This document shows positions 1 to 64,000 of a stretch of 64,000 nt of DNA, one piece after another. The position numbers were made by a program, and so were the translations under genes. Below the pieces are notes generated by a model. That model had not been told where the DNA came from. It made no database searches and saw only the letters and a list, made by a program, of their open reading frames with translations. The stretch comes from Phyllosticta citribraziliensis. Its lineage: Eukaryota. Position 1 is the first letter of the stretch; each line of letters opens with the position of its first letter. The DNA is taken from NCBI RefSeq assembly GCF_038025025.1, contig NW_027117343.1, positions 2,294,001-2,358,000 of the forward strand, written 5' to 3'.

Positions 1-123
1 GTTGGGGATGAAGACGTATTGGTTCTCGGGTTGCTCTGACTTGGCGGAGAGGGTTCCACAAGGGAGGGGGTTGGAGGCAGCCACCTTGATGGTTTGCGGG
101 GGGACGGTTTGTGTTTGAGACAT
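1..123 (-). CDS. 5' end of a gene running off the left edge (MSQTQTVPPQTIKVAASNPLPCGTLSAKSEQPENQYVFIPN...), product unknown
   Basis: ATG at 123 in ACCACCATG context, frame open to the window edge, TATAAA about 90 nt upstream on the minus strand (~208-215). Confidence 0.5.
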   Translation of the reverse strand, partial: MSQTQTVPPQTIKVAASNPLPCGTLSAKSEQPENQYVFIPN

Positions 124-296
124 GGTGGTTGTAGGTGAGAGAGGAGGTGTCGAATGTAGTGGTAGATGGTAGTCTATGGTGATGGACAATGGCGGGCGTC
201 ATGGGTTCTTTATAAAGACAGCCGTGTGCATGCAAAGTCCGTCCGAGAGCGAAAGTTTGCTAGGGGGACTTGCCTATCGCCGGGAGGCAAGGTTCA

Positions 297-338
297 TGGG
301 CTTGGGCTTGGGCTTGGGCTTGGGCTTGGGCCGGGGCC
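297..338 (+). repeat. (TGGGCT)n hexamer tandem repeat with seven G-tracts
   Basis: TGGGCT x5 followed by TGGGCC GGGGCC, read directly. Confidence 0.9.
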
Positions 339-822
339 GGACTGGGGTTAGTCACGGGCCACAGACAATGCACCTTCAGGTCCGGTTGGCAGCAGCCTTG
401 CCCCTTTCGGCTGCCGCCAGATTACGTGACATGCCCCCCGTCCTTGGCTCGAAAATCGACCCTCTCCACGGACGACCGCCTGGCCCGCGCGCTGCAGTTG
501 ACTCTGTGTGCTGCTGCAGTGTTCGCGGATGAGCGTCCAGTGACGACAGTCAATGACGCTGAAGGAAGAAAATGGACTTAACGGAGTCGGGGGAAGGATT
601 TCTGGTCTGACGCGGCGTCTGGCGCCGGCAGCTCGGTCCCGGACGGACGTCGACGGAATTATCTTACAATAGCAAAGACTGACTTTGCCCGTCAAGGGAC
701 CATCTGACGGCTTTGCAATTTCGAGCTGGTCAACCATGTGCCCATCTCGTGTAGAGTTGGACCGGGGTGTCGTGTTAGAGAACAACGCTTGGTAGCAATG
801 GAATGTCACCATGCTCGACGCT

Positions 823-900
823 TGAGTGCTCCCCGTCAGTCGCAGTCATAGCATATGAATGCTGCCCGTCACCTACAGTCACCGCATATGAATGCTCCCC
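823..900 (+). repeat. Three 33-bp-spaced TGA(A/G)TGCT(C/G)CCC units, similar to the internal unit of the MITE family, no clear TIRs
   Basis: Cores start at 823, 856 and 889. Confidence 0.6.
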
Positions 901-1122
901 ACCACTAATCAACTTCCTTGAGTAAACTGCTCTTGTCGTGTGTGTCACGGCTTTTGTGGCCGAGCCTAGGTTGGAACCACTACCATGCCACTGATCGCGT
1001 GGCGCCCTGTCCGCCCTGCGCCTGGCCTGGACCGCTCGCCGCCTCAACACCACCACCACTAAGAATATCACTAAGAATACCACCACCACCGCTACAACTC
1101 ACCGCCGCCGTCGTCCTGCACC

Positions 1123-1971
1123 ATGCCCAGCGGCCCACACGACGCCAGCTTTGTGCCCGCCCTCATCGTCGTTGACGTGCAGGAAGACTTTTGTCCGCCC
1201 GTGAGTCGATCGCTGCGCGCCCCTCACATCACCCCGCACTCCGCCATTTACCCCCTCCACACCGCACCGTATCGCCCGCCACCAACGTCCATCCATCGCA
1301 TCGCTAACAATGCACCCAACAAGAACGGCGCCCTGGCCGTGCCCGACGGCCGCCGCGTCGTCGCGCCCATCAACGCGCTTCTCCGCCTACCCTTTGCACT
1401 AAAAGTCGCGACCAAGGACTTCCACCCGCCCTCGCACGTCTCGTTTGCCTCGAACCACACCCCGCCCGACAACGTCCCCTTTGCCAGCTCCGTCACCATC
1501 GTCAACCCGCTCAATGCCTCCGAGACGTGCTCGTCGCGCCTGTGGCCCCCGCATTGCGTGCAGGGCACGCCGGGCGCCGACCTGCTGCCCGACCTCGACG
1601 CCGCCGCGCTCGACGCCGTCGTCGAAAAGGGCCAGGACCACCGCGTCGAGATGTACAGCGCCTTTGCCGACCCGTTTCGCGCGCCGTGCGTCGCACAGAG
1701 CGCGTTGGAGGAGCTGTTGACGCAGCGCGGCGTCACCGACGTCTTTGTGACGGGCCTGGCCATGGATTACTGCGTCCGGTACACGGCCGAAGACGCCGTG
1801 GAGCGCGGCTGGCGCACGTGGGTGGTGGAAGAAGCGACCAAGGCCGTCGACGCCGACAAGTGGGACCAGGTGAAGCAAGAGATGGAGGCCAAGGGGGTGC
1901 GGTTCGCGAGCGTTGACGGAGAAGAGGTCGGCAGAGTCAAGGCCCTGGCCGGCAAGGACAAGATTGCTTGA
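1123..1971 (+). CDS. PNC1: Nicotinamidase/pyrazinamidase (isochorismatase family); exons 1123-1200, 1324-1971
   Basis: Motifs ALIVVDVQEDFCPP-NGALAV, KDFHPPSHVSFASNH, LWPPHCVQGT, VEKG, YSAF, GLAMDYCV. Intron GTGAGT(1201)...GCTAAC...AAG(1323). Confidence 0.95.
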   Translation: MPSGPHDASFVPALIVVDVQEDFCPPVSRSLRAPHITPHSAIYPLHTAPYRPPPTSIHRIANNAPNKNGALAVPDGRRVVAPINALLRLPFALKVATKDFHPPSHVSFASNHTPPDNVPFASSVTIVNPLNASETCSSRLWPPHCVQGTPGADLLPDLDAAALDAVVEKGQDHRVEMYSAFADPFRAPCVAQSALEELLTQRGVTDVFVTGLAMDYCVRYTAEDAVERGWRTWVVEEATKAVDADKWDQVKQEMEAKGVRFASVDGEEVGRVKALAGKDKIA

Positions 1972-2646
1972 GAAGTCTCATGAGTGATGACATGATACCA
2001 TCGGATGGGAATGAAGAGACGGATTATGCCATTCAGCCCTTCCCACCTCCCTGTCTGTTTACTCCTTCCCCCGCATCACGCTTTTTACCCGTCCGCTCCC
2101 AAGACGCTCCCGCTCCACACCTCCGTCCCGCCCCTCCGCCAAACTCTTGGCTCAGGGAGCGTTCCGCTGTCCTACAACACTGCCCCACGTCTCCCATGTC
2201 ATCTCTGTCCAGCCATTGAACTGCTCCCTCGCCCTCGTAATCAGGACTTGTTCAGTACCATGACTCGTTCTCAAATTGACCGCTCGCAACCATCTCGCCA
2301 CTGACAGGAGCATCCACGAATGATCTTTCCATCTTTCTACGGAACGCGAAGCCGCTCTCGTCATCATCCAACGCCTCTTGTCACTGTCCATGCAAGTATA
2401 TCTCCCGCGACACCCGCTGCACACAGGATAGAATGAGATATGCTCCTGGTGTTGGCAAGAGGACCAATGCTGACAGAAGCCAGGGTTTTTGGATTTTCCT
2501 CGCCGTCGGCAAGAACTCCAAGACGTCACCATCACCGTATTCGAGAGCAGTCCTGTTGACCTGCAAAATCCTCGTCACACAGCCTTGTGGCTACGAGTAG
2601 ACGGGCGGGCCTGCGGCAGCGGCCACCGCGGTTCTGGACAAGTTAC

Positions 2647-3656
2647 CTATGGTGATTGCCAGCGCTTGAGAGCCTGGTAAACCACGAGCTCGTCAAGGCA
2701 TCGTTCAGGAAGAATGTACCGCGCATAGTCTCTCCAATCTTTGTATTTTGGATGCGTGTCAACAAACTTGACGTACTCCCAGTACTCCGGGTACCACCCA
2801 GCATACTCCCAATCAAGCAGCGCGCGGATGCGATAGCTATCCTTATCAACAATGATATTAAGCTGCGTCAGGTCGCCGTGCGTAAACACGACGCGATGCA
2901 CCTCGCACGGTGTCGTCTCGTACACGTCCAGCTGGAACGCGTCAAAGGCGGCCTCGTCGGCAAACGGACCGCCGTGGCAGGCGTTGTAAAGGCGGCGGTC
3001 ACTCAACGCGCCGCCGCCACCCGCACGACGCAATCATCATCGCGGCGGCGCCCAGCGGCGACGTCTGCCGCCGCATCTCTTCCAGTATCGCGCGCAGCTG
3101 GCGCGCGACGTCCATCTTTTGCGCCGCCGTCATGGCCGGCCACACGTCCTCGAGCATGGCGCCGTCGATGTAGTCCATCCAGATGCTGACGCCGTGGCCG
3201 ACGCTGCCTGCGTTTGCTTTTTCTGTCGCCGCCGCCGCCTCTGCCTCTGCCTCTGCCTCTGCCTCCGGCGCTGGCAGCTCGTGCAGCCGCGGCACCGGCA
3301 GGTTCAACGTGCCCGCGTACGCGAGGGCGTCGCGCTCGGCGACGGTGACGCGCCGCCCGTGCTTGACGACGAGGTTCCCGGGCCGTCGTTCGACGCGGCA
3401 GCCGTAGCCGTCGAGGAGGACTTGCGGGGCTGCGTGCGGTGTAGTAAGCTTGGGGCGTTTGTGGATGGGTGGACGGATGGCGAGGGGCAGGAGTCGGGAC
3501 ACATAGGCATACGAAGGTCAAGGGGGGTTTGTAGGTTGGTATGACTTGCAAATGTGTGTGTAGGTACATGCCTGAAGCTGAAGCATGTTGCTCTTCCCGC
3601 GCCTCTGTAGCCGCCGCCGCCGCTTGCTGCTCCTCGGGAGGACCGGGACTCGCCAT
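2647..3656 (-). pseudogene. Aminoglycoside/choline phosphotransferase (APH) kinase-like gene with a frameshift near 3020
   Basis: N-lobe (LVVKHGRRVTVAERDAL, LPVPRLHE, IWMDYIDG) is in ORF 2999-3502 and C-lobe (FTHGDLTQLNIIV, LLDWEYAGWYPEYWEY) is in ORF 2647-3033, in different frames. First exon 3656-3572 joins through a GC-AG intron 3571-3430. Confidence 0.65.
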
Positions 3657-5145
3657 CGTTCCCGAGGGAGCAAGGAAGTGAAACAATTGCACCGAGTGAA
3701 GTGAAGCGTCGAGGTGGACTTTTGCGTTGCGTTGGCCTGTTCACCAAGGAACGCGAGAGGGAAAGCCTTCCATTCAGTTCCCTTCACACGAATGGCTGCG
3801 CCGACATCAGAGCAGAGCAAACAGAGCAGAGCAGCAGCGGAAGAAAGACGAGAGAGACGACGGAGGTGCGAGCTGCAGTCATCCAGAACGAAAAAGAACC
3901 AAGACCTCCCGCATCAAGCGCCGCAAGTAAGGCAGGTACGTACTAGATAAGCGCGCGTCTCTTCTCCGCTCCCCCTGTAGGTCGTCTCTACACCTCCCTG
4001 TCATGCGGCGCCGCTTTCAACATGTGCCACCGCCGCGGCCGGCCGGCGGCTCCAACGGTTTTCCGAAACACGTACAACCGCGCGCGCCATCATGCGTATG
4101 CGTTTCCCATGAACTTGCTCAACGGGCGTTTGGTTTGGCTAGGCGAAACAGAAGACCCAACGGCCGGCCCGCCAAACGAGTCGTCGACGACGACGGGCGG
4201 GAGACGGGCGGGAAGAAAACGGCTTCATGCTCACGCGCTGCGCATGATGGCCAACGTCACGTCTCGACAGTCAACTCGATCTCCATGTGCGGAAGCGTTG
4301 GTTTACTAGATGCATATGTATTTTACATTCATATTTTACGGCCACACCACCTGCTGAAGAAGGTGGCGGGACGGGGAGGCGGGGTATCTATCTCGCTTTT
4401 GTACGCGCGCTGCTAAACGTATCTAGGGTGGTTGGTTGGAAGAGCGCAGGGCGGAGGAGCGACGGAAGCAAAAGATATCCCCCAGGTCGCGTGCCAAAAC
4501 AAGACGTGCCCTCACGCATGCATGCATGCATGCAGCATGCATGCAGACCTTCGTTCGCGCGGTCCAAGTCGTTGCGCTTTTTCTATCTTTTCGTGTTGTC
4601 CGCCTGCTTGCTCGACGCCTCATCCGAGGCGGAGAAATTCGCCATGCCAAAAGCAGAAATGCTGCGCTCGTTTGTACTTCGTCGAGATCCAATGACAAAC
4701 GCCGCAAAGGAAACTCCGTGTAATGCCGTCTGTCTAGACTGATGATGATGCTGCTGCTGCTGCTGCTGTAAACGCCGGAAAAGAAGTCGTGTCGAAAAAC
4801 GTGGTGGTGGTATTTACAAGACTCGGGAATGCTCGAGGCGGTAATTGTACGCCCAGGGCAGTGAGTAGTGGGTCGTAAGGCCGACTGTCAACAAGCTCGG
4901 GTCCGCATCCAAGTCCGAGGATGGGAACGGCGAGTGTGCCGGACGTGTCGTTCGTGGCGGAATCCTGGCCGTTGGAATGACGGGGCAGGAGGGTCCACAA
5001 ATCGAGGATTTATAGTGGAATGAAGGGCCGCGTGTTCAGTCGCCGCCGCCTTGGTGGGTTCCGGAACGACACTCATTCTTGTGGGTGGAGCAGTAAGAAC
5101 TGTGGAACATTAGCGGCAAGTTTGCGCCGGATCGGGGGCTGGAGC

Positions 5146-6043
5146 TTACTTGAGAGGTATCCACTTCATCTCGGTTTGGTCGAAGCGGTGTCCCTCGTAC
5201 CGTGTGTTGGTCAAGCTCCTGGAACCGTACTCCTCCTGCAGCAGCGCTTGGTACGCAAACGGAATCTTGACGGGCATGTTTTCAAACGTGCTGTCGCGCA
5301 GAGGGAAAATGTCGTCGAAGCGGAAGTGATGCTTGTCCTTGCAGTACATCCAGCCTTCCTGGCCGTTTTCTTCACGCTCCTTGTCGTGGCGGACGGTGGT
5401 AATGTCGATGAAGAGACCCGTGTCGGTGTCGATCCAGCGGGCGTCAATGACGTTGAGCCAGTCCTTGGTCGAGCCGTTTGTGTAGTGGGGGTTGACCTCA
5501 ATCATGTAGTCGCGGCTCCTGTCGGTGCCGGGGATGTTGAAGTGGTGGACGCTCATGTTGTAGTACGAGGCCAGATAGTGCATGCTCTGCTCCGAGATCT
5601 GGACGTCGATATCCGTGTCCCAGGGCATGATCTTGCGATTCCACCACCAGCCCAGCAGAGAGCCGTGCATGATCCACGTTTCGGCGCCAATGTCGTGCAT
5701 GGTCGAGAGGTAGGTCTGGACGAGGGCGGTCAGGTTGGAGAGGCGGTCGTCATAAGACAGGGTCGTCTCTGCAAAGCGGCCGTCGTAATGCGGGTGGAAC
5801 TGTGGCACGGCGCGGTCAGGGTCTGTCGGGGCGGAGAGGGCATGGGAAACGTACAGTTGACTCGTGAAAGTACTTTTCGACGGGATCGCCCTTTTTGCCC
5901 GAGTGGTCCTTGCGATTCTTGGTCTTGACGCTGAGAAAGTCGGCATCGCGCTTCTGGAGCCTAGGGATAGTCGCGGGGGCGGCGTGGACGAGGGCGAGGC
6001 AGGCGGCGAGCAGCGCAAGCAATAGCGAGAGGCGGGTAAACAT
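5146..6043 (-). CDS. LicD/fukutin-family phosphotransferase (MNN4-like mannosylphosphorylation protein), secretory; exons 6043-5855, 5799-5146
   Basis: Signal peptide MFTRLSLLLALLAACLALVHA; motifs KYFHEST-FHPHYDGRF, WIMHGSLLGWWW, PWDTDIDVQ, IDARWID, GLFIDIT. Intron GTACGT...CTGAC...CAG (5854-5800). Confidence 0.9.
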
Positions 6044-7393
6044 GGCTGGAGATGGCGGTGGTATGGCGATGATGGAGTAGCGGCTATCGGGCAAACAGCA
6101 TGGTACGGGGAAAGAGGAGTGGGAGAGGGAGCGAGAGACGAGAGAGAGAAGAGGTGTCGGTCGCGTGAGAGGTTGCCGGAGCAAGACGAGGCTGCAGGTG
6201 CAGTCTTAAGTTGGCAATGCGGAGCGTGCGTGGGCCGTGTGGTAGCCGTAGTGGCTTCTGTGCGCGTCCAGTCCCCGTCGTCACAGGGGACCGTCCGCTC
6301 GGCGCATTTTGCAGCCACCGCAAGCTGCAATCCAACGCAAATTACTGCTAGCACCGATTATGTCTGCATGTATCATCCAAGCCGACTCCTTCTCGCGGTA
6401 AAAAGCTTGCGCGAGCGGCACCATGGATGCCCGAGAGCGAGGCCTCTACGCTACGCTACCTATGGCATCAGCGCCTCTGGTCGTGGTGCAAGCAGGCGGG
6501 CGTCGTAATGGGCGGCGCACAGGCGCTGTCATACGAAGACGTACCCACATCAAAGCTGGGGGATGCACCAGCATTGCACTGATGTTCTCACCGTCGTCAG
6601 GCGCGCAATGCAAACAAGCCGACTGAAATAGAATTTGTTATCTTGGGTTGCGTTGTCGCTCGGCGACGTCTTGTCGGCAGGGAACAACAGCTGGGCACCT
6701 CAGTCTGGGCGGGCGCGGCGCTGGCCAAGGCGTGGTTTTTCGTGGCCGCGCGGCTCCAGGCCAAGCTTTTACCAAGCTTTTGGGGCGACGCGCCACGAGG
6801 ATACCGACGGCGACGGCGACGGCCACCGACAGGACGAAACTGTTTGTTCGTTCCCGTCAACGTCGACGACGCAAACCAAACGTCGCGTCGCAGGACGCTC
6901 TCCTCCAACATGTCTCAGTCTACCGACATCCCTCGCTCCGCCTAGGTGCGGTGCCTGTCATCCAATCCCTCGTCATCCCTTCCGGCGTCTCGCCCACCAG
7001 CCCGGCTGTCATCGCTGACGCGGCACCGCCGAAGCCCTTTGCAGCTAGACCCTGGGACTTTCCGCCCACCTACCCTCCGAATCGAGAGACGTCAATTCCA
7101 TCTTCCCATGTCACCTCGTCCGACTAGATTACCACCCGCTGTCCTTGCCGCGACTGACACCATGTCTCGGTTCCATCCCTCGTCGACCACCACAAGACCT
7201 ACCATTCCTGTCACTCAACCCTCTGCTACTACAGTACCCACCGCTCTGCACCCTGGCGCTAGCATGCCGAACATCCGTCAAGACAACCACAAACACCACC
7301 CCAGGCGCAGCACAGCCTCTCGGCCCGCACCTTTAGACACACCCGTGGCGCACACTCAAGCTTCAGCCTGCAACGCCTCTCCCCTTTCCCTCA

Positions 7394-8556
7394 TTAGTCC
7401 CTACTGACCGTCGGGTCCCACGTACACGGCTCGTACGACCCCGTATCCAGCTTCGCCATGTCGTCTGCGTCGAGCTCGAAATCAAACACGTTGGCGTTTT
7501 CCTCGATGCGCGCCTTGCTGACCGTTTTCGGCAACGGCACGAATCCCTGTTGTTATTTTGGTTCAACGTCTTCTTCAGTAGCAGTGCAGACCAGCAGGAG
7601 CAGAGGAGAGGACCACCACACGCACCTTTTGCAAGCTCCACCGCAGCAAGATCTGCGCCGTCGTCTTATTATGCTTCTTGGAGAGTGGGACCAGAAGCGG
7701 GTCGTCGTTCCTGGTTGCCCTGACCAGCGGCGAATAGGCCTATCCGCAGCATCGCGCATAAGCAACGACCGAGCCAATCACGCAGCTTCAAAAGCCAACT
7801 CACCTCGAGGACAACCCCCCTATCCCGACACCACCGCACAACGTCGTCGCGCGCGAGCCACGGGTGCAGCTCGACCTACCCCTGATCAGCCGTCGGCTCC
7901 ATCTTCCCCACGTCTTCCCCGGACGCAGCACGCACCTGATTGACGCTCAGCATCCCGCCCTCTTCTCCCCTCTGCTTCCTCCCCTCCATGTACGCCTCCA
8001 GCTCCTCTAAATGGTGCACCCCATAGTTGCTCACCCCAATGCTTCTGACCTTGCCCTCCCCTACTGCCTCGACCAGCGCCTGCCACGCGCCTAGCCGCGC
8101 TTGCATCCCGCCATACGGCGCATGCAGCAGATACAAGTCGACGTATCCCTCGAGCTCCGGACACCCCGCCAGCGTCGCCTCGACGTCGGCCCGCGCCGAC
8201 GCATACGACATGGCGCGCGGGTGCACCTTTGTCGTGAAGAAGAGCGCAGATCGCGGCACGCGTTTGGCTGGAGAGCCGGGGGCGATGCCGCGCGCGCAGC
8301 CCGCCTCGTTGCGGTAGGCGCGCGCGCTGTCGACGTGTCGATACCCGACGCTGATGGCGTGGTGGACGAGGTCTTCGCAGTCGGCGGCGGGCCTGCGGAA
8401 GCCAGGTAGAAAGTGAGCGTTTCGTGACCGCACAGTCGAGATTGAAGTCCTTTCTTACGTCTGATACACTCCGAATCCCATGACGGGAATGTCATGGCCA
8501 GACTGCAACCGGTACGTCGACCCGATGTCCAACGGCGCACCGTTCTTCTCGGCCAT
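7394..8556 (-). CDS. Aldo-keto reductase, 5 exons
   Basis: IPVMGFGVYQ, GYRHVDSARAYRNE, FFTTKV, DLYLLHAP, RSIGVSNY, NQVELHPW, AYSPL, QILLRWSLQKGFVPLPK, FDFEL. D/Y/K/H catalytic tetrad present; four GT-AG introns. Confidence 0.93.
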
Positions 8557-9511
8557 GGCCGCGGTCCCAGAGACCGTGCTGCTTCTTCTACTGGTAGCCC
8601 CGCCCCTAATCGACGCCGCCGTTGCGGTATTCGGCCAGGTGGCCAGAGTCGCTGCTACGGCTGCGGGGCGCGGTCGAAGTGAAGCTAGTCTGCCAATCGA
8701 CTGGGAGGTCGACAGCCAGCAGCGCGCTTTGGTGGTGGTGGCGGTACTGCACATGCAGCGGGCAGGCGGGCAGGCGGGCAGGCGTGCAGGCGTGCAGGCG
8801 TGTAGGAAGGACCAGCAAGAAGCAGACGGCGGGGGGGGAAAGCTTCGTGTCACCAGCTGAGGTGCGTCGCGCTGCAGTCGGCCAGTCGGCGCGGTGTAAT
8901 TGCGATCGAAATCCAGATGAGCTGCTCGTATTGAAAGTAACGGCGCCGTGTGTTTTGGCAAAAGTGGGAGCTTGGGTGTTGTTCAACTCAACATTGAACG
9001 TAGCGAGCGGCACGAGCAACGGCGCCCGCCCGCCGTGTCGAAAGTGGTATCGATGACGTATAGGGGCGAGGATGCACGGCGGAGCGGGACGGCATCCGGG
9101 GTTCCGACTGGAGGACCTGAGGTTGACTCCACCAACTGGCCAAAGCTCCATCCACCAGGAAACCGCACGGTTCCTATTTACATGTTTGCATGCTACTGTA
9201 GTGGTTGTCGAGTAATCAGACAATGGTTCGTTAGATTTAGGGATCATCGCATTTCGTATAGTCGTATAGATCCACCCAGCCGGCGCCTGCAACCAAACAT
9301 GCTTCGGTTTACCACTGCAGGTTGCCAGTCCTTCGTTGGTCATGATCGAGAATGCACCAAGACAACCGAACAGTCATCGTGTTGTAATCTATCTATCCTA
9401 TTTCATCAACTCCAGCTCGTACATCGCCCAGCCGTGAGGAAGACCCAAAGTCCCCATCCAAACTCCAGTCCAAATCTCATAATCAAAACACCACCGCGGA
9501 GCAAACCCAAC

Positions 9512-10677
9512 TTAGTCGCGGTCTTCTCTCCATTCCACACCATTGCTGACTCCGCTGTCGTGGTCATGGTCGCGCTCCCCTGAAGCTCGTGGTTGGTTCT
9601 TCTTGTTCGTCACGTCGCCCTCGTCTTCACTGTCTTCGTCTTCGAATGCCGCCGGGTCTGCCAGCGGCTGCGAAGCCTCGCCAGTGGGGTCCAGGGTGTC
9701 ATCGGCCGATACTGAAATGCCCCTTGCTCCCCACTTAGAGTTGCGCGTCCGCGCAGGGGCATTCTCACCGTCACCAGCCTCCGCGTCGTACTCGTAGTCA
9801 TCGTTGCGGTCGGCGTCAGTACTCTTGCGTCCCAAAAAGCGTCCTACCAGCCAACCACGCGACAGGTCGTCACTGTCGACGACTCCACCCCCCCGAAGCT
9901 TTACCCGCTGCCTTGTCCAATACACCCACGCAAAGTCAATGTAGAGCGCCGTCTGTACGATGCCGTAGATTGTTCGCACAGGATCGAAATTGTGCTCCGG
10001 CCCGAAGCCTCGGACCAGCCAATTGAGTATGTAGAACCCGCGATATGATCCCAACGTGACAAGATAGAACGAGTCAATGACGGTTGGCACAGTGGTTTGG
10101 CGGAGCAGCATGAGTTGCGGCAGAACGCAGACGGATTCGAGGATGATTGAGAATACCCAGAGATTCTGAAAAGGAAAAGTTAGACCCATGCGGCGATATC
10201 CGGTATGATTACCCACCTCCGCAAAAGTGAACGGATGCCACTTGCGAAAGACCAGGGTTGTGAGGGGCGTCAGAACAAGGCTCCCGCCAAGCGCGTACAT
10301 GCCCAGCTTCACGGCCTTTTCCCTTTCGCGCGTTCTGGCGAATATCCGCATCATGACGAAGACGGTGTAGGACGAGGTTACAATGAAGTATATCTTGAGA
10401 ACAAAGTTCCACCAGCGGTGCCAGTCGTTGAAGATGGGGGTGTAGAGGAGGTCGACATAGCGGGTGCAGAAGACGACGACGTAGAGTATCTGCGTAAGTA
10501 GAGAGACGCCTGCGGGCAAAGAAGCGCGTTAGCTACAGCATCCGACATGCGCTCGACGCGAAACATGGACGTACCCTCTGCGCTTTTGTTGGAGTGTATC
10601 ACGGCGATGAGTATCATGTGCGAGATGGCGTGGGACAGATCGCCCAGAATGCGAAAGATGTTGAAATTGAACGTCAT
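9512..10677 (-). CDS. ERD2: ER lumen protein-retaining (HDEL/KDEL) receptor-like protein with acidic C-terminal extension; introns 10574-10510 and 10216-10166
   Basis: MTFNFNIFRILGDLSH, KSAEGVSLLTQILY, FCTRYVDL, WVFSIILESVCVLPQL, LGSYRGFYILNW, GIVQTALYIDF. Confidence 0.88.
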
Positions 10678-11446
10678 GGCGATGGCCGAGGCGTGGGGTG
10701 CAGCGGGGAGCTAGCGCAGAGCTCAACAGCACGGGAGCTCCCTTGCGAGGTGCCAGTGGTGGTGTTGTTTGGCTGACTCTGAGGTCATGCAGCTTGGTTC
10801 CACGTCGAACGGAACGGCAGCTAGCGAAGCCCGGTGCGTGCGCTCTCTGTTAGTCAGCACAAACGCCAAGCCAGGACCTGATGCCCTACCGCAGGGCAGC
10901 CGATTGTACGTACCTAGACGGGCAACTGTCCCCGCTCCACTAGGTGTGTGCCGTCCGACGTCGTCTAAGGTCAAGCTTCTGCTACAAAGCTTCATCAACT
11001 TGCGACTCATTCAGCCAGATCGCCCGACTGCTGTGAAACGACGAAGATCAAGCTACAGTTCAAATTCTGCGGGCCTCGGTTTCTTCACTCCGCTAGGCAA
11101 GACCTTTTGCCGCATATGTCCGGATCTACTTGCTGTCAATCGACAAACTTTGGTGCCGCGTCGTTGGATGCTTTCAAATGGACGAATTATAAGAGCCGAG
11201 AGTGAGCGCCACTTCGGTTTCACTGCTCAGGCTGCCAATTAGAGTCGAATGTTGGAGCGAGTTCGACCAGTAGGGTCGCGCGACCCCAGGTGCCTCATTT
11301 AGGTCCTTCAGGATATGAGGCCGTACGCCTGATTAGGATGATTCAAGCGGTGGTACCAGAATATCTTGGTGCTCAGCTGTTATAAGCGGCCCTCCTCAGC
11401 GAGCCCCCTAGAGTAAGTCGTAAAATTGTACACTCTTTTGTCCATC

Positions 11447-12419
11447 ATGCATTCATTCACAATTCTCGTCATTCATTTGCTGCTCTTTGTATCATCTTCC
11501 GCGGCTTCTCCGTTTGCTCTAGCGCCAAGATCGAACGAACGATCCCTCGAGCGTCGCCAGAACAGCCCCGGCAAAGGACGGCACTGCAGCGACAAGGAAA
11601 AAAATGACTTTGAAGTCATTCCTAACACACAGTACATTGTGTTCAACATGATGTACAACAAGCAAGACATCAAAGTTGGAAGTGTCTGTACAGTGTTCAA
11701 GGGCCTGGCGGGCAGTGCCATCAAGTGGGCCAGCGAGTGGAATCTTCCTCCGCCACCACAAAACCCAGACACCGTAAAGGGATATTCTTTCATCGGCCTC
11801 ACGATTGAAGGAGGCGGCGAGCGCCAGCTGCGCGACATCTCCGACATTCCTGTCTCGTACTCATGGAGCTTCACCAATGAGAACTTCAAAGGCAAGCACT
11901 TCGCCACCACAGTTGGAAGAGCTGCACTAACACCCTTCAGGCAACGTCGTCTTGGACTACATGATCGGGCCAAAGAAAGGCGACTCGAAGACCAAAGGCG
12001 AAGCGCAAGAACTCATGCTTTGGTTTACTTGGAAGAACGGCCAGGTCCCGATCGGCTTTGGCAAGGGCAAGAAGAAAACCCTCACCTTCCTCGATAACAG
12101 TTGGGACATGTATCAAGGATTGAACAGGGACACAGGAATTGTCGTCACCAGTCTGCTGGCCGTTCGACAGTACAGTGGAAGCTTTTCGGGAAACACCAAG
12201 GACTGGCTTCTGGCTTTGGCCAACCAGGCTCAACTCTTCCCTCCGGACACTACCTGGTTGAACGTCGTCAACGGCGGTGTCGAGCCTTTCTGGGGCGTCG
12301 TCACAATCGATGCACAGATCGATATGAAGATTGTCTCAGGCCCTCCAAAGAATAAGAGGAAGAGTGTAGGCGGGAGTCACGGTGGTCAAGGGGGGATGAG
12401 GGGTCATGGAGGCCCGTAG
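11447..12419 (+). CDS. Secreted glycoside hydrolase family 12 (endoglucanase/xyloglucanase-like); GC-AG intron 11892-11940
   Basis: Signal peptide; VKGYS, LRDISDIPVSYSWS, GNVVLDYM, QELMLW (nucleophile Glu), PIG, GVEPFWG (acid/base Glu). TATAAG at 11381. Confidence 0.85.
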
Positions 12420-13383
12420 AGCAGTCGCGCCGTCTGCCTTGTGTCTATATCCTTCGATCGGGCCGTTATGTACATCACGGCATGCGCAGGGCGCTGAGTT
12501 TTTTCTTTCGGCTGCTGTATTTTCGACCCACCATTTTGAAATCTTGACTACCATTGGTATCCTGGCCCCCCTGCCTCAATCGGCCTGCTCGCGCACCTCG
12601 TTGCGTCAATATTGCCTCCGCTGCGACGACGCCAACTTGCGACGTTCGTAGCTGGAGCCTTCGCGTCTGGTTCGCCAAATTTCGCCGCAACCAACTCTCC
12701 TGAATTTTTGAAGCTACTGAAGCTACTGAATTAGGCAGTGTGCGTGCGAACCCGATGGTGTTTTATCCACTCCTACTATTCCCTGCCCCTGACTTTATCC
12801 TTGCCCTTGCCCATGTCCTTGCCCTTGATGTTGTTCTTGTCTGCAACAGTGATCGACATATCGCGAATGACATCACTTGGATGAAAATGGCTGGGCGGCA
12901 GCGGCTGCGGCGATAGATTAAGGGTAGGCTCAGGGTTCAGATTGTCGTCAGTTGGCAGTGACATGGCGGCGACGGTGGCAGCGATGGCGATGTCGAGTAG
13001 TGATGAAGAGGAAAAGGTGCGGTGGTCGTCAATACCACGGAAAGTCAACACCATGGGTGGCGGTGGTGATTGCCAGCGGACCAATCAGATGCCTGGAACA
13101 ATCACTTCAGGGAATCACAATCCGGTAGCGCGCGCGAGCGTCCGCCAGTGCGACCAGGCAGAATCAGACAGGAGGGTTCAAGATCTCAACATGGTGGGTC
13201 AGAATTACATTCGCCTTTCTTTCACCCACGATTCATTTTCCATCGTTGATAAATAAGCATATTCGTGAGTTTGTCGGGAAACATTGCCCGCTAAGGCTTG
13301 TGACAACCTTGTATTCAGACTGTTTCCTGAATTGGCAGTTTGCGATGGCTAATTTCCCGTATTCAGATCCAACTTTGTTTCCA

Positions 13384-15590
13384 TCACCTGCCAAACCTCT
13401 TCAGCTCCAACCATCTCAGCGGCGGATACACCACGGCAGCAAAGGCAAAGCCGACGTAGTTGCCCAAGTCTCCGCCGTCCTGCCCTATCTGCTTCGCTAT
13501 GGGCCCAATGTACCACACCTGGGCCATGCACATGATTGCGCCGACCCAACCTACGACAAAAGCCGTGAATGCGGCGTATCCCACGGGCAGCTTGTCCTTC
13601 TTGTTCCACGCAGTCCAGTCATAGCCCGTCTTCCAACGAAATAGCACGTGCTCTTCCAAAGTCAGAGCGATCCAGATGCAGACCCAGTAGCCCATGAGGG
13701 CAAGGAAATTCGTAAAAATTGAAGAAAGGTGAGCGCGGCCGACAGCTGCGCAGATGGTGTACACGATGACGCCGGCCGTGTTCCACAGTGCCCGAGGCAC
13801 GCGCTCGGCCCACGATCCCAGGATTTGTACGTCCACGCCGGCGCTGTACGTTGGTGGAATGAGGTTGGAAATGAGACCGAGCGCGATGACGACGCCGCAG
13901 AATTTGCCAAAAATCCCGAGCGGCGCGAAGGCTTCGACGATCAGAGCACCTTGCGACGTCTCGTAGGCTTCAGCCCAGTCCGGATTGCTGGCCATACCGC
14001 TCGCGAGACCAATGCCGAGAATGTAGACCATGGTGAAGCTGGATGTGAGACCCCCGTAAGTCACAGCAAAGACTTTCCAGCCCGGTGTGTTTGAGGGATA
14101 GTAGACGAGGTAATCGCCCGCTTCGCCCGAGTAGGTCACTGCCGCGGAGAGGCAGAGCGAGAAAAACGAGATGCGGTTGCCGATAAGAGTGCGAGTGTCG
14201 GGGGCCGAAGACGGTGTGGAGGTGTCGAACTTGGGGCCCGCGACACCCGCCAGAATGCTGAGAACTACGAGTTGCGGGAACCAAGCGTATTTCTCGTACA
14301 TGTGGAAGACGGAATAGCCAAACGTCGTGACGAACCAAGTTACGATAGCCACTATTACGATGCCGACGACGATGGAGAGGTTCGACGACGAAACGTGGGA
14401 GAGGACCTGGCCTGCGACCACGCAGTCGATGAGAGAGTAACCGAGCAATACGATTATATTGAGCGAAACGACAACCTTGGCCGGGTAGTGTCCCATGGTA
14501 TAGCGCGACTGTGCATGTGAGTTAATTGCGCAAATAGTGAGGGGTTTGGGCACTCACAAATATCATGGTCCTGTTGCCGGAACGTGGACCAAAGGTGGCG
14601 GTGTAGGAAGTGGCCAAGCAGCCGACCATCATACCAAAAACCGCACAGAGGCAGCTGTCCTTGAAGCCGAGAGAGTATACCGAAGGACCGAGCATCCCGA
14701 GTGTTATGTTATTCGCTGCGAGGTTGATTGCGAACCACAGAATCGCGACCTGCGAGTATCCCAGATTTCGCAAGTCATGTCGTTCGTGCTCCTCGACGCG
14801 CTGGATTCCGCGAGTTTCGAAATTGTATTCCGTTAGAGTGGCCTCGACGGTTGTGATCCAGCTCTTGCCCTTCTCCGTGGTAGCCGGGGGCGAAACATCT
14901 TTGTAGTCGACCGCTGAGGCTGTCTCGTCCGGCAAAGGCAGACAAGGCAAGATGCCTCTCTCAGGATCCGGCGCCCCGGGTACGCGAAGGCTGCTCATTG
15001 CACCCTGGAAACAGTCAGCACGTGGGACTCAGACAGGACAGAGGGGAAGCGCGCAGCATGCGTCCTTTCGCTAGAATTGTCTAGATCAAGTTCAACCGTA
15101 TCTCTCAGAACGACGGTTCCGTACCCGAGCCACGACTCCTACAGCAGAGAGAGTGCTGGAAAGAGTGTAACGCGCGGCAGAGCCATCGAACACCGGTCTC
15201 ATGCTGATGCTACCTTTAGATACCTTGATCCGAAAGCTTCATAGGGCGATTGGTCTGCATTCTGCCTTCCAGGTCGTACTTTGGGTTTAAGTCAAATCGA
15301 GAGGAGCAATTCCGTCGGCAAAATGCAGAGAGAATTTCTGGAAGAATGCGCCGCAGGCGATGTAAAGGGCCACAAGCTTTTTCGTCGGCTGACAGCTGTG
15401 CGGCTTGCAGTGACATGAATCAGAAGGTCTTGTCATGGGAAATGGTACAAGAAATTCTCCGGTACCGGCCCGGCAGGCATTAAACTATCTGTGCATGAGA
15501 TCTCCGTCGATCAAGCGATCTCCGAGATGCTCTCCAACCAATATAACACAACATACAGGTACGTACCCAGTGTGCACTGGATGCTGACAT
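13384..15590 (-). CDS. NCS1 purine-cytosine permease family transporter (FCY2/TPN1-like); predicted exons 15590-15567, 15004-14558, 14508-13384 (531 aa)
   Basis: ETRGIQRV, LWFAINL, GPRSGNRTMIF-SRYTMG, YEKYAWFPQ, DYLVYYP, VPRALW, NFLALMGYW, LPVGYAA, YPPLRWLE; about 12 hydrophobic segments. The 24-nt first exon splices in frame (GTACGT 15566 ... GCTGAC ... CAG 15005). The start at 15590 is less certain than the family call; ATG 14998 is the fallback. Confidence 0.9.
15054..15206 (-). ncRNA. TPP (thiamine pyrophosphate) riboswitch aptamer, intronic
   Basis: Minus strand reads CAGCATGAGACCGGTGTTCGATGG...(long P3)...CCGTCGTTCTGAGAGATACGGTTGAACTTGATCTAGACAATTCTAGCGAAAGGACGCATGCTG. P1 CAGCATG/CATGCTG, P2 GACCG/CGGTT, P3 CGATGG/CCGTCG, conserved CTGAGA, AACTTGAT, P5 CTAGA-CAAT-TCTAG, GCGAAAGG. 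Confidence 0.95.
15218..15236 (-). promoter_or_regulatory. Anti-aptamer element overlapping the proximal 5' splice site (AAG|GTATCT at 15223)
   Basis: CTTTCG-GATCAAG-GTATCT is complementary, block by block and in order, to aptamer AGATAC, CTTGATC and CGAAAG. Confidence 0.75.
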
Positions 15591-15706
15591 GGGGTTTGTT
15601 GTAGTCCACTGTTGGGCTATAAATCCACTAAACGCCGTTTCCATGCGCCCAACTCAGGCCGCCGTCGGCCGGTGGTCAGCCAAGCTTCTTGAAACGCCCG
15701 ATACAC

Positions 15707-16949
15707 TCAAAAATCGCTTTGTTTGATGACTACCAGCCGTAAGCATGTTTCTGAACACGGGAGAGCCATACCTACAGCCAACCTTCATGTTCTCCACGTC
15801 GAAAACACTGTAGAATGCTGAAAAGAATTCTCGCCCCAGCACCATGCAGCTTCCTCTTTGGGCTGATAGGACGGATCCTGAGTGGACTCTCACTGCGCAC
15901 ATTGTTTGTCCATTCTCTTCATCTTCGATCGCGTAAGCATAGTCGAATGCGGTCAGCTTGTATTCATTCTGAGCCAGCCCGATGGTAATAATGGGCAATT
16001 GTTGCCGGTGGTTGCAGGGAAAAGTAATCGTGTCGGCTGTAAATCCAGATTCCGGAGGCGAGTCAAGTGCGTTGAGTATATTCTGTAGAAATGGTCGAGG
16101 GAAAGCAAAGCCCGGGAAGTTGAAGTCGAGTTCGGCAGTGCAGTTCTCAAGCTGCACGACCAAGGAGAATCCGGAGTCAATGTGCCCGAGATATTTGGCC
16201 TCGACTGCCCAGCCGAGGGTTTCCGATGGAATCGTAGGCATCATATCGACGTCTTCCAATCTCAGCCCATGGTCCAATCCACCGAGTGTCAGCTGTCCGG
16301 ACTTGTGACCTTGCGGCAATTCGACGCCGAAGATATTTTTGTCGAGGTGACCCGCGTCCACCATGCCTGTGAAGAGGGATGACGAATCCGCGAATGAGCG
16401 ACCAAATTTCAAACCAAATACACCATGAGGGCCGGCAGAGCGTGAGTGGGTTCTTGAATGCACCCAGGTAGCTTCAGTGAAGGTCTTGTTCCAAGTGCCA
16501 TTTTGTCCAAAATTAATGACATCCCGAGCAAGGTGTCCTCGGTACAGTGTCTCTCCCCATGATATCTCCGGAATGGTAGGTCCTCTCAGGTAGGTCGAGG
16601 ATTGGTTGCTCTTGAAAACGTTCGAGTCTTCACGCCCCCGATTCCTCGATCGAGCTTTCGCACGACATGAGGCCGTTGGAACGATGAAAATGTTAGAGGT
16701 CAAATCAGGTACCATGCGAACTTTTTGCGCAGGGGTGCCAATGCCGAGCTCGAGCGTTAGCAATGAGTCCCGAGGATGCGCTCTTTCCCTCTTCCCCTGT
16801 CCAGCACCGAGTGGATGTTGAAGCAATGACTGGTCTTGTTTAGGATTTTCTAAAGATGCTGAATCATGAAGCCATTCAATCGGTATTCTCAAAATGGCGG
16901 CGTGGGCAGCTCCTGAGAGCAACAGAGAAAGGTGGAAGAATTTGAGCAT
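15707..16949 (-). CDS. Secreted pepsin-like (A1) aspartic protease homologue with degenerate catalytic motifs; intron 15775-15730
   Basis: Signal peptide; LGIGTPAQ, FKSNQSSTY, GVFGL, GQLTLGGLD, FPCN, VLGREFFSAFYSVFD, KVGF after splicing. DTG motifs read DLTS and DFNF. Confidence 0.8.
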
Positions 16950-17508
16950 GGCGTTCGGGACGAAGAGGATGTGACAAGAGCAGGGAAGACATGAGGGCCG
17001 TGGTGAGATCTTATTGTTTTTGAGCACGTAACAAGAAGCGACGAACCGTTTGAGGCCAAGAGCCGCTACCGTGTCTGTGGACTATGCTCACGGGTCATCT
17101 TTTGCAATCCTCCGGAATACGGATAACGACCTGTGCACCGACTATTGCTCCTGCTTTGGAATAGGGGTCTTGCGTCTGGGTCACTGTCAAATAGCTGCAG
17201 ACACAGGGCCTGGGAACAGGGACAAAATGCGAATGTTGAAAGGCGTGTTGATTGGGGAGGATTGGCTCCAAGCTCTACTCCGGTCAGCACTGAAATGGGG
17301 TGTTGTTTGTTGAAATGGCGACGCTGTTGGGGAGCCAAAACTGAGCTAAGCACGCTAAGGTGGGCGCTAAGCTATCGATAAGCAGCACAACAACGTCACT
17401 CGTGTATATTTCCTTGTCTTGTCCGCCGACTCACACGCTGCACTTTCGCCTGCGCATCCACCGGCACGTCTTTCAAGCTCCCGCCTCTCACGATCCACAG
17501 TCCTCGCC

Positions 17509-18723
17509 ATGCGTCTCCTCAAGAACCACATTGACCGCCGAACTGGCGCCGGCTCTGCCACTCTCCTTCCAGAGGAGCCTGAAGACATGTGGCACTGCTT
17601 CAATCTGATCCGGCCTGGCGACAAGCTCTACGCAGAAGCGGTGCGCAAAGTGACAAAAACAACTGGAGGCGTCGACAGTGTGAAGGGCAAAGGAGCGACA
17701 ACGACCAAGCGCGTCCACATGCGGCTGATGGTCCAAGTCACCAAGACCGACTTCGACCCCGGCGCATCGCAGCTTCACGTCGCTGGCGTCGTGGCAGAGG
17801 AAAACGAATACGTCGGACTGGGTCAAAGCCACACTATCGACCTCGAACTCCACCGGCAATTCAAGCTCGAAAAGGCGGATGGGTGGGATAGCATTGCGAT
17901 CGCGGCGCTGCAGGAGGCCACGGACCCGCGCCAACGCGCTGAAATTTGGGCAGTCGTCATGCAAGAGGGGCTCGCCAATATTTGCCTCATCACCGAACAC
18001 CAGACAATTCTACGGCAGCGCGTCCAGACGCCCATACCGACCAAGGGCAAGAGCGGCGCCGGCGCCCACGACAAGGGCATGGACAAGTTTTACGGGCTCG
18101 TGCTATCGACGCTGCTGCGACAAGTGGAATTGAACAACCCGCGGCCTCTGCTGCTGGCTTCGCCCGGCTTCACTGCGCAGAGCTTCCAACAGTACATCAA
18201 GCAGCACGCGGTGACGACGGGGGACAAGGCACTAAGAGCCTGGCTGCCGAGCATCATTGTCACACATAGCTCCAGCGGCCAGGTTCACTCCCTGAACGAG
18301 GTTTTGAAGAGCAAGGTCATTCAAGAAAAGCTCAGCAATACAAAATACGCGCGGGAGACGGCGCTCATGGACAAGTTTTTCGATCTGATGCGCAAGGATG
18401 ACGGAAGAGCGTGGTATGGACCGAGGGAGGTGGAGAAGGCCGTGGAAAAGGGCGCTGTCGGTCGTGGTGGGGGCGTGCTACTCATCTCCAACGCACTTTT
18501 CCGAAGTGAAGACATTGCGACGAGAAGGAGGTGGGTCTCTCTGGTGGACAAGGTCAGAGAACAAGAGGGCGGCGAAGTCAGGGTATTGAGCTCAGCACAT
18601 GAGAGCGGCAAGAGGTTGGAAGGTCTGGGCAACATTGCCGCCATCCTGACCTATCCCCTCGAGGATTTGGACGAAGAAGTTGACAAGGAGAGTGCAGAGG
18701 CTGACGGCCAGCAGCCATTATGA
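17509..18723 (+). CDS. DOM34: Pelota/Dom34 ribosome-rescue factor, intronless
   Basis: MRLLKNHID, LLPEEPEDMWHCFNLIRPGD, GQSHTIDLELHR, AVVMQEGLANICLIT, LLASPGF, AWYGPREV, HESGKRLEGLGNIAAILTYPL. Confidence 0.97.
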   Translation: MRLLKNHIDRRTGAGSATLLPEEPEDMWHCFNLIRPGDKLYAEAVRKVTKTTGGVDSVKGKGATTTKRVHMRLMVQVTKTDFDPGASQLHVAGVVAEENEYVGLGQSHTIDLELHRQFKLEKADGWDSIAIAALQEATDPRQRAEIWAVVMQEGLANICLITEHQTILRQRVQTPIPTKGKSGAGAHDKGMDKFYGLVLSTLLRQVELNNPRPLLLASPGFTAQSFQQYIKQHAVTTGDKALRAWLPSIIVTHSSSGQVHSLNEVLKSKVIQEKLSNTKYARETALMDKFFDLMRKDDGRAWYGPREVEKAVEKGAVGRGGGVLLISNALFRSEDIATRRRWVSLVDKVREQEGGEVRVLSSAHESGKRLEGLGNIAAILTYPLEDLDEEVDKESAEADGQQPL

Positions 18724-19513
18724 AAGATGTAAGACATATACCCAAGGCATTTATCGCAGTCCTCCCTCCCCATCCGTGCACAAGAATCTCGAATCGAGCT
18801 GCTGTCCAGGATCAGATCAAATCTACGCCAAACGTAACTTTTCTGTTTTGACAATCCTCAAACACTCAAGGAGATAGCTTTCTGTTTCCACTCACCACTC
18901 GCGTGCGCAACGACTCTTGCACCCCATTCCTGACCCTGATTCCCCTTGTCAGCTCTCCGAGCCAGCTTCGCAACCACACCTGTCTCAAGCATCATCGTTC
19001 CGTCCACAGCCTCCTGTTTCCCAATCCTCAAGCCACAAGTACCAACGACACAAAGCACCCTGACTGGACCGAACCACGACAGACCAGCTCACTTAAAAGC
19101 CATGCACGCAACATGCGACTGCGGAGGAGCAATGCACCGCCAAGCCCGACCAAAGTTCTGGTTCCAAAGACTCGGATGAGAAAACAACCAGTCGCCAAAC
19201 GTCAGTACGTGAGGATTGAGCTGTGCACCTAATTGAGCTGTTGGGGCTTGACCGCTAAACGCCTGACCGCCTCCAAGACGGATGAACGCGTGAGTGCCTG
19301 GGGCTCAAGGCCGCAGTGAATGTCACGCCTTGTGTAGATGAAGATGATGGGTCTGTGGTATTCCTCGTCTTCGCTGGCGACGGGAGATGCTAAATGTTAG
19401 ACTACAGTGGCAAGAGCGGGGCCTATCTTTTGTTCTCTGCATCATAGAGACACCCACCGCACTTCCTGGGTCAATCTGCGGTGAAGGACGACAGCTCCAC
19501 AGGCGCGGTTGGG

Positions 19514-19686
19514 AGTGGTAACAAAAGACGGCCGTGTGACTTCGTCCGTAGTAGTAGCGGATGAATGCTCCCTAGATGCACATGTGGCAGCGTATGACAG
19601 CTCCCTATCCACGTTTGTAGCTGTGAATGAATGCTTCTTATGTGCAGCAGCTTTGTCGGGAGACACAATTTCTTTCCACAATGATT
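19514..19686 (+). mobile_element. Degenerate copy of the 33-bp-unit MITE
   Basis: Cores at 19562, 19595, 19628 (TGAATGCTCCCTA, TGACAGCTCCCTA, TGAATGCTTCTTA); right TIR remnant ATTTCTTTCCACA at ~19668-19680; left TIR weak, so boundaries are approximate. Confidence 0.5.
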
Positions 19687-20669
19687 ATGCTGCCAGCGAC
19701 GGGTCTACCACACCCATATTCATCACGAACACCAACACTTTCATCTCCCGACAGAGAGCAGAGCCGGGGAACGGAGAAAGCTACGGTCATCACCGATTAA
19801 AGATCCATGAACTTCATCCCGACAAAAACAACCCCAAACGAGGAAAAGTGACGTGCTCTGATTCCTGCTACCGATGGAAAGCTACGCACGTCACGCCAAA
19901 CGCAACGCCCAAGCCAAAGCCAGCAAACATGACCACAAAAAGCACAGCAACCCATAACCAAGGAATGAAGCCCCTCATCCAATTCAGCGCCACTCGCTTT
20001 CCCGCCTGCGATCACCATTCCATCTCAACGTGCCAAAACGCCACCATCACCACTACTGACAGGGCTCAATTTCCCCTCCGCGAGAATGCCCCGATGCCGA
20101 TCGCAGGTAGCTCATGCCATGGCGCGTCTATTCATGGCGCGATTGACGCAACCAGGACAGGACGCGATATAACACGACGCGGGATGACCAAGCACGCGCA
20201 ATTCTTACGCAACGCAACCACTTGTCCGTTCTGAGGGAAGAGGTAGGGAGGTCGCGGCGGCATGTGCCGGGCGGCTAAACGGACTGGAAGACAGATGTTT
20301 GGGAGGCTCCATGTCGTGGTGCGAAGTGTTCATGGGATAAAGCTGCTCTAGAGGTAGGTCAGTATCTGACACCTCCCCCACCATCACCATCGTTGCCGCC
20401 AGGAAGGCAGCGCTAGGGAAAGCATGGATGACGATATTTTTATAATCATGTCGTGTTTGAGCAGCACCGGAGGAGCCGGAGTAGACAGACAGCGACTGGC
20501 CGCGGATGGTCGCTGTGGCCGCGATCAAGAGTGGTGGAGGGAGCAGGGATGGCGGATACGCTATGCGTTGTATAACATAAGATATGTATCCAATCTGTAT
20601 TTCTTCCAACTGGGCCGCTTTCGCAAGCTACGGTAATACGCGAAGCATGCGAGCAACGGTTCGTTGAGG

Positions 20670-22379
20670 TCAAGGGGACAGGCCCACATCGTCGTCGATG
20701 GCATCACTAATGATCTGAGTCGAGAGGCCGAAATCCCTGAACCGCGACGGAGTCGTCGACGTCGTTGTGGTCGTCGACCTCAGGTCTGGCCGCGTCCACG
20801 GCTTGTTCGCAGCCGCAGATGCAGACGGCGAGACGCTGGGCGACGGCCGTGATTCGCCTAGGCGCGCCGAGAGCTTCTTGACCGGTGGAAGAGGCGACGA
20901 GGTTCTCTCGTCATGGATTTTCCGCTTCGAGCAAGGGAGCGCGGGCGAAGGCTTCTTGAATCCCGGACTTTCGTACATTTTGGGAAAGGTGGCTGATATA
21001 TTTGGTTCCCTTCGAGGACAAGGGGTGATTGCGTCATCATAGAAGCTAGAGCTCTTGTCGATATTCGCGGCGCTCTTGGACGTTGCCAATGGCGACGGCC
21101 GACTCCGAGTCATCTTCGTATGCGTGCTTGGGTGTGGAGCTGGTTTGGAGGATTCAATTGAACCGCTGAGACGTGATTGCTTGACGGCGTCAAAACTCCG
21201 AGGGTCCGACGTCGATTTCACATGGAAAGGAGGGGCGCCATGCGGACGTCGAGGCTGTTGTTGCGGACGAGAGCGGCTCGCGGGAACCAGGGCTGGCTGG
21301 GCAGCTCGTGAGCTTAACTCAATCTCGCGCCGCTCCTCCGCCTCAAGGTCATCTTTAATAAAGTTGCCAACTGACTTTTCAGATTGGGGCGGTCTGGGAG
21401 GTGTGAGTTCGCGCTGAATCTGACTGTTGCTAGGAAACAGATCATCCAAACAGTCAATGTCAATGGCAGCCAATGGATCGTCGTCGACCTGGGTCAAGCT
21501 GTGGACTTTTTCATTGCAGTGCTCCGTCCTTTCGAAGCTCAAATGGGCTGGCTCCGACTCCGATCGCACCCGTTCACATGGGCTAGCCGGCTCGTGGAGC
21601 ATTGGCATCGGCACTTGGGAGCATTGCCGAGCTGCTTGAGAAGTTGGTGTTTTGCCTTTCAGCGCACTCAAGATGGTCGCATCATCAAGCGTGTCATCCC
21701 ACATGTCTGATTGGCTGCTTTTCGCGCCGGGAGCGTTTTGTTGAATAGCATCTTGTTGCCCGCAAGGTGTATTGGAAGGGGTCTCGCCCCGCGGGTGCAT
21801 TGGGTTTGCGACGCTCTGCATGGTCGTTGAGGCTTCTCCGGCCCGTGTTTGTGGGATGGGAATAGCAAGGTTTCCCGGGCGCTTTTCAGGAGTGTGCGGC
21901 GCCGGACCAGCACAACCCTCTCCTCTACCACCAGCATCCTGACTGTGAACCGAGGCATCCAAAGGACTTGAATTCCAGTAGTATTCGTCGCTATCGAGCA
22001 AGCCATCGTCCTGCAGCAAATCTTCGGCCGGTGCATCCACAATGTCGTTGTCGCGTTCAGGTTGTTGTTGCTTTTTGCCCAGCCCAAGGAAACTCTCCAT
22101 AGCGCCCTTGAGCTGCTTCTGAGTGTGATTGAACCCCGCGAGCTGAGTCGCGCGTCCAACGCCCATGCTCCTGCGAGTCTCCTTCTCACGCGCCTCCTTC
22201 TCTCGCCGCTTCTTTTCCGCATCTTTACGTCGCCGCTCGCGCTCCTTGATCCCCTCTGCGCGCCGGTCGAGCTCAATGCCGCGCTCTAGCTGACGCTTAT
22301 CCTTTTCCGACACGCGTGGTCCGTACTTCTTGTAATCGGCTTTGGCCTGCTTCAGGGTCTGTTTGATGGTAGGTGGCAT
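20670..22379 (-). CDS. Hypothetical protein (569 aa): charged coiled-coil N-terminus, disordered remainder
   Basis: Long ATG-started ORF; ordered-looking N-terminus (KQAKADYKKYGPR...QLAGFNHTQKQLKGAMESFL) and short motifs FPSNSQIQREL and FGLSTQ. Confidence 0.8.
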   Translation of the reverse strand: MPPTIKQTLKQAKADYKKYGPRVSEKDKRQLERGIELDRRAEGIKERERRRKDAEKKRREKEAREKETRRSMGVGRATQLAGFNHTQKQLKGAMESFLGLGKKQQQPERDNDIVDAPAEDLLQDDGLLDSDEYYWNSSPLDASVHSQDAGGRGEGCAGPAPHTPEKRPGNLAIPIPQTRAGEASTTMQSVANPMHPRGETPSNTPCGQQDAIQQNAPGAKSSQSDMWDDTLDDATILSALKGKTPTSQAARQCSQVPMPMLHEPASPCERVRSESEPAHLSFERTEHCNEKVHSLTQVDDDPLAAIDIDCLDDLFPSNSQIQRELTPPRPPQSEKSVGNFIKDDLEAEERREIELSSRAAQPALVPASRSRPQQQPRRPHGAPPFHVKSTSDPRSFDAVKQSRLSGSIESSKPAPHPSTHTKMTRSRPSPLATSKSAANIDKSSSFYDDAITPCPRREPNISATFPKMYESPGFKKPSPALPCSKRKIHDERTSSPLPPVKKLSARLGESRPSPSVSPSASAAANKPWTRPDLRSTTTTTSTTPSRFRDFGLSTQIISDAIDDDVGLSP

Positions 22380-23247
22380 GACGGTGGGTGTCGCGCTGGT
22401 GGCGTATGAAGTGAGCGAGGGTGAGGCGGTCCGGAGTCAGTGTCTTTCATCCTGGCGCGATGGCCATGGCAGCCCGATCCGTATCTTCGATGGGCGACGT
22501 CGAACAGAGTGTTTGGTTTAGGAACGCGACGGTCGTGTTTGAGGTGCAGCGTCCCGGTGGCGTGGTAACCAACGGCTCAGATCAGGTCGCCAAACAGTCG
22601 CGTCGACACGTGCCTGGGAGGATCCCCGACGGAAATTCGCCCGCGACGCTGCCTGGTAGCACCCTGCAATGCGGAGAACACCAGCTCGCTCCCTCCATCG
22701 CTCCCTCCCGCTATCACTCCATCCCACCACCATTTTCTCACCTTTACGACTACCTCCCACTCCCATCCCGCGTGCCCAGAACATGCGGCATAATCTCGAT
22801 CTCTCTGCTCCGTCATGCGCATAGCCGTGCAGACGACAGACCGCACAAGCCTCGACTGCCACTAAAAGCCACCAAAGTCATCCGTCACGAAGCAAACCGG
22901 GAAGACTCTGTCAGCAGTGCGAAGAAGTACCACCCATCGCAAGCATCATGTGCAATTGGCTTGACTCGGGGCGCAGGCATGAATCGATCTGGCGGCACGG
23001 GAGTGCCTCTTTGGGGTCCACCGAGTCAGACGGAAGCTTGGAAGCTTTATTGATTCTGAGGCTCTTCGGGAGAGCTGAATGTGGAAGTTTGGGCGAACAC
23101 TGAACGCTGACTATCAAACGGAGAAAGTTGTGGCTTCAGGTACATGCTTCACGCGTCACTTTTGTGGATTGAGCTTGACAATAGCCGTGATGAGACTTTG
23201 ACGACTTGTTAATCTCCCGTCTAAAGACTTGGAGATTTGCAAAGCCG

Positions 23248-23427
23248 CAGTGGTTGTCGAAAGAAACAAGACTCCCTACAGTGGGTCCGGCTACCGCAGT
23301 GATCGACCGCTCCTTAAGCTCAACTAAGCAGCGAATGAATGCTCCATAAGCGCAACTGTAGCAGCTAACGAACGCTCCCTAGGCGCACTCGCATTGCCAC
23401 GGGTCCCATTTCTAACAACACTCACTA
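23248..23427 (+). mobile_element. MITE copy with 3 internal units (~180 bp)
   Basis: Left TIR CAGTGGTTGTCGAAAGAAACAAGACTCCCT; degenerate right TIR GTCCCATTTCTAACAACACTCACTA; three internal GCTCC(C/A/T)TA cores 32-33 bp apart. Confidence 0.7.
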
Positions 23428-23565
23428 CGAAGCCAAGCGGATTCATACTACCTCACAAGGACACGACAGCAACACTCTGCAAAGAGACCCATGATTTAGA
23501 GATCAAGATCGATGGTGTTGCGATCTGTGGTCGCCAACGCCCGTCGTCAGACCAATTTCCCCCAA

Positions 23566-24692
23566 CTACTCAGGCCTGCGGCCATATACAACATGTCTGA
23601 ATACTGCGTCAGAGCACAGTTCCCTCAAACAAGCTAGTCCAATACTTGCACATGATGATATGCCCTGATGCCTTTATGCCTGAGCGCATGCAGCAGCTTG
23701 GCCTTGAATTCCTGGACCTCCTGATAGGACCACTGATCACAGCAACAGCTAGTTAGCACACACGACTGGGACCCTCTCTCTGACAGGTCACGACAATCCA
23801 AAGAACTCACCCCCAGGTTCCTCGTCAACAACGCCATGACCCACCCTTCTATACCGGCCTCCCAATTGCGCAGATTCCAGCGCCCAATCTCCTTTGCGTG
23901 CTCGCCCTCATCCCACGCGCCATTGGGCCACCGAAACCGACGCTCAACAAGATCGACGAATCCAGCCTCTCCAACCAAATCCACCATGGTCTCCCCAATC
24001 TGCATCGTCTTGCCCATGCGGTCTCCACCCTCGGCGAGGCATTGGCGAAACAGGCCCAGCAACTCCTGCACCTCTGGATCGTCCGACGGCGAGAAAATGT
24101 GCACGCCGAATTCGAGCTGCTCGACGAAGCCGCCGCCCGCATGCGGGTGCCGCCGGCGCTCGCGGTAGAAGTGCGGCCAGTCGGCCACGCTGCCCAGCAA
24201 CCCCCGCACGTGGATTAGGTCGAAGCTGGCTTCCGGGTGTGTCCACTCAGCATTGCAGTCGTCGATTTCGAAGCGCACGTTGGGCGGCGCGAAGAGCACT
24301 TGTGTTGGCGAGAGATAAGTGTCTGGTAAAGGATAGCTTTGTAAGCATTGACTGGCGGAATGAGTGTAATTGGAGTATGGGGGAGAGTAGGTCATGTTGT
24401 TTTCCGATTACTTCGCATGCTGGGTACCAATCCGCCATGTCAATGGCCCACGGGCCAGTGCCTGTGCCTACGTCGAGCACGCCCTGAGCGTCGGCCAGCG
24501 GCGCCAGGAATAAGGCATCGTTGAGCGTCAGCAGCCACAGGTGATTTCTGTTGAGCTGGGTGATGAGCAAGAGAGTCCACATTGCATCCATATCGAGCAT
24601 CCATCCCCACCACCGCCACCGGCCAATGTGCACAGCCACAGCAGCGGAAGCCGGCGGGCGGTCCGAATATAGCTACATGGCCCAAGACCACA

Positions 24693-24732
<40 letters not shown>

Positions 24733-24780
24733 AGTATCGTTGACGCCTACGCCGGAGAGTCCGAGGCCCCACAGCGGCGA
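23566..24780 (-). pseudogene. LaeA-like/TAM-type SAM-dependent methyltransferase pseudogene (5' boundary approximate)
   Basis: [56 protein letters not shown], terminal VVYGRRPE*. Lesions: donor at 24404 reads GA not GT, GTDLSP reads DTYLSP, in-frame TAG after the poly-Ser tract, and no ENGRTYH-type segment. Confidence 0.7.
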
Positions 24781-26096
24781 CGCGTCTGACAGTCGACCAG
24801 GGACAGGGAACAAGGAAAAAGGAAGACGCGCTCGATGTTGCCGGCCTCTGCCTGCCGCTCGTCGTTGGGCTGGTAGTGTGCTCCGTCTCCTAGCTCGCCA
24901 CGGGGCGCCGACGCCGCCCGCTCGTCAGCTCATCGTCCGTCACACGCGCACATACCGCGTTGGGCCAGACAGGCGATCATTCGGGTCGCCACGAACGCAA
25001 AACGTATGTATGGTCGTAAAGAGGCATGGGCGGGAGTCCGCCACTCTGGTGCCGAGCAGTGGGGCCGAATTCAATAGTCGTGGAGGTCGACGGAACGGCC
25101 ACGCCGGCGATGGACAACACGGAAAATAACTCACGGTACGCGTGGTAGCGTCGTCCGTTCTCGTAGCGATACGTCGAAATGCTCGAAGCTATGGTGCGGA
25201 CCCTCTGGCGGCGTTAGTTGTTCCCGTCGTCTTGGTTTTGCTTTTTTCTTTTTTCTGCCCTCGCATTCGGTCCTATCGAACCCTACCTCAGGGCAGCGAG
25301 ATTCACCATGGAGAAGTAAATAGCGTCGTCCTCGTGCTTGTTTCTTTTCTCTTCTTTCCTTTTGGCGGGTAAAGAAAAAGAAAAAATCATTAAAGGAAGG
25401 AAAGGAAGACGGTTAGTCTTAGCTCGGCCAAGGCGGCTCTGCTGCAACGGCTGCGCCATAATGCGCGTCATCTGGACAGTGCAGTTGTGGTGGCTGCCCA
25501 GCGCCATGCCCAGTGAAGAATTTCTCAAACTACCATGCAGGAATTTTATGCAGACAAACGAGATGTGAACAGCAAGCAAGAAAGGAGGGGGGGGAAAAAA
25601 AAGGAGAGGGAAAAGACAGTCAGGGACTTGAAAACCAGAACTATACGAGACGCCCAACTTCGAGGGTGTGCAGCGTGACGTGCAAACGGGGACCAGGCTA
25701 GCGGCGGGGAAGCGGGGAACAGGGTAGCAGTGTGGAGAAACAAGAAAAGCAGGGAGGGAGGGAGCAAGGAAAGGCAAGGGGAAGAAGACCGCTGTCGCGT
25801 GTGCCCGACCTCAGGCCAGGAAGACGACAGAATACGGAATGTGCTCACGAGGTAAGTGTCCGGTTGTCCTCATGATCATGGCGGTGGTGATTGTCGGCAA
25901 CCTGTTTGAGGAGGAGGTTTGTTTTATCATTGACGGTTGCTGCGTGGTGGGTGGTTTCAGGCAGGCAGCTTGCCGCAAAAAATGGTGTATGGTGGTGTGG
26001 GATGAGGTAACGTGGGGTTGGTGGTTGTGGTATGTGAGGAAGAGGCTGACGATGTGATCGATGGAAAGGACTGGCGCTGCTTGACTCGCACATGTA

Positions 26097-26240
26097 CAGT
26101 AGGTGTCGAAAGAAATGAGACTTCCTGAGTCTGGCTGCAGCAGTGAACGACTGCTCCCTAAGCGTGACTGTGGTAGCGAATGAATGCTCCCGAAGTGCAC
26201 TCGTACTGCCAAAAGGTCTTATTTCTTTCGTTTTGTGCAG
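26097..26240 (+). mobile_element. MITE copy with 2 internal units (~144 bp), outer right TIR eroded
   Basis: TA|CAGTAGGTGTCGAAAGAAATGAGACTTCCT ... GGTCTTATTTCTTTCG; closely similar to the copy at 59280. Confidence 0.8.
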
Positions 26241-27028
26241 GGAATCAATGGCAGAGTGGAGGACAGCTGCGGGGATGCTCCATCACCCTCCACCCCACAA
26301 GCGACAACCAGCTTGCGGCAGAATGGCACAGCTTCGGCCCTCATCAAGCTCGCTCAAGCATGGCAGAAGTGGAAATGGAGGTAAATGTGTGGATGGAGAC
26401 GTGGGTGCGGCGCAGAAGGATAGAGAGGCCGACGCAACCGAGCATTGGTTGTGGTGAAGTGCAGCAAACAGGGAAGGTCCAAGAAAGGGCTCACAAATTT
26501 TCTTCGCTCCATATGACAGAAAGAAAAACAGGGCAAAAACGAGACGGGGCCTCACCATCTCGTCGCCGGCATGGTCCATGTTGTAGAAGTGCTCCGACGG
26601 AAAGTATTGCGGAGGTGTGGGAGCGTTCGTTGTGAGGAATCAAAATGGCGGAGGTGCCTCTCTTCGTGATGTTGGTTGTTTGTCGAGGAGCGGTGGCGGT
26701 GGCGGTGGCGGGCCAATGTCAACGTCAACGCAGTAGGGAAGACAGAGTGAGCGTCAGAGGTAGACTAGACTGGCTGCCGCGGGCATTGTCGCAGAGCCGC
26801 GGGACGGAAGACGGGAGGCAGTTCCCCTCTTACACCGCACAGGCGGGCGTGCCTGAAATGCATCCACGCTGATGTGGATGAGCGAGTGGAGAGTCGGTCA
26901 ACATCAGGTCGCTGGGGTTGGTCGATCTCCATCTTCCTCCGTCCACCCTTCAGAGGCCACGGTTCCACAGTGCACCACTGGCTACGCGCTGTTGCTGCTG
27001 CATCATGCCTCGACAGCGACGGTGGAAT

Positions 27029-27051
27029 GGGGGGGGGGGGGGGGGGGGGGG
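27029..27051 (+). repeat. Poly-G tract (23 nt)
   Basis: Read directly. Confidence 0.9.
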
Positions 27052-30000
27052 TTTGCCAATTGAAGCCTGTCCATGATGTGTGTGTGCTGTGCAGCTGCAG
27101 CACGGCTCTGGGGACCGCCATCCGCGTTGCAAGGAAGATGGGGGACGGAGGACCAGCCGGCCTTGCCTGCGCGACGGCGCACCGTGGCCTGGCAGCAGCC
27201 ATTGATGGATGGTGGCATAGAGCGGTGACATATCACATCGGCCAGCTCGACGACCAAGAAAACAAAAATTATCGAGGTGGCCCCGCTGGATATGGCGTGC
27301 AAACAAGCACCAAAGCCAGGTCGCAAGCCACTGGTCGACCTGTTGACGATCGCCGGAGCCGTCCAGCAAGCCAAACCGCATTGCCGGGACAGCAGCAGCG
27401 TGTCCAGCCAGGTCCGCGTCGCTCGACTGTACCGTACCGTACCGGTCCCTCGAGTCTAGAGCCCTCGCCCCCGGTAACGCCCATCCAGCCAAGGGGGTCC
27501 AGCTTCATGACACGACGGTCAACGGCCTTTTCTCTCCCTTTTCCACTCTGCATGTCATTTCATTCTGTCGATTTTTTTTTTTTTTTTCTTCCTAAATTTC
27601 CTTCTTGTATTTTTCTTGCCGCCATGACGGTGTCGATGTCTTGCTTTTGGCCTGTTCTCCGACCCAGCGGCTGTCTTCGCTGCCCCTCGCTGCTTTTCTC
27701 CTCTTCCCCGGGCACCCGGCATCTTCCACCACCACCACCACCTCCACCTCCACCAACGCACCACTGCGGCGACCTGCACGCTTGACCTTAGCGGACCCCA
27801 GTTCATGCAGCTTCGCTTGTCCCGTACGGTTCATACAGTACATACACGCATGTATGTATCGTTTTGTATCATGTAGACATACCACACACTCCCGGCTGGC
27901 TCACCGCGTTTTGATCTCTCGTCTCGATTCTCATCTCCCTCCATGTATGCAATGCAGTGCCGTTGCCGCCGCCGCCTGTCTGTGCTTGCTGCTGGTCTGT
28001 CTGCTGGTACCACCACCACCACCACCACCACACGCCTACATTGCCATTCCGCTCCCATGCCGTGCGGCAGCCCCCGCCGCGCAGTGCCCCCAGTGCGGTC
28101 AGGCTTGTGCCACACCCGTCGCCTCGGTGGTGGTGGACGCGCATCACGTTGTAGGTAGACAGAGAGTGTGTGCCCACCACCACCACCACCACCACCACCA
28201 CCATTACCATCGGCAGATGCCCCCATTCGCGCGCGCGCAGATGACCAGCTTGCTTGCTTGCTTGCGTGCGTCCCTGCCGAGATATGTAGGCTATACGTGT
28301 CCATCGTCATCTGCCCTTTACTCCAACCTACGTGTATACCAGCCAGCCAGCCAGCCAGCCGCGCATACGCGCGCGACGTGACACAAGACATTAATGTATC
28401 CGATAATGTATCCGATGACAACACTCACGCTGTCAATCAGTCTGTCAGTCTGTCAGTTGGACCCTTCCCCAACCACCACCATTGCCTACGTTTCTAGGTT
28501 AGCCACATCACGCAGACAAATATGCGTCGTGTGCACAAGATGCAGCAGCAGGCAGGCCTTGGCTCCGGGGAGAGACGGAGTGGAAGAATGGGGCCAGGCA
28601 CGTACGCACCCGAGGCGAAAAAGGGCGCCTGGCTGGTTCGATGATGCACCACGCCACGTCGTGTGTGAAAATGACTGCAGCGCGCAGCACTGCGCTGCGC
28701 TGCGCTGCGCTGCGCTGCGCTCCCCTCTTCGCTTCCCGCCGACCACGAGTGGTAGTTAGCGAGCGGTAGAAATCGTTGCTGACCAGTGAGTGGTGGCGCG
28801 GCAAGAGGGGAACAAGAGAGCGGCTAAGTACCCAGTCGATGGCGCAGGCGACACCACGGAGGATGGATGCAGGGGCACTTGATTGAAATCCAGCCCCAAG
28901 CGTTCATATGGGGAAATGGAATCCTGATGTATTTCTGCTGTTGTTGCAGTTGCTGCAGCCCCGACCATCCATCCAGCTCACTGGGGGATATTTACAGACG
29001 CCAAGGGAGTGGAAAGGGAATACCAGAGACGTTTGATTAGCCCTTCTCTCGGCGAAATTTTGGTTGCTTTTGGTTTGGACGTAGTCCGAAAGTGTCCGGT
29101 GTTCGCGATGACTGGAGATGAACGAGTCGTCGACCAAGGAGAAAATAGAGATCAGTGGACTGAGGAACACACGCGACACGACTAAAGCACCCGTGATGAG
29201 GTACCGAGTTCAGATGCACACCAAGGAGATAGAGAGAGTGGAAGAGATGCTGAAATATAGTCGAGTGACAGAGAGAGAGAGGGGAAGAGAGAGAGACGAA
29301 GTATCCCAGAAAACGCCGGCTTCCCCTTTTTTGCCAATGTGAAAAATAGGAAAAAGAGGAGAAGAAATCCTTGACCGTCTCTACTCACGCGCGTGTCGTC
29401 GCACGCCATGGTCTCGAGGCCACTATGTATGTACAGAACGCTTTCAAAGATAACAGCAACAACTACAGCGACGGGTTCCAGAGAGACTGCGCAATGATGA
29501 ATGGCAGAGAGAAGGAGAGGTGAAGCCGGATTGCAATAATCGCTGGCCGCTCTCAAACCACTCGCTGCACAGCTGGCAGAGAAGGTTTAGTATGACCAGC
29601 AAGTACGCGGACTCCCAGTGCCTCGTCTGTCGGCATGCCTTGGTCTCTAAAGCACTTGCGCATCGCTTGCTCGTACTCGCTCCATCGCTCGCGCGCTCGC
29701 TTGCTCATTTGTTTGCAACAAAATCGCTTCCGATCACGTCGAGGGAAAGCAGACTCCTTGACCGAAAGGTCGAAATGACGACAATGAAAAGCGTAGAAAT
29801 TACAGCAACGAGAACGCGGAGAAAGGAGAATCAACCCAAAAAGACAAGGGGACTGCAACGACCAAAAAACAAGAGCAAATGTCGTCGCTTCGTCCTTCGT
29901 GATACAATCAATATTAGAGGACCGTAGCCGACACCATTGAGACGCCAGAAAACCCCGCAGTTCCCTTGTCGCAATAACTCCAGTTCCCAGGCCGGATCTC

Positions 30001-30098
30001 TACTTACGTGATCTTCTTAGTATGGAAGCGTGGTGGAATGTCGATGTGGATGCGCGCCATCAATAAAGTCGAGTGTCGGTGAGGGGGAAGGATCAACC

Positions 30099-33090
30099 TT
30101 AATTGCCGCCGTCCCGTCCCTCAGCTTTGTCGTCTGCCGGTGGTTGATACGACTCTCTGCTCCCATTCGCCCGGGCCGCCTTTTCCTTTTCGTCTTCGCT
30201 CTGGCTTGCGCTGCCTTCTCCCTCCGTCACCATGCCATCCTTGGATTCTCTCCGTAGTCTTTCAGCCTTGTCCTTCAGGACCCGCGCTTCCTCCGCCGCT
30301 CGTTGCGCCCGCACTTGCTTCTTCCACATGCCTGCATATCGGCCCTTTTTCGCTAGCAACTCTTCATGCGTTCCTCGCTCTGCTACTCGGCCCTCGTGCA
30401 GCACTAGGATCTGGTCCGCGCGAGTGATGGTACTGAGACGGTGCGCAATCACAAGCATGGTTCGTCCTTGTCCCAGCGTGGTCAACGCATCTTGAATGTG
30501 CTCCTCAGTCTCAGTGTCCAGGGCTGCGGTAGCTTCGTCCAGCATGATGATCCGAGGGTTTTTCAAGATGGTGCGGGCAATGGCGACGCGCTGCTTCTCA
30601 CCGCCAGACAGACGCAAGCCCCGCTCGCCGACCTTGGTCTGGTATCCGTCGGGGAAAGTTAGGATCTTGTCATGAATGCTGGCCGCACGGCAGGCTTCGT
30701 AAACATCCTCGTCTGTCGCGTCAGGATTGGCGTATCTGAGGTTGTACATCAACGTCTCGTTGAACAGGACCGTGTCTTGTGGCACCACGCCAATGTGCCG
30801 CCGCAGCGAATCAATGCTCACGTCCTCAACGTCGTGTCCATCCACTTCGATGCGGCCGCTCTGAACGTTGTAGAATCGGAAGAGCAAGCGGAAAACGGTG
30901 GATTTGCCCCCACCAGACTCGCCCACAAAGGCCGTCGTTGTTCCTGGTTCGCAGTGGAAGTCGAGTCCCTGGAGGGCAGGTTTGCGCTCGTCGTACGAAA
31001 AGTGCACGTCCTTGAATCGAATGTCTCCTTCGCAGCTGGAAAGTTCTTGGACGCCAGGCTTGTCAATCACAGTCGGCTGCTCCTTGAAGAGCTCCAACAT
31101 GCGTTCCGAATTGATCATGGCGGATTGAATCATGCGGTAGAATGTGCCAAAAAAGTTGAGAGGCTGCTGGAGCTGGGCCATGTACGTGAGCAGCGATACG
31201 AAGTGACCTACCTGACTCTGTCCAGTCGTCACTTCGTATGCAGCGAGGAAGCAGGCAACCATGAGACCAAGCATAAAGACCAAGTTTTGCGTAATGTTCA
31301 TCAGGTTCAGCGAGAACAGAACCTTGTACTCGGCCTTTTGAAACTTGTCCACGGCTGACCTGTAGCGATTGAATTCATAGGCTTCGGCGTTGAAATACTT
31401 GACTGTTTCGTACGAAACCATTGAATCGTTCCTTCTCGGCGTTAGCCAAGAGTCAAAGAGAAACAATGAAACAGCACTTACTTGACGGCATCTTCCTCTC
31501 TGTCGGCGTTGACCATCTGACGCCTGATTTCGGCCCGCCACTGGGCCATGCGTATGGTCAAGTAGACATACCAGAATGTGACTACTGCCACGACGAGCGC
31601 GTAATACGCGTCGAATTGGATCAAAAAGTAAGCAATGGCTACGCACAGGTCGACCAACATTGGGACGACCTGGAACGTCACCTGCTCCAAAAACGTATTA
31701 ATCGAGCTACCCTTGCCCAGGGCCGAGAGCACTTCGCCGGTCTTCTTGCCGAGGTGGAAATCCAAGCTCAGGCCATGGACATGCTCAAAGGCGGCCACAG
31801 AAAGCTCCCGGTAGGAATACTGGCTGACGGGAATCCACAGCGTCGATCTTACGGCGCCGAGGAGGCCATTGCTGCCCTGCAGGATGCGGCAGAGTATGTA
31901 GAAGACGATGTACGCCCAGGGCATGCGTACAGGACCATCCTCGCCAGAGAGCACATTGGTGATCCAACCCACGAGCAATGGCACCAAGACGTTGACAGCC
32001 CGCTGCAGCACCACAATTACAAAGCAGGCCACGACCACGACTTGCAGCGATTTGTTCTTGGACGGCCACAAGTAGGGGAAGAAAACCGAGTAACCTCTCA
32101 GGTACTCCCACCAGCTTCTCGATGGAATGTTGTCCGGTCTGCTCCAACCAGCGGGTGCACCTTCGGTGTGCTTGTGTTTGCCACCGGTTGGCATGGATCC
32201 GTAATGGGTGGTACCATTGGCGTTTCCATTCTCAGTATTATTTCCCGCCAGAAGTGGCGCAGATTCAGTATCTGTGCCGTTTTCGGTATCCCCCCTGTGG
32301 CGGAAGGTCACGAAGATGACGTAGAAGCCGATCATGGAACATATCAGCAAGATACGCGCCATGTCTATAACGATCTCGACAACCTCCCACTCGGTCATGT
32401 TGTAGCGCAGGCTTCCACGGCGGCCATCGTTCCCGGCGCGAGGTTCGCGGTGTGCATGCGTGTAAAGCGAGAGCGAGGCGCCCCAGATGGCGACCTCAAG
32501 TACCAAGGCAAGAATCCATGTGGCGAGGTGGGACTCGTTTGGGGCGGGTTTGGTGTCGATGATGGAGATGAGTAGGAGTATGTAAACGAAGAATGCGCCG
32601 ACGAGGTATATCTGGCGAGGTCAGGTCAGTCAGGTTTGGAGCCAAAGCCGAGAGTAATGCTGCGTACCACGACGGACTGGCCGCACCACCAATGGTCCTT
32701 GCGGCTGTACAAGGCGTGGAAAATGACGGTGACTGCGTTGGCGGCAAAGGTGCCGGCAGCCAGGACAGAGAGCCACTCGAAGAGAAGCTTTTGGGCGCGC
32801 GGAGTGTCCTGGTTGGGATCCCGCTTTTGTTTATTCTTTGAAGCATCCCGTTTGGGCAGCGGCTTGCCTCCAGGACCGGTTAAGGTGTGCGAGTCGGGGG
32901 ATTCTTTGGGCGGGGCGGGCCTCGAGGATAGGGCGACGCTGCGGAGGCAAAAGACCAGCAGGAAGAAGAAGAGGAGGATGATGGGATATGCGTAGTGGAG
33001 GTAGAGCAGGGCGGAGCGAGCGACGTTATAGTAGTAGAAAGAATCGTCGGATTGGGAGTCGAGGACGAGATCGGGCGGGCGTAGCGGCAT
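30099..33090 (-). CDS. HMT1: Heavy-metal tolerance half-size ABC transporter (ABCB6/HMT1 family); introns 32667-32612 and 31481-31432
   Basis: N-terminal TM extension with LTGPGGKPLP; FFPYLWP, LSLDFHLGKKTGEV, Walker A GESGGGKS, signature LSGGEKQR, LDEATAALD, IAHRLST. Confidence 0.93.
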
Positions 33091-34328
33091 GGCGGCGGGG
33101 GAGGATGGCGGTTGTGGAGGTGGAGAAGGGGAGGATTCGGGGAGGGATGGAGAAGAAGAGAAGAATAGAGACGTTGGGTCAGAGGTCGGCAGGCATGACA
33201 GCGCGACTCGGGGGGTGTACCGGTCGTGTGCTTTTGGGGGGGGAGGTCGTGGGTTGCGGTGGGTGGCGTTTGGTTAGTAGGGCGACAGACAATCGCTCGC
33301 TCGCTCGCACGCACGCACGCACATGGATGTGTCGGGCTAGACGGCGGGCCCACTCGGGCGCAGCACAGCGCCGACGGACGCATGCATATCACAAGGCCAG
33401 ACCCATTTGTTCGTCTGTTCTCCAGACATCTGTCACAAGCTCCCGATCCAGCCATCCATCCTCCGCCGACATGTACCCTACCATCCAGTCATATTTTTAG
33501 CGGCGCCATCGTATACCGGTCCCCTAAAGTATTGTCTGTCGTCAGGCTCAGGCTCAGGCTCAGTGTCAGTGTCAGTGTCAGTGGTAGTGGCAGTGGCAGT
33601 TAGTTGCCACGCCGGCCGGGCCCTGCCACCGGCATCATGCCTTACAACTTACGGTAACTTGACTTGGACATGGGCGGCACGCGGCCCTGACTTTATATTT
33701 TTTCATTTTTCATTTTTTTTTCTCATGCTCTTTCTTTCGTTCGGGGTTTCTTTTTGGCTTTTGGATGCATGTTGCCCTGAAGTGCCCTGGCTGCCCTTTC
33801 TGCCCTCTCTGCTGCCCTGCCCTGCCCTGCTCATGCATCATCGTCCCACCTGCTGCAGCGTTGCTCCCGCGCCAGGGTCGCTGTTTGGTAGAAAACGCCC
33901 CGCTGACTAAGCTGAGTATGTAACCTTTGGGCTGTGACTGGCCATACCACGATACCTACATGTTCCTTGAGCATTCGGTTCAACCTCAGGTACTCGCATT
34001 GTTCGGCCATGGTCCTGTTTATTCGGGAATCAACACCAGCTCTTACGTCCGCAGGCTTTTTCCCGCCCGCCAAGCGCTCCACGTTCCCGTCCGTCATCTG
34101 CCTCGAGTGACGTATTCCACACAAACCCTTGCCTGCTCTGCTGTCCATGGATACGCGTCTGCCGCTGCCACCGACTGCATCCCATTCACCGCAACGACGC
34201 ACCACGACTGCCATCACCACCACCCGCCGTGGTGCGGCCATGCCATCGCTCGCCTCCAACTCCCACCATCTTCGCTCCGTTCATGCAGGAACCTAACCTG
34301 TCCGCGACCTCCCCGACCCTTCCCCGCC

Positions 34329-37300
34329 ATGGCGGCCGACAATCCCCGACGTCCACCTGCAAACGCCCCTAGCAGCACTCCATCATCATCCTCAATAGTG
34401 CCTGCCCCTCCTCCGCCCGCCCCTCCACTCCCGCCCCAGAGGTCTGCTGCCAGAAACGCCTTTACCAGATTCGTCGCCCAATCCTTCACCTCTTACGGTT
34501 CGCGCCCTCCCAGCGCCCAAGCCAGCCGCCCCGATGCCGCTAGGATAACGAATCCTCTGGCTCCCAGGATTCCCGGGTGAGTCGTGTGATGATTTTGTTC
34601 GGCTGCTGCCTTTTCAATTGCGCGCCTCAAGCCTCATGCCCTCTCTGCGACTTTTCCCTCACCCCACCAAGGAATGTCCTCTGCTGCGCCCGCTGACTTT
34701 TTGCCGCGCCTTGCCAGACTGTCCACCCTTTCATCCCAAGATGCAAGCCACAAGACCGGGCTCGAAATTTCCGCCGTGCACATCAATCACGACCGGACAC
34801 ATGCTGTCCTCGCTGGCAAGGAGATTCTCAAAACAATCCGCATCACTGACACCAAATGCGCCGAAGAGACCAATCTCCGCGCTGCCATCATCAACTACGC
34901 CTCGCACCACACCTCGGCCGGCTCCACTGCGCCAACCAGACACCGCGACACGCTTGAAATCCATGACGTAAAATGGTCCCATGGCAACTACAGCTCCCAC
35001 ATTGCAACCGCCGCCGCCAGCGGCAAGGTCGTCTTGTACGACCTCAACCGGACCGGCGTCGAGCTAGCCCAATTGCACGAGCACCACCGTCAAGTCCACA
35101 AACTTGCCTTCAACCCTCACCAGGGATATTTGCTTCTGTCTGGCAGCCGAGACTCGACTGTCCGCTTGTGGGATCTGCGTGACATGAAAAAAGAAATCAT
35201 GTCCTGTCCCAGTCGGGATAGGTACTCCGGACAGAGCGAGGGCATTCGTGACGTTGCCTGGTCGCCCACCGATGGCGTCGAGTTTGCCTTTGGCACTGAG
35301 AATGGAGTGATACAGCGGTGGGACACGCGCATGAACCGTGCACCGAAATTGAAGCTCAACGCCCACGACAAGACGTGCTACTCGATCGATTGGCATCCCG
35401 ACGGCAAGCACCTGGCCAGCGCAGGCGCGGACAAGACGGTAAGGATTTGGGATTTTTCCTCCGAGCAGCGTCGACAAAAGCCTGTATGGACGATCCGTAC
35501 ACCACACCCAGTCTTTCATGCGCGGTGGAGACTGCCTTTCCAAGATCAAGACGTGTTCCAATGCACCCACCTGGTCACCGCGTACGACCGCGATCATCCT
35601 GTAGTTCATGTGTGGGACTTTCGGCGGCCCTCGCTACCATTCAGAGAACTATCTCTCTATCAAACCGCACCTGCCGACCTGCTGTGGCGCACTCGTGACC
35701 TGCTTTGGACTGTCGGAAGGGAGGGAATCTTTACCCAGTCGGATGTGCGATATGCTCCGAAGGTGGTTGACAGGCGAAACATGTCTGCTTTTGCCTTGTC
35801 ATCCACCGGCGATCTCAGCGCCTTTTCCCAGCGGAGAGGCCGCCATCGTACCTCCGGAACGGCCTATGATTCGCCGCAAGGCTTTACTGTGGATGAAAAG
35901 GGCAGAAAAGAGTTGTCAGACAACAGCCTTCCGAGGAATTCGGCTGACGACAGCGTCGACGATGCCTTTCTCAGTTCCTCCCTCAGTCGACACCATGGCC
36001 GCACAGCCAGTAATCGGTCTACCAAATCAATCAGCACTACCCCGCCCTCTTCTGATCATGTAGGCAGGATGATGTATCTGAGCGAATCTCTAGCAGGACA
36101 TGAAAAGTACTCATGGACTCCCAACCAAGCCGCCCTCCGCGGTGTGGCTCCTGGATCAATCAACGTCCCCTTATACACGTACATGGCGCAAAAGTATAAG
36201 CGAACCGCAATTGATGACCAACCAACCATCCAAGGCTTCGGTGAGCTCCAGCAGGCGTTCGAGGCCAACGCAAAATACGCCCAAAAAGCTGGCAGTCACC
36301 GATTGGCGAGCTCTTGGAGAGTGGTCGGTCAGATCGTATCTGACGCGGTGCAACAACGGGCAGAAGCGAATCGCAGGCGCAGACTAGAAAATATTCCTGC
36401 AACACAGCCCAAGCCGCTGCCACCGGTAACGGATGACACCGTCTCCAAGGCTTACACGGAAGGGCAGGAGCAATTACTTCACCCTGCAGTACGGGCCATC
36501 CAAGCAACTGAGACAGTTGTGCAAAACAACGACAGCTCCTCACAGCTCCCTACGCCGATCGCCCGGCCGGTCACTCAAACTCGGCCATCAGCCTCTGGCG
36601 ATGCTAACCTCCTGCCAGATCCAGAACAAGGCGAGTCTCTAGCCTTGCCGCCTTCTCTCGTGGATACTCCGTCTCAGCAGCGTGACCGCGACCAACCACA
36701 AGCAGCTGCATCTGCACCTGCACGGCGTCGCAGCGTCTCGTTCCAGACATGGTCCTTTGCAACAAACGATCTCGAGGACAGGGCAGCCATGATAGGCGGC
36801 TACAGGGCTCCGCCACGCATCCCGCTGAGTCTAGAGCCCGTAGGTCCGCAGACGCTTGACACGCGTCCAGATTTCGACCGGCATAATTCTGGCGAGAGCT
36901 TCGCCATGTTCTCCGCGTCGACCGATTCTCGCGGTCTATCGGTTCCAGGCTCTTATGCCAGCATCAGATCCCAGTCGCGTGCGCAGAATGCAGAATCTTT
37001 GCAGGAGCGTTGGGAGCAGCAGAGCGTTGGCCCAGCCCTGTCCAGCTTTGGCGCCAATGCCACGTCCGCCGACGGGCAAGGCGGATACATGGGCTCGTCA
37101 AGCTCCATTGGCGCTGACGTGCAGACGGTGCGTATGGATCATGTATTCCAGTCACACTCACGCATAGAGGCCTCATGTAGCGGCCTAATGTTCTCCATGC
37201 ACGCGGCCCGTTCCAACCGCTGACTCCACATTTCAGGGACCTCGTAATATCGACGGCTCGGCTCCGGGGAATGGGGTCAGTCCCGCTCCTTACGAACCGG

Positions 37301-39321
37301 GACCCGGGGCTCGCCCGACCTTGGCCTCGGTCATCTCCAACGCCGGGACCATCGCAACTGGCTCGGGCTCTGAGCAGAGCAGGGTCATTCACGACATGGA
37401 GACTCTTCGCAGGCAAAATCAGCAACTCATGCGGCACTCGAGCTCCGAGTCAGATGCTTTTACCAGCATACAGGGAAGCTTCTCTGAAACTTCTGTAAGC
37501 AATGTTGACATGATGGATGCGAGCGGCACAATTGTGCCAGAAGGACCGGCAGGGGTTGCCTCTCCCAAGCTTCTCCTCCAGCCCCCCGGTCTGCCAGAAA
37601 TCATCGACATTCCTGCTGTGGACGACGAGGGCAGTCATGAGCTTACGCTTTCCGATTATTGCGTCAAGCATGAAGACTTGGACAGTGAAGTCGGTGTGCC
37701 TCTGACCCTTATAGACATGCTCAATTGGCTCCTAGAGTTCCACAGCAGCATTCTCTCCGACGCGCAGACAATCTCGCACATGCTCTTCATGATTACGGAA
37801 TTCCTTCCCCACACTCACCCGCTTCCTGAAACTCTCACGTCCTCAATACTTAATGACTATGGCAACTACTTGGCTTCCATCAGCATGTCCCCAGCCAACA
37901 TTCGCGTCATCCTCGACCGCAAGCTGACTCCGCTGGCCAAATCGGGCATCAACCCTTTGCAAGCAGAGTCCATCCTGCAAACGTATCACTCTCAGCTGCT
38001 GTCGCTAGGTCTCTTCAATGCCTCGGCGTGGCTCAGACGCGTGGCTTATCCCACGTATCCTGCCGTGTATGAACAGGCGCTGCAGGAGACCCAAATTGGA
38101 CTGCGTTGCCAACAGTGCAAGAATCCCATCAACAACCCCGCAGATAAGATGCTCTGCGAGAATTGCAAGAGAAGACAGGCGCCGTGTCCAATATGCTGGA
38201 GCACGGTGCCGCCAGATGGAGTAGGCGTTCCGCTGGCGCAGCAGAAAAAGAAAGGAAAGAGGGGCAGCAGCAAGAGCAAAGGCCACCAGCGCGGCAAAGA
38301 CAGCATAGGGAGTATCAGTATTCCGCGGACTGCGAAGAGTTTGGCCGCTCATGCTCCACAGCCCGACCCCGTACTCACATCCACGTCGTCTCCCCCTTCT
38401 CCAACGGTCCCCTCGCACCATTCTCCCCAGCCCACCCTGTACACGTCATGTTCGCTCTGTGGCCACACGGCCCACACCACCTGCCTCCGTGCATGGCACG
38501 CCGAGCTCGACTCGTTCGCTCCTCCCACCCCCTCGCCAAACAATCCCGCCAGCACTACATCCCCCAAACCTAGCGGCACATCATCATACTCTCCCCCGTC
38601 ACCCCTCGCCATCTCGCTCTCTCCGTCCGGTGGCGGCACGTGCCCCTCCCCAGGCTGCCTCTGCGACTGCATCGACGGGCCCCTCCGTCGCTCTCGCGTC
38701 TCCTCGCTGCAGCAGCGCCGCGCCGAAGCCGACCGCGGACGCGTGCGCGACGACGGCCGCCGTGTCCGCGAAAGCGACGCCGCGCGACGGGCGGCCGGTC
38801 TCGTCGCCGGCGCTGCGCTCCGCGGTGGGGGTGCTGGTGCTGGGCCCGGGCTCGCTGGCATACCAGACGTCATCATGGGCGGACGACGCGGGCGCGAGCG
38901 CGAGCGCGAAAGACCGGCTACAGCCTTTGCTGGGTCCATCGTCGGCGGCGGCGGATCCACTGCGGCGGCGGCGGCTGCTGCTGCTACCGCCGCTGGTGAA
39001 GCAGGAGCGGCGCCGACGGGGCTGTCCGGGTTGCGGCGCGGCGGCAGTCTGAGGGGCATGGTTGCGGCGGGGGGCATGACGGCGGCGGCGGCGGCGCTGG
39101 CGCGTGGGCAGAGTCGCGATGACAGCGCCATTCGCGAGGGCGGGCGTGAGAGGGATAGAGACAGGCAGGGGGTCAGTCTTTTCGGTGGCGGTCGCGGAGG
39201 GGCCGCCGGGGGCGGCGCAGCGGGTGCTGCTGAGCAGAACACCCGTAATGCTGCGGGAACTGGTGAGGTGCAGGGTAGTCGCCGCGTTCGCGTTATTGAG
39301 CCTGCGGGTAGGAGTACTTAG
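34329..39321 (+). CDS. RTC1: SEACAT/GATOR2 subunit Rtc1/Sea2 (WDR24): WD40 propeller plus C-terminal zinc-ribbon/RING; introns 34577-34717 and 37128-37236
   Basis: HAVLAGKEILKTI, IHDVKWSHG, LLSGSRDSTVRLWDLR, WHPDGKHLASAGADK; C-terminal CQQC/CENC/CPIC/CGHTAH/CPSPGCLCDC. Both introns have GCTGAC branch sites and restore frame. Confidence 0.9.
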
Positions 39322-39867
39322 GATGGTGTGCTGTGGTGTGCTGTGGGATGGGGGGCTTTGGTGCGGAGCTGGGTTGGGAATTGAGGTCTGGATTTTTAGC
39401 ATGGATGGATGGATGGATTGGAAGGCTTGGTGGTGGTGCATTAGCACATCATATTCCATCAGCTGCGGCAGTGTGGGTATTGATTGGCGCGCGACATGGC
39501 ATGGCATGGCATTGCAACAGCCGAGAAATGAAGAAACGAAGAACAAAGCTTGGAAGAGCGGGAGTGAAAGTGATCAGATGGCAGGGGTAGGTAGACAGGC
39601 TATCCTGCACCGCCCACCCACATCTATCTATCTATCTTCATAGCCCCATCGCCGTTTGGATCTCGACTCGTCGAACTAATGCCAAAGGGGGGTTGAAGGC
39701 ATGCCCAAGTGGAATGGCTTTCCTCAGGTCTCTCCGCGCTGTAGTGGTGGTCAACAAACATTCCCCATGTCCAGCAACAGTAACAACAGTAACAACAGGA
39801 GTAAAAGTCGGTTGGTAGTATTAGCCAAGTGGTTGTAGTTAAGTCGTGAACTCGTGAAGAAAAGACG

Positions 39868-39902
<35 letters not shown>

Positions 39903-40236
39903 CTACTCATGCTCATGCTCATGCTCAATCAAGCTCATACATATGATGCTGCTCCTTGCTCGATCCGGACCGCTAATCCAACAATCCTCTCCGCTCCGAT
40001 GTAATCCAAACATTAGGTATCCCCGTGGTGGTGGCAAAAGGCGCTCAGTCGAATGATCCAGAAGTGATGATGATGACGATGACGATGTCGTGCCTCCGTG
40101 CCTCCCTGTCCTTTCCAAGAACCCCAGAGTTGAAGACAAACTGCACTGGCGTATCCAAACGCCAGCCAAAACCAAGACAAAGACCAAGACCGCCAATGAC
40201 AACGACGCTCTCTCACTCTCACTCTCACTCTCCCTT

Positions 40237-41845
40237 TCACAGCACCAACATGGCGCCCACGCACGCCACGAGCGCAAAAACACTTCCGCCCACAATGCCC
40301 TCGGGCCGCGCAACCGCCGCGCCACTGTTGTTACCGGACGCGCCGCTCGCGCCGCCGCCCTGCGAGAAGCCCGTCCCGCTGCTGCCAGAACCGCCGGAGC
40401 CGCCATTGCTGCTGTTGCCGGCGCCGGCGCCGCCCTGGTCCGACGAGCCCGAGGCATTAGGATCGCTGTTGCCGCCGCCGGAGACGCCAGGGACGGACTC
40501 GGGGACGCTGGTCGACGACGAAGAGGAGGGGGCGGAGGCGGTGCCGGACGCTTTGGCCTTGCCCTTGTCGGGCTCCTCGCCCGTGCCCTGCAGCGAGCCG
40601 AGGATGACGCTGGTGTCGGTGATGGCGATGCTGTTGTTGGTGCCGGCGAGCGCGTTGTAGACGTACGTCTTGTCGCCCGTCTTGTTGGCCCCCGATGGCG
40701 GGTCGTAGCACGTCACGTCGACCGACGACACCGACGCGTAGTAGTAGCCGTTCTGCATGGCGGGCGAGCCCGCGCTCCAGTTGATCAGGCCGCCCGCCCA
40801 TTCGATCGTGCCTTTGCCGTTGGACGCCAGGCCGGCCGGCCACAGCGAGAGTTGTACTCGTGAGGGTGTTTGCGGGTACATGAAGCTGCCGGTCGTCGCG
40901 TTCCAGGTGTCGGATTTCTTGAGCGTGCGCACCACTTTGCCGTCGATGGACCAGGTCAGCGTGTCGGGCTGCCAGTCGATTTCGTATTCGTGCTCATTGT
41001 CGAACGTGTTGGATGTGTCGTGCTTGCCGCCGTTTTCGTCTGCGCAATTCGATTCAGTCAGGGGGTGTTTTCACGACAGGGGGTGCTTGTATCTCAGGGG
41101 TGGATGGGTGGGTGGGTACGCACAATCCAAAACTCCCTGCCAGTAGTAATTACTCTGCGCCTGGTTCAGGGTCGTCCCGATAAACTCAAAGTCAATCTCA
41201 TCCTTGACGTCGCTCATGAGGATAAAGGCCGTCACGACGCCAGCCCCCTGGCTGGTGCGCAGCTTGGCCGATATCTTGCCGTACCAGACGTAATGGGTGC
41301 TGGCGAGCAGCGTGCCGACGCTGCCCTGCGACAGCGTCAGCAGCACGCCGCCGTTGTACTCGAGCGGGCTGCCCGACGACACCCAGTTGGCCGTGCTGGC
41401 GTCGCCCAGGTACTTTGCGATGTCGGTCACGCCATTAAGGTTGTCGATGTTGAACTTGGAGCCGTCGCAGACGGGGGCCGGCACGCAGCTGTCGAGCTGG
41501 TGCGAGAAGATCGGGTCGCATCCGCCGAGGCAGTATGCGCCTACGCCGCACTGTCCGTATTCTGCGCGACGAAAAGAAGGACAGGGTTAGCGCGTGGTCA
41601 CACGACGGGCTTCACGTGTCGGCGGCGGCACGAGCAGGAAGTGAAGTGAGTGGATTTTGGGAAGTGGAGTGGTACAAGACGGCGCGCGCGGGGTGGGGGG
41701 AGGGCGTACGAGAGCAGCAGGGCGAATCAGCTGGACATGGGTTGTTGGGGCCGCAAGTGGGAGCCGAGGCGGAGGCAGTGGTGAGGAGCAGAGCGGCGGC
41801 GGCTGCCAGCGAAGCAGCAGCAGCAGAGGCGAGCGAGCGGACCAT
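40237..41845 (-). CDS. UTR2: GH16 chitin transglycosylase (Crh2/Utr2 type) with N-terminal chitin-binding module and GPI signal; introns 41709-41562 and 41123-41040
   Basis: Signal peptide; CPADSPCCSQYGQCGVGAYCLGGCDP; DEIDFEF catalytic motif; YPQTPSRVQLSLWPAG; Ser/Gly-rich stalk; hydrophobic C-terminus. Confidence 0.92.
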
Positions 41846-44520
41846 GTCGAGACGGGAGTAACGGTCGTGGTGGTGGACGAAGAAGGCCTACGCGGGCGGA
41901 CGGTGGACGAATGGATATGCAGTCTTGGGCGTAACCGGGCTGGTGTAGTTGCAGATTCTGCGCACACGGCAGACGGACTGATGCAGGCTGTTGGTGGTGG
42001 TCGAGGAAGCGACAGTGGTGGCAGACAGAGAGGAGAGAGGGGGGGAGAGAGGAAAAGGAGCAAAAGCTCAAGCGAGCGAGCGAGCGAGCTGGGTCGGACG
42101 GAGGAGGATTGAGGGTGAAGAAAAGGAAGCCGTGAAGAATGCCGGGCGAAAGGGGACAGGATGGAATGAATACAAGCAAGCGAATGGAAGAGTAATGGGA
42201 TGGGCAAGGAGCAGGCGTGTGGGGGATCTTCCCTGGAGGGCCTAGCTAGGCTGGAACGGGCGTAGCCGCGGGACGGCCAGTAGGGTGGTGCCAATAGTTT
42301 GACAGGCACTGACATCCGATGACAGCCAGATGACAGCCTCAGCCGATGCAACATGGACTGACTGCTTTCTTTGTCGTCCGTCGCTCTCTTCATGCGGCCC
42401 GCCTTGCAGCCTTCTTCGGTCTCCTGTCTCGCGTCGTCCGTCGGGTCCATGGCGGACGCGGGCGATCAAGCTGTGACAACCAACGGCCAAGGCCAGGTGA
42501 TGATCCATGGGCCCTCCCGCTTTGGCACCCACCGCCGAATGGCGCAGCGCGAGGCCTGGACCTGGACCTGCGCATCGAATCCTACCGTTTTCTTGGAATA
42601 CGCGCACGGCGAGCACAGGTGGGCGACCACAATCCGAGTCGTCGACGTCTGTCTGTACCTGACGGAACAAGTTTCGATCAAGGGGTGCACATTCTTTGCG
42701 GGCGACTCCCTGCTTGGAGCTGCACGCGCCACGCGGCCAGAGCGGATCGCCGCTGAGCGAAAAAAGATGCTTAATCCAACCAACACCACCGCTCCCGTCG
42801 ACGCCTGCATGCCATTGCATCGCAAAGGAGAGAGGCTGGTCGACACGCACAACCTCCACTCAGATCCGTTCAGGCACACCACCCACTCTCTTCGTTTCGT
42901 TCCGTTCCCCATCGCCCTGACGTCACCCACGTCCGCTCTAAGCTACTGTCAATACCGTCCAAACGACATTACCGCAGGCACACAGCCAATCTCCCCCGCC
43001 ATCGCGCGCGACGAAAACAGCAAATTATACCAGGAGTAGCAGTAGCAGCACCACTACGTCCCCAAACATCCGTCCCTTGTCCCTCTCTGGATGCGCCAGC
43101 CCGTTCACCCTCGGAGCTGGACTCCCCCATCCCATCCCATCCCATCCCATCCGTCGGTCGGCCGCCGCGCCCACCCATCAATCCGTCGCGCGTGCTCGCG
43201 TGAAACTTGATCCGTCGCGCCATCATCGCCTCCAAAACATGTGCCTCTCGCGATTTATGATGAGCTCGCATCCCATCCATCTCGCTCGCATCCCATCCAT
43301 CTCGCTCGCTGTTCCTCATCTCAGCCCTCACTACTCGTCCGTTTCCGAGCGACCGACCGTGTGCTTTCCCAGACGGTGCGCCGTGCGTGCTGCAAACCGA
43401 CTGGCCGTCAGATTACCGTTGCGACGCTGGCTTGGTAGTAAAAGTCGTACCGAGCTGCTGCCAGATGGGAAGCATTCGTCTGCTTCGGCGAGTGGCGAGA
43501 AGAAGACCATTTAAGCCACTGTCGGTCAGAGTCACTCAAGAGCATCCATGCACATCCCCAACTCTGTAGAAGAGCATTCATCAGCGAACGACATCAGTAG
43601 CATAGCAGAGCGCAATCAAAGTCAGTTAGTTGGCACCCAACACTCATCCCCATCCCCATCCATTCCCACTTCTATTTATATACACACCCCTCTCCAGCAA
43701 CAGCAAAGGTCAACGGATCGAATCGGACATCAACCTCTCTTCATCCCCCATTCACTCTCCCAACCAGTGAAATGCGCCTCGCCCCGCTCTGCTCGTGTCG
43801 TTTGCTCACTTCTCATCCAAGCCATCAAAGAATCCTTCCCTTGCTGCCCTTCGCCCGTGCGTGACTTGACATCGATGACTGCTTCGGTCAGTAAGTAGGC
43901 GGGCGGGTGTGTGCAACCCGACCCGACCTAACCTCACCACACCACACCACACCTAACTCCCTCCCGATCACCTCACTCTCTCCCGATCGCCTCGCTCCCG
44001 TCCGCCCTTCCGTCCGGCCGTCTGTCTGTCTGCCTAGGTGTCTGTCTGTCATCCCGTCGCCGCGTTCCGTGTTCCGTGTCCCGTCCAATCGGCTGCCTTG
44101 TCAGTTTGAAACCAAACCAGCAACAACGACGCATTCACACCACCGACCGAGGCACACACACACACAGAGAGAGCAACCGAAGAACCAAGAGAGACCAAGG
44201 GAAAGCAAAGAGCGGTGGAGAAGAAGAGGAAGAAGAAGAGGAAGGCAATAACAGACGAACCAACCAAAACGTTCTACACAACAAAAGACCACTCGCAACC
44301 GCCATCCGCACCAGCCCATCGGCAACACTTCCTTCGTGCCTCCCCCCGGGCAGTCAACCATCGGTAACCTCCACCACCCAACACAAAGCAGCAAGCCCAT
44401 GCGCAACACCGCGTGGCATCATCGTCAGGAGCCATTCGTCCTCCACCACGCCTTGCCAGGTAACCCTCCACCCTCAGCACAGTTACGCTCCCCCAACCTT
44501 TCCGACAACCAACCAACCAC

Positions 44521-47500
44521 CTACGACGCCTGATCCGGCAAACACTCCGGACACAGCGGCACCGGACAGTGCGGCAGCACCTCGTACGCCTCGGAAACCT
44601 GCGCATTTGCACAAGGCGCGAGAGCGGCGTAATCCAGAGCTGCCATTGACGCGGCCGCCGCTGTCCTTTTCAACGCCGCCATGCTCGCCTTCTTGGCAGC
44701 AAGACCATCCATTGCGCCGCCCCCTCGTCCGGCCCACGTCTTGTTGCCGTTGCTGTACGCATTCTTGTTGTTGCTGGGGACGTTGATGCCGTAGCCCAAG
44801 TAGCCACCCTTGCCGCTGCTGCCAGTGCCTCGGTTGCTGATCGTGTTGTGCGTATACGTCGGCCGCCATCTCTGCGACCCCGTCGTGCCCAGCATCGAGG
44901 CGCGCATGTCGGGGAAGGATTCAAAGCGCAACGGCCCGCCGCCATCACTGCGCCAGCCGCCCGTGCAGTTGTAAAACGGCAAAGGCGAGGCCGGCGAATG
45001 AGGAGAGCCCCGGAACTGGAATTGGAAGCCCGAGGATGCCGGCTCAGTCATGTTGGAGCGGTGCGAGACCAAGGACCTGATGCCAGGGGAGGACGACGGA
45101 GCTCCATTTGACGCGTTACTGGGGTAGAAGTCATGGTTTTGGTCGCCTGTGTGGTATGTTGTGAGGTTGAGGACGGATGGGCGCATGGTGCTGTCCCACT
45201 GGAAGGCGTAGGGTCCCGCTGCTACCGTCGTCGCTGTCTTTTCCTCAGAGCCACCAGCCGTCGCTACGTTGCTGATGCCGCTGCCAGACGGCGTCGTGTA
45301 GCCGCTGGACAGAGCAGGGTGCGGGGTCGAGGCACGTGTGCTGCCAGTGCCTGATGGTTGCCGCTGCGGCGAAGCGGCGCCTGTCGCCTGTTCGCTGTCG
45401 TTGGTGTTGGTGTTGGCGACACTGCCACTCGTCGCCGCGCTTACCGCTCGCGTCGCCCCCTTCTGCTTCGCCTTGCCCGCTCGGTTCTTGATTTTACCCT
45501 TCTTACCATTTGGAACTGCTGGTTCTGCGCGAGAAACAGCCGTGTCCGCCGCTGCTGACGATGACTCCTGCGGCTGCTGTGCGTCCTCAGTGGACGCCGA
45601 TTTTGTCTCTACGGTCCCGCTGTCGTTGGCTTGATGGGCCGGAATGGCATTGACCCACGAGGCGTTGGCCCACTCGCTTGGAATCTGCGGCCGAGGAAAG
45701 CCAGTGCCAGGGTTTGGCGTGATGACAAAGGGTCCCGACGTGTGGTGCGTCTGCGCCAGCGTCTGGGGGACAAACTCCTTGGCCTGCGCATTCAAAGCCG
45801 TCGCCGTTACTGTCTTGGCCTGTGGCTTTGGCTCTGGCCTTCGAGATTCAGGACGCTCTTTATTTCCAGAGGAACTATGAAGCATCCGGAGAAGCTCAAC
45901 GGCCGGCGTCGACATTTTGGCCACATCCGGGCCCACGTTTAGGACATCAGGATTCGGATGCATCACGCGCGGTGCCGACATGATTCGCCGGTGCAGCGGA
46001 CGCTTCGCCGTTGGAGGTGGCGGCGCGGTACGACCCAGGTCTTGGTCATAATGGGTCGACCAGTGTACGCCCTGGCTGGGCGAGACAACGTCGTACGGGT
46101 CGTTGGGCGTCACGACCGTATCGGTGCCAGCGTTGGAAGTAACACGCAGGTGAGAAGCTAAATAGGAATCTTGAGACTGCAATGATGTCCTTCTGAAATC
46201 ACCCTCGTGGTTGATGGGCGTCTCACGGGCCGACGCCTCTTGCTGGGTCTTCTTAAGAGGCTGCGTTGCGCCGGGATATGTGCCTTGTCTTGTCCTAAAC
46301 GCTGACGAGCGAAGCTTGTCCGACTCCGCGTCGGCGTCAATGAGAATGACCGTGGAGTCTTCAGAAGATTCGGCCAAGCTACTATCAGAGACCATTCTCC
46401 TTTTGATATCTCGAATAGCAGCTTCGGTGTTACCAATTCCCTCGTCAGATCTCCCCGTCTCGGTCGGGGCTATGCTAAAGTTGGAGGAACCATTCGACTT
46501 AGGGCCTCCACGCGGCAGTGAAATGTCCTCAATATGCTGAACTGTGGGTGATGGGTGCCTTTCGATATTTGTGTGATGCTGCACAAGAGTTTGGCGTCCT
46601 GGGCTGACAAAATTCTCGAGTCGCGATGGCTGCGCTTGTGTGTCCCAGCCACGGTGCTCGATGGCGGCGTTCAATTCCGAATGAGTGCTGAGGAGGCCTT
46701 CTTGGTTTCTAAACTTGTTGCACAGACGTGGGATTCGCGAATGTGAGGGCGAAGCCGGCATCCAAGGATGTTCCTCGGCAGTAAAAGCATTTTGACCATG
46801 GGTTGTGTGTGTAGATTGGGGATGATGTTTGGCAGCTACAGCGCTGGAGCTCGGCAAGCTTGGGAAAAAGGGATCATCGATGGCCTCTTTTGCCGCCTTT
46901 TTGGATTTGCCTTTGAGTAGCTCCACACTCGACTTCTCTTTGACTTCCCTCTCTGCTGCACGACGCGCAGTCTCGAGCTTGAAGGGCACCACCTTTGTCG
47001 GGGACTTTGTGGACGATTTGGTCGGACTCTTGCCAGGGGAGTGGCTCGATGTTGATTTGGTTGGCGACGACGCTGTCTTGCTGGAATTCGCAGCGGACCT
47101 CAGCGAAGGAACAGACTTTCGCCTCGAAACATCTGGGGAGCTGGTATTTGGACTGGTTGCGAGCCATTCTGAAGGTAACGTCTTTCTGTTGATTTGCGGA
47201 ATACTGTTGAGGCCAGTGGTGGTGAGCGGCGGTAGCATCTTGCCTCTCAAGACCGGGACCGTCTCTCTTCCAGTAGGTGCCATGTTTGTCGCGGTAAAAC
47301 TGCCGTCAAAGTCTTCTGCTTGAAAGGATGAGAAGGATGTAGCGGATGCTGTGCCAGTATCAGAGTCGGCTACGGTGTTCCCTGACGTGGAACCGTACGT
47401 TGGCCTGGTACAAGTCAGTCTGAAAGCTCAAAAGACGCCACAGGGAGAGCTTACCGAACTGCACTGGTAAGCCTTGCGACCTGCGCCCAAGATGCTGTAG

Positions 47501-48290
47501 AATTCGAGCGACTTCTAGGCTCAGATATGAACGATGATGGAGACGGACCGGCTTGTGTTTGCGAGTACAGATTGGGGAAGTCGTTTGACGAGTCAAGGTT
47601 CAAATCGAATGCGCAAGTCTCTGCCGCCTGCTCTGGAAGGTTCGACTTGGGCCTTTCATGGCTGCGAGGAACTATGCTCCCTCCCCAAACGTTTGTATTC
47701 TCGGCAATGCGCTTTCCTCGGGCGGACCTGGCCCCGCGATCGGCCTGCTCCCGACCTGCCTTTACGGCTGGCGCTATCGTGTGCTCGCAACGTGGATTCG
47801 TGCTAAGGCTGGACGGGGGCCCGGTCTTCCTGCCAAGAGTAAGTGGGTTTCCCGTTGTCTTCGACGCCTGTTCAAACCGCGATGCCAGCTTTTGCGCCGG
47901 GGACGTGTTGGGAAACTCAGAAGCCAGAGTCGCTGATTTCTGACGCTGGGGCTGCTCGCGAATTCCGTACTGTTTTGACGCGCGAGCTATAGACGCGTAC
48001 GTCTGGCGGCGTTGTGTAAGATGCGCACGATCCGCACTGTCAATCAGGTCTTCGTCCGCGTCATGTCGATGTTGCGAAGGATTCTGGAGAGGCGGGAAGT
48101 CTGTCAGGTGAGGTGATGGATACGACTCTTCGTGTTCCGAGTCGTGGTTGAGGACATCATCGGCTTCGCCGCAGTCGCCTTGAGGCGCAGTTGGTAACGA
48201 AGCGGCGTCGTATGCGTCGTCGCAGTAGTCGTAAAGAGTGAGCTTGGCGTGGCAGCAGCCAGAGTAATACATGTACCTGTAGCGGCACAT
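44521..48290 (-). CDS. Large disordered hypothetical protein (~1240 aa) with a PAM2 motif and terminal Cys clusters; intron 47454-47405
   Basis: ORFs 47451-48524 and 44521-47283 join in frame via GTAAGC...ACTGAC...CAG; ATG at 48290 (MCRYRYMYYSGCCH). Confidence 0.75.
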
Positions 48291-48973
48291 TATGTTGGCA
48301 AGAGAATGGATGTGGTTGATTGAGATGACTGGATGATGTTGCAAAGTTGTGCGGGCGCTGTGCGCTGGATGGACTCGGAGCAGGCCAACACTCGGAAAGT
48401 GGTCTGGTTTTCCAACAGGCTGTGCCCTCGACTGGTGCTTATTGATGGTCAGAGATGCGCGTTCAGCCATACATCTAGGTTCTTGAAAAAATGACTTTGA
48501 CTTACAGCGAGAGTTTGACACCAACGGCTATGTCTGATTTGCGCGCCGGGACAGGTGAATGCCAGATTCAAAAAGAACGAATGAGGCGGCTAACCAGGTG
48601 TATCGGCCCGGATGACCTTCAAGATACAAATATCTACATAGACCTGGTGCAAACGAAAACTAGCCTGTAGTGGGGGAAGTCAAACGACAGTATTAGCCAC
48701 GTTTGGACAATTTCCATCCGCTCACTTTCACAGGCCCCATCAACCAAACCAAACCCTGCCGTTTGCCTCGACATAACCATACATCGACTTTGAGTCGGCC
48801 ACGATCTACAAATGTGTGATGGAAACTTGAACACTTAAGCTCGCGAAACTCAAAGTACACGCAGGGCTAGCCGCTCGCCAAAGCAAAGATATTTTCCTTT
48901 GGGAGACTTGATAGGCATACGAAGAGGTGTAAAGAGAAGGAAGTATTCAAAACTGCTGACATTACCATGGGCT

Positions 48974-50791
48974 TCAGAATCTCCTCTTCTTCTTTGATGG
49001 TTGCGGATTGGATGACAGAGAGCGTTTCAGCTCTTCGCGTTTGCGGTTGGCCCGTTGCTTTTCCGACTCTTGTGGCTCATCAGCGGACGGCAATGGTCGC
49101 GTAAGGCTTGACGATAAGCCTCTTGCCTTTGCGACCGACCTCGCACCTTCAGATGGTGGGCTTTTCTGCTCCTCCTTTTTTCCTGTGCCAGTCTCTGTAC
49201 TCTCAGCGCCACCAGCAGACAAGGTATGCGGTCTAGATGTCGGGGCATCTAGACTTGCTGCAGGCTTTCTTCCCCCACCGATCCTCCCCAACTTTCCCCT
49301 CGTTGGCGGTGGTTTTGTCGGCGCTTCAGAAATAGGTCGCTCATCTTCAGCGGCCTTTGATGGCTTTGGCTCATCTAGATCGGCTTCGTCTTCTGTTTCA
49401 GTTTCGGATTCTGGACTGGCCTTCTGAAGGGCGGCTTCGTCCACTTTGGCGGAAACTTCAGCCGATGGTGTCCTCCGAAGCCCTCCCAGCTTCCCTAGCT
49501 TCTTTGGACTCACAATCGTGGGCCTCTCCACAGCCCGTGAGGAGCTTGGAGTATTCTCAGGTGGCGATGAAGTCTTTACAGCCCCGCCAAGTTTTCCAAG
49601 CTTTCTTGGGCCGGTTTGGCTCGGTTTTTGCTGACCTTGTGAAGCGTCTGATGAAGTTTGTGTATTTGGACGGCTTTGCGAGGTCTTTTTCGGTGGAGCG
49701 TCAAGGTCATCATCGTCCGTAGTATCGTCTTCAGTGGTGTCGCTGATATTTTGATTTGAAGCGATTGGAGGCTGACCGGAGATCTTACCGTGATCCGGCT
49801 TGGTCTTGCGCAAGTGAGGAGGAGTTGCTTGCCTCTGCATCCCTGACGTGAGTAACTCGAGGAACTCGACAGAAAAGACAGTCATTTGACGAACCTCAAA
49901 ATTATCGTCATCTTGTGTCCCTGAAGCATCCTGCGCAAGACTCCCGGCTCCATTCTCAATGCTTGGCCTCACTGGTTCTTCAAGCCTGGCTTCATCAAAA
50001 TCTGCAGGCAATCTTGAAAGCCATCTATCGACCACGTCGATTTCGCCCTCTCCATACAAACGCATGCTGCCGATTTCAGACAAGATGAGACTGTCGTCAG
50101 TTGATGATGTGAAGTTACGCGAGCTCCGCCAACTTTCCACGTCAAAAGCGCCTACTCCATGAACTTGACGTGCAACCTGCTCTCTTGGCGTCAAATGTTT
50201 CGACCCTCGTGTGCCGGCGATGCCCGGGAAAACACTTGACAGATCAAATCCGGTCCCTTCGAGTTTATCGAGAAGCTTTGTAATAACGTGGTCCTTGGCA
50301 TTCAAATGACCAATCAAGTCTTCAATTTGTGAGCGCTGCTCCTGGGCCTTGGCCAACAGAGGCAAAGTCAGATGCTCTTTCACAACCACTTCCGAAGACG
50401 GCGTCATGGCCATTTCCCACTTCAAATCTTCAAGCGGGGCTGGCAAGGGGATCGTGAGGCGAAGTCGAAGGGCAAGATCTGGGCCACGACGCGCCAGCTT
50501 CACCGATGTGCCTTTGGAGCCATGAACAGCTGTTTCGATTTTCTCCAGGAGTAGCTGGAGCTGATCAAGGCCTTCCGTGGGATCAATGCTTGTTTCGAGC
50601 TCAAGTGCTCTGCGTATAATCTGCTTCCTGTCAAGACTTTCTTCCCAGATGTGACACAGATCAGTTATCAAGACGGTGTAGCTGCTGGGGGAGATTTGAG
50701 GTTTGATGAAGAGGTGAAGTCTTGAATCGAGAGAATCAGGCTTTAGACGCAACCAACGAGCATCCATGGCTGGCCGTGTTGATGCTTGCAT
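48974..50791 (-). CDS. NEJ1: XLF/Cernunnos (Nej1-like) non-homologous end-joining factor; intron 49894-49835
   Basis: YTVLITDLCHIWEESL, TSIDPTE..QLQLLLEKI, LPAPLEDLKWE, KDHVITKLLDKLE; basic C-terminal PSKKKRRF (Ku-binding-motif-like). Start is 50791 or 50767. Confidence 0.85.
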   Translation of the reverse strand: MQASTRPAMDARWLRLKPDSLDSRLHLFIKPQISPSSYTVLITDLCHIWEESLDRKQIIRRALELETSIDPTEGLDQLQLLLEKIETAVHGSKGTSVKLARRGPDLALRLRLTIPLPAPLEDLKWEMAMTPSSEVVVKEHLTLPLLAKAQEQRSQIEDLIGHLNAKDHVITKLLDKLEGTGFDLSSVFPGIAGTRGSKHLTPREQVARQVHGVGAFDVESWRSSRNFTSSTDDSLILSEIGSMRLYGEGEIDVVDRWLSRLPADFDEARLEEPVRPSIENGAGSLAQDASGTQDDDNFEVRQMTVFSVEFLELLTSGMQRQATPPHLRKTKPDHGKISGQPPIASNQNISDTTEDDTTDDDDLDAPPKKTSQSRPNTQTSSDASQGQQKPSQTGPRKLGKLGGAVKTSSPPENTPSSSRAVERPTIVSPKKLGKLGGLRRTPSAEVSAKVDEAALQKASPESETETEDEADLDEPKPSKAAEDERPISEAPTKPPPTRGKLGRIGGGRKPAASLDAPTSRPHTLSAGGAESTETGTGKKEEQKSPPSEGARSVAKARGLSSSLTRPLPSADEPQESEKQRANRKREELKRSLSSNPQPSKKKRRF

Positions 50792-51043
50792 TGTACTGGG
50801 AGGTGTTGTTGGCAGGTCGTGGGGCAGAACCGGAATGGAGCCTGGAGCGTTCGCGTACCTGTCCAGAGTCCGTGCGCTCAGCCACCTCCACCGCCTCACC
50901 GCCTTTGAGGGATCAGCCACAGTACCTAGGTCCGTGCGGTTCCCGTCACGTCCAAGGAAGGGAAGGCTGTCACTGTCATTCGACAATCTCAACATCCAAT
51001 CTTCTCGCCAGCACAACTTCCCACACGCACCCGAAGCTTCGAC

Positions 51044-52784
51044 ATGAGCGCCAACAATCAGCCACCTTGGCGCTCCCGGCCCGCCGCTGGCTCGAATCGC
51101 GCGCCCCAATCTACCATTCCTCGAAAACGCGCGGCAGACACCCAGGAGGAAGCCTGGGTAGCAGACGAAGACCGATTTGTCCTCCAGCAAGCAAAGCGAA
51201 AGGCCATCATACGCGTCAAGAACAGCCGGGCAAAGCCCATAGACTGGCTTGCAGTCACCCTCCGCGTCATCGATGGCACAAAAGACCCAACCGAAGACGA
51301 AGATGATAATGAGCTGGAGGTTGTGGATCCAGAGGGAATCTTGGAATCGCTCGATGCTGGCCAGATCGAAGAGCTCGAGAAGGACATTGACACATACCTC
51401 GCCCTTGAGACAGACAGGAAGAATAGGGAGTTTTGGAATGTAAGAGCAAATGCTTCGGGTCCATTCAGCTTGCTAAATCGTTGCAGACCCTCAAAGTGAT
51501 ATGCAAAGACAAGCGGCAAAAGGCAAGCTCAGGCGGTAGGGGAGCTCGTGGGGTCAGCTCAGTTTCTGCCGACGTCGACCGACTCCTCAGTCCAAAGTCC
51601 CTTGAGGAATTAGAAACATTGGAAAAACAGATTCGAAGGAAGCTCGACTCGGATGAGTCGATAGACGTGGACTACTGGGAACACTTGCTGAAGAGCCTCC
51701 TGGTGTGGAAAGCAAAGGCAAGATTAAGGCGACTGTCTCAGACAATTGTTGACAGCCGCTTGCAAAATTTGCGAAGACAGCAAGAACAGGAGGCCCACAC
51801 CGTCCGCGAGAAGCTGCTGGTTCTCTTGGGCGACAGAAAGGGCACCAATCCGCCAAGCTACTCGCCATCCCTAGACCCGGATCCTTTGCTCAAATTGCGG
51901 CCAGAAGACAAGTCCTTGGAATGTAAAGAAGAGAAGCCCTTCCTAGACTCGATCGTAAGTGCCATTACAGTCCCCCAAATCAGCCACGTGCTAAGGTGGT
52001 TAGGACGAGACGCGTCGCAAAGTACTGAAGCTGGGTTATGTTCCCATCAAGCAAGCAGGCAGTAGCTCTGTTGCCCCGAGCAAAATTGCAGACAGCACAT
52101 TGGCCCCTGGTACATCGCGATTCTCATCACGCAATGACGACTTTTCACAAGCTACGAAGGCGCTTTATGAACGTGAAGTTGCCAGAGGAGTGAATGAAAA
52201 CGAAGAGATTTTTGCAGGCGAGGAAGAAGTTGTTACTGCCAACAAGTCTCAGTGGATGGAGAAGCACCGGCCGCGCAAGCCCAGGTACTTCAATCGCGTC
52301 CAGATGGGCTATGAGTGGAACAAGTACAACCAGACTCACTATGACCACGACAATCCGCCGCCCAAGGTTGTCCAGGGTTACAAATTCAACATCTTCTACC
52401 CTGATTTGATCGACAAAACCAAAGCGCCAACCTATCGGATCGAGCGGGAGAATGGACGGAAGCGCGGCCAGTCATTTGCACCCGCTGGCGAGGAAGACAC
52501 TTGCTTGATACGTTTCATGGCCGGCCCGCCCTACGAGGACATTGCGTTCCGAATTGTGGACAAGGAATGGGATTACAGCGCAAAGCGGGAGCGTGGCTTC
52601 AAAAGCAGCTTCGACAAGGTAAGATGAGACTATCGCTAGATAAAACTTGAGCGATGAACGTGCTAATCCGATGTCGCAGGGAATTTTGCAACTTCACTTC
52701 CAGTTCAAGAAGGTAAGATGTCAATCATATGCTCTAAAGCAGAATCAAGAGGCTGACTGGTGCCAGATCTACTACCGGAAGTAA
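51044..52784 (+). CDS. Cactin (spliceosome-associated protein); exons 51044-51439, 51487-51954, 52004-52618, 52680-52712, 52767-52784
   Basis: WVADEDRFVLQQAKRKAIIRVK, KPIDWLA, DVDYWEHLL, RPRKPRYFNRVQMGYEWNKYNQTHYDHDNPPPKVVQGYKFNIFYPDL, AGPPYEDIAF, LHFQFKKIYYRK*. All four introns canonical and frame-consistent. Confidence 0.95.
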
Positions 52785-53985
52785 CCTGAACTGCGAATCC
52801 TGCGAGGCGGGCAACGACCTTGCTGGCTCCTGTTGCCAACACCCCACGGAAGGCCGTCTCCCCGTGTGGATCCATTCGTGTCATGGTTCCCCAACGGACG
52901 TCAACGCGGGGCGGAAGGTTCAGCCTGGATCCGTCCCGATCGCCGGTTCGTACGCGAATCAATCTTTCGCGTGTTTGGGAATGGGCACACAGCCTATAGC
53001 TTCTATCTGGCAGTTTTCTCAAACATCAGAGAATACTCAGCGCAAGCATTCCTCACACCTCTGGCTCAATTCTTTTCGCCCAGTGTACATGCAATTATGC
53101 CAATTCAAGCAGTTGGGCTACCCAAGCCACGAAAGACAACAATAGCAACTTGATGAGCACACAGCCTCAAACTTCCCCTAGAGACAGGTGTATCACGGGA
53201 CATTTCTGTGCTACTGTGTGCGTTGGACCAACCCAATCAGCCGTAAACTGAACGCTATTCAGCACGTGTCCCAGTTATCATAATCTCTTACGACGCGCGA
53301 GGCGAAGCGGAAGGTACCGTATCCTAGTTGGGAGCGGGCGTTTTTCCTTGTGTGATGATATCACAAATCTTCTCGGCGTGGCACTGACATGCGTGGATGG
53401 GCCCCGTTGGGCTACAGGTCTACGACGCCTTCTAGAAAGACAGATCTGAGCCCCGACGGGCACTGACTTCTCGCAGTCGGTTGGCCTATGAATGCAAGGT
53501 CTTGTGCGACACGCAGCTACCCGACCCTACCCTCCAAGCACAAAGCATCTTGGAGCTCTGGGCTTGGACAATGAGCTTCTGGTACCACGGCTTCCGACAG
53601 AAACCCTGGCTTTACTGAGCCAATGGACTTGTTCTTGTGGTCTTTGCCGGTGTAGTGGTCGTCTCGGCCCAGCAAGTGCACCAATGCTTTGCAGGCTCAA
53701 GCAGACAAAGACAATTGTTCGACAACGGGTTCGGGACTGTTTGTCTGCACGGTACTTTGCTAATCGTGCTGGCAACCGCATCGGATGGCGGCTCCCGCGG
53801 ACGCTGCTGGGAGTGTACGGCTTATAACGTCACTTGAGCGGTCCCACGAATGTCGCTCTACATAACCTTTGACCGGCGATACAAGCACAGTGGGACGGAT
53901 ACTGCTGGGTATTTGCGAATACCCTTCTCTGAATCTTCTCCCAACTTCTCCAACCTTCGCCTTCCTCAGTCCATTCACAAAGGCA

Positions 53986-55591
53986 ATGTCCGTCTCGGAA
54001 CCTGTCCAAGCTCGAGCGGAAGAATTTCATAGACGTGATACACCTGGAGAACCTTTCTTTGCGCCTCTGCCCGCGTCTCAAACTTCAACATCAGCCATGA
54101 CCTCGTCAGCCTTGCTTGTCTCCGAACCAGAGCAGTCTACATTTCCAAAGCAAGAGGTTGGAGTTGGTCCTTCGTCAGGCAACAACGACACTTCCGAAAC
54201 GCAAGACTGGTACATGACATACAGTCCATCAAGATATCCCGAAAGCTATTCGAACTACACAGCAGCCACTTGTCCCTCGGACTCGTTTGAGACGCCTTCA
54301 GCCATCAACTTTGGGGAGAATCAAGATGTGATGCCACCGGCGCCTTCTCCCGGTCCCGCCTCAGTCCTTTACAGCAACTCGAGCTCCTTTGGTGGACTTG
54401 ATCCCAACATACCGCGTTCGATCTCTTCCCCATCATGGCTGGATGTCAACTTTCCACCTGGTAACCAGCCTCCAGATTTGTCCGATCCCACCCCAATCAT
54501 GACACCCTTCCCTTCCTTGCACGATTCCGGATACTCCGACTGGTCACTGGCTTCGCATTTTCCAAACAATTTTGCCAACAGGGAATCACTCAGGCATCCT
54601 CATCCAGGCGAAGGAGGAATGTGCGACTCCAGCGCCGACAAGACAGAGCCGTATGCAAAACTCATTCACCGATGTCTCATGCAGGCTCCAAACAAAGAGA
54701 TGGTCCTTCGCGACATTTACAACTGGTTCAAGAACAACACCAACAAGGCCGCAGACAAGCGCACCAAAGGATGGCAAAACAGTATCCGTCACAACTTGTC
54801 CATGAATGGGGTAAGTGGCTTTCACTTTCCGCCTGCAAGTTTGAAATGGCTAACAAAAACAGGCCTTTCAAAAAGTTGAAGTGCCTGCTGGAGGCGACCA
54901 GAAAAAAGGCAACATGTGGAGACTGACACCTGAAGCCGTGCGAGACGGAGTCAAGAGCACTACTCGGTACCGATTGAACAACAAGTCGCATCGATCGAAA
55001 GTCTCCTGTTCGGACTCGTCATCACAACGCGCCGACGCCGGCAAAAAGGGCGGCCTGGCAGCCCGGCATAGCAGGCAGCATCGGTTCCCAGAGGTCGACG
55101 ACTGTACCCAGTATATGCAAGACCTTTCCATGTCAACACGGTCCCTGTCCAACATCCCAGGCCTGATTCCTGAAGGCTTCAGCACCATGGCCAATGGCGG
55201 TCTGGAGCAACGGCAGTGGTATGGATTTGACGCCGCCTACAACCCTTGCCGGCAATCAGGAGCAACGGAAGCGCCAGCTCGCAGCTTTACGATGCGGCCG
55301 CCGCTTAGTCCCTCACCGATGAATCCATTTCCTCCCGCATTCCACCAGCAGCCTTACTACGCCGCCAGTCCCGGTTTTTCATACGTACACCAGACACCAA
55401 ACACGACACAAGACGTCTTTTCCGCACCAAACAGCACCGACTACGGATTCGAAATGATGGCCGAATCGCCCGAGTGCGCCAGCGCAGCCTCCGACATTTC
55501 GGAGCCTCAGACACCGATCCCAGCGGGTCACGGAATGGAAGAGACCGGGACCCATCGCTTCTTCGATGCAGGACCAGGTGCAACAGTTTGA
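53986..55591 (+). CDS. Forkhead-domain transcription factor; intron 54811-54862 (start codon uncertain)
   Basis: EPYAKLIHRCLMQAP..MVLRDIYNWF..GWQNSIRHNLSMNG-AFQKV..NMWRLTPEA..GVKSTTRYR. Confidence 0.9.
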
Positions 55592-56962
55592 TGGTGGAGA
55601 AAGATCATTTTTCCTTGCGGCGGAGAGTTATGCGCGTTCCTGGGACGGATGGGTGCGCCTACAGCGCCGTTGCGGTCCCCTGGCTTGCTTTTTTGCTTCA
55701 TTTTTTTTTTTTTTTTTGGATATGCTGGTGGTTTCTGTTCTGTCACCTCCATGTTTTGCTCTGCTTTGTCGCCTTTTGGGAAGCACTACTGTACGTGTGT
55801 TGCATGTCGTCCTTTGCACATACCCACAATTCAACGAAACAATCCTGTTCGCCTACAATCCTTGCCTTATCCAGCCTTGCAGGTTTTGCTTTGGCTGCCT
55901 TGATAGCCGTGTCTACTCCTCAGCGAATTCACTCCTTGACCCAGCCTACTGCCTTTGTGTCACTTTCGCATCCTCTGCCGCGTTGGTCGCCACTGTCGTA
56001 CGTTTCTTTTGCCGCTGTGTACGTCGTCAATCAACAGAAGGCTAGCCGCATCGCATTGTTGACAGGAGGAAGACAGTGCTGGGCATGCGTTGAGGTCCTA
56101 TTCGGCTTGTGTGTGGTATGTCTGGACAAAGTCGTTTCTTCCAGCAGCGTAGTTTTGCCAATCTTCAGCGTTACCTCTTCACGGCTGTCTGACTTCCCGT
56201 CTTTCTTTCCCGTCGCGTCTTCGCATGGCTGGGGCTTCTTCAAGAAAAACTCTTCGCGCGAGTTTCGTTGCCCGGTCGCTCGCATGGACCATATGTCCTT
56301 GTCATCCAGCATTATGCGTTCGTCCTTCAACCCGTGCATCTTCGAATATGGGCTTGGCCAGAAAATCGAGGCTATTCGTACCCGGCTGTTGTACGGTCAT
56401 GCGGAACGGAACGTCCAGGGATCTCGGTCCTAGCCGCAGATGCGAATTCGAGGTCGAAGAATGGGGAGGGGTCCCTGGAACTAGACGGAATGGCGCAGCG
56501 GAGGAGGAGTCGAAGCGAAGGCTGAGGTGGGCCTACTTTATATTGACGGATAGGTGCTTCTGATGCGCGGAGCCTTCGTCCCTGACGTCCTATGTCAGAC
56601 TTCATGGTCAACTTTTAGTTGCGTCAACGCAAGGAGTGTCTTTCAGGGGAGGGTTCCCAGCAGTATGGAGACTTTTTGGTGGGCTGCCGGGCTGCATGGG
56701 GTGCAACAAGCGGCTCGGTACAGGCAGCTCCGTCTCATAACCAGATCCAGAGACATGCAGGTGCAGAAACGGTTGGCGCACGAAGCGGAGGGGAGTGGTC
56801 CTCATCTTCCCCGTATGTCCAGAAGACAAGGGATTATGGCGGGTTTGTCTGTGCGTGTTTTGGGCGTTGAAAATCTTTTTGGGAGAGGCTCAATACGATC
56901 TTGGATGTTAGAAAAGTCAAATTCGACGTGCTTGATGACTTCATCTCCGAAAGGGCCTATCA

Positions 56963-57077
56963 CGGTGGGTGTCCAAAGAAATGCGACAGACCTCCTAGCA
57001 ATGTGAGTACAGCTAGGGAGCATTCATTCACTACTGCATCTAAAGCTAGGGAGTCTCGTTTCTTTCTACACCCACTG
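56963..57077 (-). mobile_element. MITE copy with 1 internal unit (115 bp), inverted orientation
   Basis: TIRs CGGTGGGTGTCCAAAGAAATGCGAC ... GTCTCGTTTCTTTCTACACCCACTG|TA; internal TAGGGAGCATTCA core. Confidence 0.8.
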
Positions 57078-58911
57078 TAAATGTGAAAAGACGGCTTGGT
57101 TGATGCCAAAAGCAAGTCTAGGCTTGATGTCGAAATGCGGCATTGTAGAGCCGCTTGCGCCATTTATCCACATGTGCCACGTAGATGATGGCCTTTGGTC
57201 CATCTTTGATTTGGAAGCCAATCTGGCGGGACTGGTAGCGTGCCCTCTCGCGGTACATACCGTTGGGGCTCTGCGTTTGGCTCATCATCTTAGCGCTTAA
57301 ATCGTATGTTGTAAGCCGCGCGTGAAAGGACCCTCGAGCTTTTTTGGGCTTAACTGAGACAGCGGTGAGTTGCAGTGAGACATCAAAGATTTGGAGCGGG
57401 AGCCTGCCGCGTGGATGAGTGGTCACATCCGGCCGTCATAATTAGGTACATGCATAGTTGCGTCAAGATAAAGCCCATATCAGGTACCAGACCTTGCTTC
57501 GGGGCCATGTGGTTAACCGCTGCTCCGAACTCCGTGACCTCTCGGGATACTGGGGTGGTTGACAGCGCGAGTATTTCTTTGTAAATGTACAAACTTTGCA
57601 TGTATTATTTCATAGATCATTGCGCGTCAAAGTACCGAATATGAGCTTTTCTCGCGCAAACCAAGTTTTCTGGTCCAATGCGCACGAAGTTAGATATTAA
57701 AACTCAATCAAAGTCAACTGTGAGGAAGCAAATATGGATATGGACTGCAGAAAGATGGAGTCAGACGAGCATCAACAGGTAAGGTGGTCCGCACTGCAGT
57801 CGACAGGGCACAGGGCGCACAGGAGTCAGTCATCTGCGCAGTAGCAAGATCCATCCATGCTGTGGAAACAGTCCCCATACCGAAACGCTTGCGAGAGTGC
57901 CGGTACTTACGCGACTACCTGTAGATGGCCTTAGAAAATGTCGTTCCTGGTAACTGGTGGCAGCGGTCCAGCCGTCCGAACGCAAGGAGAAATACTGAGT
58001 GGCTGCAAACTCCACACACCGCCTTCGTACCCCTATCGCATTTTCCGTCAAGGCTTCCTTTTGAGTGACAGGTCATGCTTTTATGCCGCCTTGCGAGACG
58101 TGATTCGTCCCCTGCGAACTGTCAATGGAAGAAGAGGGTCCTCCCATCTTCCACCCGAGGGAGAACCCAGAGAGTTGTCAAAGCGCCTAGCGAGCCCGAA
58201 AAGCTGACCAGCGAAAGGGCACAATGACGAAAAGCAGGCGGCCTGTGAGTGGACAACGTGGTGTAGATCTTTCGCCTCTCCAGCGGTCGTTCGATTTTTC
58301 TTCGTAGTGTGCGGCGCTTGTGACGCCTTCTCATTGCTCTGACTTTTGCTTTGGCGCGGGCTGCGGAGTTTAAGCGCCTCTTCTCCTAAACTCATTGATC
58401 GCACATACGCATGGGATCGCTTCTGGGTTCGAGGCCACGTAGGTTTTGCGTTGGCGTGACAGCGGTTCATGAGACCTGCAATTCTTCTCCCCTCAGGAAG
58501 CAGTCGCCAGTCACCCCTGAAAGTTGACGGAATATCCGCCTACATCCAGTGTGGCGAGTTTCTTCCACGATGGTGCTGACGCGTTGCGGTCATTGAGAAT
58601 GCTCTTAGAGGGGACCGAACACAAACAGAAGTCCGGGGCCATTTCCGATGAGACAGAGTTTGATCCCGACGAACCCGGTCGTCCACCCTTGAAGCTTCGC
58701 AAGTAGACCACCAAATAGGCGCAATGATTTCGCCGACGAGAGGATAGAGTATACTCCACTTTGCGTTTATTCTGTCCAGTCGCGTGAGCTGGTGTGTTCA
58801 GCAACGCCAGTGATTGAGAGACATCGCAGTCTACCGCCGAGTCAGTGCACAACGGAGAGATGATCATGACGCCAGCACAAAGAGCCTCCACCGCCGGTTG
58901 ACCCCGGATTT

Positions 58912-58965
58912 TTGAGCCGCATCCGTCGCGCTTGGAGCCGCATCCAGCGCGCTTGGAGCCGCATT
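58912..58965 (+). repeat. 21-bp tandem repeat, about 2.5 copies
   Basis: GAGCCGCATCC(GT/AG)CGCGCTTG repeated. Confidence 0.75.
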
Positions 58966-59279
58966 CACTGCTCACCTCGCAATCAGACAAAGTTTAGCAG
59001 GGCTCGTCGACCCCACCCACCACTTGAAGTCTTCCATCTCCTACCTTACACAGTCCAGATGGTCTCGCATGTCCTCTGCACACTTCCGGAGCCGCTGAGA
59101 GCGTGAAAACTGACTTTTCACGCCCTAGCTGGCGACGCCGATTTCCACAGAAAGACTGGCCTAGAGCGAGAGGTGGTAGCGGCCGCACGGAATGCCCTCG
59201 GTGACGAGATCATGCATAACGCCAGAGAAGGTAGGCCTCTTGGTGAAGCCGGCAGCGTCGGCGGCGAGGAGTGCTTCTA

Positions 59280-59456
59280 CAGCAGGTGTTGAAAGAAATG
59301 AGACTCCCTGGGTTTGGCTGCAGCAATGAACGACTGCTCCCTAAGTTCAGCCATACCAGTGTGTGAATGCTCCCTAGGCAGAGCTGTAGCACTAGATGAA
59401 TGCTCGCCAGACATACTCTTTTTGCCAGGAGGTCTCATTTCTTTCGACACCTCCTG
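59280..59456 (+). mobile_element. MITE copy with 3 internal units (177 bp), best-preserved TIR pair
   Basis: TA|CAGCAGGTGTTGAAAGAAATGAGACTCCCTGG ... CCAGGAGGTCTCATTTCTTTCGACACCTCCTG; CTCCCT-type cores every 33 bp. Confidence 0.85.
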
Positions 59457-60679
59457 TGCTTCCTCGAAGGCAACGACAAACACCAGAGCGCAGCGGTCGA
59501 CGGCCTGGGAGGACAAGACACAAAAAGTTCACCTCGACCGATTGTTTCCACATTGGTGACGCGCGTTGCGACTACTCCATGGAAAATGACATGATGGCGT
59601 GGTGGAATAGCTGAAGAAAGCAACAGAATGGGTCTCGACTTGACAGCCTTTGAAGAGGTGCGGCTCGGAAGAGACATCCCACAATCCATCTCTTGCGTAG
59701 TGCCAAAGTTCTCGTTTCGAAGCACACTGTGCCGTCTTTTCCAACGTATTCCAAGGAGTCGACGTCAGATGAAAGTCATGATTCAACAACGACTTCCCAA
59801 AATGGAAGGAGCTCGGGAGTACTTTCGAAAGCCACAAGTCGAACAACACGGCTCTCCACTCGTAAACGGAAATTCGACAAGCAGTCCTACTGGAGAGCAC
59901 CTAACTAGGCGACTGCGCTACTTAATCGCGTCTCTGTGTGCCGTCAGCTCTTGTAGTGGAAGAGAAGTCAACTTACCGGCTTACTCGCGCCACCTATCGC
60001 CCGCGACAACCAAACCAAATCGAGCCAAAGCCGGGGGAAAAAAAAAAAAAAGGACGAACGTCTCCTTCTCTGGACATTGGCTGGCTTGACAAGCACTGAC
60101 AAAGGAGCTGACTGCTGAGCTAAGCAACCAGGGTAGCTGTAAGGCGAAACGTGCCATCTCGGTTAATCACCCCTCGACCCATATGCCCCAGGGTGCGACA
60201 GAAGAAAACCAGGGCGCCTTTGCAACCAACCGACAGGCGCGGAAAAGCAGCCATCAACGCGGACAATTTGTGCAGCTTCCCACAGCCGTCAATCACGGCC
60301 GGCGACGCCCACCACTGCGGAGCGCACAATTGTCCACCAATGGCGCCATGGAGTTGAAGCGCGGTCGAGCTACCAAGATGCGGAGAAGTTGGGCTACCCC
60401 AGGTTTTCGACGGGCAAACCCTTCCACGACTAGCCGCAAGCAGGCTAGCCGGGCGTAGACGTACATGTTCGCCAGCGCTCGACGCGTCCTGTGCCGGGGG
60501 CACTCCACTGCATGTATTCGTCGGACCCGGATGTGGATAATTTGTAGGAGAATTGTGGGCCGCCTGACGGACGACATGCCCCTATATCTCGACCATGAGA
60601 GCGGGTGTCGTCTGTTCGTTGTCGAATCCTCATCTCTTGTCCCTCGTCGCGTTTGTCAGTGTCGAAATTGCGGCCCAGC

Positions 60680-62483
60680 ATGTACGGTGCTGCTGTTGTC
60701 GTTGCGTGGGTTTGCGGCGCTGCCACTGCCGCCACCGCCACGTCTTTTGCTCCCCGCGCTGAGCTTATTCCTGAACGCCCCTCCATCTCTGTTGGTCCCA
60801 TACCTCCTTACAGGCCGCTGCCAACATCGCCGCCGAGAAACAGAACCTGCGTCGTGTCTGCGCATGGCAACGGGACTGACGATGGGCCCGCCGTACTTGA
60901 TGCATTCAAGAGCTGCAACAATGGCGGTGCGGTGGTCCTTTCCGAGAATACGACCTACACGATTGGAACGGCCCTGGACTTGACTTTTCTCGAACACGTC
61001 GATTGGGGTAAGCTTATCTTTGCGTTTCCTGTCTGCTGGCTCCTTGGTCGCATGGGTCTTTGCTGTTTCGTTCATGTGTCTGTTTTGTTTTTCCTGCCGA
61101 CGAGGGTGCGAGTCTTTAGCCGCAAGCAAAACCACTGCCACCAAGAAAATCAACACACTTGGTCAAGACAAAGTCTTCAGCCTAAGCAACTTTCATTGTT
61201 CTCTACCATATTTCAGTCCAGTCGTCTGTACAGATTTCTTCTCTTTATTTTCATGCACCGGCTGCATATCAAAAGGAAAAGTCGTTGGCCCGGCTCGCAT
61301 CATCCGTGGTCTGCACCATCCCCACGAAAATACTTATCAAGCCATGGTCTCTCACCACATAATGCCCCGGCTAACCACGGACCCCCAGTCATCGGCGGCA
61401 CCGTCCTCTTCACCAACGACACCGACTACTGGCAAAAGGCCGGCTTCAACCAAACCTTCCAAAACGCCACAACCTTCTTCCAACTGGGCGGCAGCGACGT
61501 CAATGTCTACGGCGGCGGCACGCTGGACGGTCAAGGCCAAGCATGGTGGGACCTGTACGCGTCCGACATCTACATCCTGCGGCCCATCCTCTTCGGCACC
61601 ATCGGGCTGCGCGGCGGCCTCATCGCCGACCTCAACCTGCGCAACAGCCCGCAGTGGTACAACATTGTGGCCAACAGCAGCGATGTCGTGTTTAGCGGGA
61701 TTAGCATCGAGGGTGAGAGTCAGAGCGAGAATGAGGCCAAGAATACGGATGGCTGGGATACGTATCGGAGTGACAATATTGTCATCATGGATAGTGTGAT
61801 TAACAATGGCGATGATTGCGTTGCGTTTAAACCAAACTCGACGGGCGTCGTGGTCCAGGGCTTGGTGTGTAACGGTAGCCATGGAGTCAGCGTGGGCAGT
61901 TTGGGACAGTATGTTGGAGAGGTGGATTTGGTGGAGGACGTCTATGTGAGTCCACCTTTCCCAACCTTTACTTGTCGCCGTTCCGGAACCAGGACAGGCA
62001 GGCGTGGCCGCGACGAATCAGCCAAAGCTAACCGCGCCATCCTAGGTCTACAACATCTCCATGAGCAACGCCTCCGACGGCGCACGCATCAAAGTGTGGC
62101 CCGGCAGCCCCTCAGCGCTCTCGGGCGACCTGCAAGGCGGCGGCGGCAGCGGCGCCGTCAACAACATCACGTACGACACGATGACGGTCAGCAACGTCGA
62201 CTACGCCATCGAAATCACGCAGTGCTACGGGCAGAAGAACCTGACGCTGTGCCACGAGTTCCCGGCCAACCTGACCATCTCCAACATTCTGATCAAGAAC
62301 TTCACCGGCACCACCAGCGACAAGTATGACCCGCTCGTCGGCACGCTGGTCTGCTCGAGCGAGACGGTTTGCAGTAATATCACTGTGCAGGATATTGATG
62401 TCAAGAGCCCGAGTGGCACGAATGAGTTTGAGTGTACGAATATTGACGAGACGAATTTGGCTGTCAATTGTACGTCGGGATAG
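60680..62483 (+). CDS. Secreted GH28 exo-polygalacturonase (PgxB-like); introns 61008-61388 and 61946-62045
   Basis: Signal peptide; GH28 motifs [55 protein letters not shown]. Confidence 0.95.
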
Positions 62484-63546
62484 GTGTGGGCGAAGTTGAT
62501 CCTGTTTGTAGATATGTCAATGGATTCTGGAACGGCAGACGAGTGCATGTAATCAAAAGAACATGTTGACACATTTCTGAAGAGCTGCTCGACTTCCAGG
62601 CATGTCTATCCTCAGGCAAGCACTTGGCTTCTTCATAAGCGCATGTGACGACTGGAGGGGCGACGCGTTGCGTGAAACATGTTTGCCAATGGCACGAACG
62701 AGACGGTCGAGGGAGTAAGGCAAGGCGTCAAAGAGCCCGGAAGCTTTGCTGGGCAGTTGTAGATGACAATACACGCAAGGAAGTTTCGATGTTGTAGCTG
62801 CGGAAAAGTAGTTCCCAACCGGATTCGTGCTCCGAGGCAGGAAATCAGCCAATGCAGCTCGTCAAGAACGACAAGTCATTTCCCTCCGACGTTGAGTGCT
62901 TTAGCCCGTCATCGTGAAGCTTTCAGGGCTGTTGACCTAGCCACAGAGGGTAACAAAGAGATGGAGAATCCTGGCACTGCAGCAGCAGCACTCAGGTAGC
63001 ATTCTCTCGCTACCACGGGTGAAGTCAGGGAGCTGCCATTCGCTGCCACTGACCATCGCGGACAGGCTCATGGAGTCACTTTTGACCCATGATGTAAAAT
63101 CGGAACCACTCAGGGACGTCATTCAAGACGAAATCCCATCCTCACCCAGCGGCTTGTGTATGGAATCGATTGGAGTTGGACGCTTCGGGACGAATCGGAC
63201 ATGTCACTGTTTTGGCTCAAAGCACGTTTGAAAGCGATAGAGCGCGAGGAACCCTTGGTTTTGTGTGGAAAAGTCGCCGCTGGATTTCTGAGCTCGTCAA
63301 TCGTCACGGCCGTCTTGGTCGCCGTCCTGAACTAAAGCTTTCCAGCCCCCCATGCAGCCACGCTCCTTTGAGTCCCGAGTCCGTTTTTTGCACCGAAAAA
63401 AAAGAAGAGCATTGCCTGTGCTGCGAGTCAGCCAAACCGCGCGCATTTCTCAATACACAGCCCTCGCCCGCGCGCAAACGCCGGGCGATGCTCGAAAACG
63501 TACCATTCCCCAACAATGTGACCCTTTCTATATCTTTTCCGCGCGT

Positions 63547-63919
63547 TTACCGGCTGGCGCTCCACACGTTCTTGACGAAACCGTCACGCTGCGCCAGGCG
63601 GTTGAGGGAGTCGTCGCTCTCGCCCATGGCGCGGACGAAGCCGCAGAGGGCGTAGGTCTGGTTCTCGCCCGTGTACCTGCCGTTCTCGTCGACCTTGCCG
63701 ATGGAGAGCTGGACCGAGGCGTGGTCCTTGGCCTTGATGATGCGGTTGGTCGCAGAGCACTTGCGGGGGACGTAGCTGTGGCGCGTGTTAGAAACAAAAC
63801 TCTGGGCTCCCTTTTGGTCGTGGGAATGAGGCCTTTCGGGGCGCTGGCTGGCAGCGTCTCTAGAGGCCCGGCGGGGGTTTGGCGTACAGGTCCACGAGCT
63901 CGCCACGTTCGTTCTCCAT
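63547..63919 (-). CDS. RPS21: 40S ribosomal protein S21; intron 63887-63776
   Basis: [33 protein letters not shown]...[20 protein letters not shown]. Confidence 0.98.
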
Positions 63920-64000
63920 TTTTGCGTTTGAGGTGAGGGTCGGGAAGGGTTGGCTGAGGGTGTCGGTCTGGCGGTTGTCGTCGCTGGCGGGCGGGTCGTC

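Follow-up and report, generated by a model that had tools for sequence, protein, structure and literature searches.

The window, a stretch of 64,000 nucleotides from Phyllosticta citribraziliensis, carries on its minus strand a permease gene whose 5′ leader contains an intron with a TPP aptamer. The RNA data for this locus are contigs of four runs (X3, X17, X5 and X12), taken from relatives (about 95% and about 93% alike) other than the window's own strain. The gene and its leader comprise the following features:

13384..14508, minus strand: coding exon 2 including the stop codon; full product 521 aa
14509..14557, minus strand: coding intron of 49 nt, GTGAGT ... CTCAC ... AG, read from the sequence and skipped in X3, X17, X5 and X12 contigs
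14558..14998, minus strand: coding exon 1 of the NCS1 permease, 147 codons from the ATG at 14998-14996
15005..15223, minus strand: riboswitch intron of 219 nt in the 5′ leader, GTATCT ... GCTGAC ... CAG, from a joint in an X3 contig
15007-15005, minus strand: acceptor CAG of this intron, from the sequence and the X3 joint
15014..15019, minus strand: branch-site-like GCTGAC, from the sequence
15054..15206, minus strand: complete TPP aptamer with P1, P2, a long P3, CUGAGA and P4/P5, from the sequence, covariance models and fold

The product is 98% identical to protein P0001 (521 aa), and its N-terminus, MSSLRVPGAP, agrees with those of P0001 and P0002. Both exons exceed the Pfam PF02133 cut-off of 23.5, with 31.5 and 26.6 bits. 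The orthologs bear the names purine-cytosine permease FCY21, vitamin B6 transporter and nucleoside transporter, and among the matches listed 120 of 120 relatives are permeases of the Fcy/Tpn1-like kind. The score on TIGR00800 is 139.2, under the cut-off of 353.1. For the CytX family TIGR02358 it is 26.6 bits, far under the cut-off of 309.85, and the protein is not a member. A search of the PDB sequences with P0001 returned no match at E ≤ 0.001. Judged by its sequence, the host is an Fcy/Tpn1-like NCS1 permease. The first-pass annotation had proposed that an FCY2/TPN1-like NCS1 permease carries a TPP riboswitch in an intron, and the PF02133 match, the ortholog names and the removal of the intron in X3 bear this out.

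All parts of the aptamer can be read on the minus strand:

15206-15200 and 15060-15054, minus strand: P1, CAGCATG with CATGCTG
15198-15194 and 15098-15094, minus strand: P2, GACCG with CGGTT
between the P2 strands, minus strand: P3, a long stem
15108-15103, minus strand: CTGAGA motif
15092-15085, minus strand: AACTTGAT
15084-15071, minus strand: P5, CTAGA-CAAT-TCTAG
15071-15064, minus strand: GCGAAAGG

Each of the aptamer elements named by the first-pass annotation lies at the place it had been given, and so do the GCTGAC branch site, 35 nt past the aptamer, and the CAG acceptor at 15005. The motifs of the ligand pocket are present as CTGAGA and as AACTTGATC ... GCGAAAGGA (15092-15063), to be compared with the class motifs CUGAGA and ACYUGAUC ... 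GCG ... GGA; the corresponding columns are invariant in an alignment of 21 orthologous rows. P1, P2, P3 and P4/P5 all occur in the minimum-free-energy fold of 15214-15046. The energy of this fold is not special when compared with shuffled sequences (z -0.27), so that energy alone is uninformative on the aptamer. The three-way junction formed by P1, the P2-P3 arm and the P4-P5 arm is borne out by the fold and by covariation.

R2, a covariance model derived from 22 orthologous aptamers with the window left out, was run on both strands of the 64-kb window and gave a single match, at 15206-15053, with 86.8 bits and E 3.2e-19; the alignment covers model positions 1-119. The Rfam TPP model RF00059, which the first-pass annotation had named as the check, gave a weaker answer. 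Over the whole window no match reached the gathering score of 54.3 bits, while a scan of 901 bases gave a weak one of 33.1 bits (E 1.7e-4) in which P3 and P1 are misplaced. That alignment takes a false short P3 within the real long P3 of the aptamer, and the long P3 is probably the reason for the low score. Among 20 ortholog loci scanned with RF00059, three pass the gathering score (56.4, 56.1 and 55.7 bits), and these are homologous aptamers with a short P3. Our own model R1 matches all 20 of these loci, 19 of them at E ≤ 1e-9. The Rfam gathering score thus overlooks most members of the class, which matters for annotation pipelines.

Conservation was examined in 80 metagenomic loci encoding a permease 54-67% identical to the one described here. 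An R1 match lies directly upstream of the permease, on the coding strand, in 63 of these loci; it reaches E ≤ 1e-9 in 61 and is weak in L047 (1.3e-3) and L046 (0.78). Five loci with sufficient upstream DNA gave no model match (L049, L050, L065, L077 and L078). Of these, L049 contains a divergent aptamer which the model overlooked, and L050 is read as the same aptamer because the spacing of its motifs is the same. In the 21-row alignment 94.5% of the cells pair, against 26-45% when the partners are slid; six pairs (22 cells) change on both sides, and none of 500 shuffles reached the covariation score. When 47 distinct rows are fitted to the model, a procedure which leans towards the structure, 94.1% of the cells pair and ten pairs (79 cells) change on both sides. 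Furthermore, the X5 contigs differ from the window at 7 of 199 positions in the aptamer region and at 31 of 446 in the adjoining exon. The aptamer is real and more than a chance resemblance.

Removal of the intron is seen in the relative about 95% alike to the window, where an X3 contig (record 12), in which the coding intron has also been spliced, connects 15003 directly with 15223. With the cut moved by +1, the ends of this joint read CT..AC on the plus strand, that is GT..AG on the minus strand. The aptamer thus lies within an intron upstream of the main reading frame, and splicing takes the whole of it out. The CAG proposed as acceptor by the first-pass annotation is the one used in this joint, and the main ATG stands 6 nt past it. 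The orthologs likewise show a CTRAY-like motif and then an AG ahead of the main ATG. The unspliced form is present too, in another X3 contig. The leader in this run is contiguous with the 3′ end of the transcript of an upstream protease gene.

Three further features precede the proximal donor at 15223:

15224..15230, minus strand: exon end GATCAAG, complementary to CTTGATC of the aptamer (15090-15084, 5′ strand of P4/P5), from the sequence
15260-15258 and 15242-15240, minus strand: two upstream ATGs between the donors, from the sequence
15274..15279, minus strand: candidate distal 5′ splice site caaa|GTACGA, from the sequence and a conserved GTAYG

After proximal splicing both upstream ATGs run out of frame over the main ATG to a TGA at 14963-14961, with readings of 26 and 20 codons. 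Splicing from 15279 to 15005 would take out both of them. The corresponding junction, 15280|15004, is absent from the contigs of the four RNA runs, a kind of data which drops rare forms.

How far this arrangement is shared was counted over 47 distinct aptamer rows, the window included. A proximal AG|GT no more than 32 nt from the aptamer is found in 45 of 47 rows, and in 39 a GTAYG precedes the proximal donor by 35-85 nt. Between the two donors 45 rows carry an upstream ATG, and 39 have one that overlaps the main ATG out of frame. GATCAAG is the exact exon end in 30 of 47 rows. For the donor region, the best duplex lies on the 5′ strand of P4 in 37 of 45 rows (median z -2.28), and in 26 of 45 it is equalled by at most 5% of shuffles. 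In the window itself this duplex is weak, at -10.9 kcal/mol, and 13 of 200 shuffles do as well. Since GATCAAG and CTTGATC are both nearly invariant, there is little true covariation behind this pairing. As far as sequence can tell, an NMT1-type layout with distal donor, upstream ATG, proximal donor, branch site, acceptor and main ATG is common to most rows.

We consider it probable that the riboswitch is an NMT1-like OFF switch in the 219-nt leader intron of the permease gene. Our inferred scheme takes in TPP binding, an alternative pairing, a functional distal donor and the sense of regulation, and it draws on the mechanism described for the NMT1 and THI4 switches (Li & Breaker 2013, PMC3597705; Mukherjee 2018, PMC5882874). 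At low TPP, CUUGAUC of the aptamer would pair with the exon end GAUCAAG and hide the proximal donor at 15223, and splicing would instead join the distal donor at 15279 with the acceptor at 15005. This would give an mRNA free of both upstream ATGs (15260 and 15242), from which the permease would be made. At high TPP, the aptamer would close on its ligand and free the proximal donor; the mRNA would be spliced 15224|15004 or left unspliced and would keep the upstream ATGs. Their frame runs out of frame over the main ATG, and translation of the permease would thereby be blocked. Counted against the OFF switch are the missing distal product in the contigs, the origin of all RNA from relatives, the weak duplex in the window, the scant covariation behind the pairing, the leader that runs on from the protease transcript in X3, the RF00059 score below gathering and the different product, a 50-nt skip, in X5 and X12.

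A simpler scheme would have the aptamer decide only between removal and retention of the single intron 15223-15005, for example through masking of the branch site or acceptor, with the upstream GTACGA no working donor. It agrees with X3, where the proximal-spliced and unspliced forms are the only ones, and with X17, where depth over the riboswitch intron is exon-like (251-355, against 29.6 in the coding-intron bin), although contig depths are poor measures. Both of these forms keep the upstream ATGs, so either would give poor translation of the permease and the productive form would be missing. Moreover, the GTAYG at a fixed upstream distance in 39 of 47 rows, together with an intervening ATG in 45 of 47, is hard to explain otherwise. 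We regard this scheme as unlikely.

The X5 and X12 contigs introduce a further product. The two runs contained only 0.07 of the sampled words; their contigs come from a relative 90-95% alike to the window and skip one stretch of the leader:

15005..15054, minus strand: 50-nt stretch skipped in RNA contigs of the second relative (X5 and X12, one study)

In these contigs 15054 and 15003 are directly adjacent; they retain 15054-15252, and the coding intron is spliced out. The acceptor base of the joint is that of the X3 joint, and the ends become GC..AG if the joint is moved by one ambiguous base. The stretch may be a mini-intron which shares the acceptor of the riboswitch intron. There is a small chance that Phyllosticta relatives use it as a third splicing option, with a donor starting at the last base of P1. 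That the switch acts in this lineage on the mini-intron 15054-15005, with TPP-driven closure of P1 masking the donor directly, is distinctly less probable still, even with the shared acceptor base and the GC..AG ends in its favour. Both runs are from one study of another species, and the skip could be a genomic deletion; GCGCGC is a poor donor, and 46 orthologous rows contain no donor-like sequence after P1. The product would in addition retain the upstream ATGs and the aptamer and would hardly be productive. Were the reading true, P1 closure would itself mask a splice donor, for which we found no description for fungal TPP switches in the literature cited here.

The OFF switch with two nearby donors also has to be set against a long-distance switch of the NCU01977 kind with a donor far upstream, for example GTACGT near 15566. 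An ATG at 15590 followed by TGG|GTACGT would indeed be in frame with GGTGCAATG past the acceptor, and the RT-PCR span given by the first-pass annotation implied such an exon (ATG near 15590, GTACGT near 15566). This exon found no support: the conserved donor sites are 15279 and 15223, none of the four runs holds a GT..AG joint from 15566, and the X3 and X17 contigs read straight through. The sole other joint in the leader, 15525-15677 (X17, depth 7.25, side 30), has non-canonical ends. Since the observed intron measures 219 nt against 650-900 nt for that type, the host is from a different transporter family and the conserved elements are found no further than 80 nt from the aptamer, we find a long-distance switch very improbable. 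Equally little weight falls on a chance look-alike or a decayed, functionless relic, which would suit the Rfam score below gathering and a fold energy no better than shuffles, but would leave unexplained the match of the independent model R2 (E 3e-19), the intact set of conserved aptamer motifs, the persistence of the aptamer in 61-63 of 80 ortholog loci and the differences in X5 (7/199 in the aptamer region, 31/446 in the adjoining exon).

The locus offers a well-supported instance, from a plant-associated genus of Dothideomycetes, of a riboswitch class known from sequence analysis only. In public RNA contigs one relative has the aptamer-bearing intron spliced out and others process it in a different way, and the NMT1-like platform conserved over 47 distinct sequences gives precise mutations to test. 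The finding also raises the question of whether the cargo of this Fcy/Tpn1-like permease is thiamine, its pyrimidine moiety or something else. Going by the regulation alone, thiamine itself or a moiety of it is the probable cargo.

A link between an NCS1-fold permease and thiamine metabolism is shared with bacterial CytX (TIGR02358), an NCS1-family protein that putatively transports hydroxymethylpyrimidine. CytX is regulated by THI elements. The match to this family is weak here (26.6 bits), and the Phyllosticta permease stands outside TIGR02358.

Among fungal systems, the Neurospora NCU01977 and Candida DUR31 genes also join a transporter to a TPP aptamer, with splicing control there and proposed here. 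Their host belongs to the sodium:solute symporter (DUR3-like) family (Li & Breaker 2013, PMC3597705; Donovan 2018, PMC5997356), and as far as the accessible parts of the sources go this Type II has an internal intron of 650-900 nt and long-range pairing of the P1 3′ strand (PMC3597705, PMC5882874). The present case, with an NCS1 host and a 219-nt leader intron, falls outside that type. A 2025 paper on thiamine in powdery mildew, in its accessible part, likewise has DUR31 as its subject and not the NCS1 family.

The NMT1 switch of Neurospora crassa (Cheah et al. 2007, summarised in Li & Breaker 2013, PMC3597705) is closer. It has two alternative donors, P4/P5 complementary to the proximal donor and an upstream-ORF product at high TPP (PMC3597705). 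The two cases are alike in the intron upstream of the main ORF, in the two donors (the distal one here a candidate) and in the complementarity of P4/P5 to the donor region, whereas the NMT1 host is HMP-P synthase and the host here a transporter. An intron in the 5′ UTR that has two donors together with an upstream ORF is described as Type I in the accessible part of Mukherjee 2018 (PMC5882874).

The nearest relatives are TPP riboswitches on 'nucleoside transporter' genes (TPPsw-NUC), recorded in many Dothideomycetes and Eurotiomycetes (Mukherjee 2018, Sci Rep, PMC5882874, Supplementary Data S1). Hosts similar to Tpn1 and Fcy21 are reported with A. nidulans AN4526.2 (Donovan 2018, PLoS Genet, PMC5997356), the only paper in which we found AN4526 mentioned, and A. 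oryzae models of this kind appeared in RNA Biol 2022 (PMC8786325). As far as they are accessible, Mukherjee 2018 (PMC5882874) and Donovan 2018 (PMC5997356) present cases that come from sequence analysis alone, and our literature search found no experiment on the class. The first-pass annotation had called this host context much less studied; it is indeed little studied, but it is not new, having been catalogued in 2018. The fungus described here presumably shares its order, Botryosphaeriales, with Neofusicoccum parvum. The latter is among the listed TPPsw-NUC species (Mukherjee 2018, PMC5882874), while Phyllosticta is not among the Dothideomycetes rows in part 1 (of 4) of Supplementary Data S1. 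The Phyllosticta permease and the listed hosts are of one family, and in both cases the aptamer ends a few tens of nucleotides ahead of the coding start; the Bipolaris maydis entry, a gene of 1602 nt in 2 exons, agrees in size with P0055 (516 aa) once an intron of about 51 nt is added. The Phyllosticta riboswitch-permease pair joins this already printed class, to which it adds RNA contigs of relatives that show intron removal and a platform measured on 47 distinct sequences.

On the minus strand of the window, 15206-15054 is a real TPP aptamer, and every element that the first-pass annotation had named is present in the sequence.

Aptamer and downstream splice elements, read from the sequence
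15206-15200 with 15060-15054, minus strand: P1, CAGCATG with CATGCTG
within the aptamer, minus strand: P2, GACCG with CGGTT
within the aptamer, minus strand: P3, a long stem
15108-15103, minus strand: CTGAGA
3′ part of the aptamer, minus strand: in order AACTTGATC, P5 CTAGA-CAAT-TCTAG, GCGAAAGGA
15019-15014, minus strand: GCTGAC, 35 nt 3′ of the aptamer
15007-15005, minus strand: CAG

By sequence, P1 can be extended inward past one A.G mismatch (pair G15198-C15062). The search proposed earlier with RF00059, the Rfam TPP model, gave a mixed answer: in a 901-base scan the E-value was favourable (1.7e-4), but the score of 33.1 bits fell under the gathering score of 54.3, at which nothing in the 64-kb window was matched. 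The Rfam alignment chooses a false short P3 within the true P3, together with a poor P1; the low score is probably the cost of the long P3. Because this answer was lukewarm, ortholog aptamers were sought. The covariance model R2, trained on 22 of them with the window left out, returned a single match on both strands of the 64-kb window, at 15206-15053 (86.8 bits, E 3.2e-19).

The minimum-free-energy fold of 15214-15046 recovers P1, P2, P3 and P4/P5, and its energy is not better than that of shuffled sequence (z -0.27). Pairing was also examined in a MAFFT alignment of 21 aptamers under the standard TPP pairing. Standard pairs occupy 94.5% of cells; sliding the partners by 1-3 columns lowers this to 26-45%. 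Both-sided changes occur in six pairs (22 cells), and the covariation score was reached by 0 of 500 shuffles. The covarying positions are located in P1, P2, P3 and P5; in P5, CAGG/CCTG, CTGG/CCAG and CGAG/CTCG replace the CTAG/CTAG of the window. When 47 distinct rows are aligned to R1, a second covariance model of orthologous aptamers, 94.1% of cells pair and ten pairs (79 cells) change on both sides, in an alignment fitted to the model and hence biased towards structure. The window aptamer measures 154 nt; over the 47 distinct rows the median is 138 nt and the range 101-195 nt.

The gene downstream of the aptamer consists of two coding exons.

Permease gene model
14998-14996, minus strand: start codon ATG
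14998 to 14558, minus strand: exon 1
14557-14509, minus strand: coding intron of 49 nt, GTGAGT ... AG
14508 to stop at 13386-13384, minus strand: exon 2

The 521-residue product agrees with the ortholog P0001 in length and N-terminus (MSSLRVPGAP). Each of the two exons exceeds the cut-off of Pfam PF02133, which bears out the NCS1 permease assigned as host in the first-pass annotation. The NCBIfam NCS1 subfamily model scores below its cut-off (139.2 against 353.1 bits). CytX, a putative HMP transporter, was rejected at 26.6 bits, far under 309.85. PF02133 above its cut-off and CytX well below place the protein among the NCS1 permeases and outside CytX. No solved structure matched it in sequence. 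Upstream, also on the minus strand, lies an aspartyl protease gene (15654-17081; PF00026, 110.7 bits). Further on, an open frame of 450 residues occupies 17371-18723 on the plus strand; it may resemble a Dom34/Pelota-type ribosome-rescue factor.

With exon 2 as query, 1273 proteins were matched, the best being a 98% identical protein whose name begins 'Phyllosti'; another of the best matches, 87% identical, comes from Phyllosticta capitalensis and is named 'putative nucleoside transporter'. Ortholog loci were fetched with an alignment of 12 orthologs, and the best 80 of 165 confirmed metagenomic stretches were kept (permeases 54-67% identical). R1 matches 63 of the 80 loci as well as the window, which is part of its training set, and every match lies on the coding strand directly upstream of the permease. 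The matches are strong in 61 loci (E <= 9.6e-10) and weak in L047 (E 1.3e-3) and L046 (E 0.78). Among the 17 loci lacking an R1 match, 12 carry too short a stretch of DNA before the predicted start (L002, L009, L011, L025, L055, L058-L062, L070, L080), and in five that stretch is long enough (L049, L050, L065, L077, L078). By eye, L049 carries a divergent aptamer at 2080-2345, with an extra hairpin 3′ of CTGAGA and a longer P5, and retains GTACGA, ATG, GGATCAAG/GTAAAT and GCTGAC...CAG (the slash marks the exon-intron border). L050 is read likewise because its motif spacing is identical; neither aptamer is detected by R1 or R2. In a set of 20 loci from the range L001-L046, RF00059 reaches its gathering score directly upstream of the permease in three only (L019, 56.4; L017, 56.1; L029, 55.7 bits), whose aptamers are, judged by sequence, plainly homologous to that of the window. 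R1 matches all 20, with E <= 1e-9 in 19. Standard annotation will miss most members of this permease riboswitch class.

The expression platform was surveyed in 110 nt on each side of 46 distinct aptamers (the window and 45 loci). A common layout emerges: A/GTACG, then some 50-70 nt with an ATG (often ATGCAG), GATCAAG/GTA, 8-20 nt, the aptamer, a CTRAY branch motif, YAG and the main ATG. The last two are about 3-27 nt apart, and 42 nt apart in the weakly matching L046, which was added to the survey for the counts.

Platform elements in the 47 distinct rows of aptamer alignment A3
Proximal AG/GT at most 32 nt upstream of the aptamer: 45/47
Exon end exactly GATCAAG: 30/47
GTAYG 35-85 nt upstream of the proximal donor: 39/47
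ATG between the two donors: 45/47
Upstream ORF overlapping the main ATG out of frame after proximal splicing: 39/47
Any upstream ORF: 43/47

Platform elements of the window, read from the sequence
15279-15278, minus strand: GT of the distal candidate donor, caaa/GTACGA
15260 and 15242, minus strand: upstream ATGs
15223-15222, minus strand: GT of the proximal donor, GATCAAG/GTATCT
14963-14961, minus strand: TGA, end of the upstream ORF after proximal splicing

The 5′ strand of P4/P5, CTTGATC, is exactly complementary to GATCAAG. When the donor region is paired with the 3′ half of the aptamer, the strongest duplex involves this strand in 37 rows out of 45. Against shuffles, z has a median of -2.28, and in 26 of the 45 rows no more than 5% of shuffles do as well. 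In the window taken alone the signal is modest: -10.9 kcal/mol for a 16-nt region, equalled or bettered by 13 of 200 shuffles, and -16.2 kcal/mol for a 20-nt region, where shuffles average -10.4. A second GT (aaag/GTAGCA, 15208-15213, minus strand), located after the proximal donor and ahead of P1, may be an additional alternative donor. Several orthologs (e.g. L018, L022, L030, L032) have cag/GTAA directly before P1.

Contigs from four public RNA runs of relatives were aligned over 13300-15800. In run X3, about 95% alike to the window, a 1657-nt contig is read as RNA because the letters in place of the coding-intron stretch give, after reverse complementation, the exon-2 start of P0001. It joins 15003 to 15223 (plus-strand ends CT..AC, cut +1). 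The resulting minus-strand intron, GTATCT ... CAG at 15223-15005, removes the whole aptamer and uses the very acceptor predicted earlier. The unspliced form is represented by another X3 contig (15103-15252). Yet another extends unbroken from 15223 through 15729 into the protease gene with its last intron (15730-15775, 46 nt) spliced; the permease leader and the 3′ end of the protease gene thus either overlap or are transcribed by read-through. In X17, a mixture of at least three related transcriptomes, the riboswitch intron is covered and shows no joint. Contig depths summed over this region are exon-like (251-355 over 14980-15320) against 29.6 in the 49-nt coding-intron bin, which hints at intron retention, contig depth being an unreliable measure.

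X5 and X12 belong to one study of one further relative, 90-95% alike. Their contigs retain 15054-15252 (7 of 199 letters differing), have the coding intron spliced out and omit exactly 50 nt adjoining P1 (15004-15053 as joined, 15005-15054 after a one-base shift) with no inserted letters. Two readings of the skip are a deletion and a mini-intron. Once shifted by one ambiguous base the ends of the skip read GC..AG, and its acceptor base is that of the X3 joint. We regard a mini-intron, which would newly couple P1 closure to donor choice, as unlikely. A 210-nt X12 contig matches the 34-nt aptamer core 15068-15101 alone, between unrelated letters, and is probably the TPP riboswitch of a different gene or organism in the sample. 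No junction from a donor further upstream occurs in the contigs of the four runs over 13300-15800.

The first-pass annotation was correct and well supported in joining a riboswitch to this permease, but the pairing with the transporter family was already in print (PMC5882874, PMC5997356). Part 1 of 4 of Supplementary Data S1 in Mukherjee 2018 (PMC5882874) catalogues 'nucleoside transporter' genes that carry a TPP riboswitch in an intron or in the 5′ UTR, most of the switches being of Type I, the NMT1-like platform. Hosts include Aureobasidium, Bipolaris, Pyrenophora, Parastagonospora, Verruconis, Neofusicoccum parvum and many Aspergillus; the Dothideomycetes rows of that part hold no Phyllosticta, and parts 2-4 and S2 may add species. 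By arithmetic, the two exons and 1602 nt catalogued for the B. maydis gene agree with the ortholog P0055, 516 aa long, once an intron of ~51 nt is added, and the 1626 nt of the P. teres gene with P0023 (523 aa). Such genes, A. nidulans AN4526.2 among them, resemble Tpn1 and Fcy21 (Donovan 2018, PMC5997356), where further 'putative transporters' are credited to Moldovan et al. 2018. An A. oryzae modelling paper states that experimental validation is lacking (PMC8786325), and our literature search found no experiment on TPP riboswitches of the nucleoside-transporter class. The window riboswitch adds to a class known from computational catalogues.

What is directly documented is the aptamer, the conserved elements around it, and the intron bounded by the proximal donor and the acceptor. 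The likeliest mechanism, and in our judgement a probable one, is an NMT1-type splicing switch. We infer that the aptamer binds its ligand with the following sign of control. At low TPP, the P4/P5 strand would pair with and block the proximal donor 15223, the distal donor 15279 would be used and the permease ORF translated. At high TPP, the freed proximal donor would leave upstream ORFs in the product and preclude permease expression. The proximal-spliced, unspliced and 50-nt-skip RNAs would all be unproductive; their presence in the public runs would fit thiamine-replete growth. The layout is alike to that of the N. crassa NMT1 switch, in which, without TPP, P4/P5 nucleotides mask the proximal donor, so that the distal donor is used and the main ORF translated, and, with TPP, the proximal donor is released and upstream ORFs in the product preclude expression (Li & Breaker 2013, PMC3597705; Mukherjee 2018, PMC5882874).

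Follow-up and report, generated by a model that had tools for sequence, protein, structure and literature searches.

Organization of the locus

The window (the whole 64,000-nt stretch of Phyllosticta citribraziliensis DNA that was analysed) carries on its minus strand a permease gene with a 5'-leader intron, and within this intron lies an element that, judged by its sequence, is a long-P3 fungal TPP riboswitch predicted to bind TPP (Table 1). The intron acceptor, placed by an RNA joint in two relatives, precedes the main AUG at 14998 by 6 nt. Profile matches along the length of the protein assigned the permease to the NCS1 family: PF02133 was matched by exon 1 at 31.5 bits (cut-off 23.5) and by exon 2 alone at 21.1 bits, below the cut-off, and TIGR00800 (ncs1) was matched by exon 2 with E 3.9e-23 (profile positions 82-444 of 447) and over profile positions 2-81 with E 4.2e-09, the exons having been scored apart, so that each falls below the whole-protein cut-off of 353. 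The single coding intron keeps the frame open, and 49 nt net were missing at this place in contigs of all four RNA runs from relatives. A structure search returned no match to the permease among solved structures. Its sequence motifs, together with Donovan et al. 2018, suggest that the protein may be of the Fcy/Tpn1-like subtype. Moldovan and colleagues (2018) are said, in the account of Donovan and co-workers, to have noted riboswitches in Tpn1/Fcy21-like transporters. The permease probably imports thiamine or a precursor of it.

Table 1. Features of the permease locus (positions in the window; S1 and S2, distal and proximal 5' splice sites; a slash marks an exon/intron boundary)
Feature	Position	Strand	Description and basis
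NCS1-family permease gene	13384..14998	-	521 codons; one 49-nt coding intron, 14557..14509
Leader intron, S2 to acceptor UUUCCAG/G	15005..15223	-	219 nt, donor GUAUCU; encloses whole aptamer; RNA joint
50-nt skip	15005..15054	-	GC..AG in window letters, acceptor of the S2 intron; aptamer-retaining contigs, one relative
Branch-site-like UGCUGAC	15014..15020	-	A at 15015, 10 nt before acceptor; sequence context
TPP riboswitch aptamer, long P3	15054..15206	-	MFE fold, RF00059 match, same helices in NMT1 loci
Aptamer block 1, CGAAAG (J5-4 + P4 3' strand)	15065..15070	-	Pairs with CUUUCG; exact complement
Aptamer block 2, CUUGAUC (P4 5' strand + J4-5)	15084..15090	-	Pairs with GAUCAAG; exact complement
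Aptamer block 3, AGAUAC (after CUGAGA, into P2')	15098..15103	-	Pairs with intronic GUAUCU of S2
Second donor of the earlier note, GUAGCA	15208..15213	-	AAAG/GUAGCA in sequence, GT at 15213; no joint seen
uORF MQTNRPMKLSDQGI (then stop)	15216..15260	-	uAUGs at 15260 and 15242; unspliced stop UAA 15218-15216
Anti-aptamer CUUUCG-GAUCAAG-GUAUCU	15218..15236	-	19 nt over proximal donor S2; exact complementarity, chance test, folding
Candidate distal donor S1, CAAA/GUACGA	15274..15279	-	Upstream of both uAUGs; suggested by motif and spacing

The TPP riboswitch aptamer

The conserved TPP core (CUGAGA ... UGAAC-YUGAUC-P5-GCG-AAGGA) and helices P1 to P5 were all present, and the helices were recovered by unconstrained folding, the MFE structure comprising P1 (15206-15200:15060-15054, 7 bp), P2 (15198-15194:15098-15094, 5 bp), P3 (15188-15111, 78 nt), P4 (15090-15088:15067-15065, 3 bp) and P5 (15084-15080:15075-15071, 5 bp). 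With its 78-nt P3 the aptamer is larger than the earlier note had implied. When 501 nt were searched with RF00059 it reached 33.1 bits (E 9.2e-05) and stayed under the gathering score of 54.3, because the long P3 insert exceeds what the model can span; in the calibration, six undoubted long-P3 NMT1 riboswitches scored 32.5-38.6 bits and a short-P3 NMT1 riboswitch 53.9 bits, while the two riboswitches from bacteria reached 59.1 and 68 bits. CUGAGA and UUGAACUUGAUCUAG...CUAGCGAAAGGA were matched in this alignment with high posterior probability. Stability of the aptamer fold relative to shuffled sequences was not significant (z -0.46; 62 of 200 shuffles folded as well).

For comparison, a DNA pattern scan of metagenomes yielded 12 fungal NMT1 loci and 3 bacterial riboswitches, and eight of the NMT1 loci were examined. 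All 48 columns from CUGAGA to AAGGA were invariant between the window and these eight loci, evidence that is partly circular, as the loci were chosen by a 24-base pattern from the same core region. P2 differed in a compensatory manner (GACCG:CGGUU in the window, ACGG:CCGU and GCGG:CCGC in the NMT1 loci). The pattern scan produced no NCS1 ortholog, and among the 599 pattern matches of a protein-guided scan of metagenome contigs none encoded a relative.

Complementarity between the proximal donor and the aptamer

The minus strand at 15236..15218 (CTTTCGGATCAAGGTATCT) spans the exon/intron boundary AAG/GT at 15224/15223 (exon AAG 15226-15224, intron GU 15223-15222). The aptamer blocks AGATAC, CTTGATC and CGAAAG are each exactly complementary to it, antiparallel and colinear, with GGTTGAA and TAGACAATTCTAG looped out between them; the perfect three-block pairing of 19 nt with GGTTGAA and the P5 region looped out, as first described in the earlier note, is thus exact. 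The siting of the masking strands in P4-P5 that this description implied does not hold throughout, since AGATAC lies in the CUGAGA-GAUAC junction beside P2', outside P4-P5.

Chance occurrence was assessed by searching for contiguous stretches tiled by exact complementary blocks of at least 6 nt with aptamer-side gaps of at most 20 nt, and elsewhere in the window, on both strands and from about 127,000 starts, no such stretch exceeded 14 nt, relative to the 19 nt observed. Under a looser rule, which admitted blocks of at least 5 nt, chance produced a single 21-nt match in four blocks, at 27812 on the plus strand, and a few others 16-17 nt long. The rate expected by chance is thus about 1e-5 per start, and not astronomically small. 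The duplex energy of 22 nt around the donor with the 3' half of the aptamer was -16.9 kcal/mol, a value reached by 6 of 500 mononucleotide shuffles.

Constrained folding of 15240..15050, which had been put forward as a check, gave nearly isoenergetic conformers, at -59.7 kcal/mol for the forced 19-bp anti-aptamer fold and -60.6 kcal/mol for the aptamer fold. Across three sequence contexts the conformers were separated by 0.9, 4.4 and 1.6 kcal/mol, and for the longest of these the MFE structure itself included anti-aptamer blocks 2 and 3. In the ligand-free ensemble the mean probability of the 19 anti-aptamer pairs was just 0.01-0.24. Larger folds also contained a pairing of CCUGGA (15273-15268) with UCCAGG (15009-15004), and the 5' flank paired with the acceptor region when the aptamer was closed; both observations concern helices of the 4-6 bp class, seen without a control.

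Splice junctions in RNA from relatives

RNA contigs came from relatives in four runs (X3, X5, X7 and X12), 90-99% alike and from strains other than that of the window. A joint 15003->15223 (GT..AG on the minus strand, CT..AC on the plus strand, cut +1; exon 15224 joined to 15004) was found in two relatives, in X3 (record 5, depth 117.1) on a contig that also carried the CDS, next to an unspliced contig of depth 15, and in X7 (record 11, depth 48). In the contigs of these two runs the leader was either joined at S2 or unspliced. The donor at 15223 that the anti-aptamer would mask is therefore a real donor, as had been claimed for it earlier. The acceptor is preceded by a branch-site-like motif (Table 1), the branch-site consensus being CTRAC.

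A second donor, AAG/GTAGCA at 15213, had also been proposed in the earlier note; the motif stands in the sequence, without a G at +5, and a joint from it was found in none of the four runs. Joints from 15279 or from any other donor upstream of 15224 were likewise found in none of the four, so that the productive isoform is one that we infer. The X5 and X12 contigs have parts without cover (15256-15645), from which no conclusion on transcript ends follows. The partner donor of S2 is likely the distal GTACGA at 15279, and not 15213: it is the sole GT[AG]NG among the six GT dinucleotides in 15420..15200, and lies 56 nt upstream of S2.

The dominant contig of one relative retained the aptamer and was without 15054..15005 instead (joint 15003->15054; X5 record 8, depth 15, side 199, and X12 record 2, depth 16, side 171), an outcome outside the prediction of the main model. 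Two origins come into question for this 50-nt skip: splicing from a third donor, located in the 3' strand of P1, and a deletion confined to the relative concerned. X12 record 3 (210 nt) was set aside as the core of another riboswitch, as it matched only 15068-15101 and had loose ends on both sides.

The upstream open reading frame

The two uAUGs of the leader differ in context, AGAaugC at 15260 (A at -3) and the weak CCUaugA at 15242. Judged from sequence only, the uORF of the S2-spliced mRNA runs out of frame across the main AUG and ends 38 nt past it, consistent with the non-productive mRNA that had been predicted from donor 15223. An mRNA spliced from S1 has no uAUG downstream of 15416, and in one spliced from 15213 the uORF stops at a UAA 8 nt before the main AUG. 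The uORF peptide, MKLSDQG, compares with MKLSHDQG (L001) and MKPSHDRG (L005) of the NMT1 loci.

Comparison with NMT1 leaders and conservation in relatives

P4-P5 nucleotides of N. crassa NMT1 mask the proximal 5' splice site without ligand, according to the available text of Li & Breaker 2013 (PMC3597705) and of a review (PMC7404189), and the precedent cited in the earlier note is as stated there. The window is arranged alike: the aptamer lies in a 5'-leader intron, the proximal donor is complementary to strands of the ligand-free P4-P5 region, the distal donor (here a candidate) lies upstream of the uORFs, and the proximal product keeps them, the arrangement of an OFF switch. The host there is the NMT1 gene itself, whereas here it is an NCS1 permease gene. 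An NMT1-type layout had been proposed for the window, and the eight fungal NMT1 leaders, built in the same manner, agree with it, as do the P4/J4-5 strands complementary to the donor. All eight share GATCAAG/GTA at the proximal donor with the window; the uAUG lies 21-22 nt upstream of S2 in the NMT1 leaders relative to 19 nt here, and the distal GT[AG]NG lies 57-62 nt upstream relative to 56 nt here, being the single site of this kind in L001, L005, L002, L003, L007 and L013. A counterpart of the second GT (15213) was absent from all eight.

Aptamer block 2 pairs with the exon end at S2 in the NMT1 loci too, while blocks 1 and 3 are out of register there, so that the comparison supports block 2 only. 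A-to-G changes in the GAUCAAG of L005 and L013 keep G-U pairing with the invariant CUUGAUC, and changes in L002 and L003 break one pair; the aptamer-side blocks being invariant, no true covariation signal is left for the anti-aptamer. The proximal donor is GUAUCU in the window and GUAACG in the NMT1 loci, where it pairs with the CGUUAU/CGUUGC stretch before GAAC, whereas the GUAUCU of the window pairs with AGAUAC. The helix of the window is also longer than that of NMT1, with 19 contiguous nt in three blocks, reaching the AGAUAC after CUGAGA.

In one relative (organism B) the intron part 15103-15252 differed from the window at 1 of 150 positions, relative to about 5% in the CDS. Leader differences, counted per contig piece, were 7 of 199 in X5 and 18 of 276 in X7, relative to about 7% and 10-13%, respectively.

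Proposed mechanism and alternative explanations

The reading that we favour, with a probability of roughly 0.7, places the locus among the NMT1-type ('Type I') eukaryotic TPP riboswitches, the element in the leader intron of the NCS1 permease gene masking S2 through its anti-aptamer; precedents are found in the available text of Li & Breaker 2013 (PMC3597705) and, for Type I, of Mukherjee et al. 2018 (PMC5882874). Without TPP, 15236-15218 would pair with the three conserved segments CGAAAG, CUUGAUC and AGAUAC, breaking P1, P2 and P4 and burying S2 from -13 to +6. Splicing would then use a donor further upstream, of which GUACGA at 15279 is the likeliest, and both uAUGs would be removed, leaving an mRNA that can be translated. 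Once TPP is bound, the aptamer would close and S2 would be released, and splicing from 15223 to 15005 would keep the uORF out of frame over the main AUG, by which the permease would be turned down.

An elaborated form of the NMT1 design, in which the 19-nt three-block lock is joined by a third donor at 15054, within the 3' strand of P1, is doubtful. Such a lock would grip both the pyrophosphate-sensor arm (P4/J4-5) and, through the AGAUAC after CUGAGA, the pyrimidine-sensor arm, the donor GUAUCU having drifted from consensus to fit the helix; splicing from 15054 to the same acceptor would leave the complete aptamer in the mRNA leader, the form seen in one relative. If the 15054 donor is real, P1 formation would directly gate it, and the retained riboswitch could act again on translation. 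On this reading the cassette of S1, uORF, S2 and aptamer looks like a copy of an NMT1 leader intron that has moved to a transporter gene.

S2 may alternatively be the only 5' donor, its mRNA being productive through leaky scanning past the uAUGs, with the anti-aptamer tuning intron retention or the riboswitch acting mainly on the branch site or acceptor. The X3 and X7 runs, the presence of the X3 S2 junction in the main CDS contig, the count of zero S1 joints in four runs and the weak context of the uAUG at 15242 are in its favour. Masking of S2 without TPP would, however, lower a presumed thiamine-uptake gene under thiamine scarcity, a direction opposite to that of every validated fungal case (in the available part of Li & Breaker 2013, PMC3597705); moreover, the uAUG at 15260 has an A at -3 and an ORF that overlaps the main AUG, and a GT[AG]NG is present at an NMT1-like S1 distance, which together make this explanation unlikely. 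A toggle between the two donors named in the earlier note, 15223 and 15213, which lie 10 nt apart and of which the second would leave a uORF that permits some reinitiation, draws on the existence of AAAG/GUAGCA just outside the 19-bp helix and on the UAA that ends the uORF before the main AUG, yet the joint is absent from all four runs, GUAGCA has no G at +5, none of the eight NMT1 leaders has the second GT, and a spacer of 8 nt leaves very little room for reinitiation. It is highly improbable.

The pairing may also be largely incidental, only the inherited GAUCAAG:CUUGAUC core (or nothing) being of importance. Blocks 1 and 3 would then be side effects of the uORF and of a weak donor, unless it is the switch that is decaying in this lineage. 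This is very unlikely: the two outer blocks are indeed out of register in the NMT1 loci, the looser rule does give a 21-nt four-block chance match, and the fold z-score is not significant, but the 19 contiguous nt pair perfectly where the stricter rule yields at most 14 elsewhere, conservation of the region exceeds that of the CDS 2- to 7-fold in three relatives, the non-consensus donor GUAUCU exactly matches AGAUAC, and the aptamer and anti-aptamer folds are near-isoenergetic.

Relation to other fungal riboswitches

'Type I' TPP riboswitches have been catalogued in Ascomycota 'nucleoside transporter' genes (Mukherjee et al. 2018, PMC5882874), and in the accession list of its Supplementary Data S1 the term 'nucleoside transporter' occurs 27 times, some entries being Type I; Tpn1/Fcy21-like transporters with riboswitches are noted in the available text of Donovan et al. 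2018 (PMC5997356). The Type I transporters of Mukherjee et al. resemble the window in gene class, as cytosine/purine-family permeases, and in leader design: a 5'-UTR intron holds the TPP riboswitch, and there are two donors (the distal one a candidate here) as well as a uORF. Where these two catalogues were available, they give coordinates and a generic model, with no RNA evidence, and no base-pair-level anti-aptamer is described there for the class. The locus is probably an NMT1-type OFF switch, the direction of regulation being presumed, on a transporter class already catalogued with TPP riboswitches. NCU01977/DUR31, as presented in the available sections of Li & Breaker 2013, is similarly a fungal transporter with TPP repression through 5' splice site choice, where a pairing over about 530 nt, of an alpha element with the P1 3' strand, promotes the distal donor of an internal intron. 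Unlike that pairing, the one in the window acts locally, over about 115-170 nt, with P4/J3-2 segments as partners, and lies over the donor itself.

The general picture of how these switches work is unchanged by the locus. It provides a base-pair-level model for fungal riboswitch permeases that had hitherto just been catalogued, and what would be a naturally occurring variant lock of the NMT1 type, with a longer helix that extends to a second aptamer arm, as a case for splice-site choice by eukaryotic riboswitches. The permease itself is a candidate transporter of thiamine or a precursor in filamentous fungi.

A predicted anti-aptamer across a donor that is spliced in relatives

The stretch CTTTCGGATCAAGGTATCT (15236..15218, minus strand) was found to be the exact reverse complement of three aptamer blocks in colinear, antiparallel order (see table), with GGTTGAA and TAGACAATTCTAG looped out on the aptamer side, as the earlier note had claimed; the third block falls outside P4-P5, following CUGAGA in the opposite arm of the aptamer. 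The AAG/GT exon/intron boundary (15224/15223) lies within these 19 nt, and a further GT (AAAG/GTAGCA) lies at 15213. Chance expectation was taken from the longest contiguous stretch that exact complementary blocks, each 6 nt or longer, can cover with aptamer-side gaps of up to 20 nt. The observed tiling of 19 nt compares with a maximum of 14 nt elsewhere in the window (both strands, about 127,000 starts); under a looser null that allows blocks down to 5 nt, chance gives one 21-nt four-block match and a few of 16-17 nt. On these nulls the complementarity is clearly unusual, at roughly 1e-5 per start, and short of astronomical. The duplex energy of 22 nt around the donor was -16.9 kcal/mol, a value reached by 6 of 500 shuffles.

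Near-identical sequence was present in 17 public sequencing runs, four of which were examined (X5 and X12, RNA-seq of one relative from one study; X3, organism B; X7, organism D). Across the coding intron the contigs of all four were shorter by a net 49 nt, and they were therefore RNA-derived. Position 15003 was joined to 15223 in X3 (record 5; 1657 nt, depth 117.1, also carrying the CDS) and in X7 (record 11; 57 nt, depth 48). With plus-strand ends of CT..AC (cut +1), the joint corresponds to a GT..AG intron at 15223..15005 on the minus strand, and the proximal donor within the 19-nt stretch, named as a donor in the earlier note, is therefore real in two relatives. Unspliced contigs occurred alongside (X3 record 6, depth 15; X7 record 10, depth 24.5). 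Joints from 15213, proposed as a second donor, or from any donor upstream of 15224 were absent from the four runs.

Contigs of X5 and X12 retained the whole aptamer (15054-15252 and 15054-15224, respectively) and lacked 50 nt (15004..15053 or 15005..15054, with a 1-nt ambiguity). Read as 15054..15005 on the minus strand, this gap runs from within the P1 3' strand precisely to the acceptor of the main leader intron and has GC..AG ends in the window's letters; it could come from P1 gating a third donor, or from a deletion in the strain concerned. Conservation in X3, X5 and X7 was higher in the intron region than in the CDS (difference counts per contig piece; see table).

A predicted long-P3 TPP aptamer and its alternative fold

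No Rfam match was obtained in the whole window at the gathering score, and a permissive search placed RF00059 (TPP) at 15138..15046 with 33.1 bits (E 9.2e-05; threshold 54.3 bits). Unconstrained folding of 15262..15000 gave an aptamer at 15206-15054 with a long P3, which exceeds the extent of the Rfam alignment and accounts for the low score; it is also larger than the earlier note implied. For calibration, scores of 32.5-38.6 bits were obtained for six riboswitches with a long P3 that precede NMT1 genes, 53.9 bits for one with a short P3, and 59.1 and 68 bits for two from bacteria; a score below threshold is therefore normal for the long-P3 architecture. P2 differs in a compensatory manner from the NMT1 loci (ACGG:CCGU and GCGG:CCGC). 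The whole fold was not more stable than shuffles (z -0.46).

Features of the leader intron and its surroundings (window coordinates)
Feature	Position	Strand	Sequence or size	Basis or comparison
P1	15206-15200 with 15060-15054	-	CAGCAUG with CAUGCUG	folding
P2	15198-15194 with 15098-15094	-	GACCG with CGGUU	folding
P3	15188-15111	-	78-nt helix	folding
P4		-	CUU with AAG	folding
P5		-	CUAGA with UCUAG	folding
Aptamer block 1	15070-15065	-	CGAAAG	exact complement of part of 15236..15218
Aptamer block 2	15090-15084	-	CTTGATC	exact complement of part of 15236..15218
Aptamer block 3	15103-15098	-	AGATAC	exact complement of part of 15236..15218
Aspartyl protease gene, eukaryotic	15657-16949	-		PF00026, E 9.1e-32; upstream neighbour, same strand as permease
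Intron piece, X3	15103-15252			1/150 differences; CDS about 5%
Intron piece, X5	15054-15252			7/199 differences; CDS about 7%
Intron piece, X7	14977-15252			18/276 differences; CDS 10-13%

Forcing the 19 pairs versus forcing the aptamer gave -59.7 and -60.6 in 15240..15050, -74.7 and -79.1 in 15262..15000, and -86.5 and -88.1 in 15300..14990, respectively. The modelled conformers would thus lie 1-4 kcal/mol apart, as a ligand-tipped switch requires. In the alternative fold P3 and a 4-bp P5 are retained while P1, P2 and P4 are dissolved. The pairings of blocks 2 and 3 are present in the minimum free energy structure of 15300..14990 itself (-89.4). Averaged over the 19 pairs, the pairing probability was only 0.01-0.24. 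In the closed-aptamer fold the freed anti-aptamer makes a weak local hairpin (15212-15237, minus strand), with the GU at 15223 in a 6-nt loop and that at 15213 paired in the stem, a geometry that would fit use of 15223 over 15213.

Comparison with NMT1 leaders

Searching metagenome contigs for a 24-base pattern taken from P4-P5 yielded 15 loci, three bacterial (L009, L014, L015) and 12 fungal (L001-L008, L010-L013), the latter followed by ATGTCGAC.GA.AAGATTAC..., which we take to be the start of NMT1/THI5; a protein-guided scan of metagenome contigs returned no ortholog. Eight fungal leaders were aligned with the window, L004, L008, L011 and L012 being omitted as apparent near-duplicates, and the eight have the window's overall layout. 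P1 starts GCATG, the distal donor is GCA/GTATGT (ACG/GTACGC in L013) and the proximal donor is GATCAAG/GTAACG, with a uAUG 21-22 nt upstream of it (19 in the window). The uORF peptides before the proximal donor are also alike (MKLSDQG in the window, 15240-15260, minus strand; MKLSHDQG in L001; MKPSHDRG in L005). L010 (471-769, minus strand), the only one of the fungal NMT1 loci whose P3 is short (RF00059, 53.9 bits), has the proximal donor GTATCA where the others have GTAACG, and shares its P5 loop, ACAAUU, with the window (AUAAUU in the others).

The proximal donor region of the NMT1 loci likewise pairs with the aptamer. GAUCAAG lies opposite CUUGAUC in all; L005 and L013 carry A-to-G changes that still pair, as G-U, and one pair is broken in L002 and L003. 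The intronic GUAACG of L001 and L005 pairs elsewhere, with a CGUUAU or CGUUGC stretch preceding GAAC. Block 2 is therefore common to the window and the NMT1 loci, and blocks 1 and 3 are extensions particular to the window. The window's donor, GUAUCU, is without the usual G at +5 and matches AGAUAC exactly. Given the similar uORF peptides and donor spacing (56 against 57-62 nt), the whole leader-intron cassette may have a common origin with the NMT1 leader or may have been copied from it; alternatively, pairing constraints may have produced the likeness by convergence.

Host gene and predicted regulation

The main AUG (14998) lies 6 nt past the acceptor UUUCCAG/G (15006-15005) and opens an ORF of 521 codons after removal of a 49-nt intron (14557..14509). 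The product is an NCS1-family permease (PF02133, 31.5 bits, exon 1; TIGR00800, E 3.9e-23 and 4.2e-09 in the two exons), and no relative was found among solved structures searched with its sequence. RNA contigs of X3 and X7 continue from 15223 into the protease region, so that the transcription start of the transporter cannot be placed.

P4 and P5 nucleotides of the NMT1 and THI4 riboswitches block a 5' splice site without bound TPP, NMT1 being the precedent on which the earlier note relied, and the high-TPP product bears uORFs, the validated cases being OFF switches (Li & Breaker 2013, PMC3597705); the branch site is concomitantly repressed (review, PMC7404189), and this splice-site-blocking design is termed Type I (Mukherjee et al. 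2018, PMC5882874). The earlier note's core interpretation is judged right: the locus is a predicted NMT1-type TPP OFF switch, with its anti-aptamer over the proximal donor. The host gene class is already catalogued, and this locus is a further member: Mukherjee et al. list Ascomycota 'nucleoside transporter' genes with TPP riboswitches (27 mentions in Supplementary Data S1, PMC5882874), and Donovan et al. 2018 (PMC5997356), citing Moldovan et al. 2018, report riboswitch genes that resemble Tpn1 and Fcy21 from several Pezizomycotina. No base-pair-level platform was described for this transporter class in the literature surveyed.

By sequence, mRNA spliced at 15223 keeps uAUGs at 15260 (AGAaugC) and 15242, whose uORF continues through the junction and, in a different frame, past the main AUG, stopping 38 nt beyond it. 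With splicing at 15213 the uORF would stop 8 nt before the main AUG; unspliced RNA has three additional uAUGs, and splicing from 15279 would remove all uAUGs downstream of 15416. Six GT dinucleotides occur in 15420..15200, and GT[AG]NG is matched only at 15279 (CAAA/GTACGA), 56 nt upstream of the proximal donor, against 57-62 nt for the single such match in the six NMT1 loci with sufficient upstream sequence. The partner donor is most likely this distal candidate rather than 15213. In the 311-nt fold, run without controls, the candidate distal-donor region (15262-15283) pairs with the acceptor region (14996-15036) on the minus strand (CCUGGA 15273-15268 with UCCAGG 15009-15004; AGGCAG with CUGUCU), which could draw the distal donor and the acceptor together or be due to chance.
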